From positions 39,915,433-39,979,432 of the forward strand of contig NC_092385.1 of assembly GCF_030028105.1 (NCBI RefSeq): a stretch of 64,000 nt of DNA, read 5' to 3'. Under the pieces are notes generated by a model. That model was not told the origin of the DNA and ran no database searches. It saw nothing but the letters and a program-made list of their open reading frames with translations. The DNA is from Mobula birostris. Its lineage: Eukaryota. How positions within the stretch are numbered: position 1 is the stretch's first letter; every line of letters begins with the position of its first letter. The translations under genes and the position numbers were made by a program. This document shows, piece by piece, positions 1-64,000 of the stretch.

Positions 1-784
1 TCTACTGATTGCTTGCATCTATCAAATACCACCTACAATTCTTTCTGCAATATTCACTGCTGCCATGGCATTTTTTTAATTAGTAGAGAATCTTTTTAAA
101 CCTTCATAGGTCAGTAGTAATTCATATCACCTTTTTTTCTAATATTATCAATACAATCACAGACCTTTACAGCAAGAAAAGGGTTCACTAAGTCTTTGAA
201 TGAACAGTTCTGCATCCTCTTTTTTTTTTGTCTGTAATCCTTAATTTCCCCAGCCAACTCTCTTTTAAAATTAGCAATGTATTTTACCTGCAAAGTACCA
301 GTTCTGGACAATCCTGAATGATAAAATTTCTTAACATCTCCCCCATTTACAGATCTTTTGGCAATTCATTTTTAAAATCAATTGCCTTTAGTTATTGATA
401 CATTTGCCAAAGGGAATAACATTCTTATCTTTTCCAATATTTTTATTAATTTACATATAAGAATACAGAGTACAGGAAAAATACATATATCAATACATTT
501 TACTAAATCGCATATAAAGACTCCTTACCTTATATTCATACAGGTTAATTAATTCGTAACATTGAAATATAGTAATTTTATTATATATATAAAAAAATCT
601 AACCCACTACCAAGACCAAAACTGATTAGTAAAGAAAAAAAGGAAAAAAAATTATTAGTCATCATCTGTGCTTTAACAATAAATCAAAGGTTTTGAAAAT
701 AATTCGGAAAAGGTCCCCACAATGTTTGAAAGTCTTGACTAGATTCAGAAATTGAGCATCAAATCTTCTCTAAATTTAAATATG

Positions 785-2229
785 GCTTTGTGCGTGGTAG
801 GTCATGTTTAACCAATCTGTTAGAGTTTTTCGAGGAGGTTACCAGGAAAGTGGATGAAGGGAAGGCAGTGGATGTTGTCTACATGGACTTAAGTAAGGCC
901 TTTGACAAGATCCCGCATGGGAGGTTAGTTAGGAAGATTCAGTCGCTGGGTATACATGGAGAGGTAGTAAATTGGATTAGACATTGGCTCAATGGAAGAA
1001 GCCAGAGAGTCATTGTGGAGGATTGCTTCTCTGAGTGGAGGCCTGTGACTAGTGGCGTGCCACAGGGATCAGTGCTGGGTCCATTGTTATTTGTTATTTA
1101 TATCAATGAACTGGATGATAATGTGATAAATTGGATCAGCAAATTTGCTGATGATACAAAGATTGAAGGTGTAGTGGACAGTGAGGAAGGTTTTCAAAAC
1201 TTGCGGAGGGATTTGGACCAGCTGGAAAAATGGGCTGAAAAATGGCAGATGGGGTTTTATACAGACAAGTGTGAGGCATTGCACGTTGGAAGGACAAACC
1301 AAGGTAGAACATACAAGGTAAATGTAGTGGACAGTGAGGAAGGTTTTCAAAACTTGCAGAGGGATTTGGACCAGCTGGAAAAATGGGCTGAAAAATGGCA
1401 GATGGAGTTTAATACAGACAAGTGTGAGGTATTGCACTTTGGAAGGACAAACCAAGGTAGAACATACAAGGTAAATGGTAGGGCACTGAGGAGTGCAGTA
1501 GAACAGAGGGATCTGAGAATACAGATACAAAATTCCCTAAAAGTGGCGCCACAGGTAGATAGGATTGTAAAGAGAGCTTTTGGTACATTGGCCTTTATAA
1601 ATCAAAGTATTGAGTATAAGAGTTGGAATGTTATGGTGAGGTTGTATAAGGCATTGGTGAGGCCAAATTTGGAGTATTGTGTACAGTTTTGGTTACCGAA
1701 TTACAGGAAAGACATTAATATGGTTGAAAGAGTGCAGAGAAGGTTTACAAGGATGTTGCTGGGACTTGAGAAACTGAGTTACAGAGAAAGGTTGAATAGG
1801 TTAAGACTTTATTCCCTGGAGCATAGAAGAATGAGGGGAGATTTGATAGAGGTATATAAAATTATGATGGGCATAGGTAGACCGAATGCAAGCAGGCTTT
1901 TTCCACTGAGGCTAGGGGAGAAAAAAACTAGAGGACATGGGTTAAGGGTGAAGGGGAAAAAGTTTAAAGGGACAATTAGGGGGGGCTTCTTCACACAGAG
2001 AGTGGTGGGAGTGTGGAGTGAGCTGCCAGATGAAGTGATAAATGCAGCCTCACTTTTAACATTTAAGAAAAACTTGGACAGGTACATGGATGAGAGGTGT
2101 ATGGAGGGATATGGTCCAGGTGCAGGTCAGTAGGACTAGGCAGAAAAATAGTTCAGCACAGCCAAGAAGGGCCAAGAGGCCTGTTTCTGTGCTGTAATGT
2201 TCTATGGTTTTATGCTCTATGTTTCTATG
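785..2229 (+). mobile_element. 5'-truncated CR1 LINE with an uninterrupted RT-to-C-terminus reading frame (790-2133)
   Basis: Motifs GRSCLTNL, DLSKAFD, GVPQGSVLGP, KFADD, RPNLEYCVQFW, TRGH. 3' (TCTATG)-type microsatellite tail. TATG shared at both junctions (781-784, 2226-2229). Confidence 0.97.
1171..1476 (+). repeat. 153-bp in-frame tandem duplication inside the CR1 RT
   Basis: GTAGTGGACAGTGAGGAAGG starts at 1171 and again at 1324. The 51-aa block VVDSEEGFQNL...GRTYKVN occurs twice. Confidence 0.95.
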
Positions 2230-2304
2230 ACATCACATCACATAACCATTGGGTGTGAATAGATATTGATAACATTCTTATCAATATTTCTCAGTTTCCT
2301 GAAA

Positions 2305-2751
2305 TAGTCATAGTCCTAGTCATAGTCATAGTCATACTTTATTCATCCTGGGGGAAATTGGTTTTTGTTACAGTTGCACCATAAATAATTAAATAGTAAT
2401 AAAACCATAAATAGTTAAATAGTAATATGTAAATTATGCCAGGAAATAAGTCCAGGACCAGCCTATTGGCTCAGGGTGCCTGACCCTCCAAGGGAGGAGT
2501 TGTAAAGTTTGATGGCCACAGACAGGAATGACTTCCTATGACGCTCTGTGTCACATCTCGGAGGAATGAGTCTCTGGCTGAATGTACTCCTGTGCCCACC
2601 CAGTACATTATGTAGTGGATGGGAGACATTGTCCAAGATGGCATGCAACTTGGACAGCATCCTCTTTTCAGACACCACCGTCAGAGAGTCCAGTTCCATC
2701 CCCACAACATCACTGGCCTTACGAATGAGTTTGTTGATCCTGTTGGTGTCT
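2305..2751 (-). mobile_element. Rex1/Babar-type LINE 3' fragment
   Basis: Minus ORF ...KLHAILDNVSHPLH...RCDTERHRKSFLSVAIKLYN. (GACTAT)n tail at ~2307-2337. Confidence 0.85.
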
Positions 2752-3035
2752 CCATAAGGTCATAAATCCTCCATAAGGTCAATTTTATCATTCTGACATG
2801 AAATACATCTTAGTCTTTCAGAGTTATCTACAACATATTTTCTGTCACCTTGAAAAATATTTATTTAATAATTCCACTCTAACCAAATTACTCTGTGATG
2901 TAGCTTATATGATGCTGTGTGCTGTGCTGCTGCTGCATGTAAGTTTTCCATTGCATCTGCCCATACAGGCACTTGAGCATGAGGACAAACTCAAGGCTTC
3001 CAGCTTTTGACTTTTGAACGCCTATCCGTTTTGAA

Positions 3036-4513
3036 AACATCAATAATTTCAGATATGCAGATGACATTGTGTTAATTGCAAGTACGGAGGAAGAACTACA
3101 AAACTTAATTGATATAATTGTTGAAGAAAGTGCAAAAATGGGTCTATCTATCAATTGCAAAAAGACAGAACGTATGGTGATATCCAAAAAAGAAGGAGAA
3201 TCCTATCTGCAGGCTGAGAATAAATGGGGAAGACATAAAACAAGTACAGAACTTTTGCTACTTAGGAAGCTGGGTGACATCAGATGGCAGGTGTGACTTG
3301 GACATCCAAAGAAGAGTAGGGATGGCAAAAGACACCTGCACGAGAATGAAGAGTATACTGACCAACACTAAACTAGGCATGACAAATCACCTCAGAGTAC
3401 TGAAATGTTATGTTTATCCAGTTATGTTATATGGCTCAGAATGTTGGACAATATCTAGTAACATAAGGAAATGAATTGTAGCAGCAGAGATGTGGTTTTT
3501 GAGGAGGATGCAAAGAATATCATGGATGAAACAAATATCTAACAAGGATGTCATGAACAGAACAAACACAAAAAGAGAAATAATGTATGAGATCATGAAA
3601 AGGCAATGTAACTTCATTAGACATGTGATTAGGAAAGAGGAGTTAGAATGCACTGTAATTTTAGATTATGAGGACACTCAGTCCTCGTTTATTGTCATTT
3701 AGAAATGCATACATTAAAAAAATGATACAATGTTCCTCCAGAAAGATATCAGAGAAAACCAGGACAAACCAAGACTAAAACTGACAATACCACATAATTA
3801 TAACATATAGTTACAACAGTGGAAAGCAATACCGTAATTTGATAAACAGCAGACCATGGGCACAGTAAAAAAAAAGTCTGAAGTCCCAATAGCCCCATCA
3901 TCTCATGCAGACGGTAGAAGGGAGAAATTCTCCCTGCCATGAACCTCCAAGCGCCGCAAACTTGCCGATGCATTGGAAGCACCCAACCGCAGCCGACTCT
4001 GAGTCCATCCAAAAATTTCAAGCCTCCGACCAGCCCTCCGACACCGAGCACCGAGTACCAACCTCTGCCGAGTGCTTTGACCCTGCCCCGGCTGCCACGC
4101 AACAAGCAAAGCCGAAGACTTAGGACCTTCCCCTCCGGAGATTCTGGATCACACAGTAGCAGCGGCAGCGAAGCAGGCATTTCAGAAGTTTCACCAGATG
4201 TTCCTCCGTACTCTCACGTCTGTCTCCATCAAATCAGGATTGTGCACGGCATCCTACTTGATAGATAACAGATATCGCCACCGGAGTGGCTGCTGCGAGC
4301 TGTGTCGCATGGCCATCTTCTCCTCCTGATGGTTCTTATGGGAAAGATTGAAGGGAAGAAAGCAAGAGGAAGACAAAGACAAATGATGATGGAGACAGCA
4401 GCCAAAAAACTGGAAATGAGTACCAATGAATTGATCCACTTGACCCAAAACAGGAGTGTGTGGGCCATGGCAGTCAAAGCTCAAACTGGGTATGGCACCT
4501 GATGATGATGATG
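3036..4513 (+). mobile_element. 5'-truncated RTE-clade LINE interrupted by a non-autonomous element (RTE pieces 3036-3660 and ~4337-4513)
   Basis: RYADD motif, GLSINCKKT, MLYGSECW, AAEMWFLRRM, GKIEGKKARGRQR. (TGA)n tail. 12-bp TSD ATCC(G/A)TTTTGAA at 3024-3035 and 4514-4525. Confidence 0.9.
3661..4336 (-). mobile_element. Non-autonomous LINE-derived retroposon (LINE-like 5' end, AATAAA, 3' stem-loop, short tail)
   Basis: Minus strand starts with GGAGAAGATGGC and ends AATAAAC-GAGGAC tgagt GTCCTC-ATAATCTAA. It interrupts the RTE frame TVI|MGKIEG. CpG-rich, no credible ORF. Confidence 0.7.
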
Positions 4514-5374
4514 ATCCATTTTGAATCTTAACACTTTGAATAGAACAGCAAAATGCACCAACTAATTAACATGGCTAAGGGCGATCAGTTTCTCCCTTAT
4601 TTGAAAAGAAGATTCGTAACGTGCTAATGCCGATAGAATATGCCCTCAAAAATGATGATAGGATGTAATACAAATTACTGTATTCAGTGCCTATGGAGTT
4701 AGCCATTGTCTTATCAGAAGGGAACAACAATATCTTTTAGATATAATTTATATAATATTTATAAAATTTACTCCCTTCAATTCCACTCTTCACCCCGCCC
4801 CCACCCCCACTGCCTACTGCGAGCAGAGTAACTCCTGGGCTGTTCTGAACATTGGTTCTCAGGTGGTCGCTTTTCCCATTTGTCTGTCTCACTGTCACGT
4901 AAAGTTCAGTTTGGGGCTTGTTCAGATGAAACAGGTGGAAGGCCACTAATTAATGTTCCATGGCACACCGTGGCTCAGCACTGAATCACGGCACTACTAT
5001 GTAGTTCAAAGTTATGCTCTTCACAAAGCACACTTTCATGAGAGTTGTTCACAATCTGTAAGAGAATTGTGCAGATTACCTGTGCCTGGAAATCGCAAAT
5101 AAAGCATCACCTCTACAGAGCCATGTGTGACAAATCAGAGTGGAAATCCTGACTCGAATTTTTAAAAATACTGCAGATAATGAACAGTGTAAGTAACTAT
5201 GAACAATGATGCTAGATTACTGTAAGATCAAATATTTTAAAAATGGGCTATACTTCTTTGAAAACAAAATCTCCACTATGTCATTTAAGTGGAAAAGTAA
5301 TAGTTAAATAGGAAAAACAGATTTAGTCAGAAAACCGTGAACACTTTTACTGTGATTTATCTTGTGGAAAATGC

Positions 5375-6352
5375 TGCTCAGGGTTTTAAGCTCAGCCAAC
5401 TCCATCACTGGCACTAGCTTCCCCTCCATCGAGGACATCTTCGAACGGTGATGATTTAGAATCAGAATCAGGTTTATTATCACCGGCAGGTGACGTGCAA
5501 TTTGTTAACTTAGCAGCAGCAGTTCAATGCAATACATAATCTAGCGGGGGGGGGGGGGGGGAATAAATAAATAAAATAAAACATAATAATAAATAAACAA
5601 GTAAATCAATTACGTATATTGAATATATTAAAAAATGTGCAAAAATAGAAATACTGTATATTTTAAAAAGTGTGGTAGCGTCCAAATCTTCAAAGTCCAT
5701 TTAAGAATTTGGACGGCAGAGGGGAAGAAGCTGTTCCTGAATCGCTGACTGTGTGCCTTCAGGATCTTGTACCTTCTACCTGATGGTAACAGTGAGCAAA
5801 AGGGCATGCCCTGGGTGCTGGAGGTCTTTAATAATGGACACTGCCTTTCTGAGACACTGCTCCCTGAAGACGTCCTGGGTACTTTGTAGGCTAGTGCTCA
5901 AGATGGAGCCGACTAAATTTACAACCCTTTGAAGCTTCTTTCTGTCCTGTGCAGTGGCCCCTCCATACCAGACAGTGATGCCGCCTGTCAGAATGCTCTC
6001 CACAGTACAACCATAGAAGTTTTTGAGAAGGCAAGAAGGCAGCATCCATCATTAAGGAACCTCACCATCCAGGACATGTCCTCTTCTCATTCCTATCAGC
6101 AGGGAGGAGATGCGGGAGCCTGACAACACAGATTCAACATTTTAGAAACTGCTTCTTCCCCTCCACCACCAGATTTCTGAATGGTCCATGAACCCGTGAG
6201 CACTACCTCACTATTTTTCACTGTTTGTGTGCTAATTATTTTTATGTATTTCTTAATATAAATTAGGGTAATTTTTTATGTATTGCCCAGTACTGCTGCA
6301 GCAAAACAACAAATTTCACGATTTCTGTCAGTGACAATAAACCTGATTCTGA
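5375..6352 (+). mobile_element. Rex1-related 3' fragment with a second, minus-strand Rex1-related element nested at ~5453-6025
   Basis: Host text ...CATCGAGGACATCTTC...GGTGATG | CAAGAAGGCAGCATCCATC is split. The insert encodes FYGCTVESILTGGITVWYG and has a (CTGATT)n tail at ~5455-5472. Confidence 0.8.
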
Positions 6353-7639
6353 TGCTGAAAAAGACAGATCTGCCCACTGGGTCTATGTAGTTTCATGGGG
6401 AGCAATCCCATCAGTCCTGTTACCCTCTCCTTATTTTCCCGAAACCCTGCAATTTACTCTCTCCGATCAAATACCCTTTGATTATTTACATTAATCTCAA
6501 TTAAGAAGTACTTTACAGTAACCAGTTAGTTTTTGGCAATATGAATGAAAACCCAGATCAGCAAAGGAAATTTAAAGAGGAGGCAGATATATTTGAAAAA
6601 ATTAGGGAACCGTGGAGTATGGGAACAGGCAGAGAAGTGGAGTTGAGCCTGGGGTTGTGTGGCTGTTGGTACTGACCAGAGAGTTATACGTTGGACAGTG
6701 CGGCACTTTGAGAATTAATGGGCAGGGGAGCCTTGCGGCAACGTGAGCACAGGCAAGTCCTGTGTTATTGATGGAAGGAACTCACCACATTTCTGCCCTT
6801 CCAGGCACCTGCTCCCCGTCTGCAGTTACCAACCACATAGCCAGGTCAGAATCCACAAAACCGGAGTTGAAACAAGCCCCCCCGCATCTTGGGGGAGTGC
6901 TGGAGAAGGATAATGTACTTTAGAGTGTGCAGGCTATTGGACCCAGCACACCACTGCCTTGGCTTGTGTTTACTTGGATCTCCTCCCGTGCCTTCTCCCC
7001 ACCCATGTTCACTGCAAATACCAAAGATACTCATCTCAACAACTCTTTGTGGTGCCGTGTTAAAGAAATTCCACAGAATTTCCTTCTGGATTTATCTGCA
7101 GCGCACTTATATTTTGGCTCTGACTCTGATCACTTGATCTTTCAAAACTGTATATATTCGTAAAGTTCTCAGTTATGCAAATATTCTGGTTTCCTGTTTA
7201 AAGAGAAAACTAGACTAACTTGTTCATGTTCCTGCTCTGTATAGTCTCTTAATTTTTGCATCAATCTTGTAAGTGCTCAAAGCCTTTTTTCCAATGCCTC
7301 TATTCCTTTTCCATAATATACACATTAGAACCATTGATATTATTCAAAAATTGATCTATCAAAAGCTCAGTTCAATCTGAGCAAATCTGCCTTTCAATGT
7401 TATTCTGATAAAAGTAACCCCAGTGCTGTGTTAACTAATCTAATGGGCCTGCTGACCAGCATGATAACTGTTGGTAACTGATGTACCTGTGTCCAGATCC
7501 TGTGTTCCCGATAACATGTAATCCCAATGAAACCCTGATCTATATTTGCAAATCACACATCCAATTTTCACATTCTAAGGTCTTCTTGAACACTGTCCCA
7601 TTTTGTATTAATAGCTTGAGTCGATTTCCTCAATTGCAG

Positions 7640-8525
7640 ACCCCAGTCAGCAACAACATCTCCTCCACAATCTCCACCAGCACGGGTGCACCATAAGGCT
7701 GTGGCTTAGCCCCCTGCTCTACTCACTTCATACTGCTGGCTGTGTGGCTAAGCACAGCACCAATGCCACATTCAAGTTTGCTGACGACGCCACTGTTGTA
7801 GGCTGAATTAAGATGAATCAGCATATAGGAGGGAGATTGAAAATAGGACCGAGTGAGTGACGACAGCAACAACCTTTTACTCAATGTCAGCAAGGTGAAG
7901 GAGCTGGTTATATTGACTGGCTGCATCACAGTCTGGTATGGAAACACCAATGCCCTTGAATGGAAAATCCCACAAAATTTGGTACCAGTCCATCATGGGT
8001 AAAGCTCTCCCCACCACTGAACCCACCTACCCGGAGTGTTATCACAGGAAGGCTGTATCCATCATCAGGGACCCCCACCACCCAGGTCATGCCCTCTTCT
8101 GGCTGCTGCCATCAGGAATAAGATACAGGAGTCTCAGGACTCACAACCACCAGGTTCAGGAACAGTTATAACCCCTCAACAACAGGCTCCTGAACCCGAG
8201 GGAATAATTTCACTCACCCCATCACTGAGCTGTTCCCATAATCTATGGACTCACTTTCAAGAACTCTTCATCTCATGTTCTGGATACTTGTTGCTCATTT
8301 ATTTATTATTATTATTATTATCATTCTTTTTTTGTTTTTGCACATTTTGTTGCCTCTTGCACATGGGTTGTTCAACCTGTTGGTGCAGTCTTTCATTGAT
8401 TTTATTATGGTTCTTGGATTTATTGCCTATGCCCGCAAGCAAATAAACCTCAGGGTTGTATATGGTGACATATATCTATATACACACACATACACACATT
8501 ATATACGTTTAATTTGAACTTTAAA
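7640..8525 (+). mobile_element. Degenerate Rex1/Babar-type LINE fragment
   Basis: Remnants of GAP*GC.LSPLLYS, KFADD and HHPGHALF.LLPSG.RYRSLR. TTTGAACTTT tail. Confidence 0.85.
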
Positions 8526-10049
8526 AGTTTGAAATTATACTTATTTTTAATTTTAAATATAATATATAAATTATAAACAACAGTGGTTTGAGTAATATTC
8601 CTTGTGGAAAAGCACATTTCATTTTATGCTGATCCAGACGACTACATTTATCTTCTCTGTTTTATTGGTCAGTTACTATCCATTCTGATTGTTGTTCTCA
8701 AACTCACATGCTTCAGCCTTGGTCATTTTATTTTTGTCTTCTTTAGAAAACTAAATACACGACATCCACTGCATTAAACGGACTCATTCAGACCGCTTCT
8801 GTTTCAAGTATTCAATAAGGTTAGTCAAGCATATATTTGGGATTTGTGAATATAGCTTCAAGATGTTTCTCTATTAGAGTTGATTAAGTATTTCTTCTTG
8901 CAAATTTATTCTATGACCTCATATCATTCAGCAGCTGCTTAAGAGTTTGTTAATTCTTATATTTTGTTTGCTTTCTATGCTGGATCAGCCCCTTCCCAAC
9001 TCACACATCCAGGAAGATAAATGGTCCACACTACTGTCCCAATCTCATGTTTTCCTGCTACTTGATCTCTGACCCACTGCAAACCTTGTTAACACCAACC
9101 ACTACAACCTGAGGTGACTGCGTATGTAGTACTAGGTAGCCACATTCATCACAGAGCAGGGTTGTGCAACACAGTAAAAGGCACTCTGCCCAACTCATCC
9201 ATGCTGATCATGATATTTACCTCTGTTAATTAAATTTGCCTGTATTAGCCCTGTATCCCTTTGCTCCAATCCTATCCAAGCACCTGTCCAAATGCTCTTT
9301 AAATGTTGTAATTGTATCTCCCTCTACCACCTCTTCTGGGAGCTCATTCCACGTACTCTAAGTGAATCATTTTTAAATTGTGGGGCTCAAAGGAGGAAGA
9401 CTGATCTTCTTCCCATCCTTAAGAGCAAAGATGGCATGTTTCCATTCTAGTTCTGATGGGTAGACGTGAACTATTTGATTCATATCTACTTTAACTTGCA
9501 GGTTGAACCATTTCAGTTTTACGGTGATATTCAAGGATGTAGTTTTGGACAGACAGTAACATGTAATTGCTTATAAAAATATTCACCTTCACCTCACTGG
9601 TATTTTTCACCTATAATGATGAATATGCATGGTTTTCAAAGTAATTGAATCGGAATGTACAGTACAATACAGTTGTTCAATTAGAATTTGCATTAAATTA
9701 ATTTGCATTTTTGAGCCTAATTCAAAACATTCACTATTCAAATAAACTGATGAAGTGCAATGAACTGCAGACAGTGGAAACTTGAAATTCCATCAGACTT
9801 CATACTTGAAGAAACACTTCTCAAAAGACATCACAGACCAAATAAATAATGGGTCATGAGACGGGAGCAGAAACAGAAAGCGAAAAAAAAAATGAACTGC
9901 GAGGTAGAAGCCAGAATCAAATACCAGCTTCCTGAAACAGAGAGGGAGGTGGCAGGGTTGAATTGCAAACTGGTTCTCAGATGACTAATGTCAATGAGTA
10001 AGCTCGGTAAGAAGAATATCTCAATCTCAGCGTAAGAAAGGTGCCGAAG

Positions 10050-10475
10050 CTCCATGAGTGGCGGCTTGCAGAGTCTCCAGTGCAGCAGGTTGGAAAGAGT
10101 TGCAGAGGGTTGTAGACCGAGCCAGGGACATCATTGGCACTAGCCTCCTCACCATCAAGGACATCTTCAAGAGGCAGTGTCTCAAAGAGATGACATCTGT
10201 CATTAAGTCCCTCACCATCCAGGACATGCCCTCTTCTCTTTACTTCCATCAGGAGGAGGTACGGGAGCCTGTAGGCGCACATTCAACATTTTAGGTACAG
10301 GTTTTTATTCTCCATCATCAGATTTCTGAATGGTCCATGTACCCATGAACAGACCTCATTATCTTGCTCTTTTTTCACTATTTTTTAATATACTGTATAT
10401 ATACTTTAGTTTTTTATGTATTGCTGCCACAAAAAACCAACAAATTTCATGATGTACAATACATCAGTGATAATA
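10050..10475 (+). mobile_element. Rex1-related 3' fragment
   Basis: LQRVVDRARDIIGTSL.TIKDIFKRQCLK, same family text as 5375-6352. Confidence 0.75.
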
Positions 10476-10499
10476 AAGCAGTATTGATCCAAAAGGAAA

Positions 10500-11610
10500 A
10501 CTGATTAGTCCTTTGGACCCAATAATGCACATATCAGAGCCATGAAAAGGTGTCTTTAGGATGGAAGATCTTGTGGTTATTATCTTCCAAAGTTTTATAG
10601 GTTCTGCAATTGTTCTTGTGGATTGGAAGATAGTAAATGAAGTCCCAGTATTGAAGAAATGAGGGGAAAAAGAAAAGAAACAGCCACATACCAAATCACC
10701 TCATTCAATGATGGTACATGCTAGAATATATAATGACAGATGTCAAAACAGAACACCTGAAAAAGAATAAAAGGACTGAGCAGGAATAACACAGATTTAT
10801 GAGATGAAAATCTTGTTTGACTACTCACTGGAATTCTTTGATGATGTGACTCATGGAATAGACAAGAAAGAACAGAAGATGTGGTAGATTTAGACTTTTG
10901 GAAGAGATCCAATAAGGCTCCATGCAGAAGGTCACAGCACCTTGAACTGAGAGTAATATGCTGTATAGACATGGATTGAGAATTTATTGTCATTCAGAAA
11001 GAAAAGAACAAGAATAAACAGATTGTTTTCAGGTTAGCACACCACAGAGAGCATTGCCTAGGCCTCAATCTTTCATGATCTATAGCAGTGATGTAACTGA
11101 GGGGACCAGATGTCATATTTCCAAGTTTACTGATGATATTAAACTAGGTGAAATTGTGCCGAGAGAGAAAGATGTAAAGGAGGCTTCAAGGGGATATGAA
11201 CAACCTAAATGAGTACGCAAGATTATAGCAGAAAGAATGCTATGTAGAAGAAAATTCTACAGAACCAAAAAACTATGTATTAGTTAAATAGTGAGGGATA
11301 GGATAATGGTAATGATCAAAGGGATTTAGGTGTGTGAACTAGGTCAAAGACCAATGTGCAGAAGCAGTGTGGAATCAAGAGGGCAAATGGAACTTAAGCA
11401 TGTAAGAGGGTTTAAATACAGGAACAGGGAGGCCTTACTACAACCATATAGAGCCTTGATAAGACTACACCTGGAATATTGTCTACAGTTTTGGATTCCT
11501 GAGCTAAAAAAGGGTGTATGTGCTGGCAAGGCAGTGTAGAGACTCTGGACTGGGACATAATTGTCCAGAACTTAGAAGAATGAGAGAGGCCGTTGAAACT
11601 TAGAAAACTC
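10500..11610 (+). mobile_element. Old degenerate CR1 LINE
   Basis: Frameshifted RT remnants including ALIRLHLEYCLQFW and KFTDD. Confidence 0.75.
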
Positions 11611-11627
11611 TTGGAAGTCTGACAGAC

Positions 11628-11848
11628 ATAAAAGTTGCTGGTGAACGCAGCAGGCCAGGCAACATCTCTAGGAAGAGGTGCAGTCGACGTTTCAGGCCGA
11701 GACCCTTCGTCAGGACACCTAGTCTTGACGAAGGGTCTCGGCCTGAAACGTCGACTGCACCTCTTCCTAGAGATGCTGCCTGGCCTGCTGCGTTCACCAG
11801 CAACTTTTATGTGTGTTGCTTGAATTTCCAGCACCTGCAGAGTTCCTG
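11628..11848. mobile_element. Palindromic Penelope-derived mini-element (inverted pLTR arms) with 17-bp TSD
   Basis: Arms ~11626-11716 and ~11722-11812 are near-perfect reverse complements around a 5-nt loop. TTGGAAGTCTGACAGAC is duplicated at 11611-11627 and 11849-11865. Confidence 0.9.
11681..11716 (-). ncRNA. Minimal type-I hammerhead ribozyme motif (intact core, short helix I)
   Basis: Minus strand: GTC-CTGACGA-AGG gtctcgg CCT-GAAAC-GTC-GAC. Confidence 0.65.
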
Positions 11849-11940
11849 TTGGAAGTCTGACAGACTTGATTTAAGGAAGATGAAGCAAAAACACAGGTAG
11901 CATGGTAGCGTAGCGGTTAGCACAATGCTTTACAGTACCA

Positions 11941-13354
11941 AAAACACAAAATACTCTGCAGATGCTGGGGTCAAAGCAACACTCACAACCCGCTGTTCCT
12001 TCGCTACATTGACGACTACATTGGTACTACTTCCTGCACCCATGCTGAGCTCGTGAATTTCATCGACTTTACTTCAAACTTCCACCCAGCCCTCAAATTC
12101 ACTTGCTCTATCTCGGACACTTCTCCCCCCTTTCTCGATCTCTTGGTCTCCATCTCTGAAGACAGATTTGTCCACTGATATCTTCTACAAGCCCACTGAT
12201 TCTCATAACTACCTCGACTATACCTCTTCCCACCCTGCCATATGCAAAACTGCCATTCCCTATTCCTAGTTCCTCCGTCTCCGCCGCATCTGCTCCCAGG
12301 ATGAGGCTTTCCGTTCCTGGACATCTCAAATGTCCTCTTTCTTTAAGGATCGTGGTTTCCCTTCTGCCGTCATCAATGATGCCCTCACCCGCATCTCCTC
12401 CATTTCCCGCACTTCAGCTCTCACCCCATCCTCCCGCCACCACAACAGGGACAGAGTTCCCCTTGTCCTCACCTACCACCCCACCAGCCTCCGGATCCAG
12501 CACATTATCCTCTGCATCTTCCGCCACCTTCGACAGGACCCCACCACTAAGTACATCTTTCCCTCTCTACCCCTCTCCGCCTTCCGCAGGGATCGGTTCC
12601 TCCCCACAGATCTCTCACCCGGCACTTATCCCTGTAAGCATAAGTGCTATACCTGTCCCTACACCTCCTCTCTTGCCACCATTCAGGGCCCCAAACAGTC
12701 CTTCCAGGTGAGGCAACACTTCACTTGTGAGTCTGTTGGGGTCATCTATTGCATCCGGTGCTCCCGGTGCGGCCTCCTCTACATCGGTGAAACCCGACGC
12801 AGATTGGGGGACCGCTTCGTCAAGCACCTCCGCTCCGTCCGCCACAACAGACAGGATCTCCCGGTTGCCACCCACTTCAACTCTGCTTCCCATTCGGATA
12901 TGTCCATACATGGCCTCCTCTACTGCCATGATGAGGCTAAACCCAGGTTGGAGGAGCAACACCTCATATACCGTCTAGGTAGTCTCCAGCCCCTTAGTAT
13001 GAACATAGAGTTCTCCAACTTCCAGGTAATTCCCTCCCCCTCCCTTCCTCTATCCCTATTTCACTCTGCCTCCTCCCCCAGCTGCCTATCACCTCCCTTA
13101 TGGTTCCATCTCCTTCTACTACCTATTGTGTTTTCCTCTATTCTTTCATCACCTTTCCTGCCTATGACTTCCCTGCTTCCCCTCCCTCACCCCTTTATCT
13201 TTCCCCTTACTGGTTTTTCACCTGGAACCTACCAGCCTTCTCCTTCCCACCCTTCCCCCACCTTCTTTATAGGGCCTCTGTCCCTTCCCTCTTCAGTCCT
13301 GATGAAGGGTTCCGGCCCGAAACGTTGACTGATCATTTCCACGGATGTGAGTAT
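11941..13354 (+). mobile_element. 5'-truncated Penelope-like element (Neptune-like): RT C-terminus, Cys linker, GIY-YIG endonuclease and pLTR; disrupted
   Basis: RYIDD at ~12002-12016, PFLD, YKPTD, linker CKHKCYTC, GVIYCIRCSRCGLLYIGETRRRLGDRF. Inverted pLTR piece at 11941-11995. 15-bp TSD TGCTTTACAG(T/C)ACCA at 11926-11940 and 13355-13369. Confidence 0.95.
13293..13332 (+). ncRNA. Minimal type-I hammerhead ribozyme in the Penelope pLTR
   Basis: TCAGTC-CTGATGA-A-GGG ttccgg CCC-GAAAC-GTT-GACTGA: 6-bp helix I, intact core, GUU cleavage triplet, palindromic AACGTT in place of helix III. Confidence 0.8.
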
Positions 13355-14048
13355 TGCTTTACAGCACCAGTGACCCAGGTTCAATTCCCACTATCGTCTG
13401 TAAGGAGTTTGCACGTCCTCCCCTTGATCGAAGACGTACTGTTTGCTAGGTTAACTGGTCATACTAAATTGTCCTAAATTGTCCATCTCAGATGGACGCT
13501 GGCAACACTCAAATAGGTCAGGCTATAACTGTGGGAAGAGAAACAGAGTTAATGTTTCTGGTTAGGAGACAAAAATCAGCTTGTAAAGCTGCAGTAAGGG
13601 TGATGTCCCTGATTGGCTAAAGCCAGGATGACCATGAGGTCAAACTAGTCAGTGAGTAAATGAGAGAAGTCAGCAGCTGAATCTTGAAGGAATATGAAGT
13701 GTGAAATGCAGAGCAGGAGGACAAACACAGCAGAATGGGCTAGATACATCCTCAACCTACAGAGAAAAAACAAAATAAGCTGATCTAATATCAGAGGAGG
13801 ATGGCCTTATATCAAAATTGGCTAACCTCACTATATAAATTGCTGGATTCAATATTGAGTCTTGAGAGCTGCAACGTGTGACAGTGAGGATAGAGTGGAA
13901 ACATTCGGCCTCCAATACTACCCAGACACCCAAAATAAGTGCGCGGAAGATCACTTATGGTCTCTCTAGGCATAGTACAGTCTTTCAGTAACAACACCAA
14001 GTCTCCCCCACCACCTGCCCCCCTCCGTCCCTGCACAAAACATACTTG

Positions 14049-14649
14049 TGAAACACCCTGGTTTCCTTGGCTGCGTAAGTCCAGGTGAGACACTCTCAAG
14101 TCCCACCAAATTCGTGGGATTGAGATGGCTGATCCTGCTCCAAACCCCGGTTTGTGTGGATGCTGTGTAATTTGCTACCCTGTTTCAAATTAGTGCCGCG
14201 AAATAACAGACAGCACACTGCATACGACCAAAAGAGTTATTTTTGTGAATCTTAACTAAACTAAATGGTTAGTAAAGAATAACAGAAAGAAAAGGGCCCA
14301 CTCTAACTAAACAGTCAAATGTGCACAAGTTGGAGCTTCTTGTGAACTTCTCTGTCACTCACGCACTGAGTCCTCCATCAGTGAGAACGCCCACACCACC
14401 CTCCGAACGTCGCTTACGATCCATCTCACAAACGGGTCTCCCAGTGGATCATATGCTACGACCGGTTCTCCCCAGTGTTATCTCTCTTTGTCTCCCGCCG
14501 AACAAAAGCCCAAGACAAACCTTATTATCCCTCACCAAGAAAATCTCCTGCTAATTGGATGGCATGCATTCCACATCATCCCTTATCTTCAACAATAACC
14601 CAAACAGACTGAAAGCAGAAGAGAATACCTGTAAAGGTGTGAAATTACA
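14049..14649 (-). mobile_element. Solo LTR (probably Gypsy-type), 601 bp
   Basis: TG...CA termini (minus strand TGTAATTTC...GGTGTTTCA) with a 4-bp TSD CTTG at 14045-14048 and 14650-14653. Confidence 0.7.
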
Positions 14650-15199
14650 CTTGCTTTGTCACCTTCAGTTCTTATGAAACATAGACTCTGTTTATCTTTC
14701 CTCAGGTACTGCTTGATCTGTTGACTGTTTCCAGTATTTGCTATTTACCTTTCAGATTGTCAATAGATACATTCATTCCTCCTCCAGGAAGAAACAATTT
14801 GGTGTTTTAGCAGCAAGATTTGCAAGTAAGCATGAAGTTGATAAAACAATTCAATGAACACTGAAGCAAGTGGGCTGACGGGACTTTGAATTGGGAGAGT
14901 GGTAAATGAAGTATTCCGAGTAAATCCAATTTGTGTAGAATGGAGAAGGATCCAGAAAAAGTGACATTTTAGTTATTGAGCTGAAGACTTGGTATAGGGG
15001 CATGTGTGTGAGAGGAAGTCCTGTTATAGGCCAAACATTTACCCTCTGTTCCAAATCTTCAGAACAAACCCACACTGACAGTCAAGCTTGTTGAAGGCAT
15101 TAAAGAAAAACGAGAAAGTTGCTGGCTGCAGATAAATGGGACAGCTGCAGAGCTGTAGCCTTTAAGCTGATGGAAATTTTAGTTCAGTTAGTGGCCTTC

Positions 15200-15900
15200 T
15201 TAGCAGGGACAATATAGCATGCTTCATTGTTTTATACATACTAAGAAGAGTTATAGGAGAGTGTGCAGAGCCTGTACGTACAACTGCTCAGGTATGTGTA
15301 TAAAATAAGCCCGTTTCTGAAAGCTATTTATTGACCGAGTAAGGAAATAGGCTGGGAGACAAGTAACAGAGAGGAGGGATATTGACAAGTCACCTGAACC
15401 GCAGGATGTGACAGGAGCCCATGACGGGACCTCAGTTACTCACTGCATTCATTAAAGCTTTAAACACAGATTAGAAATCAAAAGAACAGGACACAAGGAT
15501 TGTTGGTATTATAAGCAGAGTTGGTGAAAGTATAGAATTACAGAGATATAAACAGGTCAGTTGAACTGGCAAAACTAGTGCAAACATGTTTTCTGAACTT
15601 ACCTAAAAAATGAGATCTGAATTTTCTAAATGATGAGAAAATAAAAAACAATGGAGGTGCAAGAGACACAGGAGTCCAAATATCTTAGTTTTTTTTAAAA
15701 TGGGAAGGACAGATTATGGAAATAATTAACAAGATGCAGTATTAGTCTTTGCATCTTGCTGACTAGAAAATGAGATCTAATGTGTCCTGCAGTAACGCAA
15801 AGTCATGCGAGACCACACTTGAGGTACTTCTAGTCACTACACTTGAGGAAGGATGTAATCTTTCCACATACTACCAATCCCTCCACTCCCAAGGAGCTGG
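15200..15900 (+). mobile_element. Highly degenerate CR1 fragment
   Basis: Recognisable remnants such as CAGGAGCCCATGACGGGACCTCAG and GAGACCACACTTGAGGTAC. Confidence 0.55.
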
Positions 15901-15974
15901 ACCTGACTGCAAAGCCAAAGCTGCTTCCCTGACTAATGGCACACGATTGATACCATTAACTCCTGGTCATAGCG

Positions 15975-17155
15975 AGTCGATAAGCTTCAAGAACTGGGCC
16001 TCAGCACCTCCTTGTGCAACTGGATCCTCGATTTCCTCACTTGCAGACCTCAGTCGGTTCAGATTGGCAACATCATCTTCTCCACAATCACCATCAGCAC
16101 AGGTACACCACAAGACTGTGTGCTTAGCCCCCTGCTCTACTGGCTTTACACTTATGACTGTGAGGGTAAGCATAGCTCCAATGCCATATTTAAGTTTTCT
16201 TATGACACCACTGTCGTTGGCCAAATCAAAGGTGGTGACGGATCTGCATATAGAAAGGAAATTGAAAATCTGGCTGAGTGGTGCCACAACAACCACCTCG
16301 CACTCAGTGTCAGCAAGATCAAGCAGCTGATTATTGACTTCAGGAGGAAGAAAATGAGGGTCCATGGGTCAGTCCTTACTGGGGGATCAGAGGTGGAGAG
16401 GGTCAGCAACTTTAAACTCCTCAGTGTTATCATTTCAGAGGATATATTCTGAGTCCAGCATGCAAGTGCCATTACAAAGAAAGCACAGCATTGTCCCTAC
16501 TGAAGGTTAGTGAAGATTCGGCATGTCATCTAAAACTTCGACAAACATCTAAGCAGTGGAAAGTATACCGATTGCTTGCATCATGGCCTGGTGCACCTTG
16601 AACAAAAAAAAACAACAAAAAGTCATGGATACAGCCCAGTCTATCTCGGGTAAAGCCCTCTCCACCACCGAACACAGCTTCAAGGAACACTCTCATAGAA
16701 AAGCAGCTGATTATCATCAAGGACTCCCAGCATCCAGGCCATGCTCTCTTCTTGCTGCTGCCATTGGGAAAGAGGTACAGGAGCCCCAAGAGCCACGCCA
16801 CCAGGTTTCAGAATAGTTATTATCCCTCAACCATCAGGCTCTTGAACCAGAAGGGATAACTTCACTCACCCCAAAACTGAACTGTTCCCACAACCTATGG
16901 ACTTACTTTCAAAGGCTCTTCATATCACATTCTCAATAGTTATTGCTTATTTATTATTACTTCTTAAATCTTTGTATTTACAGTTTGTTGTCTTTTGCAC
17001 ACATGTTGTTTGCCTGTTTTGTGTGCGGGTTTTCATTGATTCTATTGTGTTTCTTAGTATTTACTGTGAATGCCCATTAGAAAATAAATCCCAGCGTTGT
17101 ATATGGTGACATATATTTATTTTGATAAGAATATACATTTTCTTTGAACTTTGAT
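15975..17155 (+). mobile_element. Rex1/Babar LINE, 5'-truncated and decayed
   Basis: [38 protein letters not shown] (from FADD), IIDFRR. TTTGAACTTTG tail. Confidence 0.92.
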
Positions 17156-17919
17156 TCACTTAGCTCAGTATCATATTTGAGTGCCTTCATGAACCCATTG
17201 AACTACTGGTACTCCACTGGCCAAAATTCCTCTAAATACACAGCAGTGTTCCTTCTTGGAATAACGGCATGTCTGGGATTGATATATTGCGTTTCGCAAG
17301 TATTGCATGTTTGCACTCCTAGTCATCTTCCTATGACCGGACAATGTGAATGTTGTTAAAGACAAGAGCAACCTTGTTGATGATAGCAGCGAATGACTAC
17401 CTATACTCACTGAATTATTATTTATTATTCTTTGTTTTTTTTTGTATTTGCACAGTTTCTCTTCTTTTGCACATCGGTTGTTCGTCAGCCTTCGTTCATC
17501 GATTCTATTGTATCTCTTTGTTCTCCTATGAATGCCTGCAAGAAAATGAATCTCAGAGTAGTATATGCTGACATAAACCTGTACATGCTTTGATATTAAA
17601 TTTACTTTGAAAGTTGAAACTTAGCTATTACGATAAGGGGCCACAGTCATTGGTAGAAACTCATACAAGAATTCTTTAACTTATGAGGGAAAAAACTGGA
17701 GATTCCAACTGTAAATAGCATAGTTTATAGTCAATTTTATTGTCATTCAACTATATAACATGTATGCTATCAAACAAGACATTTCTTGACTATAAACATT
17801 GCATTTTTAAAGGCATTAGTCATAACTTTGTTAATGCTTTCCCATGACATTAAATCTATACCAGCTCACAAGGCAATCCCATATCCCAGTAATTTTTCTT
17901 GTAATCTATCCCTCCACAT

Positions 17920-18130
17920 TCTTATCGACTCCCTCCAAATTCTACCATTCACACCCACACACCACGGGCAACTTACAGTGGCGAATTAACCTACCAACCA
18001 GCGCATCTTTGGGATGTGGGAAGAAAACGGAACTAGCCAGAGGAAGCCCATACCGACATCATCGGAGGTCAGGGTCAACCCTGGGTCACCAAGCACTGTG
18101 AGATGGCAGTTCTGCTCACTGCATCACTTG
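17920..18130 (-). mobile_element. Degenerate V-core SINE
   Basis: Reverse complement of the V core (TCTTTGGGATGTGGGAAGAAAACGG) and of a tRNA-like head. Confidence 0.6.
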
Positions 18131-18869
18131 TACATTCTTTGCATTTGATGGCAAATTTAAATGTCAACCACACATGATTACTAAGAAAATGAATGAGATA
18201 AAAATAGCCTTGTATTTTCTGACATACCAAAGAAATGTAATAACATACAGAATTAAAACTGGTGACTTAATTTAGCTTTCTTTGCCTATTCCGGCCTTTG
18301 AAAATGCAGTTAATGATGAAGCTCATGTGTATGTAATAAACAACACACAGCCCACATAAAATGCACAAAAAGAACCCAGCAAAGCATATAATCAGCAGTC
18401 ACATTTCACAGAATAATGCAGTTTCCTTTTCTCCATTTTTATGGCCAACAGTCTCCAAGTAAAATTCAACTTCAAAGTCAAATTTGGCTACCGCTCAGAC
18501 ACTCTGGACAGGGCATTTGCAAGCTGCCTTTAAGGACATTCTCACAGCAGATAATAATGCAACTCCCTGCAGAGTCAACAGGAAGTATGTAAGCAAAGAA
18601 AAGATAGCAGAAGCTTGCAGTCTTAAAACAGCACAGCGTTGAAATGAAACTTTGAAGAGAAATCAAAAACTTTATAACCAGCAATTAACCACAAAGCTGT
18701 TTTTCACTTCATTGTCAAATACCCTTCTTCAGTGAAATTTCTCTGAACTGCGCTTGCGTGTCCATATACACGCCGTGCTAGGGAGAGATTTTACTATGAT
18801 GAGAAGGTTTAAATCTATTAAAAGAGCAAGAACTCAGAAATCTTCACAAACTCACAACAGCTTAGACAT

Positions 18870-19310
18870 CACATTCCATCACAGGAAAGCAGCGTCCATT
18901 TTCAAGGGTCTCCAGCACTTGGGCCATGCTCTCTTCTCGCTGCTGCCATCAGTAAGAAGGTACAGGAGCCTCAGGATTCATATCGCCAGCTTCATGAACA
19001 GTTATTACCCCTCAACAACAGGTTCCTGAACCAGAGGGAATAACTTCATTCACCTCATCACTGAACTGTTCTCACGACGTATGGACTCACTTTCAAGGAC
19101 TCTTCGTAACATATTGTTGATATTTATTGCTTATTCATTTGTTTTTCTCTCCTTTGCCTTTTGCACGTCAGTTGTTTGTCCGTTCTGCTGGGTGTGGCCT
19201 TTCATTGATTCTATTGTGCTTTTTGGATTTACTCTGCATGCCCACAAGAAAACAAACCTCAGGGTATGGTGTTCTTTGATAATAAATTTACTTAGAACTT
19301 TGAATATATA
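18870..19310 (+). mobile_element. Rex1-related 3' fragment
   Basis: RKAASIFKG.QHLGHALFSLLPS.RRYRSLR and the same 3' UTR as 7640-8525. Confidence 0.8.
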
Positions 19311-19362
19311 TTTAATCGAGGACAGAATTTAAAACATAAATATTCATAAATCCCAGCTTAAC

Positions 19363-19719
19363 CTGCCTTCGCATGGCCCCTTCTTCTCACCTACCTATTA
19401 CCTCGCCCTGGGTCCTCTCCTCCCTCTCTTTCTTCTATGGTCCACTCTCCTCTCCTATCAGATTCCTTCCTCTCCAGCTCTTCACCTTTCCTACCCACCT
19501 GGCTTCACCTATCACCTTCTAGCAATCCTCCTTCTCCTCCCCCCAACCTTTTTATTCTGGCGTCTTCCCCCTTCCTCTCCAGTTCTGAAGGTCTCTGCTC
19601 AAAATGTTGACTGTTTATTCATTTCCATAAATGCTGCCTGACCTGCCGAGTTCCTCCAGCATTTTGTGTGCGCTGCTTTGGATTTCCAGCATTTGTAGAA
19701 TTTCTTGTGTCTATGATTT
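19363..19719 (+). mobile_element. Penelope 3' end (CT-rich tract and pLTR, degenerate hammerhead)
   Basis: Matches 13030-13350 plus the pLTR tail. TSD CCAGCTTAAC at 19353-19362 and 19720-19729. Confidence 0.8.
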
Positions 19720-20052
19720 CCAGCTTAACGTTGTTGCTCTGAAAAAAACCTGAATTACCATTCGAGGATTTTTTTTTAAGTTTCAGGAAGGTCATTTTCT
19801 CCTCAGCGTGATATCATTCAAGCTAGAAATAAGAAGAAAACCATAAACCTTTACTACCGAAGCTGCACCTCAGACATCAAAAGATAACGATCAGTTTTGT
19901 CATATGTACATCAAAACATAGAGTGAAATGTGTCATTTGTGTCAATGACCATCATAGCCTGAGGACTGGGCTGGATGGAGGCCAGCCCACAAGTCTTGCC
20001 ACGCTGCATAGCATGCTCACAGCTCACTATTACTAACCATAACCATACGTCT

Positions 20053-20668
20053 AATGGCATGTTGGCCTTCATAACAAGGGGAGTTGAGTATAGGAGCAAA
20101 GAGGTCCTTCTGCAGTCGTACAAGGCCCTGGTGAGACCCCACCTGGAGTATTGTGTGCAGTTTTTGTCTCCAAATTTGAGGAATTTGGCATAGGTTCACT
20201 GGGTTAATTCCAGGGATGGCAGGAATGTCATATGTTGAAAGATTGGAGTGACTGGGCTTGTATACACTAGAAGGACGAGAGAGGATCTGATTGAAACATA
20301 TAAGATTATTAAGGGATTGGACACGCTAGAGGCAGGAAACATGTTCCCGGTGTTGGGGGAGTCCAGAATCAGAGGCCACAGTCTAAGAATAAGGGGTAGA
20401 CCATTTAGAACGGAGTTGAGGAAAAACTTTTTCCACACAGAGGGTTGTGGAAATGTGGAATGCTCTGTCTCAGAAGGCAGTAGAGACCAATTCTCTGGAT
20501 TCTTTCAGGAAAGAGTTAGATAGAGCTCTTGAAGATAGCGGAGTCAAGGGATATGGGGAGAAGGCAAAACAGGGTTCTGATTGTGGATGATCAGCCATGA
20601 TCACAGTGAATGGCGGTGCTGGCTCGAAGGGCCGAATGGCCTACTCCTGCACCTATTGTCTATTGTCT
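20053..20668 (+). mobile_element. Young CR1 3' fragment inserted in a minus-strand SINE (~19880-20800)
   Basis: NGMLAFITRGVEYRSK...RPHLEYCVQF, closely similar to 53270-53910. (CTATTGT)n tail. GTCT at both junctions (20049-20052, 20665-20668). Confidence 0.93.
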
Positions 20669-23008
20669 TTGGAACAGGGGAGGAAACCAGAGCTCCCGGA
20701 GGAAACCCACACAGTCACGGGAAGTATGTGCAAACTCCTTACAGACAACAGCGGGATTTGAGGTCTGATCAGTGACTTCTGGTGTTGTAAAACTTTGTGC
20801 CACCCTCAGGTGCAATCTAACTCTCGGCTTCCAAGCCCCTCCCTGCTGCCTTACCTGCTGCTTACTTCCAGCATTTATTGTTTCTTCCTCAGTACTTTGC
20901 TGGCTTTTCATGTTTGAATCTTGTGACCAAGAGTTTGGGAAGAACTACTTGTAGTACTGTTGAGTCACTAGTGATTAATTCCAAATTAGAAATAAACTAT
21001 GTCTCTCAGAATCAACAGCACGAGAAACCTACAAATTAATTGTTCTACAATTACCCTGAAGCCTTTGGTAAACTGTGCAGCCAAGCGTGAGGAAAGCTCC
21101 AAACTCCACCTTTAATGTGCTATTTGACCAAAAATCTAGGTCAAGTGTTTAGGAGCAAAGTACTATACACTTGCAACAGGGCAATGTTTGATGTGCCAAT
21201 TATTTTCCTTGTCTAATCCTATTATTTCCTTCCTCAAATACCAACACCCAGGCACAATGCATCGTTTGCTGATTCAAAGCATATGTTCATATGTCAGTGC
21301 TGTGCTATTTAGCCATGTAGTAATGGATTGCATCATCACCTTCCTTCATTTGAACCTCTCTAACAGACCCACTGGTCACAATCAGAAATAAAAACGAAGA
21401 ACCATCTTCTCCTCCCTAGCTGAGGAACGCTGAGCCAATTATAGGCGTTTAATTGTTGCTCTGCCTGACAGAAGCTAACAGCACAGACGAGGATTGCTCT
21501 GTTGCTCAATGATCTGAATGCCTGATCTACTTACCGAACAATCTTCCTGAACCACTGGGGAAGCTTTCATCAAAGATTAACCAAACAGCGTGACATATAA
21601 TGAAGATGCATTGCCTTTCCAGGATGCCTCCACTGCATTCTTTTAAACAATGCCACTCTGACCTGTCAGAATTAAACAGATGAGCTGCAATTGTGCATTT
21701 AATATAATGCACCTTCCTGCAATACAATGGCTGTGCTTATTCATTTCAAGTCAACTTTTTCACTTTGTCATATTCATAAGGACAGTTCTTATCATATCCA
21801 CAAACAATTTTATAACAATTGTTTAAAAACAATTTATGTTTTGATATGGTTCCAATATTAAATTTAAAGAAATCTGCTGTTGGCTTTCTATTGTTGGCTT
21901 TTTTTTTGCTCTTTTAAAAAAATTGGTAATGACATAATATTTGGCATTTTCTCAACAGTGCTCCTCACATCTGGCAGGTAGTTTGTGCAATGGTTTACAA
22001 TCTGGAACTGGTTTACTGGACAGGAGGTACAGGTATCAGGTTCAAAGTCAAAGTCTAGTTTATTGACATATGCTCAAGTACATGTATGCACAAGTACAAC
22101 AAAAAACTTACTTGTATAACAGGCATACAGCAACAGATAAGCAGCATTCACAAGAACAAATATAACTTATACAAGAAAGAATACAATTGGAACAAAATGG
22201 TACATTACAAAGCAAAGTAAGAATACTAGAATGCCTTCCTTGTGATTCCTGCCTCTACAGATTTTTATAAATTCAGTCAGAGTAGATATGTAAATGATAC
22301 AACTAATCTTAACTTCTCCAAGTAAGCAACTTGGCCAGGGCTCTTGCTTTACAGACTATAAAATGGGCACAAGGAACATACGAAAGTTAAGATATGATGA
22401 AATTACAGAAAAGGTAATGTAAAGAGACCAGCGGGGAAAAAAATCCTTTTTTAAGCCCTTTTCTTATATTTATGTTAGCTTATGGGAGATAGGCATTGCT
22501 AGCAAGGCCAGTATTCATTGTCTTGAACACCCTTGAGAAGGCTGTGATGAACCACCATGTTACAGTCACGTTGAAGAAAAAATTTACAAAAAATATATTG
22601 AAATTTATTTCAAAATATGAAGGCTATTGTATTTCAGAATCTGCAAAGCTGAATTGTAGAAGAAGCCATGTGAAATACATTGCACAACTGTTGTCCAAAT
22701 CCTAATAAATATGTTTTCTATTTTAACAGAAAGCTATTTTTGAATATTATTTGGTATTTCCAGTGAGGTGCTTACATCTGAATAAAACAAAGGCTAAAAC
22801 TTCTGGTTTAGGATAATGAAATTGATCACTCCTGCCTGAGGTCCTTCTTTCAAAAGCTTTATAATGATAGAACCGTACAGCAGAGAGACAAGTCAGTTCT
22901 CATCAGTGCTAACTCTAATACAGTACTTATCTAAGCTCTTTAGGCTGGATTCATTTGCCCTATCTTATTCCTGGCCTCACTAGCACAATGCACAGAGAGC
23001 AGTCTCAA

Positions 23009-23270
23009 TTTTTTTTTGGCGCATCACACCAGACAGTCAGCCATTCTTGTCTGGTACGTAGTGTCAGAATTGGTCTCCTTTCAGATTAACCAGGTCACGA
23101 TATGAACGTTCCTGACTTAACTCTTTTTTTTTAATGAGGCCAAGTGGCTAACTCAACGCTCAACCCAGCATGGATGGAAAGTGTGCTCGAGGGGTGGCTC
23201 GACTTGGATTCGAACTTAGGAGCCTTCGCTCCACAGTCCAGGGCTGTTACCATTGCGCCACCAGCCGGCA
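23009..23270 (-). mobile_element. Full-length tRNA-derived SINE with A-tail
   Basis: Minus strand A-box TGGCGCAATGG, B-box GTTCGAATCC, terminal A-run. TSD TCTCAA at 23003-23008 and 23271-23276. Confidence 0.8.
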
Positions 23271-23589
23271 TCTCAAAACTACAACCTTAAAGATCCTGTT
23301 TTTCAAACTTCTGCCCAGCTCTCTAAATTCCCTTTGCAGAATAATATCTCTCTGCTTATCTCCCACCGATGCTACTCAACATTGATCACAGATGCTCCTC
23401 ACTCAGAGATCGATAGGTTCTTAACTGGTAAAGAATTTAAGGATTGCAGGGAAAAGCTGAGAGAATGGTGACGAAAAGAAAATTACCAAGATTGAATGAC
23501 AGATCAGACTCAACAGGCCAAATGGCCTAATTCTGCTTCCATATCTTATGGTCTTATGGACGTGACGAGTTCCTCTCCTTATAAGCAGC

Positions 23590-24235
23590 CAAAAAACAAA
23601 GAAACTGAATGAAAAATTAAATTTAAATTAAAAACCCATTAGAAAAAGACCGTCAAACAGCCAAAGTGTAAAGAAAAAAAAACAAATCGTGCAAACAATA
23701 AACACAAGCAAATAACGTTCAGAACTGAAGTCCATAAAAGAAAGCCCATCTACAGACACAAAGCCACAGCCTCAGTTCAGTGCAGAGCTGAGTAAATGTC
23801 GTGGAGCAGCAAGCTGAATCAACCTGTCCCTCGCCTCCAGTCCCAACACCCTGACATTTTCAGTCTGGCCTGGTACATAATATGTCGTCCAAACATCAGA
23901 TTCTGTCACTTCAAGACGCTCTGCGGCCCGGACCCTGCTGCCTCGATTCAGCCTGTGACCTGACCTTTCCAATCTGGCCCAGTGCTTAAATCGATCAAAA
24001 CTCAGGTCTTTTCTTTCCCTCAACAACAGGCCTGCTGCCTTGTCTTCCTTCTGTTCATCTCACCCTAGTTCTGCTGCATCTATCACCTCCAAGTCCAAAG
24101 GGAAATTATAGGCTATTGTTTGCGATGATCGTCTACCAGAAAAACTGTTACTAGTCAAGTATTTAGTGGTTCCTTTGTTTTGTTTGCCACTGATAGGTAG
24201 TCACTGAGCTACACCAGCGCCATCTTAAACTGAAA
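23590..24235 (-). mobile_element. Non-autonomous LINE-derived retroposon with AAGATGGCG head
   Basis: CGCCATCTT at 24218-24226. The A-rich 3' part resembles 57660-57930. Confidence 0.55.
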
Positions 24236-24429
24236 GCTGCAGTGTTTTTCTATTTTTCATTAAATTCTGTTCATTACTTCCAGCATCAAACTTAAAACAG
24301 TTTGTCCAGTCCCGCCGAATAGTTTCGAGCCGAAATGTCAACTGTACATTTTTCCATAGATGCTGCCTGGCCTGCAGAGTTCCTCCAGCATTTAGTGCGT
24401 GTTGAACAATTTGTCCTATTTTTTCAGGT

Positions 24430-24882
24430 TGTGGATGGTGGCATCCACAACCTGAAAAACATCATACTCTTCTGTCAGATGCTTCACACTCACACTGTGT
24501 CAAGTTTCTCCAACAATTTGATTTTCTGTGTTTTAGATAACCATAAATACTTCCTTTGTTCCTTTTCACTATTACTCATACGGGTAACTGCAGCCCTTTT
24601 TGACGTTTTGAACAATATCTTCATAGCACCAAGCAGAGAAGAAGCGCAAAACACATGGTAATCACCGTGAGTAATGCAAGAAGCCTTGGCTATGCTGATT
24701 GCTGAAAACAAACTGTTGCCAACAGGACCCTACTCAGGGTACGTGATCTCACTTCTCACAACTGCCTGTGATGCGGTGCTTCACTTGGGAACCTTCCCAG
24801 TTCCTTGTGGAATTTTCCATTTCTGGCGTCATATCAGCACTCTAAAAAATTTCAGATTTTCAGATAAGCGGTGCCGAGCCTG
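24430..24882 (-). mobile_element. Tigger/pogo DNA transposon 5' fragment
   Basis: KRAAV...RKYLWLSKTQKIKLLEKLD (CENP-B/psq-type HTH start). TIR ...TTCAGATAAGCGGTGCCGAGCCTG followed by TA at 24883-24884. Confidence 0.75.
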
Positions 24883-25412
24883 TATCATGAAACCAACATG
24901 GACCGTGACCCTTTGGCTGGTTCAGAATCTACTGAACGTATTCCAATGCATCCTTGACCCTAGCACCTGGGAGGCAACAAAGCATCCTGAATTGTTGCTC
25001 ACAGTCACAGAAATGCTTGTCCATCTCTCTGACAATCATGTCCCTTATCACTACTGCCCATCTAAACTGACAGTAAAAAGCAGCTGTTACCACAAAGTAA
25101 CTGTAGCCTCTGTGAAAACAATGCTTCAGACTTGGTATACAAGTGCTGCAGATGTGAACACCTGAAACAGAGCTGATATTTCATTATGCTCACGTGGCAT
25201 CCCTGGACACCATCAGAGAGCAGGCAGGGAATGCACTGCATGGAATCTGCCAGCAAGATTAACCTCCTGCATTTGGGAGTTCATATGCCACAGTCAAACC
25301 TGCTGACACTTTCCAGCAAGTTTCAGTCCATTTTGAACCTGCCCTCTACCTCTTTGATACCAGAGATAAGTGATTTCACAGCATCTTTTATCTGAAGTCT
25401 CACTCATGGACC

Positions 25413-25696
25413 CATTCGACTAGCAACCTGAAGTTCGTGAGTTCGAGCCCCAGCCCAGGCAGCATGCTGTGTCCTTGAGCAAGGCACTTAACCAGTCAGT
25501 GCTCTGTGATGACACTGGTGCCAAGCTGTACCGGCCCATGCCCTTCCCTTGGACAATATTGGTGTTGTGGAGAGGGGAGACTTGCAGCATGGGCAACTGC
25601 CGGTCTTCCATACAACCTTGCCCAGGCCTGCGCACTGGAGAGTGAAGACTTTCCAGGCGCAGATCCATGGTCTCGCAAGACTGATGGATGCCTTAA
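25413..25696 (+). mobile_element. 5'-truncated tRNA-derived SINE with RTE-like 3' end
   Basis: B-box GTTCGAGCC and core TGTGTCCTTGAGCAAGGCACTTAACC. 11-bp TSD ACTCATGGACC at 25402-25412 and 25697-25707. Confidence 0.8.
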
Positions 25697-25789
25697 ACTC
25701 ATGGACCGCAGAAATATCAAGTGATCACGTTGATATCAGGTTAATCTACATCTGCCAATTTATCAAATTCACTTAGTCTAGTGAAATGG

Positions 25790-26765
25790 ACCATAAGGTA
25801 TTGGAGCAGAATTGGGCCACTTGGCCTATTAAGTCTGCTAGACTATTCAGTCATGGCTGATTTATTTTCCATCTCAATCCCATTCGCCTGCCTTCTCCCC
25901 ATTACCTTTGACATCCTTACTAATCAAGGACCTATCAACCTCCATTTTAAATATACCTCATTACTTGGGCAGTCTGGGCAATGAATTTCACAGATTTATC
26001 ACCCTCTGGCTAAAGAAATCCCTCATCATCTCTGTCCTAAAGGGTGTCCTTCTATTCTAAGGCTGTGCTCTCAGGTCCTAGACACCTCAGTATTGGAAAC
26101 ATTCTTTCCACGTCCACTCTACCTAGGCCTTCCAATATTCGGTAGGTTTTAATAAAATTCCCGCCCCCCCCCCCCCCTCAGTTTTCTAAACTCCAGCAAG
26201 TATAGGCCCATAGCTATCAAATGCTCCTCAGACATTAGCCCTTTCAATCCTGGGATTATTCTTGTGAACCTCCTCTGGACCCTCTCCAATGCCAGCATAT
26301 CCTTTCTGAAATAAGGGGCCCAAAATGCTCACAATATTCCAAGTGTGTTCTGACCAACGCCTTATAAAGGCTCAGTATTACACCACTAATGATCTTGAAA
26401 GATCATTACTAATGCCTCCATAATCTTTTCATCTACCTCTAGAACCTTGGGTGAGGTCCATTTGCTGCCTTATCTACCTTCAGACCTTTCAGCTTCTCTA
26501 ACATCTTCCCTTTAATAACAGTGACTACACACACGTCTGCCTCCTGACACTCTCAAATTCCTGGCACGCTGCTGGTGTCTTCCACAGTGAAGACTGATGC
26601 AAAATACTAATTCAGTTTGTCTGTGACTTCTTTATCCCCCATTACTACCTCTTCACGATTATTTTCCAGTAATCCGATGTCCACTCTTGCTTCTCTTTTA
26701 CTTTTGATATATTTGGAAAAAAATTGCTATCCTCTTATATCATTGGGAAGCTTGCCTTCATATTA
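25790..26765 (-). mobile_element. CR1 LINE fragments with a large internal deletion
   Basis: Reverse-complement CR1 3' end (25790-26385) joined to a more 5' ORF2 segment. Confidence 0.8.
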
Positions 26766-26769
26766 CAGA

Positions 26770-27160
26770 GGTTGAATATTCATTCTACAGAGGTTGTATT
26801 GACAGCATCCCGAGCAGCTGCATCACTGCCTGGTTCGGAAATTGCACCATCTTGGATCACAAGACACTGCAGCAGATAGTGAGATCAGCTGAGAAGATCA
26901 TCGGGGTCTCTCTTCCCGCCATTACACACATTTACACCACACACTGCATCCGCAAAGCGAACAGCATTATGAAGGACCCCATGCACCCCTCATACAAACT
27001 CTTCTCCCTCCTGCCATCTGGGAAAAGGCACCGAAGCATTCGGGCTCTCACCACCAGACTATGTAACAGTTTCTTCCCCCAAGCCATCAGACTCCTCAAT
27101 ACCCAGAGCCTGACTTGACACCAACCTACTGCCCTCTACTGTGCCTATTGTCTTGTTTAT
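26770..27160 (+). mobile_element. Rex1/Babar 3' fragment
   Basis: LQQIVRSAEKIIG...KDPMHPSYKLFSLLPSGKR...NSFFPQAIRLLN. Confidence 0.88.
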
Positions 27161-28288
27161 TAGGGGGGGGGGAGATAGAGAGGGAGGGAGGTGGGTGGAG
27201 AGAGTGGGTGGAAGAGCGGGAGAAAATCATTCAGAGCAGGTGCCTGTATCAGCTGGGCCCATATTAATGACCATTAGACTGGCCACTGAGTACCCCACTT
27301 TGCTGTCTCCACCATCAAGACACCAACAGAAAAGTTGCTGTAAGTAAACTAACACTGGAGGACTCTAGGACCTGTAAAGACAACTCTGTATAGACAGCAT
27401 ATCACAAACAGCCTGATGACCCCCCAATGAACAGGAGCCAGTCCACAGTGTATCCACAGGATCTTGACTCCCACCATAATCAGCTCAGAATTTCCACCGG
27501 GAAACACCGGGACTGCTGTGACAAGAAAGACCAGGGGATACAGTAACTCTGGGCGCAAGAATGTTCTCAGATTAGTAGCCCTTCCCTGCCTCATACAAAA
27601 GGGAACATTGTGCCAAGCACCTCACTGCCAAGGTCCAACAGTATATCCAGGACCTAAAAAAGAAACAGTGAGTTGGAAGACAGCAGGAGTTCCAGCAACT
27701 CACTGTGGATCTTTTCTTGCCACCAGAAAACCATTGTACCAGGAACATACGCATACGATTAAAGTAGAAACAGTAAATTAAGTAATTTTTTTAGTTACCT
27801 GAAAAATCCCACATATTTTCAACTATGTTGAGTGCCTAGGTTAGATTAGAGCTCAGCACAGTCTTAAAATGATATCTAGTTATATCAGGTTTAAATAAAA
27901 CATCCTTGTGACATCTTACCATGAGAAAAGTAAATTCCATGAAATCACTTTATTTCAAATGATGTGCTTTGAATGTTGTGGAAAAGCTTATGACATTGCA
28001 GTCAGTAGAAGGATATTAAATCACTGATAGCAACTTCAGATTTTTAACTTCAAGCACATGTTCACAAAGTCGCTATCAGTCTCATCGTGAGGTTATTGTG
28101 AACACTGGTGGTTTAATTGTTACTATCACCACAGATTTAGAGCCATTAAAAAAAATTGAGGCCTTAGTATAAACCCTCAGTGAACCAGTAATCACATCTT
28201 GCCAATGTGAGGATAAACCCAATAGTCCTTCCCAATAGTCCTACTCTTGTCAATGCTCACACTGACTTGAAACAACAATATTTCATCC

Positions 28289-28523
28289 TGTCCAGCTCTT
28301 GGCTCCATCCCTCCCCCTCCTGTCTTCTCCTATCATTTTGGATCTCCCCCTCCCCCTCTCAAATCTCTTACTAACTCTTCCTTCAGTTACTCCTGATGAA
28401 GCATCTCAGCCTGAAACGTCGACTGTACCTCTTCCTAGAGATGCTGCCTAGCCTGCTGCGTTCACCAGCAACTTTGATGTGTGTTGCTTGAATTTCCAGC
28501 ATCTGCAGAATTCCTGTTGTTTG
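28289..28523 (+). mobile_element. Short Penelope pLTR insertion with a hammerhead core
   Basis: CTGATGA...GAAACGTCGACT at ~28393-28424 with mutated helices. TSD AATATTTCATCC at 28277-28288 and 28524-28535. Confidence 0.85.
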
Positions 28524-28679
28524 AATATTTCATCCAGTTGATTTCTACTGCAGACTATCCATCAATTTAGAAATCGCAGAGTAACCTTGTTAAAAGTCTA
28601 CAGGGAAGACAATGATAAAAGAAAAAGCTCTGAAAATAAATAAGGCCACTGACTTGGTACTTCAAGATACCGAAATCAT

Positions 28680-31480
28680 GAAATCAGAGAATAGGTAAAG
28701 CACGGTGTAACTATTCTATGCCAGCTCTATGTAAGAGCAATCTAGTTAGTTCCCATAGCCCCACAGGTTCTTTCGTTTCTGACAATTCCTTTAGATTGTT
28801 TCTAGCACAATTGAATCTGCTGCCACTATTACAGCTGGCAAGACCAAGCCCCAATCACCCATCCCATTAAAATAATTCCATCCTTATTTAACTTTCAGTT
28901 CTTTTGCCTGTTACCTTCATTGTCACCAGGTTTCATCTATCCCATCTATATTTACTGTGATTTTAAAACCTCCTTTCAAATCCTTGTGCAACATTTTGGG
29001 AAAACAATCACAATTTCTCCAGCCTAGGCATTGCTTGGGTCCCTCTTAGCTGGATCCATTTGAGTAGATCTTTTATGTACTCTCTTTTTGACCTTTCCTA
29101 AAGTGTGGCACCCAGAAATGGATGCTATACCCCACTTGTAGCCAGACCAGTATTTTATCAAGGCTCTGTGATTTCCTTACAAGCCTAGGATCATCTCCTG
29201 CATTTTAACTACTTTCCAAATCTGCCCTATCACTTTTGACAAATTCTCACTTTCCAAATTCTTTCCTCTTCCCATTTTTCCTAGGAAAACATAAAACTTC
29301 ACATATTTTAAGAATTAAAATTTCATCCAGTGCCCATCTGCCCTTCCCACCAATTTATACACACATATATTTTAGCATTCACCTCACAGTTCATTATGTG
29401 TCTGAGTTTTCTATGATCTGCAGACTTGGAAATTGCACCCTATACATCCATGTCGATGTTACTAATATATACAATGAAAAACAGTGGTACCAATCCCAGG
29501 AGAACTCCAGTGCATAATTCCTCCTGTCTGAAAAACATCCTTTCACCTTTACTGTTTCTTATTACAAAGTTAATTTTCTAGCAACGTAACAATGGATCCT
29601 CTTATTTCATGGGCTTCAATCTTGGGAAGTTCACATATACCGCATCAACCACACTTGTCTCATGATACCGTTGGTTACTTTATCAACATAATTCTATCAA
29701 GCTAGTTCAACACAATTTGCCTTTCATGTTAGACCATTAGCAAAGCATAATGGTCTAACTTACTGCTAATTCTGTCCCTAATTATTGTTTCTGGAACTTT
29801 TGCTCACCATGAAGATTTGACTGAATGGTCTGTAATTACTAGATGTATCTCCGATTTTTTTGGTGCAGATTTGCAGGTTTCTCACTTTCAGACATTAGCT
29901 CTAAATCCACAGCTGTTTGGAAGATTATAACGGATACACTTACAACTTTCTTGAGCAACCTTTGAAATATTTCATGTGGATCAGGTGATTTATCCACTTT
30001 AAGTGCAGTTAACATTATTATTACTTCCTCTTTCATTTTTTTTTGCCCATGCAGAATCTGTTATCCATTGTTGAGACTCCCTGGTAAAAACTGATGTATT
30101 GTTTCATTTAGTACCTCAGCCATAATTTCTGCCTCCAAAGTCTTTAGCTCTCTGAACAGTCCCACCTCTCTGCCGGCTAATGGATTTCTTTTTTTATTCT
30201 CTTTTACATATTCTGCTAATCTTTTCTTATGCTCTCTCTGTTTCTCTACCTTCACTTTTTAAATTTCTCTCTGAAATATCCATAATCAGCTTGGCCCTCA
30301 CTTATGTTAACAAAGTGCCATTTGCCATATGTTCTTTTTCTTCAAATTTTGGCCACCTATGCTATTATAGGTTAAAGTTTCCTGCCTGGGATATATCTAG
30401 ACCATGAAGGTCTCTAATAGGTCAATACCTAGCAGTCTTCCATTCCAAATCCTTGGCCCAGATCTGTTCTCATCTCATAACTGGTCCTTCTCCAAGAGAC
30501 TTTAAAAAAAAAATGTAATCCCTTTCACTGTTCCAATCCATAAGATATTATGATAGCCATTTCCTACATGTTTCCTCCCTGATAACTGTTCCACATGGCC
30601 TGGCATATTTCCCAGAACTTTGTCTAGCACTGGCAATTTCCTCATTGGGTCAGAAATGTAATGATCAAGAAAGGTCCCCTGAACAAACTTTAAAGCACTT
30701 TGCTCTCTATAGCTATTCCAATCCTTTATCTGAACTGTTGAATTTTCTCACTATCATTGTGTCTTTTGTATATTTGTAGTTTCCCTTAAAAATTTGCTCC
30801 TCAACATCTTTTCCAAAAGCTGCTAGCCTGTAGAACCGTCCGTGCAATGTATTCTCCCCTCTGCTATTTCCTAACTTTAGGCAGATACATTCTGTTTTTG
30901 ATCATTTCTTTCTTGAGGACTCTAATGTTCCTGTTAATTAATAACCGCCATATATCCTCCTTTCTTCCCTGCCCTATCTATTGAACATTTTGTATCTAGG
31001 AGCATGTAGGACCAATTCCTTCACTTTCTAGCCAATCTTCACATAGCTTATTCTACTATAGCTCACTTACTGCATTTATTATCAAGAACAGTAACATATA
31101 TCAAAGCTTCTTGCATCTTCTTTTTCTCTGATACTGACTAAACACTACCTATTTCTTGCTCTGGAGCCATTTATCTCTTCAAATCTTTCTTGGACTTTTC
31201 ATTTTGTTTTAAACACTATGTTCCGATGTCTATCCCGCTATCAAAATTAGCTTAACACCGCTCTCCAATGACTAGTTTTTATCCCCCTGAGAACATTGGT
31301 CTGAGTGTAAATGTATCTAGCCTACACATATTCCACCTTCCCGAGAAAAAGCTCCAATGCGTGCGGAAGCTCCCCACCCTGCACCATCTCAGTCCTTTTA
31401 TTAGCGCAGTACTTCAATTTCTATGCTCATTGGCACTGGCTCAGAGAGTAATCTAGATGTTACAAGCATCGAGATACTGC
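28680..31480 (-). mobile_element. Ancient, long, heavily decayed CR1
   Basis: Remnants LKVDKSPDPHEIFQRLLK, KRLAEYVKENKK and other ORF2 text in collinear order. Confidence 0.7.
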
Positions 31481-31680
31481 TTCCTATCCCTTTTTAACTT
31501 GTTAAAATCTACTATGCATCCTCTTCCCTCCTCTGCTCCAGATTGACAACTCAGTATAAATGGTTTTATTGTTTTGTACATGTATGTTTATGAACAAGAT
31601 AAACCACTGCTGATCAATACAGCAATTTTCCAGTTTACTTCCTTTCTTTGTCAAGCATGTTTCTCCATATTGTTACAAGC

Positions 31681-31806
31681 TCAGAGACATGATTGAAGCA
31701 AAGGCAGGACAGGCAACTCAATGTTCCATGGTACAGGTGCTTCTGGTACTTTAGGGGAGGGAGTACAAGAAGGAGGGGGCATTGCAAAGTTGCTGAAGAA
31801 AATCAC
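31681..31806 (-). CDS. Candidate terminal coding exon of an unannotated small gene (exon D)
   Basis: Acceptor cttctttcctgcacAG (AG at 31807-31808). Phase-0 reading VIFFSNFAMPPPSCTPSPKVPEAPVPWNIELPVLPLLQSCL*. Minus-strand AATAAA at 31565-31570. Confidence 0.35.
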   Translation of the reverse strand: MIFFSNFAMPPPSCTPSPKVPEAPVPWNIELPVLPLLQSCL

Positions 31807-32102
31807 CTGTGCAGGAAAGAAGTATGCCTTGAAAGGCTCTTCAAATGAGGTCATCTTTTTAGTAAAGATGGGGCATTCAGCTTGCCCGAGTTACACCACA
31901 AACCTCCAGCAGGCAGCTGGAGATAGACCAAATATGTAAGCAAGCCTCAGAGCGGTGGAAGAACAAAAGGATTCCAGTAATACAGAATTTTTAAACAAAT
32001 TGTTTGACAGTCTTTGTTAGCATGTAGGTTTTCACTGATGCAGTTGCACCTGCTGTGAATGCCTGTAAGAAAATGAATCACAGGGTAGTATATGGTGATA
32101 TA

Positions 32103-32584
32103 TGAGGGGTAATTGATAAGTTTGTGGCCTAACGGAGAAGGAGTCAATTTTAGAAAACCTAGCACATTTATTTTTCCTACATTTACACACTTAGTCCAGT
32201 GGTCGTGGAGCATACGGATCACTTCTTTGTAGAAGTCAGTGTCTTGGACCTCCAGAAGTGGTCACAGCAGGGGTGATTGATAAGTTCGTGGCCAAAGATA
32301 GAAGCAGATGAATTATTAACTTCAAACTTTCTGCATTATCACTCAAAGAGTTGACCTGCACGTGCATGTAACGAGAACTGTATAACTCATCTCCTTCCAC
32401 CCTAGGCCACACACTTATCAATCACCCCTGCTGTGGACCACTTCTACAAAGAAGGGATCCATATGCTCCACGACCGCTGGACTAAGTGTACATGTAGGAG
32501 GGGCTATGTTGAAGAATAAATGTGCTAGGTTTTCTAAAATTGACTCCTTCTACCCTAGGCCACGAACTTATCAATCACCCCTCA
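32103..32584. mobile_element. Mariner-type MITE with nested inverted repeats, inserted at TA in a Rex1-type tail
   Basis: TIR TGAGGGGT(A/G)ATTGATAAGTT at both ends, TA at 32101-32102 and 32585-32586. Internal TIR copies at ~32270 and ~32390-32428. Confidence 0.9.
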
Positions 32585-32965
32585 TATATGTACTTCGATA
32601 ATAAATTTACTTTGAACTTTTTCAATTTCCTCAGTACTAACCAGAAGAAGAAAAAAAAAATGCTGAAGGAACTCAGAGGGTCAGGTTGTATCTGCAAAGG
32701 GAAATGGACAGTCAATGTGTCAGGTGGCAACCTTTCACCTGCACTGGGTGGTCCAAAAGATTACAGCCTACAAAATCCCAGGCAATATAGCAAATTGGAT
32801 TCAAGGTTTTCGTTGTATGCTTTTGTAATTGGAAACCTCTGATTAGTAGTGTACCACAGTGTTGAGATCTTCACAGTTTTACATACACCGTAATAATTTC
32901 TATATGAATGTGGGAGGTATGATTTGCAGATGAATGAAAATTAGTGGTGATGTTGATATTGAGGA

Positions 32966-34158
32966 ATACATACAAAATGCTGTAGGAAATCAGCAAGTCA
33001 AGCAACATCTATAGAGGAGATTAAACAGTTGACATTTTGGCCAAGACTCATTTCCTTCCATCACTATCAACACTGCTCTCACATGCATTTCCCATGCATC
33101 TGCTCTTACCCCATACTCCCATCCTCAAAACAGAGATGGGTTCCTCTTGTCCTTATGTTCCACCCACGAGCCTCCGGACCCCGCACACCACTCTCTGTAA
33201 CTTCTGGCATCTCTAATGGGATCCTACTACTAAGCATGTCTTTCCCTCCCCCTCCCCTCTCTGTTTTCCATAGGGATCACTCTCTCTGTGACCTCCTTGT
33301 CCATTCATCCACCTCCACTTATCTCCCTCCTGATACTTATCCATGCATGTGGTACAAGTGTTACACCTGCCCCTGCACCATTTAGGGCCCCTGACAGCCC
33401 TTCCAGGTAAGGCAATACTTCACCTACGAATTTGGTGAAGGCACTTATTGTATATGGTGCTCCTAGTAGGGCCTCTTCTACAATGTGAGATCTGACGTAG
33501 ATCAAGGGACCACTTTGTCAAGCCCCTTTGCTCTGTCCAGCACAAAAGGGAAGATCTCATGGTCACCCATTTCAATTCGACTTCCCATTCCTATGTGCCT
33601 GCCCAGGCCCTTCACTACTGTCACGATGAGGCCACACTCAGGTTGAAGAAGCAACGCCTCAAATTCCGTCCAGGTACCTTCCAATCTAATGCATGAACAT
33701 CAACTTTTCCAACTTCCAGTAATCTCTCCCCTTTCCCTCTTTTTCTATTCCCCATTGTGGCTACTCCCTCTTCTCCTCACCTGTCTATTACTTCCATCTG
33801 GTTTCCCTCCTCCTTCCCTTTCTTCAATAATCCTCCATCTTTTCCTATCAGATTCCTTCTTCTTCAGATGTTTACCTCTTCCACTTATTCCCTCACAACT
33901 ATTTACTTCATTCTTCCTCTCCCACCCACCCACCTTCCCCCTCATCTGGTCTTATCTATCACCTGCCAGATTGAACTTCTTCCCCTCCGCTTCTTATTCA
34001 GATTTCTGCCCCTTTCCTTTCTAATCCTGATGTAGTCCATCAGTTTTTGGCCTGAAACATTAACTGTTTATTCCCCCTCGTAGATGCTTCTTGACTTGCT
34101 GAGTTCCTCAACAATTTGTTTGTGTTGCTTGAGATTTCCAGCATCTGCAGAAGTTTTT
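32966..34158 (+). mobile_element. Decayed Penelope-like element with inverted 5' pLTR, nested in an old CR1 (~32750-34890)
   Basis: VPLVLMFHP, TYPCMWYKCYTCP, GIY-YIG remnants, CT-rich tail. Inverted pLTR piece at ~32966-33050. Confidence 0.85.
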
Positions 34159-34889
34159 TGATAGCAAGGAAGATGGTCTTAGGTTACAAAATGACTTCCT
34201 CCCGCTGCTAAGTTGAGCAGTGCAACAGCAGATGGAGGCTCGTCCCGGAAAATATAGGGTAATGCACACTGGGTGACAGTAAGTGGAGGACATACACCAA
34301 GAATGACATAGCTCTGGGAGTATTGAGGGATGAAGGTACCTTGATGTACAAGTCTTAGATTGTTGAAGGTGGCAGTACAGGTATTAAGGTGATGTAGAAG
34401 ATATTTGGGTTACTTCATTACCTTGGACACAGAATACAAGAACATAGAATTCATGGTATAACTTCAGCAAATTTTGGTTAGGCTGAAATATTGCAGATCA
34501 CTTTGGTTGCCACTCTATAGGAAGGATGTGGTTTCAGGCAGAGAAGATTCATCAGGATGTGGCCTGATATGGAATATTTCAGTTAGGAGTCTGGATAGGG
34601 TAAGCTTGTTTATCTTGGGTGGGGGGGGGGTGGAGGCGCGCACAAAGTCGATATTAACAGACTTTCCTCAATGACAGATGTCCAAGACTAGAGGGCAAGG
34701 ATTTAAGATGAAGAGTACGGGAGCTAGAGGGGATCAAAGGTTTTTTTTCCCTCTTTACTACCTGGTTCCGATCTGGAATGTGCTACCTGAGATGATGGAA
34801 GCAGGTAGCTGCACATTTAAGTATCTGTGCGATGTCATTCTAACGTCATTGCACAGGTCTCAGGCCAATTGCAGGTAAATGGGATGAGC

Positions 34890-35290
34890 CAAGAGTACAG
34901 ATGCTGGAAATCTTGAGAGCAACACACCCAAAACACTGAGGGAACTGAGCAGAATCTACGGAAGGAAATGGAGCAGTCGTTTCGGCCCAAGACCCTCCAT
35001 CAGGACAGGAAAGGAAGAAGGCAGAAGCAAAAAATAGAAGGTAGGGGGAGAGGACGGAGCACAATATAGCAGATTGTAAGCAAATCCAGATGAGAGGGCG
35101 AGGTAGGCGGGTGGGTGAAGGGAAATGCACAACAAGGATGTGAGAAGCTGGATGATAGGTGGAAGGAGCAAAGGGCTGGATCTGAGAGGAGAGAATTATA
35201 AGGCGAGTTGGAGACACAAAAGGCTGCGAATGCCGTAATTCTGAGCAACAAGTTACTACGGGAACTTTGGAGGGATGAGTTGATGGTCGG
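34890..35290 (-). mobile_element. Penelope pLTR/3' fragment
   Basis: Reverse complement of the pLTR and an AG-rich tract. Degenerate hammerhead CTGATGG...GAAAC. Confidence 0.7.
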
Positions 35291-35827
35291 TATGGACACG
35301 GTTGGGCCGAAAGACCCGATCCTGAATCATATAACTGCATTAATAAACTCAGACTGTGTGCATGTTAACGCTCCAATCGCCACATATATTTCCCAGTCAT
35401 CATTCCGCTATCTCGCTGCTGGCGTTGTGACGATTTGGTGCCGATGGGCGGTCTGGAGTCAATTCATTACCGGATTGTCAGGAACCAGTCTCTATTCACG
35501 TAAACTGCACAGATCCTCAAAGGACACAGTCATCTCAGTGTTCTTTTAACAAGGGATTGTGCACAATGGGATGCGAGAGAGAGAGCGAAATAAAAACAAA
35601 AGACACTCAAACGATTTCTAGTGAAGCGGAGAAAACAGGCGATTTCAAAATTAAAGAGCTAAGGGTCAACGTTTCACGTGTGTGGCCTCTTGTTAGGGCG
35701 TGTAACACGAGATAATCGACCTAACTCGCTAAACGCTGCTTCCTCCATCTACAGATGTTAGCTGATCTGTTGTGTCTTCACCGTTATCGGCATTGTTTCT
35801 TTTTGCAGCACAGATTGCAATACCTAC

Positions 35828-35960
35828 CGTACCGTTCCACCTCGGAGCAGAGATCGGGGACTTTGACCGATCGCTGACTGGTTTGCGAGACCCAATGTGT
35901 GAACCAGGTGGTGTGAGCTGCCCCGACCGAGAACACTGCAGCGCTCCGACACCTGTCACC
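35828..35960 (-). CDS. Candidate internal coding exon (exon C) of an unannotated small gene
   Basis: Acceptor ttgcattttctccAG, donor ACG|GTAGGT, 133 nt. Open in the frame set by the ATG at 36461. Confidence 0.4.
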
Positions 35961-36450
35961 CTGGAGAAAATGCAACAATTAAACTTTGGAGAGCGCAATT
36001 TAGAAACTGATTTCAGCGCTTCTTTCGCTATTTTCTCTTACTCTGGGGTTTGGCAATTTCGGAAATAAACGGCAGGAGCTGCACATGTTTGAAATTAAGT
36101 TCCAACTGATTCTGCAGTTGTTTAACTCCCCAGTGTGCGATAACGATCATCAATCGACTTATTACTGCACTTACACGCATTCCGCCCAGGAAATGCCGTG
36201 GAATTGTATAAACAAACGCTGCCTCATTTCACAGGCAGCTCACACGCTGAACTCACCAGTTTTCTGCAAAATGACACCTCAGTACAAATTGTCGAGATGC
36301 GCACACTGACGCATTAAGTATAGTGCGGCATCAATTGCGTGTGAAATTGCGCACTGAACCTAGCGAAATCTGGTTCGCTTCACGTTCAGCATCATTTCCA
36401 GACCAGCCTTTAGGTCATGCAATTGAATCAGAACGCTTTCACTGCCTTAC

Positions 36451-36510
36451 CGTTTCTGCATGTAATGTACGCCTCGATGACGACGAACCGTGTCTTATTT
36501 AGATGACGGA
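36451..36510 (-). other. Candidate exon B containing the start codon (ATG at 36461-36459)
   Basis: Branch-point-like TACTGAC about 32 nt upstream of an AAG acceptor, donor ACG|GTAAGG, in-frame TAA upstream of the ATG. Confidence 0.4.
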
Positions 36511-37151
36511 CTTTGGTAAAATAGTACAATCAAAGACGACTGTCAGTATGTTCTTTCATGCATTCAAAAGGAATTGTCATTGATATTAATGCGGTAGATT
36601 TCTGCAAGCCCGCCCAAGGGGTTTACTCACGAATCTAGATTTCACGAAGAAGTCTAATTAAATAGAATTAAGAACCAGAAACTATCAGAATAAAAAAAAT
36701 TAACGTATATTGTTGAACAGAACCCATTCATTAGACAAGCTCAGCGATCTGCTTCCACATTTCATTCATTGCCGGATCAAAACCGAAATCGGCATCGGCA
36801 AGCAAAAACCAGCAGTGACTTAAATATGTGAAATATTTAAATTGGTCCACTTTGATCTTATTCCAAAGTGCAAGATACAGACTCTTGGAAAGCGGCAGGA
36901 CCACGTGAAAATGAAAGTGATGGTGGTGAATTTAGTCGGAGGTTTAGTTACATCAAAAGCGGATGAACTGAAACATGCTCTTACTTGGTGCTATCTAAAC
37001 AGTCTGGAGTACTCACCATTCCCATAACACGGCAGGACGAAGGAACTACTCATAAGAACCCTTACAACTGTTTGGCGTACACTTCTGCGTTCCTAACTTT
37101 CTTGACGCAGATTTAAGTAGTCAATGATGATCCTGAATGCAAAATTAGGAA

Positions 37152-37233
37152 AAACGTGGTTCCCAACCTGGGTTCCGCGGACCCCTCGGTTAATCGTAAG
37201 GATCCATGGAATAAAAAAGGTTGGGAATCCCTG
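37152..37233. mobile_element. ~82-bp hAT (Buster/Charlie-type) MITE
   Basis: GGTTCCCAACC...GGTTGGGAATCCCTG termini. Reverse-orientation sister of 49239-49321. Confidence 0.75.
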
Positions 37234-49449: not shown

Positions 49450-52400
49450 CTCCATAACTAAGATAAGGTTGGCTGCTTGTGACTAGTGGTGATCTGCAAA
49501 GGTCAGTGTTGGGTCTACTACTTTTCACATTATATGTTAATGATCTGGATGATAGAATTTGTGGCCAACTTTGCAGTGGCAGGCAATGTTGAGGAAGCAC
49601 AGAGTCTGCATGAGGACACGGACAGATTAGCAGCACAGGCACAGAAGTGGCAGATAGAATACAATGTAGGGAAGAGTATGGTCATGCACTTTGGTAGAAG
49701 AAAGAAAGGCATAGACCATATTCTAAATGGGAAGCAAAATCAGAAATAGGAGGTGCAAAGGGGCTTGGGAGTTACAGCCAGAGTTCCCTAAAGGGTAATT
49801 TGCAGGTTGAGTCAGTAGTACAGAAGGCAAGTCAAGGGAAGTGCCTTGCGAGAAAAGTGCGAGTCTTTGGCTCAGGAGTCTTCGGCGAGGAGGCTGAGAG
49901 TGGAGACTACACCACAGTTGGAGAGGGTGAGAAGTGGTGAGGAAATGACCGCCAGGCTGATTCAGTGTGCTGCTTGCATGATGTGGGAGGTCAGGGACAC
50001 TGATGGTGCTTCTGGCTCCTACACTTGTGGAAAATGTGTCCAGATTCAGCTTCTGAAGGACCGTGTTGCAGCACTAGAGAGGCAACTGGATGACGTTAGG
50101 TTCCTCTGGGAGAACGAGAGTTTTCTGGATAGGACCAACAGTGAGGTCGTTACACCGAGGATACCGGAAGACAGAAGGGGGACAACGATGAGCAAGGAAA
50201 GGATGCTTGAAGTACAGGAGACCCCGGGAGATGTGCGGCTCGTAAACAGGTTCTCCCTCTTGGAAGCTGTCGGGACAGAAGATGATGCCAGCCTGAGAGG
50301 CGGACAGGTCTGCGAGTCAACAATTGGCGGTGAAGCAAAGCCGAGGAGACAGATGTAAGGCAGAGCCGTGGTAGTAGGGGACTCCATAGTGAGAGGTACA
50401 GAAAGGGGTTTCTGTGGCAACAGGTGAGATTTAAGGATGGTGTGTTGCCTCCCTGGTGCCAGGATCCAGGATGTCATGGACCGATTGCAGGGAATCCTCA
50501 AGAGTGAAGGTGAACATTCAGAAGTGGTGGTGCATGTCGACACAAATGACGTGGGGAAGAAGAGGAAAGATATTCTACAGCGTGACTTCAGAGAACTTGG
50601 AAGAAGGCTGAAAAGCAGGACTTCCAGGGTTGTTATCTCCCGTTTGCTTCCAGTTCCCCGTGCTGGAGTGGTCAAGAACAGGGAGATAATGGATCTGAAT
50701 GTGTGGCTGAGGATCTGGTGCAGCAAGCAAGGATTTACATTCTTGGACCACTGGGGTATGTTTCGGGGTAAGGATGAATCGTACAAAAGGGACGGGTTGC
50801 ACCTTAACAAAGCGGGGCACCAGCATTCTGGCAGCCAGGTTTGCCTCTGCAACACGGGTGTGTTTAAACTAAGTAGTGGGGGAGGAGAGGATGAACTGGA
50901 AACATAAGTGGAGATAAAGGGAAAGTGAGAATAAGAAAAGTTAAGAAAGACAGCAGAATCGACAGAGCAGAAAGCTCAAGAAGGGATCGTACAGTACGGC
51001 CAAGTGAATTGGGAATTGATATGGGAGGTGAGGGGAGTAATGAATTAAAAATATTATATATGAATGCACGGACTATAAGAAATAAAGTGGATGAGCTTGA
51101 GGCACAGTTGGAAATTGGTAAGTATGATGTTGTGGGAATAACAGAGACATGGCTTCAAGTGGACAGGGCCTGGGAAATGAATATTCAAGGTATACGTCCT
51201 ATCGAAAGGACAGACTGATGGGCAGAGGGGGTGGGGTGGCTCTGTTGGTGAGGAATGACACTCAGTCCCTTGTGAGGGGAGACATACAATCAGTATGGAT
51301 AGAACTGAGAAATTCTAAGGGTAGAAAGACCCTAATGGGAGTTATCTACAGGCCCCCAATCAGTAGTCTGGATGTAGGGTGTAAGTTGAATCAAGAGTTA
51401 AAATTGGCATGTCGCAAAGGTAATGCTACAGTTGTTATGGGGGACTTCAACATGCGGGTAGACTGGAGGAATCGGGTCGGTACTGGACCCCAAGAAAGGG
51501 AGTTTGTGGAGTCCCTCCGAGATGGATTCTTAGAACAGCTTGTACTGGAGCCTACCAGGGAGAACGCAATTCTAGATTTAGTGTTGCGCAATGAACCAGA
51601 TTCGATCAGGGACCTCGAGGTAAAGGAGTCATTAGGAGGTAGTGACCATAATATGATAAGTTTTAATCTATAATTTGAGAGGGAGAAGGGAAACTTGGAA
51701 GTGTCAGTATTACAGTTGAACAAAGGGAACTATGGTGCTATGAGGGAGGAGCTGGCCAAAGTTCAATGGAACAATACCCTGGCAGGGATGACAGTGGAAC
51801 AACAATGGCAAGTGTTTCTGGGAATAATGCGGAAGGTGCAGTATCAGTTCATTCCAAAGAGGAAGAAAGATCCTAAGGGGAGTAAGGGGAGGCCGTGGCT
51901 GACAAGGGAAGTAATGGACAGTATAAAAATAAAAGAGAAGAAGTATAACATAGCAAAGACGAGTGGGAAGCTGGAGGATTGGGAAACCTTTAAAGATCAA
52001 CAGAAGGTAACTAACAAGGCAATAAGCGGAGAAAAAATGAGGTACGAAGGTAAACTAGCCAAGAATATAAAGGAGGATAGTAAAAGCTTCTTTAGGTATG
52101 TGAAAAGGAAAAAAATAGTTAAGACCAAAATTGGGCCCTTGAAGACAGAAGCCGGTGAATTTATTATGGGGAACAAGAAAATGGCAGGCGAGTTGAGCAG
52201 GTACTTTGGATCTGTCTTAACTAGGGAAGACACAAGCAATCTCCCAGACAGAATAGTGGCCAAAGGAGCTAGGGTAATGGATGAACTGAAGGAAATTTAT
52301 ATTAGGCAGGAAATGGTGTTGGATAGGCTGTTGGGTCTGAAGGCTGATAAGTCCCCAGGACCTGATGGTCTGCATCCCAGGGTACTTAAGGAGGTGGCCT

Positions 52401-54530
52401 TAGAAATCATGGACACATTGGTAATCATTTTCCAATGTTCTATAGATTCAGGATCAGTTCCTGTGGATTGGAGGGTGGCTAATGTTGTCCCTCTCTTCAA
52501 GAAGGAAAGAAGAGAGAAAACGGAATTATAGACCAGTTAGCCTGACGTCGGTGGTGGGAAAGATGCTGGAGTCAATTATAAAAGATGAAATTACGACACA
52601 TCTGGATAGCAGTAACAGGATCGGTCCAAGTCAGCATGGATTTATGAAGGGGAAATCGTGCTCGACTAATCTTCTGGAATTTTTTGAGGATGTAACTATG
52701 AAAATGGACAAGGGAGACAGTGGATGTAGTGTACCTGGACTTTCAGAAAGCCTTTGAAAAAGTCCCACATAGGAGATTAGTGGGCAAAATTAGGGCACAT
52801 GGTATTGGGGGCAGACTACTGACATGGATTGAAAATTGGCTGGCTGACAGAAAATAAAGAGTAGCGATTAACGGGTCCCTTTCAAAATGGCAGGCGGTGA
52901 CCAGTGGGGTACCGCAGGGTTCAGTGCTGGGACCGCAGCTGTTTACAATATATATTAATGATTTAGATGAGGGAATTAAAAGTAACATGAGCAAATTTGC
53001 CGATGACACAAAGCTGGGTGGCAGTGTGAAATGTGAGGAGGATGTTATGAGAATGCAGGGTGACTTGGACAGGTTGGGTGAGTGGGCAGATGCAGTTTAA
53101 TGTGGATAAATGTGAGGTTATCCACTTTGGTGGTAAGAACAGGGAGGCAGATTATTATCTAAATGGAGTCAAGTTAGGAAAAGGGGAAGCACAAGGAGAT
53201 GTAGGTGTTCTTGTACATCAGTCACTGAAAGTAAGCATGCAAGTACAGCAGGCAGTGAAGAAAGCTAATGGCATGCTGGCCTTCATAACAAGGGGAATTG
53301 AGTATAAGAGCAAAGAAGCCTTTCTGCAGCTGTACAGGGCCCTGGTGAGACCACACCTGGAGTACCGTGTGCAGTTTTGGTCTCCAAATTTGAGGAAGGA
53401 CATTCTTGCTATCGAGGGAGTGCCGCGTAGGTTCACAAGGTTAATTCCCGGGATGACGGGACTGTCATATGTCGAAAGATTGGAACGACTGGGCTTGTAT
53501 ACTCTGGAATTTAGAAGGCTGAGAGAGGATCTTATTGAAACATATAATATTATTAAGGGATTGGACACGTTGGAGGCAGGAAGAATGTTCCCACTGATGG
53601 GTGAGTCCAGAACCAGAGGCCACAGTTTAAGAATAAGGGGTAGGCCATTTAGAACGGAGTTGAGGAAAAACTTTTTCACCCAGAGAGTGGTGGATATATG
53701 GAATGCTCTGCCCCAGAAGGCTGAGGAGGCCAAGTCTCTGGATGCTTTCAAGAAAGAAATGGATAGAGCTCTTAAAGATGGCGGAATGAAAGGTTATGGG
53801 GTTAAGGCAGGAACTGGATACTGACTGTGGATGATCAGCCATGATCACAGTGAAAGGCGGTGCTGGCTCGAAGGGCCGAATGGCCTACTCCTGCACCTAC
53901 TGTCTATTGCCTATGTTAACCACCATTTCAAGAGGATTAGAATATAGAAACAAGAATGTAACATATTCCCTTGTTCTCAAGAAATACCACAAAGCTGATG
54001 AAATAAAGAAGGCTTCCACCACTAGAGTCAAGTCTAGTGGTCAGACCACATTGGGAATATTGTGATGAGTTTTGGGCCCTGTATCTACAAAAGGATCTGC
54101 TGGCATTAGAGACAGTCCAGAGGAGGTTCATGAGAATGATCCTGGTAATGAGAGGTTAACATGTGAGGAGTTCTTGGCCTGTATTTACTGGAGTTTAGAA
54201 GATTAAGGGAGGTTCTCATTGAAACCTATTGAATATTGAAAGGCCTAGATAGAGTGGAAGTGGAGAAGACATTTCCAATTGTGGGAGAGTCTAGGACCTG
54301 AGGACAGAGCCTTAGAATACAAAATGTCTCTTTAGAACAGAGATAAGGAGGAATTTCTTTAGTGTGTTGAAACTATGCGATTCATTGCCACAGACAGCAA
54401 TGGAAGTCAGGTAATTCGGTATATTTAAATCAGAGGTCGATACGTTCTGATTAGTAAGAGCAACAAGAGTTACGACAACAATGGGGTTGAGAGGCCAATG
54501 GTCCAATTCTGCTCTAATGTTTTATGGTCT
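49450..54530 (+). mobile_element. Older CR1 (pieces ~49450-49830 and ~53913-54530) hosting a full-length CR1
   Basis: KWQIEYNVGKSMVMHFGR lies left of the insert. The text resumes with ISRGLEYRNK...RPHWEYC on the right and ends in a (TTATGGT) tail. Confidence 0.8.
49831..53912 (+). mobile_element. Essentially full-length CR1 LINE (ORF1 zinc finger/leucine zipper and SGNH esterase; ORF2 APE and RT), inactivated
   Basis: ORF1 from ATG 49945: CAAC...CGKC, leucine heptads, VVGDSIVR, DGLHLN. ORF2: YMNAR, GITETW, MGDFN, GSDHN, SPGPDG, NYRPVSLTS, GVPQGSVLGP, KFADD. (CTATTG) tail. Several stops and frameshifts. Confidence 0.97.
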
Positions 54531-56705
54531 TAATATCTGTGACTAATTTAAAACTAATTGATTGCAAACCATTTTACTATGTGCATTGAACAAATGGACT
54601 AGTTATCTATGGCCTTTTCTCTTCATGTTATCATAACATTACCAAGACAATATTTTTTGAAGCTATAATAGACTCCGGGATTAAGGGAAGAACACTTGAC
54701 TCTGGTGGAGAAAGCTTTCTTCACTGCAATAGCTGTGTGGTATTTCTTGAGAGCAAGGGAACATTCACGCTTTGCAACTAACCCCAGAATCATTGTTGTT
54801 TCTGCTCAGTTGTAGCATCTTTCTCTTCCAAGGTCATGACTAAAACTTGCCACCAGATGTGTTAGAAGAGACATGTAGGTGAAAGTGCTAGCCAGAGGAG
54901 CACAGATCACCAGAAACAAACAGGGGATGTTGTTTGAAGGGTGAAGGAAACCTTCATACCCTGTGATAGATCGTCTCGAGAAGCTGGCATGTGTGATGCA
55001 GAGACGGCTGTGAACTGGATCATCAAAATCTCCTGACATGAGAAGGATAATCAAAAGGAGGAAACGTTTCTGAAATGAAAACAAAAGCTAAATAATAAAT
55101 GTGATATCTGACAAATAGAAGGAATGGCCTCAATCTGAATGATTTTTCTTGAAATATTTCAGCTATTATAGGGCAACTGGACAGTGAAGAACAACCTGTT
55201 GTGAATTATGGCAATACATCAGCTTTATCTAATGGGAAATAATAGAAAATACATTTGAGCAGAGTGCAGTATTTTACAGAAAAGATCGTGATATGTCACA
55301 ATTAGATTGATATAAATAGTTACCACATCTGGTTTCTTGCAGCCCTGCTCCAGTTCACACCATCAATCAACTTTTCACCACTTCCTGAACAGTCACCACG
55401 GCTATAAAACACACAGCAACTGTTTCATTTCCTTTGTTCAAGCTTGGTAACCTGCAAGGCACGGCACAGCCAACCGACTGCAGCTAGCTGACAAAATAAT
55501 TCACGGCCATGGAAAACGAGATACAGACTGAAAGAGAACTCAACTTCTACAAGGCTATAAAAATCTCTTTTTATTGCCAGAGAAATACCTGCACCCGCCC
55601 CCCCCCCCGACAACACTTTTCTTTCCTCATTTCCCGAAGGCACTGACCAATACTGAGGTATAGTAATAAGCAAAGAAAATGCTGGAGACACTCAGCAGGT
55701 CAAGCTGAAACTTTATTGAGAGAAACAGAGTGAACATTTCAGCCTGCTGATCTTTCACCAGAAAAGAGGCTGAGGGACAGATTCGCAAATGAGAAAGTGG
55801 AAATGCCACTCCTCATTCATGAATGAATGGTGAGTGTTTGCATCTGATTGGACAGTTCAGGTTTCATTCCTATCCCAACAACTTTGTGAAAATCCCCTCT
55901 TGCATCAAGCCTCCTGATAGTGATTATTGGCAAGATTTCTGGCCTGTTAATCTCTTTTGTGGCTGAAGTTGATACAAAATATAGTATACCTATCTTTGCC
56001 AAACCTCTCCACACTCTCTGGACCAGAATTTGATTTCTGATTTATGGAAAATCTTTTAACCAGATACTATAGCATTCTGTTTAATTTTCCATCCATGAAA
56101 ACACACCAAAACATTTCAAAGAAACAAGGCATGAGAAGGACGACATTACACCATATCTTTACATCAGTAGTTACGTCTGTCAAGACAGATATCAGCCCAA
56201 GAAATCATATAAAGCAAAGGTTTGCACTGTACCAAACATCATTATAACAGAACACGCCTGATAAGACTACCTATGTTAAGTAGACAGTGGTCGATCCTAC
56301 TCCAGATGCAGAAACAAATAGCATCTGAGAGTGATTCTTAAACATGCTACAAAGTATTTACAGCAACATCTGGCAGATATGAAATCTGCAGGTTGGGGAA
56401 AAGATTTCACATTGGTTTCATATGTTTAAAGCTCAAGTTCCACATAACCAAGCTTATACCAGTGTTTTGAAAATTAAGAGGGCATCTTAGAGATACCTTG
56501 AATTACAGCAAAAGAATCCATCACACAAGAGATTCTGAGTTCTTCCAGTGTTTGGTGTGTGTTGTAAAGAGTCCATGAATTGTGTTCCAATTCAATTGAG
56601 CGAATAATATCAGAAGTCTCAAATATTTCTCTGGAAATGTTTGGCTGTACTAGGCCATGCATCGTTTAAAAAGATGGGCAGGCACCAGTAGACCAAAGTT
56701 TAGTA

Positions 56706-57516
56706 CAGGTCAACAATACCTTATCCGAAATCTCTGGGGCCAGTTGCATTTCAGAATTCTTCGGATTTCAGACCTCCCCTCCCCCCCCCCCCCCCCCCCG
56801 GATACCAAAAAACACGTATGCTCAGATCCCTTATTTAACCTGTCTCAGTACGGTGGACTTTAGGACCNNNNNNNNNNNNNNNNNNNNNNNNNNNNNNNNN
56901 NNNNNNNNNNNNNNNNNNNNNNNNNNNNNNNNNNNNNNNNNNNNNNNNNNNNNNNNNNNNNNNNNNNNNNNNNNNNNNNNNNNNNNNNNNNNNNNNNNNN
57001 NNNNNNNNNNNNNNNNNNNNNNAACATTCAGTAAAACATAAAAATATACAGCTTCAAACAAACCGAATCAAACACATGGTAAATGACTTATTGGAATAAA
57101 TGTTGAATGTCACTGTCACTATAAAACTTCAGTAACTTGTCTTTCTGTTTACTTAAATCATATACAGTGGTAGTTCCGACACTATTTTCTTCAGTCAGAC
57201 AATCAAGCTTCTGCAATAACTTCATTTTCTGCGTCGTTGGTGATAGATGCTTCCTACTCTTTTTCTCATCTTACCCATTGGGGTATCTGCAGCTCTTTTT
57301 GACATTTTCACAATGAAATTAAACAGAAAGTCAACAGTGAACACAAAATACCAGCGAACAACAAATGCACGTGTAACCAGTACGAGCGCTGAGCCACAAC
57401 TGACATCTGGCAGCTTTTGCTAGTGCTGCTACATGACATCTGAGTGACGTCAGTTGTTGGCGAAAAAAACTTCGGTTTTCCGATTTCAGAAATTCGGATA
57501 AAGGAATATGCATCTG
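56706..57516 (-). mobile_element. Non-autonomous Tigger/pogo element spanning a gap
   Basis: Imperfect TIRs CAGGTCAACAATACCTTATCCGAA and TTCGGATAAAGGAATATGCATCTG flanked by TA. Transposase start MSKRAADTP similar to 24430-24882. Confidence 0.8.
56868..57022. other. Assembly gap
   Basis: Run of N. Confidence 1.
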
Positions 57517-58249
57517 TATTATCTGTTTCTGTTTTAGTCTTGTTCCCTTTCCCATTCGTCATGCTAAATGGGATAGGCTCCAAACAGATCTAACAACTTA
57601 AAACAGAAGTCTATTACTATCTTCCTTAATCAAGAAGCAAAGAACATTCATTATAAAAGAATGTATAAATTACACAATCTTGAGATATGTCTTCTTGCAG
57701 GCAGCCACAAAACAAGAAACCCAAAAGAACCCAATTAAAAAAAGGTCCACACCCAATGTGGAAGGAAAAAAAGAGAGAAAATAAATACAAATCATGCAAA
57801 TCGAAGCAAGTGCAACATTCTGAACCAAATTGATCCAGACCCCCCGAGCAGGCCCAAAGCCCCAGTCTCGGTTCATTGTATTAGCCAGGCAAATCGCTGT
57901 GAAGCTTGCAGAGATGAAGCACAGCAGCCGCAGCTATCTCACTATGCTCACTATATCACAAACGCTTATGAAAATTCTGAGATGACTCTGTGTACTTTCA
58001 TGTCCAAATAATTAATAGAGATTAACAACAGCAGTAGTCCCAACAGTGAACCAAAGAACCAGGCACTCAGAAGCAATAAAAAAAAAATTGAAAAATTAAA
58101 TAATTAAGTATTTCTAAAACATTACATCTCCTAAAACATTAAAATAATTAAAACAATACTGCAATAACAAATAGTCAAAAAGCACATAAAAGCATCTCAG
58201 GCAGTTTTGTTTTGGGAGCCACCTGGCCTGTGTGCAACAGCAAGCATTC

Positions 58250-59340
58250 AAAATGGTCACCATTCTCAACACAATAGTCAAGAATTGAGAGCATGGTACT
58301 TGATTTTATTTACCACTGTGATAACAGTATTTAATGATTTGTGCAGCTGAGCACTTAGATTTTTTTGTGACAAGACGTTATCTGTGAATTACATTGTGAA
58401 TGCTAAATATCTTAGATATAGCTTTTTTGAAGAAAGTAATCCTGTCATTGAAAATACCCATCTTTTGCAAGCAAGAATGGTGAGCGGAATGTCCTCCTCT
58501 TTGAAAATAACTCAACAATCCGAAATATTGCCTCTCCCTTCTTATCTTTTTCTAGTCCTCTTGCAAAAACAACTCATGAACCATGCTTTCATCTTTCATG
58601 AAGTGAACATAACCAAGAAATAAAGATTCGTTGTCTGGTAAAGTTGAGTCATCCAACTGCCGAGCAAGTTCTGTTGCCCCAAGTATGTTGCACATTCCCC
58701 ATACTCAGACATTTTATCCATTTGTCTTTGAACAGCATCGTCACTGAGCAGAATCACTTTAATTACTTGGTCTGGTGACTTACGCAAAACCATACTCAGA
58801 ATCTCCCTTACCGCTGTCTGAATCAGTTCTTCTCTAATTGAATGGGGCTTTCCAGATTCAGCAATGAGCAATGAAATATTGTATGAAGCACAGAAACCAT
58901 CACTGTTTTGATGTGAGGTGCTCACAAACATATCTTACAAGTTTTTTTCTATTTCTGGAAGTTTTCATGAAGTGACTAAAATTAAGCCAAGTTCTTGCTA
59001 GCTTTATCAAGAGTGTATTCTCTTCAAATGTTCAAGGAGCCTGATAGTTTCAGTGCTTCATTTGAAAAAAAAACTTCTTCACACAACAGACACACTGACT
59101 GCTGTTGGTTGCTAGGTGCTGTTATAAATCCATATTTCAGATATTCTACATACTGTCTACACTTCTTTGTTTGGTCTGCTTCTGCCATTTTCGTTATGGA
59201 TTAACGATCATCTATTGTGTAAGTCTAACCCCAAGCACTGCGCTCAATAAAGGGGAAAGTTATGACATCATCATAGCTCAGGCCAAACCTGACTCTGCCT
59301 GAAGGTACATAAGGAGGAGCAGTCATATCTCGGTTAGGCC
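58250..59340 (-). mobile_element. Decayed hAT Buster/Charlie transposase; the element probably extends to ~60700
   Basis: RQYVEYLKYGFI, ASYNISLLIAESGKPHSIREELI, QLDDSTL, a CVIH-like motif near 58390. Degenerate terminus GGGCGATATCACCCAATTTGGGA near 60670-60700. Confidence 0.8.
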
Positions 59341-59590
59341 GTGGGCGAGAGAAACATCATCAACATTACTTAAAAGGGCAGGTTCTGAACTTTACCCCAT
59401 TGAATGTCATACCCTAATTCACCAGACTTGCGTCACTGTGTGATCAGAGAATGGGAATCGTACTGGCTGACACCGAACTACAGCAGTAAATGGCAATAAA
59501 ATGCAGGCCGAGCCTGGAAATAACATGATTTCTTCAGTTCAGATTTCCCATGATCTGCCAAATATACTGCACTTCAAGCAAAGTCTAAGA

Positions 59591-60481
59591 CAGTGATTCC
59601 CAACGGGGGCGGTGATGTGTGTCCTCAGAGGCTGTTAAGGAAAATAGAAGTCGTCGGGAGGGTGGGAGGGGCCATAAGCGGCATCCTAACCTGAGGCATG
59701 AGACCTGACCAACTGTTCGTCGAGCAGGCACCTCCAAAACAGAAAGGATGAGGCACTGGAACACAGGAAGAACCACAGCTCTGCAGGCGGTGAGCACTCG
59801 TTGTCACAACAGGTCTGAAACTCAGCCATTTCACCCGACCTTACCAAACAAGCAGACGTTATTGGGGATGCATAAATCTGCAACCAGCGTGCCCAACAGT
59901 TCCCTTGACTAGTGGCACGGAACAAGTTCATGCAATTTAACAGTTGGTAAGTCAAGTACACCATCTCAACTTTCTCTAACAGAAAACAGGTCGCACAATG
60001 ATACAGCACTGGCCGGAACCAAACGGTGAAATAGAGCCAATCAGTGAACCTGCCGACCCTAAGGATTCCTCATGAGGTGTTCAAAAAGACCTTCTTTCAT
60101 AAAAGGTTAAAAACATCAACGGAGAATCAATCTACAACAAGCTCAAAATGTGTATTGAGGATAAAAGTATTCCGATTAGGAACATGATTTCTTGTGCAAC
60201 AGATGGAGCACCATATAGGACAGGTCATGATGTTAATTATTTGCATTTATGGAAAAAGGAAATTGCTGGTCTATTTGCAACCCATTGTGTAATTCACTGT
60301 CAACATCTCACAGCATCTCCTCAGCCAGTGACATTTTTCATGCTTAACACTCGTATAATCTGCTATAAATAAAATTAAAGTTTATCCTTTAAATAACTGG
60401 TGAAATATTCTGCTATGCCAAGATAATGATGAAGAGTTTGAACATTCACTTCTCCACAATGAAGTTAGTTGGGAAACACTG
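59591..60481 (+). mobile_element. Internally deleted hAT-Buster element with intact ends
   Basis: TIRs CAGTGATTCCCAAC and GTTGGGAAACACTG. Perfect 8-bp TSD GTCTAAGA at 59583-59590 and 60482-60489. Transposase piece ISCATDGAP...THCVIH. Confidence 0.92.
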
Positions 60482-60824
60482 GTCTAAGAGAACAGTGGGT
60501 TAGCAAGAGATGAGGTGATTACATGAACATTGTAATCAATTATGAGGCACTAAGAATCAAATGCTTATATAAGTACCTAATTTCTTAAATTAAGCCTGTA
60601 ATCCCTCAGCTGCTTCCCAGTCCCTTGCCACTGAATGTCCCCCTACTGCACCCCCCCCCCCCCGGGGGGGGGGCGATATCACCCAATTTGGGAGTCTACA
60701 CAGAGGACAACGGGGCGAAACGCAGCTCAAGCACCACTTACTGGAGGGTATATACTTAACATGAGAGCAGACAAGTTCAAAGGAGATGATCAAGGCAATC
60801 AAATATATCCATATATAGGTGGGT

Positions 60825-60825
<1 letters not shown>

Positions 60826-60894
<69 letters not shown>
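60826..60894 (+). repeat. (TG)n microsatellite
   Basis: About 34 perfect units. Confidence 0.98.
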
Positions 60895-60896
<2 letters not shown>

Positions 60897-61029
60897 ATTG
60901 ATTGTGAGTGTGAGTATATGGACATTGTGTAGTCAGAAGGGATTAGTTTAATTGGGCTTTTGGTTACTAACTTTAGTTCAACAGAGCATTGTGAGCTAAA
61001 GGGCCAGGCAGCACCACATTGGCAAAACC

Positions 61030-61325
61030 TTGGATGGCAACAAGGAGAAGAGTGAGGCAACCCAGCTGGTCCTGTGGTGTTGCAACAACCACCTCATACC
61101 CAATATCAGCCAGACCAAGGAACGGACTGTGGACGTCAGGATGGGAAAGTGAGGAATGCTTCCCCCCATTGCCATTAGAATTTTTGAATGGTCCATGAAC
61201 CCATGAACACTATCTAATTATTTTGTAATTTATAGTAATTTTATATCTTTGCATTGTACTACTGTTGCAAAGTAACAATTTTCACATCAGATGAGACAGT
61301 AACAATAAACCTGATTCTGATTCAG
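61030..61325 (+). mobile_element. Rex1-related fragments with (CTGATT)n tail
   Basis: WCCNNHL.PNISQTKE.TVD.R remnant and AATAAACCTGATTCTGATTC. Confidence 0.7.
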
Positions 61326-61739
61326 AATTGGTCAATAGCAAAGCACCATTAACGAAACTTCTGAAGGGATGAGTTACCAATTTTTCTAGTGGAGAGGAGC
61401 CAGACATAATCGAAATTTTTTTTGAGAAGCATAAATCCATGTTTATTTCCTACATTCCTTTTTCCCTTCAGACAATTTCCACTTTGAGAAATTCACTCTG
61501 ATTAATACCACGTTATTGTTTTAAACAGGTATGGAAGTCATGAAGCAAGTTCAGCTTGACAAGATACCAAAATAATATAATACCATCGCTTTACATGAGA
61601 GAGGGGAAGGAACTGAACCAAGCAAAGACACTAGTCTTGTGGTACTTCCTGGCCTTAGCCAGTGTATTACTGCAACTATGAAATGGTACAAGTAAAATGC
61701 TAACCATCCTGAATGCTGTACTTCCAGGGACAACTCCAA

Positions 61740-61990
61740 AGATCACCACGTTGTGGTGGAGCCTAGAGTTTAGCCATCTGACGCTTAGATCCTGATAGGG
61801 TCATCTATGACAGCACGGTCAAGGGGGAGGTTCCAGATAAAAAATGATCCAACCAGGACCTCAACTGTGGAGCTGGAGAAAGATTGCTCCCTGTTGTTTT
61901 TGCATTTCATGCCAATGGACCCTGACCCCAATCTGTTAAGGACCGTGCATCCGACTTGCCACATTAAACAAAGTCACGCACAGGCATTAT
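61740..61990 (+). mobile_element. Probable RTE-derived non-autonomous element
   Basis: CACCACGTTGTGGTGGAG...GGTCAAGGGGGAGGTTCCAGA resembles RTE/Expander 5' UTRs. Confidence 0.45.
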
Positions 61991-64000
61991 CCATTAAACA
62001 GAATCCAGCCTAACACCTTGATTGACAACCCCCTGAGGAGAACATCATACTCGACTCGAGTGATCGCTCTAAACTTCCAGAGACAGTGTCCTGTGGGATC
62101 AGGGTTAAACAGAACTCTATCTGCTTTGGAAAGGGCAGTCAAACGTGGCACCAAATTTGAAGGTTCATTGTTGTTTTTCTTACGACCATCAAAATCATAT
62201 CATCTTCATAATAGAAGATGCTTGCCACGATCCCCCCCCCCAACCACTTCTCCCTCACTACAGCACTTTATGTACTAACCACCAAAGTCCATTTGTGGTC
62301 TATGATCTAAGCCAAACCATCTCCTCTCTGGCATACTGCATTAACCTCAGCAATTTAAGTTAAAAAAAACAAAAACCCAGTACCCTCACCCTGCATTCTT
62401 TTCCACGCCTGTTCCAGATTGCACATGCCTGTTCTTTGGCAAAAGTGGGCTCAGCCTCTGTTAGTTTTTCCTTCAGAATGAGGGAACCTTCTCCATAATT
62501 AATGGGAAAGCATTGCTTGGTGGGTGGCGTGCAACCTTAAGCTTCCAAACTCGAGACTGCCAATAATACATCCCTGATACTGTAGAATATCACGCAATAG
62601 TCAAAACAACAATTACAGTTCCTGCCTAAAGGCTTCAAAATTGTAGGCAATCGTTTGATCCCTGATCAGTGATACTTCAGTAGATTAGCAAAAGTAAAGT
62701 CATAAATATTTCATTCATTTATTTTTATTTTTTTCAGCCAGACTTACTTCTCGCATATTCTGCACAGCTTGCAGAGTTTCTTAATGTGTCAGGATTTCCC
62801 ACATTTGCTGCAAATGAGAACAAAAATAAACACCAGAACTGCTGAGGGAAAACATTGCTTTCTGTGGTTGAGCCATCAGCAACAATTCCAATAGCACAGG
62901 TTTCAATGACGTGATAGTACCAGCGGCACATCACAATTTCCAGGATTTTAAATTTGTGGAAAATGCACTCTTTGACAGTTGTTATCCATTTTTAAATGAG
63001 AGAGAAATATAAACTGACCAACATGATGCAAATAACAGTAAAAAGAAAATGCAAGTACAAGAATAGGAAGGAATACAAACCACAAAATGGTTCGGTGGAT
63101 AAATCTGATGTCACTGAGCCAATCTGACCAGGTAAGTTTGTGATCCTGACTTCGATGTGTGGTGAACTATTGACTCCTGTCAAGAAATTATAAATAACTG
63201 GCCAAACCATTGAAGAAAGGGTAAAACTGTTTAAATAATCTTTGCAAATTCCAGTGTTGGATCCATCAAACTTGTTAACTTTAACTTGTTAAATTCAGAA
63301 TCATAACAAAGGTACACGCAGTTTTTATCTTTCTAAACAGAATGTGTATCTTAAGTTTTAGTATATATAGGTCAAGGCTATTTCCCACACTTTTCTTGAA
63401 GCAGAATGTGCTGGATAGTTTTGGTGTTTGTAGTAACTGCCCTTTTATGCCTGTCTGTCTCCCCGCCTCCTCAAATGCCCTGAAAAGCCTATTACACATT
63501 TTCTTTCTATTCTTGTTTCAATCTTGTGATATTTTATATTTGGGCCCACTTTTTGTTATCTTTTGTCTCATTTAGTACCTTTACATTATCGCAAAGTACT
63601 AATCATTTTATTTTCAAGCTCTATTGGTGATCTGACTGAGTAGCTCTTGTTGTGGCAGGGCTGGATCTTCCTCACTCTCACTTTTTCTCTTTACTAACCT
63701 TTTGTTTCCCCTAATTAAGGTTAATTCAGTTTCTTCATCTAATTCTAAATGAGAATCTACGCTTGAAACCAGCATCTTTCATTCTCAGCAGTTGCTGCTG
63801 GACATGTCATTTCTGCCAGTTTTCACTTTAATTAGTTCTTGTAACTTGCGCGTTGTCATCTCACAAGTTCTTGGCTGATGAAACCAATTAAATGATGCAA
63901 AATAAGTTATTTTAAAATTACTCTCAAATGAGACGACCAAGCCACTGAATTTTAGCTCACTAAAATATTTTTTTTTAATTCAAATACATCCCACTCTGTT

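What the first reader, a model, noticed from the sequence alone, without database searches (positions are those of the whole stretch)
13293..13332. Intact minimal hammerhead ribozyme in a Penelope pLTR, with about ten relatives in this window
Seen: helix I TCAGTC/GACTGA, core CUGAUGA, short GGG/CCC helix II after an extra A, then GAAAC and a GUU triplet. Helix III is reduced to the palindrome AACGUU. Related motifs lie at ~11681(-), 11721, 19580, 24305, 28390, 34025, 34980(-), 39330(-), 39377, 41525 and 44637. Established: minimal type-I hammerheads occur in PLE pLTRs and are proposed to cleave as dimers through a palindromic helix III. Inference: this genome holds a very large dispersed population of potential self-cleaving motifs that could cut host transcripts or pair in trans.
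Basis: partly seen in the sequence, partly recalled or inferred. Interest (0 to 1): 0.7.

Follow-up and report, generated by a model that had tools for sequence, protein, structure and literature searches.

The report
Penelope hammerheads spread mostly uncut
This is a real, known kind of self-cutting RNA motif at the end of a broken Penelope-type jumping gene, with at least 42,000 sequence-intact copies in this genome, but the copies decay like ordinary DNA and their insertion ends favour the start of the motif rather than its predicted cut site, so it is likely locked or weak and copied mostly uncut.

Summary
The motif at 13293-13332 is real. It is a minimal type-I hammerhead in the end repeat (pLTR) of a broken, 5'-truncated Neptune-type Penelope-like insertion with a 15-bp target duplication. 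All 11 relatives exist, but only 2 of them keep an intact core and helices. Genome-wide, 42,125 copies match an intact pattern (reversed control 0). This is a known kind (PMC4209133). The host-cutting inference is not supported. After insertion the catalytic bases decay like flanks. The monomer is predicted to fold into an inactive rod in which the core pairs with the cleavage strand. Lineages with A6C or U11.1 still spread. Insertion 5' ends pile up at the first bases of helix I, about 6-fold above the predicted cut site, and the cut site is no higher than a control 4 nt away. The copied RNA is therefore likely uncut and likely starts at the ribozyme's foot. This scan already noted the foot hotspot on other DNA (e1-8022686, e1-8157733); the controlled cut-site count is added here. 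The motif is far better conserved between families than its flanks, so source elements do keep it. No cleavage or raw-RNA test was possible.

The parts
11926..11940 (+). Left copy of the 15-bp target-site duplication, inside a tRNA-type SINE-like host repeat (SINE label recalled)
   Evidence: 14/15 identical to 13355-13369
11941..11996 (-). Short inverted pLTR end that carries the long ('tailed') 3' end
   Evidence: its reverse complement reads as the family-A tail to its long end; inverted pLTR with one-sided tail described in PMC8557442, PMC3846280
11997..13030 (+). 5'-truncated, broken PLE ORF: RT YIDD motif, thumb, C-x3-C-x2-C linker, GIY-YIG endonuclease with CCHH; frameshifts and an in-frame stop
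   Evidence: translation; PF01541 E=2e-4 (22.0 bits, cut-off 22.6); 87-93% identical to other family-A copies
13031..13292 (+). Pyrimidine-rich 3' UTR part of the pLTR
   Evidence: 156/305 identical between families A and B
13293..13332 (+). Minimal type-I hammerhead: helix I 13293-98/13327-32, core 13299-305, extra A 13306, helix II 13307-10/13315-18, GAAA 13319-22, palindrome ACGU 13322-25, predicted cut after 13326
13295..13296 (+). The A and G at which short insertions of these families most often begin (likely RNA 5' end); this copy itself runs on upstream
13333..13360 (+). Downstream pLTR with a 33-nt internal deletion near 13346, ending at the short (tail-less) end; last bases shared with the target duplication
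   Evidence: alignment to L002
13355..13369 (+). Right copy of the target-site duplication
11622..11851 (.). Separate head-to-head family-B insertion: 11713(-) passes the descriptor (helix I 3 bp, U11.1); 11721(+) has C3U
41523..41627 (+). Older-family copy with an intact core and GUU, weak helix II; the only other sense-strand descriptor hit in the window

Best explanation
The motif is the minimal hammerhead of a dead, 5'-truncated Neptune-type Penelope-like insertion, and the genome's tens of thousands of copies are likely inert by-products of an element that likely copies an uncut RNA beginning at the ribozyme's first bases. Shown: the element, the target duplication, the copy number, near-neutral decay of the core after insertion, much stronger conservation of the 37-nt block than its flanks between families, two 3' end clusters about 35 nt apart, a 5'-end hotspot at the A/G of AGTCC, and no excess at the predicted cut site over a nearby control. 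Inferred: (1) transcription starts at the A of AGUCC, so the hammerhead is the 5' end of the element's RNA; (2) reverse transcription starts 60-100 nt downstream of the cut site, at one of two tail sites, and reads through the scissile bond, giving ribozyme-plus-tail stubs, fold-backs and longer copies; (3) the lone RNA folds as a rod in which G5-A6-N7-G8 pairs with C15.2-G16.2-U16.1-N17, which would block cleavage until a partner copy and probably the element's protein refold it; (4) selection acts on source elements only, and any cleavage is a conditional step, not the step that makes the template.
For: Element. Copy number: 11,873, 42,125, controls 0. Block conservation between one family-A and one family-B copy: 35/37, against 154/200 for the ORF end, 156/305 for the UTR, 57/82 for the tail. 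Per-copy decay. 5' ends of tail-anchored copies: 17 of 69 (A) and 23 of 54 (B) short copies start within -1..+6 nt of C3, against 3 of 69 and 0 of 54 at the cut site (57 of 126 and 55 of 109 ran on past 100 nt). Genome-wide, family B: 2,437 and 2,271 matches break at the G and A of the foot (27/30 and 28/30 true junctions) out of 30,862, about 2.4% per visible letter; cut site 865 (26/50 true) out of 61,386, 0.37%; control 4 nt downstream 867 (15/30), 0.35%. Sharp upstream edge: 724 at the next base, about what chance extension gives. Rod fold: 4.0 kcal/mol below the open form in source-type copies, 0.6 in the focal copy; active dimer -23.1 against -26.0 for two monomers and -31.1 for the best dimer. 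Weakening variants that spread: A6C 1,001 vs 3,210 matches (A6C slow in PMC3088659), U11.1 in 47 of 61 family-B copies. In vitro precedent: uncut RNA is the main substrate, two internal start sites, protein-assisted cleavage (PMC11167929).
Against: No RNA end was observed: only contigs of guessed-RNA runs were available. Energies are nearest-neighbour values on 40-nt fragments without tertiary or Mg2+ terms. In family A the core is somewhat better kept than flanks (1.5% vs 2.9%, p=0.07), and G8A was 1 of 60 in one sample but 9 of 100 in another (hand tally; 13 for G12A, 20 for the loop-closing G). The cut site is above its immediate neighbours (5/20 of 297; 0/20 of 771; 6/30 of 500; 12/30 of 432), though 12 of its 26 junctions share 3 or more bases with the inverted arm. 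An extra 5' G expected from a cap is unclear: 32 of 100 in B (hand tally; about 30 expected), 10 of 19 in A. Family B has a better initiator match 4 nt upstream that is little used. Family A peaks at the G, not the A. About half of all copies run on upstream of the foot. Position 17 is only U or C in source lineages and never G, as cleavage requires. In D. virilis the start lies 46 bp upstream of an intron that ends at helix I (PMC2377424, PMC4209133), not at the foot.
Confidence: 0.7

Rival explanations
1. The dispersed intact copies are active in host cells and cut host transcripts, pairing in cis or in trans through ACGU and helix I.
For: 42,125 intact-pattern copies; 28 of 60 family-A and 25 of 61 family-B long copies are intact; all families share AGUC/GACU and ACGU, so mixed dimers can be drawn; the focal copy has the weakest lock and a 6-bp helix I; retrozymes are modestly depleted in Xenopus introns (10.64898/2026.07.22.740005, passages; no strand test seen).
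Against: The active dimer is 3-10 kcal/mol above two monomers in every pair tried (15 of 15); published minimal motifs are inactive alone and slow as dimers (PMC4209133); cores decay near the neutral rate. Neutral decay does not exclude harm, which would show as strand bias, and that was not tested.
Confidence: 0.1
2. The ribozyme cuts the tandem transcript to unit length, the ends are joined into a circle or bridged by a template jump, and reverse transcription then reads across the restored site (model of PMC4209133). The absence of ends at the cut site would be expected.
For: The block, including N17 = U or C, is kept across families; a small number of junctions do lie at the cut site, 7 of 50 classed as direct.
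Against: A circle has no end at the foot of helix I, where ends pile up. Direct junctions at the control site are as common (3 of 30). A6C and U11.1 lineages spread. Ribozyme mutants do not affect insertion in vitro in Anolis (PMC11167929).
Confidence: 0.12
3. The foot hotspot is not a transcription start but a splice acceptor or a structural stop: a pyrimidine tract and AG precede the core, and the new cDNA could fold into the complementary rod and fall off.
For: Pyrimidine tract plus CAG/TAG in all families, a branch-like TACTAAC in some B copies and a donor-like GTAATT in A; the D. virilis intron ends at helix I (PMC4209133).
Against: Ends include the G or AG that splicing would remove; the donor is absent at the same place in B and the branch-like word varies; 1 of 54 B ends is at the branch position. 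The rod model predicts a peak one base further out in family A (longer helix I); A peaks one base further in (770, 410, 250 at +3, +4, +5).
Confidence: 0.08

Closest known systems
[quoted passage not shown]
   Same: Intact core, extra nucleotide between 9 and 10.1, G10.1-C11.1 in the focal copy, no helix III with palindromic 15.2-16.2, place in the pLTR, mostly solo truncated copies.
   Different: 42,125 intact-pattern copies against about 4,000 (coelacanth) and 9,000 (Xenopus) reported there, with different search rules; one very uniform clade rather than many variable families; the commonest subfamily has U11.1; short helix II.
PAc, Poseidon element of Anolis carolinensis (Frangieh et al. 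2024, PMC11167929)
   Same: Two 3' end clusters about 35 nt apart downstream of the ribozyme; copies span the cut site; no sign of ends at the cut site.
   Different: Neptune-type linker here; no ATG in the core of the source-type copies (ACG); evidence here is from insertion ends, not biochemistry; a 5' hotspot at helix I is not described in the parts read.
Neptune clade of endonuclease-bearing PLEs (Craig et al. 2021, PMC8557442)
   Same: RT then CX2-5CxxC linker then GIY-YIG with CCHH; inverted 5' pLTR; one-sided 30-40-bp tail.
   Different: No RT tree was built, so Nematis is not formally excluded; insertion is in a SINE-like repeat with a clear target duplication rather than in (TA)n.
Non-LTR retrozymes (10.64898/2026.07.22.740005)
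   Same: PLE pLTR-derived hammerhead units in vertebrate genomes.
   Different: Retrozymes are head-to-tail tandem units; the focal copy is joined to a PLE ORF, and its relatives are mostly solo or head-to-head.

Membership tests
Minimal type-I hammerhead (min-HHR) | Core CUGANGA, GAAA and NUH in order, closed by helix I | tested here: met
   0 hits in 20 window shuffles
Minimal type-I hammerhead (min-HHR) | Extra nucleotide 9/10.1 and G10.1-C11.1 pair | tested here: met
   focal copy A13306, G13307-C13318; the main family-B subfamily has G-U instead
Minimal type-I hammerhead (min-HHR) | Palindromic helix III allowing a dimer | tested here: met
   ACGU; nested active dimer can be drawn, but it is not the lowest-energy form
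Minimal type-I hammerhead (min-HHR) | Compensatory base changes in helices across families | tested here: inconclusive
   only one-sided changes seen between family majorities (C-G to U-G in helix I, G-C to G-U in helix II); the families are too close
Minimal type-I hammerhead (min-HHR) | Site-specific self-cleavage | not testable with these tools
   needs an assay; no raw reads were available
EN+ Penelope-like element | RT followed by GIY-YIG endonuclease with CCHH | tested here: met
   (PF01541 just under its cut-off in this decayed copy; motifs read directly)
EN+ Penelope-like element | pLTR, inverted 5' arm, one-sided 30-40-bp tail, target duplication | tested here: met
   60+63 of 126 (A) and 59+50 of 109 (B) 3' ends in two clusters; 15-bp duplication
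Neptune clade | CX2-5CxxC linker before the GIY-YIG motif | tested here: met
   C-x3-C-x2-C in the focal translation; definition from PMC8557442
Neptune clade | RT phylogenetic placement | not tested
   no reference PLE RTs were fetched
Non-LTR retrozyme | Non-coding head-to-tail tandem units, each with a hammerhead | tested here: not met
   focal copy is single and joined to an ORF remnant; most short copies are solo or inverted

The most novel reading that the evidence does not exclude
The PLE hammerhead here is a self-locking 5' cap module. It begins exactly at the element's transcription start, and the two youngest, most successful families carry C7, which makes the core pair perfectly with its own cleavage strand, whereas older families carry U7. 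That lock lets a vertebrate genome hold over 40,000 intact ribozymes, and only the element's protein, or a partner copy, opens it. Insertion ends then map the start site and show that retrotransposition uses the uncut RNA.
Probability: 0.25. Interest if true: 0.6.

Novelty: new member of a known kind. Interest (0 to 1): 0.3.

Why it matters
What the PLE hammerhead does is an open question (PMC8557442, PMC11167929). The motif itself is ordinary. The value is in the population: tens of thousands of dated insertions give single-base counts of where copying stops. They agree with the in vitro result that uncut RNA is the template and point to a defined RNA start at the ribozyme's foot. Natural variants (C7/U7, C17/U17, U11.1, A6C) form a ready panel to test whether successful elements carry weaker ribozymes.

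Tried and rejected
Rfam scan of the window: no hammerhead family hit. Cut-site spike as a genomic trace of cleavage: first looked real against the two neighbouring bases, rejected when a G-starting control 4 nt away gave the same count. Protection of catalytic Gs: suggested by 1 of 60 G8A, not upheld (hand tally of the 100 listed) or in 95 old copies. GUU as CpG decay of the focal copy: rejected, U17 is a source-level variant (30 of 60, partner G to A 2 of 60). cDNA-hairpin stop: rejected on the family-A profile. Cap-derived extra G: inconclusive. RNA evidence: no RNA holder listed on record; four runs laid twice were contigs only, no pile of ends, and no GT..AG joint from the donor-like site to the foot among the 15 of 198 and 15 of 21 joints shown; no evidence either way. 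Host gene: 25 of 94 long open frames scanned against Pfam gave only LINE-type domains, so genic context is unknown. Intron strand test: not possible without annotation. A full-length tandem source element was not found; the longest ORF was 793 codons. ARAGORN found no tRNA gene. Lunse et al. 2017 is not held; only its title was seen. Look-ups of earlier notes by place and by sequence gave nothing.

Full report
Observation. Helix I has 6 pairs, the core is CUGAUGA, an extra A follows, helix II has three G-C pairs and a U-G pair round UCCG, then GAAAC and GUU; the predicted cut falls after 13326. A strict descriptor (full core, palindromic 15.2-16.2, both helices of 3 or more pairs) finds 3 hits in the window and none in 20 shuffles; in 1.14 Mb of fetched DNA it finds 110, all of this one clade, and none in 3 shuffles. 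Only 2 of those 11 pass the descriptor. Rfam has no matching family.

The element. The motif ends a 1.4-kb insertion bounded by a 15-bp target duplication at 11926-11940 and 13355-13369. Inside lie a short inverted pLTR end with the long tail, a broken ORF remnant (YIDD, thumb, C-x3-C-x2-C linker, GIY-YIG with CCHH), a pyrimidine-rich UTR, the hammerhead, and a tail-less end with a 33-nt deletion. By the domain definitions in PMC8557442 (passages) this is a Neptune-type PLE; no tree was built. That the host is a cartilaginous fish is my recollection of this repeat and comes from no call.

Population. The genome has 4.0 Gb. An exact pattern that keeps the whole core, three helix-I pairs, helix II and ACGU has 42,125 matches, control 0; with C11.1 required, 11,873. 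Two young families (A, the focal one; B, larger) and an older group were resolved. Their downstream 36-37-mers have 4,793 and 52,707 exact matches. PMC4209133 (parts 1-2 of 4 read) reports about 4,000 and 9,000 motifs in coelacanth and Xenopus with other rules.

Conservation. Between one A and one B copy the 37-nt block is 35/37 identical, the ORF end 154/200, the UTR 156/305, the tail 57/82. Source elements therefore keep it. After insertion it is not clearly kept. In tail-anchored copies that span the region, non-CpG core positions differ at 8/540 against 67/2340 in flanks (A, p=0.07) and 5/549 against 34/2440 (B, p=0.53); polymorphic and CpG columns were left out of this count. In 95 old copies G12 is A in 37 and the loop-closing G is A in 36. 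One sample hinted at protection of G8 (1 of 60); the 100 listed hits gave 9, with 13 for G12 and 20 for the loop-closing G (hand tally). Variants that spread from sources: U17 (30 of 60 A copies, so the focal GUU is inherited), U11.1 (47 of 61 B copies), and A6C (1,001 against 3,210 matches). A natural A6C hammerhead is slow (PMC3088659, passages). Between families I saw only one-sided changes in the helices, so covariation gives little support.

Folding. The lowest-energy monomer is a rod in which G5-A6-N7-G8 pairs with C15.2-G16.2-U16.1-N17. With C7 and C17, the source form of both young families, this is 4.0 kcal/mol below the open form; in the focal copy 0.6. Old copies have U7 (65 of 95, C in 11). 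The active dimer lies above two monomers in all 15 pairs tried, by 2.9 kcal/mol for the focal homodimer. These are nearest-neighbour values on 40-nt pieces. They fit published results: no monomer and low dimer cleavage (PMC4209133), and no cleavage without the element's protein in Anolis (PMC11167929, parts 1-2 of 4 read).

Insertion ends. Copies were picked by a tail word downstream of the cut site, so their 5' extent is unbiased; both arms of fold-backs were counted, and a few cross-matching old copies were not removed. 3' ends fall in two clusters about 35 nt apart, like the two start sites of reverse transcription in PMC11167929. Of 126 A and 109 B copies, 57 and 55 run on more than 100 nt upstream of the core. 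Of the rest, 17 of 69 and 23 of 54 start within -1..+6 nt of C3; 3 of 69 and 0 of 54 start at the cut site. Genome-wide counts with a wrong base placed before each position, corrected by inspecting loci: in B, 2,437 at the G and 2,271 at the A of AGTCC (27/30 and 28/30 true junctions, one locus of another family dropped by eye), 724 one base further (20/25), of 30,862. At the cut site 865 (26/50) of 61,386. Per visible letter that is 2.4% against 0.37%. The cut site stands above its neighbours (5/20 of 297, 0/20 of 771, 6/30 of 500, 12/30 of 432), but 12 of its 26 junctions share 3 or more bases with the inverted arm, and a control 4 nt downstream gives 15/30 of 867, or 0.35%. Family A gives 770, 410 and 250 at the G, the A and the next base (22/25, 19/25, 12/25 by script, a few of these from other families).

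Mechanism. Most copies span the scissile bond, and short ones stop at the foot of helix I with a sharp upstream edge. The simplest reading is an RNA that starts at the A of AGUCC, is copied from one of two internal tail sites, and is uncut when copied. The start site is inferred; a cap-derived G is unclear (32 of 100 in B, 10 of 19 in A), and the D. virilis start lies elsewhere (PMC2377424, passages). A splice acceptor and a cDNA hairpin stop fit worse. Cleavage may still serve source elements at another stage, which would explain why the block is kept.

Novelty. The motif, its place and the dimer idea are in print. Searches for Penelope + ribozyme + shark (2 papers, neither on this) and Penelope-like/elasmobranch/Neptune found no description of this family; some searches were the other searches. 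One cartilaginous fish was among the genomes with retrozymes in 10.64898/2026.07.22.740005 (part 1 of 5 and passages). Supplements of PMC4209133 and of that preprint, and Lunse et al. 2017 (title only), were not seen and may list this family. Also read as passages: PMC6765202, PMC6155905, PMC3846280; PMC5287114 as a search listing only. I saw the foot hotspot before the look-up, but this scan had already noted it on other genomes. Verdict: a new member of a known kind; interest 0.3.

Noticed in passing
window 11896-11940 and 13355-13430: The PLE inserted into a tRNA-type SINE-like repeat (A-box- and B-box-like words on either side; label recalled, ARAGORN finds no tRNA); a related piece lies at 20715-20761(-).
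   Followed up: partly
window 32700-32746 (-): Old pLTR relative whose core reads CAGGTGA...CACCTG and GACA in place of GAAA, so it could form a plain hairpin; 3 similar copies clustered. May be a lineage that lost the ribozyme, or decay.
   Followed up: no
L531-L536 and 1,001 genome matches; window 24306 may belong: Older subfamily with A6C in the catalytic core that still spread.
   Followed up: partly
L036 / L457 (G000:C1:2642100-2642260), L218, L232, L524-L525: Short head-to-tail repeats of the hammerhead unit (about 39-73 nt) that start at the foot; candidates for natural cis dimers or retrozyme seeds.
   Followed up: no
L016:1545-1597: The family-A tail folds into a long hairpin (z -4.1 for the 106-nt piece); the same piece of family B does not stand out (z 0.0).
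   Followed up: no
family A, position C15.2-G16.2: G to A is more common than C to T at this palindromic CpG (20 vs 7 of 100, hand tally; 9 vs 4 and 8 vs 1) but not in old copies (26 vs 29 of 95). Unexplained.
   Followed up: partly
L152 (-) 4380-7000: Near-full family-B ORF (793 codons) with a duplicated proline/serine-rich N-terminal stretch; 5' end lost.
   Followed up: no
window 739-2133, 15973-16452, 51128-53824: LINE-type reverse transcriptase and endonuclease remnants; a second PLE body at 33086-33816, 69% alike.
   Followed up: no
G000:C5:12147412-12734584 and C5:194865575-195559847: Clusters of near-identical family-A junction copies, likely segmental or tandem duplications of host DNA.
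   Followed up: no

What the first reader, a model, noticed from the sequence alone, without database searches (positions are those of the whole stretch)
31565..37100. Unannotated four-exon minus-strand gene model encoding an 89-aa Pro/Ser-rich microprotein, ~6 kb downstream of SHQ1
Seen: exon A ends ATG|GTGAGT (37017). Exon B is 36451-36510 with a TACTGAC branch point and GTAAGG donor. Exon C is 35828-35960. Exon D starts at 31806, has TGA at 31681 and AATAAA at 31565. Splice phases are mutually compatible and give MQKRVTGVGALQCSRSGQLTPPGSHIGSRKPVSDRSKSPISAPRWNGTVIFFSNFAMPPPSCTPSPKVPEAPVPWNIELPVLPLLQSCL. There is an upstream in-frame stop and a 6-codon uORF (MGMSVI). All exons fall in non-repeat sequence and the 5' end is in the CpG island. 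The six-frame track cannot show this ORF. I do not recognise the protein and the ATG context is weak, so it may be a lncRNA or a young de novo gene.
Basis: partly seen in the sequence, partly recalled or inferred. Interest (0 to 1): 0.7.

Follow-up and report, generated by a model that had tools for sequence, protein, structure and literature searches.

The report
Orphan promoter, likely non-coding ray transcript
The proposed 89-amino-acid microprotein is likely not real, because its last 41 residues are just the backwards reading of a decayed jumping-gene fragment and no related protein was found; what is real is a single-copy, CpG-rich stretch with one-directional splice and poly(A) signals that likely starts an ordinary non-coding RNA in a manta-type ray.

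Summary
The splice motifs, the 89-codon frame, the upstream stop, the uORF and the AATAAA are in the sequence as stated. One key claim fails. Exon D, including its acceptor, its 41 codons and its stop, lies antisense in a decayed CR1-group LINE endonuclease fragment, and the same peptide reading occurs at 29 or more other places in the genome. Exon B's acceptor is weaker than all 11 SHQ1 acceptors. The start codon is the fourth AUG, in weak context, and is overlapped by an unreported 33-codon uORF. Frames of 89 codons or more arise in 10-12% of shuffles. No homologue was found, although the database holds the proteomes of four myliobatiform rays. The real feature is a 2-kb single-copy CpG island (o/e 0.92, the highest of 34 CpG-rich segments in 464 kb). 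It has 4 strong donor sites on the minus strand and none on plus, and 7 poly(A) hexamers on plus and none on minus, the layout of a minus-strand promoter. Best reading: an orphan-island promoter of a spliced non-coding RNA that may end in an exonised LINE. The transcript itself is not shown. Ordinary; low interest.

The parts
35200..37200 (.). Single-copy low-GC CpG island (orphan island), likely a minus-strand promoter
   Evidence: CpG o/e 0.92-0.99, GC 0.44-0.45; single copy; donors 4 minus to 0 plus, poly(A) hexamers 0 minus to 7 plus
37017..37132 (-). Candidate exon A: strong donor at 37017; acceptor at 37132 makes it a possible 116-nt internal exon rather than a first exon
   Evidence: donor 5.74, acceptor 4.41 bits
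37158..37240 (.). High-copy ~85-bp inverted-repeat element (MITE-like, family not identified) just upstream of exon A
   Evidence: 2112 candidates, 40 scored, 82-92% identity
36451..36510 (-). Candidate exon B: strong donor, poor AAG acceptor; may be an alternative first exon; carries the weak AUG (36461) of the 89-codon frame
36251..36257 (-).
   Evidence: 6.33 bits
35828..35960 (-). Candidate exon C, 133 nt, 61% GC, the best-defined exon; open in two frames
   Evidence: no protein relatives
31545..31806 (-). Candidate terminal exon D: acceptor, 41 codons and stop are antisense LINE sequence; AATAAA at 31570-31565 lies outside the remnant
31667..31988 (+). Decayed fragment of a CR1-group LINE, ORF2 endonuclease 5' part
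   Evidence: 63-77% identity to other copies; Exo_endo_phos and RVT_1 in matching loci
42371..43840 (-). SHQ1 last exon with 3' UTR (upstream neighbour, same strand; poly(A) hexamer at 42373)

Best explanation
The 2-kb CpG island at 35.2-37.2 kb is a real single-copy element that likely acts as an orphan promoter firing on the minus strand and likely makes a low-level, spliced, non-coding RNA; the 89-codon frame is likely incidental. Shown: the island, its strand asymmetry, the strength of exon C, and the LINE origin of exon D. Inferred mechanism: unmethylated CpG-rich DNA allows initiation. U1-binding donor sites (37017, 36451, 36257, 35828) and the lack of sense poly(A) signals let polymerase run in the minus direction, while plus-strand transcripts meet seven poly(A) hexamers and stop early. 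One of several upstream donors (alternative first exons, or exon A) splices to exon C. Exon C then splices to a downstream acceptor; one candidate is the AG at 31807 in the antisense LINE fragment, with the nearby AATAAA, giving a transposon-derived last exon. Ribosomes would meet three earlier AUGs. Their stops lie 128-181 nt before the last junction, so an A-B-C-D RNA would be expected to be degraded by nonsense-mediated decay (50-nt rule, recalled) rather than yield the 89-aa peptide. I put the exact A-B-C-D isoform as the main product at about 0.15.
For: Island: highest CpG o/e of 34 CpG-rich segments in 464 kb and the longest of the non-repeat ones; same class as the RYBP promoter island (o/e 0.79, GC 0.49). 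Donors of 4 bits or more: 4 minus, 0 plus; 3% of 2000 shuffles reach 4. One strong exon with three strong upstream donors: 3 of 2000 shuffles, 1 of 888 genomic tiles (thresholds tuned to the model). T-rich minus strand (+0.064) as in SHQ1 (+0.049) and the RYBP intron (+0.061). Five of six model splice sites fall in or above the range of 11 SHQ1 introns. Non-coding: exon D peptide matches 29 other places at 44-60% identity, 20 of them with stops (150 of 5685 candidates scored). 3 of the 5 loci examined carry an endonuclease domain on the opposite strand, one followed by RVT_1. ORF of 89 or more in 9.5-12% of 3000 shuffles. No relatives though Mobula, Hemitrygon and Hypanus proteins are held. 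Background from papers (passages read): intergenic non-methylated islands mark 45-64% of lncRNA starts and are GC-poor in fish (PMC3583005); U1-site/PAS asymmetry sets promoter direction (PMC4085477); transposons contribute mostly to last exons of lncRNAs (PMC3636048).
Against: No transcript evidence was obtained here. Splice scores rest on recalled generic frequency tables, and the chain thresholds were set after seeing the model. In PMC3583005 only 9-15% of intergenic islands matched known non-coding starts and 8-14% unannotated transcripts, against 17-40% putative enhancers, so the prior for an enhancer is not small. No TATA, YY1, NRF1 or BANP-type motif was found (recalled motifs). T-skew fades across the gene desert towards RYBP (+0.02). 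Conservation in other rays could not be tested.
Confidence: 0.55

Rival explanations
1. The island is a distal regulatory element (enhancer or Polycomb-type orphan island) for RYBP or SHQ1 with no stable spliced RNA; the splice sites are pseudo-exons.
For: It lies in a ~172-kb gene desert before RYBP with other non-repeat CpG-rich segments. No Pfam-recognisable cellular gene among 111 of 191 listed ORFs scanned there: only the RYBP zinc finger and three transposon domains. Putative enhancers are the commonest class of intergenic islands in zebrafish (PMC3583005). Pseudo-exons of similar strength are common: 89 of 888 tiles.
Against: Two partly independent strand asymmetries (donors 4:0, poly(A) hexamers 0:7) point the same way. 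None of nine other islands tested has more than 2 strong donors on a strand.
Confidence: 0.26
2. The exons are used by another gene's transcript: SHQ1 read-through or alternative splicing into the acceptor at 37132, or a distal 5' leader that splices on towards RYBP.
For: Same strand as both genes. Exon A has a usable acceptor at 37132, 5.2 kb past the SHQ1 poly(A) signal. Minus-strand poly(A) hexamers are scarce between 34.1 and 40.1 kb.
Against: SHQ1 contigs in 4 of 4 runs splice into the normal last exon at 43840. RYBP has its own promoter island ~172 kb away. A CpG island here would not be needed for read-through. The frame entered at 37132 in SHQ1's phase closes after about 12 codons (my reading).
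Confidence: 0.12
3. One reading: A-B-C-D is made and translated into a functional 89-aa Pro/Ser-rich microprotein (young de novo gene).
For: The frame is open across three exons. The acceptor AG of exon D is absent from 10 of 11 aligned LINE copies, so it may have arisen here (rough alignments at 63-77% identity). Exon C is single-copy.
Against: Acceptor B scores -2.3 against 2.2-6.6 for 11 true acceptors. Fourth AUG, T at -3 and C at +4, overlapped by a 33-codon uORF. ORF length is within chance. The Pro-rich half is the default antisense reading of the LINE. No homologues.
Confidence: 0.05

Closest known systems
Intergenic (orphan) non-methylated islands of cold-blooded vertebrates that mark lncRNA starts or enhancers (PMC3583005, passages read)
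   Same: High CpG o/e with near-background GC; more than 5 kb from a coding start; single copy
   Different: Methylation state and chromatin marks not measured; no transcript shown
Vertebrate lncRNAs with transposon-derived last exons (PMC3636048, passages read)
   Same: Short upstream exons in unique DNA; last exon captured through a cryptic acceptor in a transposon; chance-length ORF
   Different: Here the donor element is a CR1-group LINE endonuclease fragment read antisense in a ray; the paper covers human, mouse and zebrafish
CR1-group LINEs of elasmobranchs (PMC13343379, passages read: 22-34% of shark and ray genomes; APE + RT ORF2; esterase ORF1 in CR1/L2)
   Same: Exon D aligns to copies with Exo_endo_phos and RVT_1 domains; an esterase-type (OSK/SGNH) frame lies upstream in L064 (weak, E 0.005)
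   Different: Only a ~320-bp decayed fragment; clade within the group not determined
De novo microproteins from lncRNA small ORFs (recalled class)
   Same: Short, Pro/Ser-rich, no homologues
   Different: No translation or selection evidence; unfavourable start context

Membership tests
Protein-coding gene (microprotein) | ORF longer than chance | tested here: not met
   89 codons or more in 9.5% (all exons shuffled) and 12.3% (exon D kept) of 3000 shuffles
Protein-coding gene (microprotein) | Homologous protein in related species | tested here: not met
   exon C, model frame; second frame; one hit to a repetitive 1109-aa protein, judged spurious; control shows ray proteomes held. Annotation pipelines often skip small ORFs, so this is moderate evidence
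Protein-coding gene (microprotein) | Accessible start codon | tested here: not met
   fourth AUG, weak context, overlapped by a 33-codon uORF
Protein-coding gene (microprotein) | Purifying selection on the frame; ribosome footprints or peptides | not testable with these tools
   no other ray genome is held (no relatives)
Spliced lncRNA | Transcript with the junctions exists | tested here: inconclusive
   see Tried and rejected
Spliced lncRNA | Splice sites within the range of true sites | tested here: met
   5 of 6 sites; acceptor B is not
CpG-island (non-methylated island) promoter | CpG o/e far above background in non-repeat DNA | tested here: met
   0.92 against 0.32; GC 0.45 is below the classical 50% cut-off (recalled), as in fish islands
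CpG-island (non-methylated island) promoter | U1-site / poly(A)-signal strand asymmetry | tested here: met
CpG-island (non-methylated island) promoter | Unmethylated DNA, H3K4me3, capped 5' ends | not testable with these tools
   needs bisulfite, ChIP or CAGE data
CR1-group LINE remnant (exon D) | Homology to dispersed copies carrying APE endonuclease and RT | tested here: met
   (3 of 5 loci with the endonuclease domain, 1 with RVT_1)
CR1-group LINE remnant (exon D) | RT-phylogeny placement in CR1 versus L2/Zenon | not tested
   group name rests on domain order, a weak esterase hit and PMC13343379
snoRNA host gene / structured ncRNA | Rfam family or stable fold in an intron | tested here: not met
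   0 gathering-level hits in 64 kb; one weak E 0.078 hit outside the model; 36257-36450 folds at z -1.0; no tRNA

The most novel reading that the evidence does not exclude
A young, ray-specific de novo microprotein gene born on a pre-existing orphan CpG-island promoter, whose C-terminal 46% is the antisense frame of a CR1-group LINE endonuclease recruited through a newly arisen splice acceptor.
Probability: 0.05. Interest if true: 0.55.

Novelty: new member of a known kind. Interest (0 to 1): 0.14.

Why it matters
As it most likely stands, this is one more lineage-level orphan promoter with a probable lncRNA, useful only for annotating the SHQ1-RYBP gene desert in rays. It also shows how an antisense LINE endonuclease fragment supplies a ready-made acceptor and an often open, Pro-rich frame (9 of 29 other copies have no stop), which can fool ab initio microprotein calls in shark and ray genomes. 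If translation and selection were shown, it would be a datable case of de novo gene birth from antisense LINE sequence in a slowly evolving lineage.

Tried and rejected
RNA evidence (no weight either way); no RNA holder listed for 31400-37300; the 5.9-kb query diluted the ~0.5 kb of exons, and the one search is spent; four runs (assembled contigs, RNA status guessed) cover the SHQ1 last exon as spliced contigs. Bins holding exons B and C showed trace depth (0.18-0.87) in X2 and X3, and the exon D bin 0.41 in X1. None of the model's junctions was among the 15 joints shown (199 not shown); on 35380-37140, 0 records were laid in X2, X3, X5 and X6, so the traces did not reproduce. They may be short chance pieces of repeat contigs; the tool warns that a zero can be false. 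Tissues are unknown.

Other dead ends. snoRNA host gene: rejected. RYBP proximal promoter: rejected, RYBP has its own island ~172 kb away. Hidden coding gene between the island and RYBP: none by Pfam in 111 of 191 ORFs of 72 aa or more; short exons would be missed. Island as a young transposon: single copy and no Pfam hit at E below 0.05 in ten island-region ORFs. An A-to-C skip gives a 65-codon frame from a better AUG: 28-31% of shuffles reach 65 and it has no credible relative. A positionally matching human island was only a recollection; no paper held the recalled coordinates, so it is not used. Literature searches on the SHQ1-RYBP interval gave nothing relevant (listings only). Exact 25-mer of exon C in metagenome contigs: 0. 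The bacterial promoter scan is not applicable. Earlier scan notes: nothing near or in relatives; the eight shown concern other loci.
Full report
Setting. The window is G000:C20:39915433-39979432. Its minus-strand frame at 43839-43153 is 100% identical to the end of a Mobula birostris SHQ1 record on a contig of the same length. RYBP-type domains lie on the same strand at C20:39777900 and 39654341; the name RYBP rather than YAF2 rests on recalled synteny with SHQ1. The finding therefore sits 5 kb past the SHQ1 poly(A) signal (42373), at the edge of a ~172-kb desert before the RYBP promoter island.

Observation. All quoted motifs and the 89-codon frame are present. I scored sites with recalled generic vertebrate frequency tables and calibrated them on 11 SHQ1 introns rebuilt from the database protein (donors -2.1 to 8.2 bits, acceptors 2.2 to 6.6). 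Donors A, B and C score 5.7, 5.3 and 4.1; acceptors C and D score 5.9 and 7.8; acceptor B scores -2.3, no better than the top 22% of all AG dinucleotides. The island also holds a stronger unused donor at 36257, and exon A has an acceptor at 37132. The exon chain is therefore one choice among several. With thresholds at the model's weakest sites, 4 of 146 six-kb tiles yield a four-exon chain, and 2 of 146 one with 89 codons or more. That is about one chance in four per window; the two tiles were not checked for real genes.

Exon D is a transposon. A DNA search with 31400-31870 gave seven other places. The remnant spans 31667-31988, at 63-77% identity to twelve copies, and covers the acceptor, all 41 codons and the stop. 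A protein search with the exon D frame gave 29 other places at 44-60% identity, 20 with internal stops; only 150 of 5685 candidates were scored. On the opposite strand, 3 of 5 such loci carry Exo_endo_phos domains (best E 2e-15), one followed by RVT_1; two gave nothing (12 of 22 listed ORFs scanned). The frames of L007 and L010 on the model's strand read the same 12 residues that lie near the end of the proposed protein. So 41 of 89 residues, and much of the proline richness, are the default antisense reading of a LINE endonuclease. CR1-group elements make up 22-34% of elasmobranch genomes (PMC13343379, passages). The acceptor AG is present in 1 of 11 aligned copies, with TG in 5 (rough alignments), so it probably arose locally. 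That fits exonisation and chance equally.

The frame. In the model RNA the start is the fourth AUG, with T at -3 and C at +4. It follows a 33-codon uORF that overlaps it out of frame and the 6-codon uORF in better context. Their stops lie 128 and 181 nt before the last junction, which by the recalled 50-nt rule marks the RNA for decay. Exon C is 61% GC and open in two frames. Exon-wise dinucleotide shuffles reach 89 codons in 9.5%, or 12.3% when exon D is kept (3000 each). No protein of 56-179 aa or 78-2000 aa matches exon C in the model frame. The second frame gave one hit among 1.8 billion representatives, to a repetitive acidic 1109-aa protein, which I judge spurious. The Atlas gave only low-score bacterial hypotheticals, and the genome holds no paralogue. 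The control search returned SHQ1 from two Mobula species, Hemitrygon, Hypanus and other elasmobranchs, so their annotated proteomes are held, though pipelines often omit small ORFs.

What is real. Across 464 kb the segment 35001-37200 has the highest CpG o/e of 34 CpG-rich segments (0.92; background 0.32) and is the longest non-repeat one. Its composition resembles the RYBP promoter island. The repeat mask there was only a local self-BLAST, but three genome-wide searches found it single-copy. Within it, donors of 4 bits or more number 4 on minus and 0 on plus (3% of 2000 shuffles reach 4). A strong exon with three strong upstream donors occurs in 3 of 2000 shuffles and 1 of 888 tiles; with two upstream donors, in 11 of 2000 and 14 of 888. 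These thresholds were tuned to the model. Independently, AATAAA/ATTAAA number 7 on plus and 0 on minus (p=0.016), a pattern seen in 3 of 888 tiles, two of them this island. This is the U1/poly(A) asymmetry described for directional promoters (PMC4085477, one passage). GC-poor, CpG-rich islands are the norm in fish; intergenic ones mark lncRNA starts, unannotated transcripts or, more often in zebrafish, putative enhancers (PMC3583005, passages). Transposons contribute mostly to last exons of lncRNAs through cryptic acceptors (PMC3636048, passages).

Mechanism. Shown: a single-copy island, a minus-strand signal bias, a well-defined exon C and a LINE-derived exon D. Inferred: initiation in the island, splicing from one of several donors into exon C, and termination in exon D or elsewhere, giving a low-abundance non-coding RNA that would be decay-prone if exon A is included (0.55). 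Rivals are an enhancer-like island without a stable RNA (0.26), use by SHQ1 read-through or a distal RYBP leader (0.12), and a functional microprotein (0.05). The RNA look-ups did not settle whether the transcript exists (see Tried and rejected), and no other ray genome was available for conservation.

Verdict. The microprotein is unlikely, and the locus is a probable new member of a common kind. Searches for papers on this interval found nothing relevant (listings only, Creative Commons and bioRxiv holdings; supplements not read). Whether NCBI annotates a lncRNA here could not be checked. Interest 0.14.

Noticed in passing
L041, G000:C20:39998510-39998713 (minus): The 691-aa SHQ1 isoform X1 record (P0001) has a 66-codon in-frame exon absent from the 625-aa ray proteins. 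It matches three other places in the 464-kb region at 55-85% and lies in a repeat-covered CpG-rich segment, so it looks like a transposon-derived exon with canonical sites (donor 2.0, acceptor 4.15 bits).
   Followed up: partly
G000:C20:40050000-40086233 (L047-L050): The T-rich minus-strand skew of SHQ1 continues ~35 kb upstream of its first coding exon to a CpG island at 40084933-40086233 and flips near the island at 40101033. SHQ1 may start at that island with a non-coding first exon, head to head with a plus-strand gene (GXYLT2 by recalled synteny, untested).
   Followed up: no
L028, G000:C20:39802233-39803933: A second non-repeat CpG-rich segment (1.7 kb, o/e 0.81) ~24 kb upstream of the RYBP promoter, with no strong donor on either strand; candidate RYBP regulatory element. 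Smaller ones at 39830433, 39860633, 39901333.
   Followed up: no
L026:2445-3077 (minus): The ray RYBP first coding exon appears to start at the second Met of the recalled mammalian N-terminus; its promoter has CCAAT and CACGTG boxes behind a ~0.9-kb polypyrimidine tract.
   Followed up: no
window 49819-53821 (+): Near-complete CR1-group LINE with GDSL/SGNH esterase ORF1 (E 6e-12) and endonuclease (E 7e-10), broken into several frames, inside the SHQ1 last intron.
   Followed up: partly
window 12270-13325 (+) and 33086-33816: Penelope-like element with a weak GIY-YIG hit (E 4e-4) and a 69%-identical decayed copy in the proposed C-D intron.
   Followed up: no
window 32098-32589: ~490-bp element with long terminal inverted repeats (72% self-complementary), highly represented in all four contig sets; MITE-like.
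   Followed up: no
L038:6293-8542 (+); L039:5599-6153 (-): Transposon remnants in the gene desert: Tc5/pogo HTH (E 2.5e-13), hAT dimerisation domain, zf-RVT.
   Followed up: no
window 42540-43763: Runs X2-X4 differ from the window at ~1% of SHQ1 last-exon positions, while X1 is identical; a close relative is among the runs.
   Followed up: no
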